Positions 1 to 5,997 of a DNA stretch of 5,997 bases are shown piece after piece (positions within the stretch are counted from its first letter, which is position 1; each line of letters starts with the position of its first letter). The DNA is taken from IMG/VR virus record IMGVR_UViG_3300045988_003743, positions 1-5,997 of that record, one strand, 5' to 3'. Under the pieces are notes generated by a model. The model searched no databases, was not told the DNA's origin, and worked only from the letters and a program-made list of their open reading frames with translations. This DNA is from a virus. The position numbers and the translations under genes were made by a program.

Positions 1-55
1 CAACATATCTATAAGTTTCAGGTACTGCTTGCGCTATTTGGATTTGACCGTTTCC
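1..55. repeat. Terminal direct repeat, identical to 5943..5997: assembly overlap of a circular genome
   Basis: Bases 1..55 (caacatatctataagtttcaggtactgcttgcgctatttggatttgaccgtttcc) recur exactly at 5943..5997. The minus-strand reading frame is continuous across the implied junction. Unit length is 5942 nt. Confidence 0.9.
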
Positions 56-646
56 CCACATTTTTTCCATTTCTTGTGATGTGAAATATCCGTTGCATCT
101 TTTTTTATAGATGCTTTTTAGGTCTGTTGGCTTCCATCCGTATAATATCATATGATAGTGCGGTCTTGCTGTCTTTTCTCCGTACTCTCCAGCACAGAAA
201 TAGCGTATGTTGTATTTCTTTCTGAGTTTCTTCAAGAATAACTGTATGTCTGGATAGTATAATGTTTGTACGCTTCTAGGTTTTTCTTCTCCGGGTTTCC
301 ATGTGTATTGCACTTTTCTTAATATTTCGCCTGTTGCTGTTATCATGCCTGGAACGTGTTCATCATCGTAAGTTAGTGTAATAAACCACACTTCATTTTT
401 TGGGTACATCCTTGCTTCCATTTCAATACGCGTTGTCCAGTCCTCTCGTTGCATGATCCTGCATCCGATGCACTTTCCACATGGAATTAACATTACTCTC
501 CGGTTATACATCAAATCTTCATATTTATAGTTGCTTCCATCCGGTTTTTTTCCCAGTTCATTAAAGCGGGCAAGTGTATACACCTGCCCGCTTATTTCTC
601 TGTCATCTGGGTTGTAAAACCGTATCAGCGGTTTACTGCACCCCAT
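1..646 (-). CDS. VP4: Replication initiator VP4 (phiX174 gpA-like HUH rolling-circle endonuclease), N-terminal part. The CDS wraps the circle and continues at 5942..5563 (1026 nt total, 341 aa).
   Basis: ATG at 646..644 is preceded by AGGAGGATAAAA. I hand-translated the first ~75 codons (646 down to ~420) with no stop. The ORF track lists no closed minus-strand ORF ending at 646, which implies the frame stays open to position 1. Position 5922 is 666 nt (222 codons) from the start, so it is in frame with ORF 5563..5922. The translation begins MGCSKPLIRFYNPDDREISGQVYTLARF. It contains the Cys cluster PCGKCIGCR and the HUH motif RPHYHMILYG (encoded at about 140..165). Confidence 0.93.
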   Translation of the reverse strand, partial: MGCSKPLIRFYNPDDREISGQVYTLARFNELGKKPDGSNYKYEDLMYNRRVMLIPCGKCIGCRIMQREDWTTRIEMEARMYPKNEVWFITLTYDDEHVPGMITATGEILRKVQYTWKPGEEKPRSVQTLYYPDIQLFLKKLRKKYNIRYFCAGEYGEKTARPHYHMILYGWKPTDLKSIYKKRCNGYFTSQEMEKMWGNGQIQIAQAVPETYRYV

Positions 647-648
647 TT

Positions 649-1506
649 TTATCCTCCTGTGTATGGATTTTTGCCCGGCGCATAGTTTTTGCCGCCGGTG
701 TTTGCTGGATTGTAACTGTCGCTGTAGCCTTTCTTGTTTTGAATTTTGGCCGTGTCTGCTTTCTGGCTCTGTTTTTTGCCGCTGGTGTCGTCTTTGCCAA
801 GCCAGCTTTTAAAATCCGGATATTCCGTCCCATACGTTGACGTCATTCCACCGCTGTTCCAGCCGTCAGACGTTGTTTTGCTCCAGCTGTATGTTTTGCT
901 GTAGCCCGGCAAAGGCTGTTGCGGTGTAGGCATTCCGCTGGACTGCGTTCCTACGCTTGGCGCTGTGATGTTTGCCGCCGATGCGGTGCCCTGTGCTCCA
1001 CTTGGCGTACTTGCTCCACCCTGTGTGTATGCTAGAATAGGGTTGATTCCTGCCGCACGCATGTCTTTCACAGTTCTCTGATATGCCGTATTTGACATTC
1101 GTTCTTGCCATGCCCTATTTTTCGCTGCTTCTGCGCTGTTGTATGCCATACTTGCGTTTGTGCTGATTTGGTTAAAGATTCCCTGTTGGATTGCGCCCAG
1201 CGTATTAAGACCCATCGCGTAAATGCTATTCTTGTAATTTTGGTTTGCTTGTGCGCTCTGGCCTTGCATTGCCTGTTCCCATAGTTTTTCGTTCATCTGG
1301 CTTGCCGCGTCGTAGTCTACGCCGCTTTGTCCCTCGCTTCCGGATGCTCCCTCACTGTGTGTTGCTCCGCTGTTCCAACTCTGGCTGTTTCCGCTTATTC
1401 CCTTAAAGGCATTATAGATGCTCGCTCCTGAGTTTGCAACGCTTGCAAGTCCACCTGCGATTTTTCCGACTGTCCCTAATGCACTCATGATTTCTGCTAG
1501 TGCCAT
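649..1506 (-). CDS. VP2: VP2 minor capsid / DNA pilot protein (285 aa)
   Basis: It sits directly after VP1 and before VP4, as in gokushoviruses. The N-terminus is hydrophobic and Gly/Ala-rich ([27 protein letters not shown]). The central block [22 protein letters not shown] is the conserved VP2 motif as I remember it. The C-terminal tail is low-complexity and Gly/Lys/Asn-rich. The TAA stop at 649..651 lies 2 nt before the VP4 ATG, and the VP4 SD is inside the VP2 3' end. Confidence 0.85.
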
Positions 1507-1516
1507 TATAAATATA

Positions 1517-1532
1517 GCCCGGTTTCCCGGGC
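1517..1532 (-). promoter_or_regulatory. GC hairpin in the VP1-VP2 intergenic spacer (attenuator or SD-bridging structure)
   Basis: The minus strand reads GCCCGG-GAAA-CCGGGC: a 6-bp all-GC stem with a GAAA tetraloop. It is followed by TATATTTATA and then the VP2 ATG. It is preceded by AGGAGGAT. Confidence 0.45.
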
Positions 1533-1544
1533 ATCCTCCTTTCT

Positions 1545-3287
1545 TTACAGTTTCTCCAGCCCCGGCACGCTGTAAAGCGGCATAGGCCGTGTAGTTTCGT
1601 TTTTAATTAGGAAGTCTGCAATAAACTGTGGTTCGTCCTGCACTGCCAGCGTGCGTTGAATTTCGGCTTTGCCTTCCTTCATCCATTCATCGCTGAGGTA
1701 TGGTCGTTTGCTGTAGTTGTCGGCATAGTGCCAACTATCCAGAGTACCCACCGCGTTGCTCCGGAAAAGTCCGCTCACGCGGTTCGGCTTCATTCTGTAT
1801 TCGCTCCATGCCTCTTGATAGCCGAACACCTCTTCATTAGCGGTTTTTGCGTTACCGCTGTCACAGTAGATTTCTTTGGTTTTGATTGCTTGTTCTCCTA
1901 CGTTTGCGAACTGCGGGTAATAATAATCTAAGGTGTCTCGTCTGCTCCAGAAACGCTCAAGCCCCTGCTGATAGGTGCGGTCGTGGCGTACACAGCATAC
2001 ACCAATTACAAAGCCGTGTTCCTCAAAGGACTTTGTAAAGCTGTTTTCGCTGAATGGTGTTACGCTTACTGCGCCCGCGTTGCCCTGCGGCGTTGTGCCG
2101 CTTTCACTCGTTTGGATGACCTGCGAGACGTTGATCATGTATCGACCGCCGCCCAGATATTCCGGGATTTGTACGGTCTTGTCACTGATTAGCGTTCCAA
2201 AAAGACTACGGACGATTTCACGGTATCGACTGCCACCGCGTGCCAGCGCTTCATAATAGTGCTGTACCGCGAATGCCTGCCGCAACTCGTTGATAGTTGT
2301 TGCTTCTACGCCGTGTAGGTTCGTGTACAAGTTTCCGCTTATGATGCCGTCTCCTGTTGAGCTTGGTGTTTGGCCGCTGGTTTCCACGCCTGACAGCTCA
2401 ACCGCTTCTATTTTGCCTTCCCAATAGCGATTGAATGCTCTGCCCGCCGCCGTATTTTTTGGCGAGTTAAACCATACGTTTAAGTTTTCTTCATATGGTT
2501 CTATTTTGCCGTTCACCAAATTGCCCATGATGACCGGTGCGTCACCGCTCAGGTTGATTGTTACCGCTGGTCCTTTCTGAGGTTCCGGCAGTGCGCTCGT
2601 AAAGTAGTCGTGGAATTTGTTCACCGGTAGACACTCATCGCCAATTACTGCTAATTCGTTTAATTTTGTTTGTGTCCATCCCGTTCCAGTATGTGCGTTG
2701 TTGTCTACTGCGTTGTCTCCTGTATATTCTGGAACTGGGTCGTCTAGATTTTGGTCTCTAAACCATTCATTCCAAATTTTTACATATCCACGCACGGGTA
2801 GTGCGTTTATACTTAGTTTGTTGTTTACTTCTCCTGTGTTGATTTTTGTCGGAATTCCCATGTAGTCCAAAATGGAGTTTTCAGCCGGTGTTGCTTTTTC
2901 TTTTGTTGCTGTTTTGTGGTCTTTGTCGATGGTTCCGACTCCAATATTGATTTGTGGTACGCTGTATGCTTCTTTTTGTTCCCACGCTCCGGTTGTGTTC
3001 TCACCGCAAAATTCTTTCCAGTGCTCCCACACAATTCGGTTTGGTACAAAGAAGTAATATACATCTAAATATGCGTTGTCCATTACCGGAAAGATTGGTG
3101 TGGTCATACGCACTAGGCCGATTGTGTCCACGCTGAAAGTATCGCCTGGTAGCACTTCATCAACATAAAATGGAATCAGTTTGCCCGCGTCAAATGTAAA
3201 TTTCACATTTTGGTCGCGTTTGAATCTGCTTCTGCTGATGAAGGTTTGTGGAATCTGGTTGAAATGACTTTCATTATTCCTGTTCAC
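1545..3287 (-). CDS. VP1: VP1 major capsid protein (F-like jelly-roll capsid, 580 aa), GTG start
   Basis: This is the largest ORF. The N-terminus ([44 protein letters not shown]) is typical of gokushovirus VP1. It carries the hallmark block [34 protein letters not shown]...[10 protein letters not shown]. The start is GTG at 3287; an in-frame TAG lies 4 codons upstream, so no alternative start exists. An AGGAGG sits 12 nt upstream. The CDS overlaps the VP3 3' end by 14 nt. Confidence 0.95.
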
Positions 3288-3687
3288 TTTCGTTCTCTAC
3301 CTCCTTTTCCGTTTCTTTCGGCTTTTCTGCCTGCTTCTGTTTCAGTTGTTCGTTGATTTCTTCCACGGTTTTGCCTGCCGCGTCTGCCCTGCGTTTCAGT
3401 TCGTGGATGGTTTCCGGGTAGTCCGTGATGTCTGCATATTGTCCGGTGCTTCCCTGTGCAAGGCTCTGCGCAAATACCGGGTCAAAAGATGCTCGTGCGA
3501 CAATATTCTTAATGTCGCATTCATCGGCATATGATTCAATTTCTGCCTGCCGGTCGATGTCTGCATCATGCATTAGGTATTTTTCGCCTGTTTCGTTTTC
3601 GGCCCATTTGTAGGTGTCGCGCATACGGTCGCCGGATTCGGTCGGCTTTGCTTTTGGCAGGTTAAACCGTGAGTAAACTTTACTCAT
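3274..3687 (-). CDS. VP3: VP3 internal scaffolding protein (137 aa)
   Basis: It lies immediately upstream of VP1 and overlaps it. It is acidic and helical, with a charged C-terminal tail ([22 protein letters not shown]). Size and position match the Chlamydia-phage-type scaffold protein. The SD GGGAGGG sits 8 nt before the ATG at 3687. Confidence 0.75.
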   Translation of the reverse strand: MSKVYSRFNLPKAKPTESGDRMRDTYKWAENETGEKYLMHDADIDRQAEIESYADECDIKNIVARASFDPVFAQSLAQGSTGQYADITDYPETIHELKRRADAAGKTVEEINEQLKQKQAEKPKETEKEVENESEQE

Positions 3688-3922
3688 TCGGCTTGCCCTC
3701 CCACACCTTTTCCAGTTCTACAGGCTCAAATGTACCGGTTTCGTCATCGAATTTGCCGCACATATAGGCCACAAAGTCGTTCGGGTTCTGACCGATGAAG
3801 GTCTTTTCATCCCGTTCGAGTGCCCTGCACATGCGTGCCATTGTTTCCGCGTTATCGCTTTCGCACACATGAACAAATTTCTTTGCAACCTTGTCCCGGA
3901 TGGTAAAGTACATGTGTTTCAC
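3680..3922 (-). CDS. Small non-structural protein, VP5-like (80 aa), GTG start
   Basis: It lies directly upstream of VP3 and overlaps it by 8 nt, which is where gokushovirus VP5 sits. The C-terminal segment NPNDFVAYMCGKFDDETGTFEP resembles the VP5 motif (..DF.LY.IG.FDD.TG.F) as I remember it. AGGAGG (3932..3937) lies 9 nt upstream of GTG 3922. The first ATG (3913) would be 18 nt from the SD. Confidence 0.6.
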   Translation of the reverse strand: MKHMYFTIRDKVAKKFVHVCESDNAETMARMCRALERDEKTFIGQNPNDFVAYMCGKFDDETGTFEPVELEKVWEGKPNE

Positions 3923-4021
3923 AGCCGCGTTCCTCCTCTCATAGGCTTTGACTGTACGTTGATTCGTTTGGTTTTGTTTGCCGTTTTGTTGTAAATCTTG
4001 GCGTCCTTGTTGTGGTTTGTC

Positions 4022-4252
4022 TTACTCCGATGTGCCATTGTAAAATTCCCTTCTGATAAGTTCAAGTTCGATTGTATTTATAAAGCTCTTCAAGTGCCAG
4101 ATTTCGTCCAGCATCTTCTTTGCGGTTTCAATATCCGCTATCTTGCGCAAGAGCTTATATTGCGCGTCAATCTCTTTGTACTTCTTTTCGAGAATGCTTC
4201 TCAGTTCATTTTCGGTCTGGTCCCTGACGTTCCAACTTTTGTGTAAGGCCAT
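4022..4252 (-). CDS. Hypothetical protein, 76 aa, predicted helical / coiled-coil
   Basis: The ATG at 4252 is preceded by GAAGGAGTAACAAAA. It is on the same strand as the operon and is tightly packed with it. The sequence is charged with heptad-like spacing (ELRSILEKKYKEIDAQYKLLRKIADIETAKKMLDEIWHLK). I recognise no family. Confidence 0.6.
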   Translation of the reverse strand: MALHKSWNVRDQTENELRSILEKKYKEIDAQYKLLRKIADIETAKKMLDEIWHLKSFINTIELELIRREFYNGTSE

Positions 4253-4257
4253 TTTTG

Positions 4258-4374
4258 TTACTCCTTCTCGTTCGTAGCGTCTTTCAGTGCGTGGTAAATC
4301 TCGTCGAGCTTCTCAAGAATGTCCATCATGAGCTTAACGGCCTGCTTGACGTCCTTAATACTGATAAGTGCCAT
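4258..4374 (-). CDS. Hypothetical micro-ORF, 38 aa (MALISIKDVKQAVKLMMDILEKLDEIYHALKDATNEKE). Not in the supplied ORF track.
   Basis: This is a hand translation. Its ATG (4374..4372) overlaps the peptidase TAA stop (4376..4374) as TAATG. Its TAA stop (4258..4260) lies 5 nt before the next ATG, and its last codons supply that gene's SD. It exactly fills what would otherwise be a 121-nt gap in a compact genome. Confidence 0.45.
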   Translation of the reverse strand: MALISIKDVKQAVKLMMDILEKLDEIYHALKDATNEKE

Positions 4375-4760
4375 TATGTCACCCCTTTTCTGTATTTGTT
4401 TTCGCGCACGTCAATGTGTACGAAATTAGTATACCGGATGATTCCGCCTTTGTCAAGTATGCTATCTGCATATTCTGCGACTTCTTTTGAACTGTGTCCT
4501 TTTACTACGATGTCGGCGGCCATGCCTTTGCAGTGGTATGAGTTTCCCGCGCCGTTTACTTTTGTGTTGTGGCTTGGTGTTCTGTAGCCGCTGTTAATCG
4601 TACAAGGTGCATTGAAATGATTTCTAATTTTCTCCAGTGCTTCAAGTAGCTCTGTGCATAGGAGCAATTCAAAACTTCCGTCTTTACACGCAAATTCTTT
4701 CGCCTCAAAGTGTTCACTCACCTTTCCCCAATCTCTGTTGATGAAGTTAACGTGTTTCAT
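4374..4760 (-). CDS. Zinc D,D-/L,D-peptidase of the Peptidase_M15 (M15A / YcbK-like, LAS fold) family: putative endolysin (128 aa)
   Basis: The motif string is SGYRTPSHNTKVNGAGNSYHCKGMAADI ... FVHIDV. This matches the family signature SGYR-x-N-x-GG-x-S-x-H-x6-D followed by a distal H-x-D zinc ligand. A perfect SD is present (AAAGGAGGAAAACC then ATG at 4760). There is no N-terminal signal peptide or TM segment. Confidence 0.88.
   Translation of the reverse strand: MKHVNFINRDWGKVSEHFEAKEFACKDGSFELLLCTELLEALEKIRNHFNAPCTINSGYRTPSHNTKVNGAGNSYHCKGMAADIVVKGHSSKEVAEYADSILDKGGIIRYTNFVHIDVRENKYRKGVT
4428..4456 (-). promoter_or_regulatory. Candidate internal sigma70-type promoter inside the 3' part of the peptidase gene
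   Basis: The minus strand reads TTGACA (4456..4451), a 17-nt spacer, then TATACT (4433..4428). By my scan, TTGACA occurs only twice on the coding-sense strand of the whole genome. Both copies have a -10 hexamer at exactly 17 nt. Confidence 0.4.
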
Positions 4761-4947
4761 GGTTTTCCTCCTTTTCGGTGAAGTAAAGTGCTACTTCTTC
4801 AACTTTGTACAGTGAGTACAGACCCGGGTGCCTGTTTGCATAATCTTTTGCCCTTTGTTTTGCGTATTTTGGCTCCGTTGCGATTTTAAGGACCGTTGTC
4901 ATGCTCCCATCATCGTTGAATCTTCTAACTTCATAACTGTGCGTCAT
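4747..4947 (-). CDS. Hypothetical protein, 66 aa, first gene of the operon
   Basis: The ATG at 4947 is preceded by AGAAAGGAAGGTACTCAAA and lies about 20 nt downstream of the predicted transcription start. It overlaps the peptidase start by 14 nt. It is hydrophilic with no TM segment, and I recognise no family. Confidence 0.6.
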   Translation of the reverse strand: MTHSYEVRRFNDDGSMTTVLKIATEPKYAKQRAKDYANRHPGLYSLYKVEEVALYFTEKEENHETR

Positions 4948-4974
4948 TTTGAGTACCTTCCTTTCTGTGATTAT

Positions 4975-5027
4975 ATTCTATCATATTTTTAGGTTTTTGT
5001 CAAGCCTTTTTTAAAATTTTTTAGAAA
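4975..5027 (-). promoter_or_regulatory. Main promoter: TTGACA-17-TAGAAT with an extended -10 TG and an upstream A/T-rich UP-like element
   Basis: The minus strand reads AAAAAATTTTAAAAAAGGC TTGACA (5003..4998) aaaacctaaaaatatga TAGAAT (4980..4975). The TG sits one base upstream of the -10. It is followed by the SD and ATG of the first ORF. Confidence 0.75.
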
Positions 5028-5085
5028 ACTTTTCCTAGAATAGGAGCGCCGTTAAACTCCCCGCTTCAGCGGCTCCCTTTGATAA

Positions 5086-5102
5086 GACCGGCAAAGCCGG
5101 TC
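5086..5102. other. Perfect 7-bp hairpin GACCGGC-AAA-GCCGGTC within a GC-rich structured block
   Basis: The inverted repeat was read directly. It is flanked by a CCGC-TTCA-GCGG hairpin (5061..5072). A possible closing helix is GGAGCGC (5043..5049) with GCGCTCC (5114..5120). Confidence 0.6.
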
Positions 5103-5163
5103 AGACTGTTGGCGCGCTCCGTCAGACGTTGCCGCCATCGCTCACTCTGTTTTATTGGCCGTT

Positions 5164-5329
5164 CTTTCAACATTTTCCACATAGTTTTCAACTTTTCCAC
5201 ATTGTTAAATTTTAGCACAATAGAGTGTTTCAACAATTCAACAAGTTTTCAACATTTCTTTTAACAGTAGTTTCTTTCATAAAGAAACGTTATTGCGTTA
5301 TTTTTTAATGGTTTTCAACTTTTTAACTA
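5164..5329 (+). repeat. Iteron-like array of about 10 same-orientation TTTTC(A/C)AC repeats, including two exact DnaA-box consensus matches (TTTTCCACA)
   Basis: The copies are: CTTTCAACA 5164-5172, TTTTCCACA 5173-5181, TTTTCAACT 5185-5193, TTTTCCACA 5193-5201 and GTTTCAACA 5227-5235. Then ATTCAACA 5236-5243, TTTTCAACA 5246-5254, TTTTAACA 5259-5266, TTTTCAACT 5312-5320 and TTTTAACT 5321-5328. Confidence 0.8.
5270..5288. other. Perfect 8-bp AT-rich hairpin GTTTCTTT-CAT-AAAGAAAC inside the iteron region
   Basis: The inverted repeat was read directly. Confidence 0.6.
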
Positions 5330-5361
5330 TCTCTACTACTACGACTACAACAAGTTAATAA

Positions 5362-5413
5362 ATATATGCGCGTGCGTGCGTGCGCGTTTACGCGCGCGTA
5401 TGCGTGCGCATAC
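5362..5413. repeat. Alternating purine-pyrimidine (Z-DNA-prone) GC-rich imperfect palindrome containing (TGCG)n
   Basis: 5362..5387 (26 nt) and 5389..5413 (25 nt) alternate R/Y strictly. Arms 5365..5386 and 5391..5412 pair over 22 positions: 17 Watson-Crick and 5 G.T. The loop is TTTA. Confidence 0.8.
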
Positions 5414-5460
5414 CTTTGAGCGTTAGCGAACCCCGATGCGTAGCGAGGGTGTGAAAGGGG

Positions 5461-5494
5461 TGTTAGGGGTGACGGCGGAACGTCACCCCTAACA
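5461..5494. other. Perfect 14-bp hairpin TGTTAGGGGTGACG-GCGGAA-CGTCACCCCTAACA
   Basis: The inverted repeat was read directly. There is no T-run after it on either strand. Confidence 0.7.
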
Positions 5495-5537
5495 GAAACA
5501 AATAGAGCCAAGTACCTTACTTGATAGGTACTTGGCT
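5491..5537 (-). terminator. Candidate rho-independent terminator downstream of VP4
   Basis: The minus strand reads AGCCAAGTACCT-ATCAAGTA-AGGTACTTGGCT: a 12-bp perfect stem (5537..5526 / 5517..5506) with an 8-nt loop. It is followed by CTATTTGTTTCTGTT (10 of 15 bases are T). It lies 26 nt past the VP4 stop. Confidence 0.4.
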
Positions 5538-5548
5538 AGGTGACACCA

Positions 5549-5596
5549 CAGAAAGAAAATGCTCACAGCTTTCCAGCACGGTGCATTTTCTTTCTG
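5549..5596 (-). other. 14-bp perfect hairpin straddling the VP4 stop codon
   Basis: CAGAAAGAAAATGC (5549..5562) pairs with GCATTTTCTTTCTG (5583..5596). The 20-nt loop contains the VP4 TGA (5565..5563). One arm encodes VP4 residues ..RKKMH.., and the other is the first non-coding sequence after the stop. Confidence 0.6.
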
Positions 5597-5997
5597 GTCA
5601 CTCTTTCTTTTGTCTGTAGGTCTGTGGCGTAATCTCTACCTTCATACGCGTATTTGTTCGATTCTATGATTTTAGCTTGTCGCTCTCTTTTGATTTCCCA
5701 TAGCCTTTTAGGGTCTTCCGCTTCCATTTTTTTTTCGTAGTATCGCGGAATTCTTGCGTGTTTTCCGCTTGTGCATTGAATGTAACCTGCTTTCCATATC
5801 TCTTCTTTGTGTTTTTGATACCATGCATCTCCAATTCCCGGTTTTAGGCTCATTTTTGCAAATGGTTTTGTTTGTCCCAAATCGTAGTATACATTGGCTT
5901 TTTTCCCGTCTATTTCGTACATTTTTTTAGTAACGTATCCTGCAACATATCTATAAGTTTCAGGTACTGCTTGCGCTATTTGGATTTGACCGTTTCC
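5563..5997 (-). CDS. VP4: Replication initiator VP4, C-terminal part (continuation of 646..1; bases 5943..5997 duplicate 1..55)
   Basis: The minus frame of ORF 5563..5922 stays open up to the window edge: GNGQIQIAQAVPETYRYVAGYVTKKMYEIDGKK... YVAGYVTKK matches the paired catalytic tyrosine motif (Y-x3-Y) of phiX174 gpA (YVAKYVNKK, from memory). The stop is TGA at 5563..5565. Confidence 0.93.
   Translation of the reverse strand, partial: GNGQIQIAQAVPETYRYVAGYVTKKMYEIDGKKANVYYDLGQTKPFAKMSLKPGIGDAWYQKHKEEIWKAGYIQCTSGKHARIPRYYEKKMEAEDPKRLWEIKRERQAKIIESNKYAYEGRDYATDLQTKERVTRKKMHRAGKL
5943..5997. repeat. Terminal direct repeat, identical to 1..55 (circular assembly overlap)
   Basis: Exact 55/55 identity with the window start. 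Confidence 0.9.

Follow-up and report, generated by a model that had tools for sequence, protein, structure and literature searches.

Among the described elements that open double-stranded DNA at bacterial origins, the closest to the locus reported here is the basal unwinding system (BUS), which in the incC region of Bacillus subtilis is composed of DnaA-box#6 and DnaA-box#7 and the DnaA-trios, with the consensus 3'-GAT-5' (Richardson 2016/2019; Pelliciari 2021, PMC8287927; PMC6669920; PMC10721633). In the B. subtilis oligonucleotides the arrangement is TTATCCACA|AATCCACA-GGCC-CTACTATTACTTCTACTA, or in full form 5'-TAGTAGAAGTAATAGTAG-GGCC-TGTGGATTT-GTGGATAAGT (PMC8287927 supplement), and C is the best-tolerated substitute for the central A of a trio (PMC10721633). 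The trio region of C. difficile, CACCTACTACTATTACTACTATGA, belongs to this type as well. A BUS is recognized by a DnaA box with no more than two mismatches to the species motif, located 0-16 bp from the trios and facing them (usually with a second box), by at least three trinucleotides with a central adenine, carried by the strand on which the box is read as TGTGGA, by an AT-rich stretch beyond the trios, and by a chromosomal location beside dnaA/dnaN.

Some mobile replicons also make use of the host initiator: the theta origins of P1 (oriR), pSC101, RK2 (oriV), F and R6K join host DnaA boxes with an initiator of their own. These origins share with the present locus a mobile replicon with its own Rep and DnaA boxes beside an AT-rich region, and they differ from it in that they open via 17-22-bp Rep iterons. 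To our knowledge, no plasmid or phage theta origin has been described with a full trio-containing BUS, and none from a rolling-circle ssDNA phage. Gokushoviruses are among the most abundant gut phages, and for most of them we know of no host, mapped origin or integrase. In PMC and bioRxiv full text (with incomplete coverage) we found no description of DnaA boxes, DnaA-trios or an oriC in Microviridae or gokushoviruses, in line with an earlier note on this DNA, which knew of no described microvirus origin built from DnaA boxes or iterons.

In this work we analysed a repeat array in the non-coding region of a gokushovirus genome. We propose that the array is, in all likelihood, the DnaA-box cluster of an oriC-like unwinding cassette acting on the replicative form (RF), and DnaA binding is predicted. 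The anatomy of the locus, its conservation, a layout identical to that of the BUS, and the presence of the same pattern and box flavour at bacterial origins are all observed. BUS and oriC modules are known elements; the context here, a rolling-circle ssDNA phage with its own Rep, is one from which we know of no report.

The repeat array and the cassette in the window

The window, i.e., the whole stretch of 5997 nt that was analysed, covers an entire circular gokushovirus genome (5942 nt) and repeats 55 nt of it as a terminal redundancy (assembly overlap). Every gene is carried by the minus strand: VP2 (649-1506), VP1 (1545-3287), VP4 (Rep), which crosses the window ends and has its stop at 5563, VP3, an ORF5-like DNA-binding protein, an M15 peptidase, and two small ORFs of 66 and 76 aa, for which searches of Pfam and PHROG gave zero matches. 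The repeat array is found in the sole long non-coding region of the genome (4948-5562). A non-transcribed zone is bordered on one side by a conserved terminator-like hairpin 3' of the VP4 stop (5506-5537, minus strand) and on the opposite side by a near-consensus sigma-70-type promoter of the downstream operon, TTGACA-17-TG-TAGAAT (4975-5003, minus strand, read from 5003 to 4975), with a strong Shine-Dalgarno sequence preceding that operon; the cassette is placed between the hairpin and the promoter.

Ten same-strand units of the TTT(T)C[A/C]AC type are present on the plus strand between 5165 and 5327, arranged in three clusters. Seven are exact TTTC[AC]AC (5165-71, 5174-80, 5186-92, 5194-5200, 5228-34, 5247-53 and 5313-19), one is the near-exact ATTCAAC (5236-42), and two are TTTTAAC variants (5259-65 and 5321-27). 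The recount agrees with the earlier note, which had listed eight TTT(T)C[A/C]AC repeats and two TTTTAAC variants in one orientation with cores 8-12 nt apart; the same 8-12 nt was measured start-to-start inside the clusters. Its six occurrences of TCAAC within 5164-5329 were found again, and the two TTTTCCACA copies (at 5173 and 5193) are indeed 20 nt apart and fit TTWTNCACA exactly, being the only exact matches to it in the window. Over the whole window TTTCMAC occurs 10 times against 2.37 expected, a count reached in 0 of 200 shuffles, and in a local test, in which 5164-5329 was shuffled 20,000 times with its dinucleotide composition preserved, the seven exact units compare with a mean of 0.31 and a maximum of 4. 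Taken by themselves, the two exact DnaA-box matches lack significance, as two or more turn up in 36 of 200 shuffles; the significance rests on the array and its context.

The proposed cassette extends from 5164 to 5367 (roughly 200 nt), beyond the end at 5329 given in the earlier note. The distal DnaA-box cluster (5164-5201), in which the consensus TTWTNCACA is read on the plus strand, contains CTTTCAACA (5164-72), TTTTCCACA (5173-81), TTTTCAACT (5185-93) and TTTTCCACA (5193-5201). Its box positions are in register in relatives, mostly as GTTGAAA on the coding strand, and the two perfect TTTTCCACA boxes of the window occupy positions that are mostly TTTTCAACA in relatives. An inter-cluster spacer (5202-5226), conserved in the alignment, leads to the middle cluster (5227-5266, plus strand), composed of GTTTCAACA (5227-35), AATTCAACA (5235-43), TTTTCAACA (5246-54) and CTTTTAACA (5258-66); a sub-family of relatives has other sequence at this spacer and retains the flanking boxes. 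Next is an AT-rich spacer of constant length (5267-5311) with a hairpin (5270-5288) and a palindrome, AACG-N6-CGTT (5288-5301); the distance between box ends is 47 nt in almost all relatives (103 distinct spacers; mean DNA-fold z -2.0). The BUS proper begins with the tandem boxes TTTTCAACT (5312-20) and TTTTTAACT (5320-28), 8 nt apart start-to-start on the plus strand (5312-5328), and continues with the 4-nt box-to-trio spacer ATCT (5329-5332) and five DnaA-trios of the minus strand (5333-5347, consensus 3'-GAT-5'), which read CTA CTA CTA CGA CTA on the plus strand and TAG TCG TAG TAG TAG on the coding strand from 5347 to 5333. The last part is an AT-rich candidate unwinding element (5348-5367, 17 of 20 A/T by direct count), which includes the phage-specific invariant CAACAAGTT (coding-strand AACTTGTTG, 5348-5356) and beyond which the GC content rises sharply.

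Compared with the B. subtilis BUS, the phage cassette has the same tandem boxes 8 nt apart facing the trios, the same 4-nt spacer (GGCC in B. subtilis), at least three trios, an AT-rich stretch beyond them, and more boxes of one orientation upstream. The differences are that the phage module is found on a 5.9-kb ssDNA-phage genome encoding an HUH Rep, without dnaA/dnaN beside it, that the phage boxes are TTTTCAAC/TTTTCCAC and not TTATCCACA, that most phage spacers are not GC-rich, and that a phage-specific TTGTTG/AACTTG motif is present between the trios and the AT-rich stretch. In relatives the nearest box is separated from the trios by 4 nt and has another box 8 nt upstream of it; the window's own pair (TTTTTAACT/TTTTCAACT) stays within two mismatches of a species motif only if that motif is the Clostridial TTTTCAACA flavour. 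At least three trinucleotides with a central adenine are present in the window and in the family, on the strand expected for a BUS, the AT-rich stretch is at 5348-5367, and in place of dnaA/dnaN the neighbours are VP4 and the late operon. The element therefore counts as BUS-like, in a new setting, and not as the oriC of a chromosome. The trio-proximal box of the window, TTTTTAACT, is degenerate, with two mismatches to TTWTNCACA and four to TTATCCACA; this region reads TTTTTAAC where relatives mostly have TTTTCCAC. Since TTTTTAACT is mismatched and unique among the 129 modules described below, the copy in this genome may be weakened.

Several other features were noticed in the non-coding region. 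An extended -10-like sequence, TGCTAAAAT, lies on the minus strand inside the inter-cluster spacer, within the array (5217-5209), has the counterpart TG(C/T)TAAAGT in most relatives, and could drive transcription through the distal boxes. The 47-nt spacer has a central palindrome, ACG-N6-CGT, between a T-run and an A-run, which is kept while the sequence varies (relatives L001-L265); a 47-nt palindromic spacer was not seen in the inspected bacterial oriCs, and the palindrome could be a site for a dimeric protein or a cruciform. Right after the VP4 stop (5506-5547, minus strand) a nearly invariant GGTGTCACC is followed by a 12-bp hairpin with the loop ATCAAGTA, in which a compensatory pair change is found (CCAAG/CTTGG in the window, CCCAG/CTGGG in relatives). 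This hairpin is terminator-like, yet its conservation hints at more, e.g., a complementary-strand origin or a Rep site. An insertion at 5418-5500 with a perfect 14-bp hairpin (5461-5474/5481-5494) is specific to the window and absent in most relatives. A GC-rich alternating purine-pyrimidine tract (5368-5410), Z-DNA-prone and partly palindromic, adjoins the AT-rich element and lies outside the invertible unit described below, being unmoved where the cassette is inverted; most relatives and the unrelated KT264804 lineage have similar GC-alternating tracts, and one is also found beside the AT-rich region of a chromosomal oriC (L084). An Rfam search of 4900-5600 gave miRNA-like matches on the GC-alternating tract only, all sub-threshold.

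Conservation and inversion of the cassette in microviruses

The non-coding region is better conserved in DNA than the genes. All 31 of 31 IMG/VR relatives with VP4 68-81% identical have the units in the same register, and at the positions of the window's two TTTTAAC variants the relatives have the canonical GTTGAAA. Extended by a pattern scan in IMG/VR and by blastn of GenBank phages, the set comprises 129 distinct modules, from genomes with VP4 43-81% and VP1 about 43-77% identical to those of the window. The check proposed in the earlier note, conservation of the array and its orientation in related gokushoviruses, gave a positive result: the array is kept in the 129 modules, and its orientation in all but seven, which are inverted in place. 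Counted over all modules, 1120 units are forward and 15 reverse, and x in GTxGAAA is T in 925, G in 195, A in 2 and C in none.

In every module the order on the coding strand is AT-rich stretch, TTGTTG, TAG NNG TAG TAG TAG, 4 nt, (T)GTGGAAAA and GTTGAAAA, and the relatives' consensus is TTTTCAAC|TTTTCCACA-TACT-(CTA)5-CAACAAGTTATATTATAATAC. The trio-proximal box is TTTTCCAC / GTGGAAAA in 97 of the 129 modules, 64 of which have the full TTTTCCACA, one mismatch from TTATCCACA. The trios are invariant but for one, whose centre is split between A (65 modules) and C (64), with G and T absent. This restriction to A or C fits the reported C-tolerance (PMC10721633), and the trio constraint thus supports the DnaA-trio reading. 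The AT-rich stretch beyond the trios is kept in all relatives. KT264799 (L035) has the BUS alone (AT-rich stretch, trios and two boxes) without the array, and MG945657 has a mixture of GTTGAAA, GTTGATAA and TGTGGATAA boxes.

In seven of the 129 genomes (L034, L253, L265 and L283-L286) the cassette is inverted in place with unchanged flanks. The inverted span is about 215 nt, from the AT-rich stretch through the last box, and the seven genomes belong to three or more VP4 clades and come from several independent studies. In-place inversion marks the cassette as a unit and indicates that it functions on duplex DNA, and it argues against roles at the level of a transcript or of the virion strand. 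The trios are on the coding strand in the other 122 modules; such a strong orientation bias is unexpected for a purely double-strand function, unless it reflects common ancestry.

Boxes of other flavours occupy the same place in independent, more distant microvirus lineages. In L205/L207 (VP4 27% identical) the strand that does not carry the genes has (TAG)5-6, GCAT, TGTGGAAATGTGGAAA and four perfect TGTGGATAA boxes; KT264804 (L292; VP4 32%) combines a full BUS, TTATCCACATTTCCACA-gcacc-CTACTACTACTACTA, and the A-rich stretch that comes after it with at least five more TTATCCACA boxes; in PQ006815 (L293; VP4 27%) 22-bp tandem repeats contain six TTATCCACA boxes, and an AT-rich stretch comes next. 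Two of these three have a full trio-containing BUS. Boxes beside an AT-rich stretch therefore recur in four lineages and trios in three, with a box flavour that differs by lineage. A flavour that varies while the architecture recurs is the behaviour of host-initiator sites, unlike that of Rep iterons.

BUS-like patterns were also noticed in larger viral-flagged IMG/VR contigs of 9-160 kb (L191, L243, L179, L215, L216, L227 and L266-L282), with no dnaA, dnaN or VP1 within the fetched stretch. L243 has RNA ligase, GyrB/GyrA and ThyX near a GTTGAAA-type BUS, and L191 has about nine GTTGAAAAC units. The canonical pattern TAGTAGTAG-N4-TGTGGATAA gave 17 matches in IMG/VR, all in 12-160-kb contigs and none microvirus-sized. 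Large phages, plasmids and mis-binned bacterial origins are all conceivable identities for these larger contigs.

Bacterial origins with the same pattern

We scanned 596 Gb of genome sequence from bacteria and archaea with TAGTAGTAG-N5-GTKGAAA-N-GTKGAAA (about 20 specified bases) and obtained at least 120 matches, where we estimate about one by chance. Since 114 of the 120 listed matches have dnaA and/or dnaN no more than a few hundred bp away, the phage pattern is a signature of chromosomal oriC. Among the 120 listed, none has VP1 or VP4 beside it, and no prophage copy from which a host could be identified was found among them. Most listed matches have GTGGAAA boxes (Pyrinomonadaceae, Selenomonas). 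GTTGAAA at the BUS together with downstream same-orientation clusters is found in Oscillospiraceae, Eubacteriales, Ruminococcus, Faeciplasma and other Clostridia MAGs, and it is enriched at the origin: seven copies in the 579-nt dnaA-dnaN spacer of L069 against none in 7.4 kb, and nine in 289 nt at the oriC of L139 against one in 4.6 kb.

The oriCs of the Clostridia MAGs (L069, L080, L083, L084 and L139) share with the phage modules the GTTGAAA flavour, a near-identical BUS core (TAGTAGTAG-GGGC-TGTTGAAA.GTTGAAA) and clustered same-orientation arrays such as GTTGAAAgattGTTGAAAacttGTTGAAAactt; the L084 oriC carries TGTGGAAAAGTTGAAA, identical to the phage. They differ in that the bacterial copies have neither AACTTGTTG nor the 47-nt palindromic spacer. 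In blastn comparison of the phage modules with the 120 bacterial loci only 31-41 nt were alignable, a motif-level likeness that does not support recent capture from a host oriC.

The TTTTCAAC flavour is, on this evidence, a natural origin box in gut Clostridia, and TTTTCAACA is probably the DnaA box of Oscillospiraceae-type Clostridia; that a Clostridial DnaA would read the TTTTCAACA flavour is deduced solely from enrichment at oriC. Against the DnaA reading, TTTTCAACA differs from the E. coli DnaA-box consensus at position 6, a position that matters in E. coli. The DnaA recognition helix of GTTGAAA-only Oscillospiraceae (L069, L083, L089 and L126) reads G-RNHSTMTIS, in comparison with GGRDHTTVLH in E. 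coli, with substitutions that include D433N and T435S (E. coli numbering); this altered helix fits a shifted box preference and is a candidate determinant of the T-for-G change in the box. The box flavour, together with the Firmicute-type promoter and ribosome-binding site, suggests a Clostridia-like host, and we infer an Oscillospiraceae-like Clostridium. A parallel observation was made in Pyrinomonadaceae and other Acidobacteriota (among L038-L157), whose oriCs have 10-13 GTGGAAA (TTTTCCAC) boxes within 400 bp on either side of the BUS and whose DnaA has R399N and D433H (E. coli numbering), changes that suggest a lineage-specific box preference.

Alternative readings and proposed function

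The suggestion in the earlier note that DnaA boxes in the microvirus non-coding region recruit DnaA for unwinding gains support from the BUS geometry, the oriC pattern, the Clostridia box flavour and the TTATCCACA boxes of other lineages. What counts against a DnaA origin, and is left unexplained, is why a microvirus with its own Rep should need one. The cassette might instead bind DnaA without firing, acting on the multicopy RF as a sponge that draws DnaA off the host origin, in the manner of E. coli datA or the inc regions of B. subtilis. About ten boxes per RF would suit such a role, and plasmid-borne DnaA-box regions of B. subtilis were named inc since they interfere with the chromosome origin. 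For a sponge, however, five perfect trios in register, the 4-nt spacer and the AT-rich element would be superfluous, yet they are invariant in 129 modules, and KT264799 (L035) has the BUS without the array. The strict conservation of the trios favours real opening, and we regard a pure sponge as unlikely.

The units could also be iterons for the phage Rep (VP4) or a small phage protein at a rolling-circle double-strand origin, as in pMV158-type plasmids, geminiviruses and circoviruses. One-orientation direct repeats adjoin the phage-specific invariant AACTTGTTG, which has AACTTG in common with the verified phiX174 nick site CAACTTG^ATA, and no mapped VP4 origin of gokushoviruses was found in a literature search. 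The motif is located where a DnaA filament would melt DNA. Its coding-strand TTGTTG, between the AT-rich stretch and the trios, is invariant and preceded by AAC, TAC, TAT or AAT, and the TTGTTG/AACTTGTTG motif is absent in the bacterial oriCs and other microvirus lineages compared. AACTTGTTG, within TATAACTTGTTGTAG, is a candidate VP4 nick site. The phiX174 viral-strand origin (30 nt, CAACTTG^ATATTAATAACACTATAGACCAC), compared here along with the host priming signals of Bullavirinae, is from the same virus family and shares AACTTG, but it is located inside gene A and has no DnaA boxes or trios; only 6 nt are in common with this 30-nt gpA origin, and the AAC part varies among gokushovirus relatives. 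AACTTG was not found in the non-coding regions of the module-less gokushoviruses CPG1, KT264796, MG945503 and KX513872, and as a general gokushovirus Rep site it was ruled out.

Rep iterons normally co-vary with their cognate Rep. The present units are identical across VP4 identities of 43-81%, with no co-variation; this constancy in 129 modules points to host-initiator sites. The same units and arrays are present in bacterial dnaA-dnaN spacers without phage genes, canonical DnaA boxes are at the same place in other microviruses, and iterons leave the perfect trio geometry unexplained. The option of VP4 or small-protein iterons raised in the earlier note is thus disfavoured, and we consider it improbable. 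Its mention of an ABC primosome assembled on single-stranded DNA does not agree with the data either. An A-site also represents use of DnaA by a replicon with an ssDNA stage, but its box is base-paired in a hairpin, whereas the phage family, with its 1120 forward and 15 reverse units, has virtually no complementary copies, and no inverted copy of the unit is found in the non-coding region of the window.

A function of the region in a transcript or single strand (promoter or UP-element array, ncRNA, complementary-strand origin, or a small ORF, with a minus-strand candidate at 5066-5236 and a plus-strand one at 5079-5264) is highly improbable. TTGAAA does resemble a -35 hexamer, the -10-like TGCTAAAAT is inside the array, and open frames run across it. 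On the other hand, the cassette is inverted in seven genomes, the array is located between a terminator-like hairpin and a strong promoter, no Rfam family reached threshold, and boxes without inverted copies have nothing to fold with in ssDNA. The coding reading was rejected: the open frames on the T-rich strand are compositional, and they are broken by spacings of 8, 9, 11 and 12 nt, by the 4-nt indel of a sub-family and by the inversion. We give next to no credence to sites for another host protein such as Spo0A, silencing the phage during sporulation: TGTTGAA is one mismatch from the 0A box TGTCGAA, the likely host is a spore-forming Clostridia member, and phi29 is a precedent for a phage silenced in sporulation via Spo0A, but the diagnostic C is found in 0 of 1122 units (GTCGAAA), which have T or G instead (A in 2), G giving the DnaA consensus, and the trios, BUS geometry and chromosomal oriC location of the units point to DnaA; a 0A-box cluster was rejected on the missing core.

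For the unwinding cassette that we prefer, DnaA binding and opening would take place by analogy with B. subtilis incC. Host DnaA would occupy the same-orientation boxes on the double-stranded RF; from the two tandem boxes next to the spacer an oligomer of ATP-DnaA would be directed to the TAG trios on one of the strands; and the oligomer on the trios would stretch and open the AT-rich element. Of three possible uses of the opening, we would put first the loading of helicase and a theta-type replication or maintenance of the RF that is coupled to the host, a theta origin being among the options of the earlier note; in the second place, the opening might expose a candidate VP4 nick site (AACTTGTTG) as single-stranded DNA; in the third, DnaA might be titrated away from the host origin. 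It is conceivable, and we put it forward tentatively, that the host-origin unwinding module works in gut gokushoviruses, with the RF fired by DnaA like a minichromosome, giving either a non-integrating, cell-cycle-coupled episomal (carrier or temperate-like) state or DnaA-dependent Rep nicking, and with the box flavour (GTTGAAA, GTGGAAA or TTATCCACA) then being a host signature.

A conserved host-initiator module would offer these phages a mechanism of replication or persistence unlike the phiX174 paradigm of a Rep and a PriA or DnaG priming signal. The box flavour matches particular bacterial oriCs and, if the proposal is true, would provide a sequence-based host predictor for uncultured microviruses. 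A virus copying the minimal bacterial origin-opening unit would also lend independent support to the BUS model.
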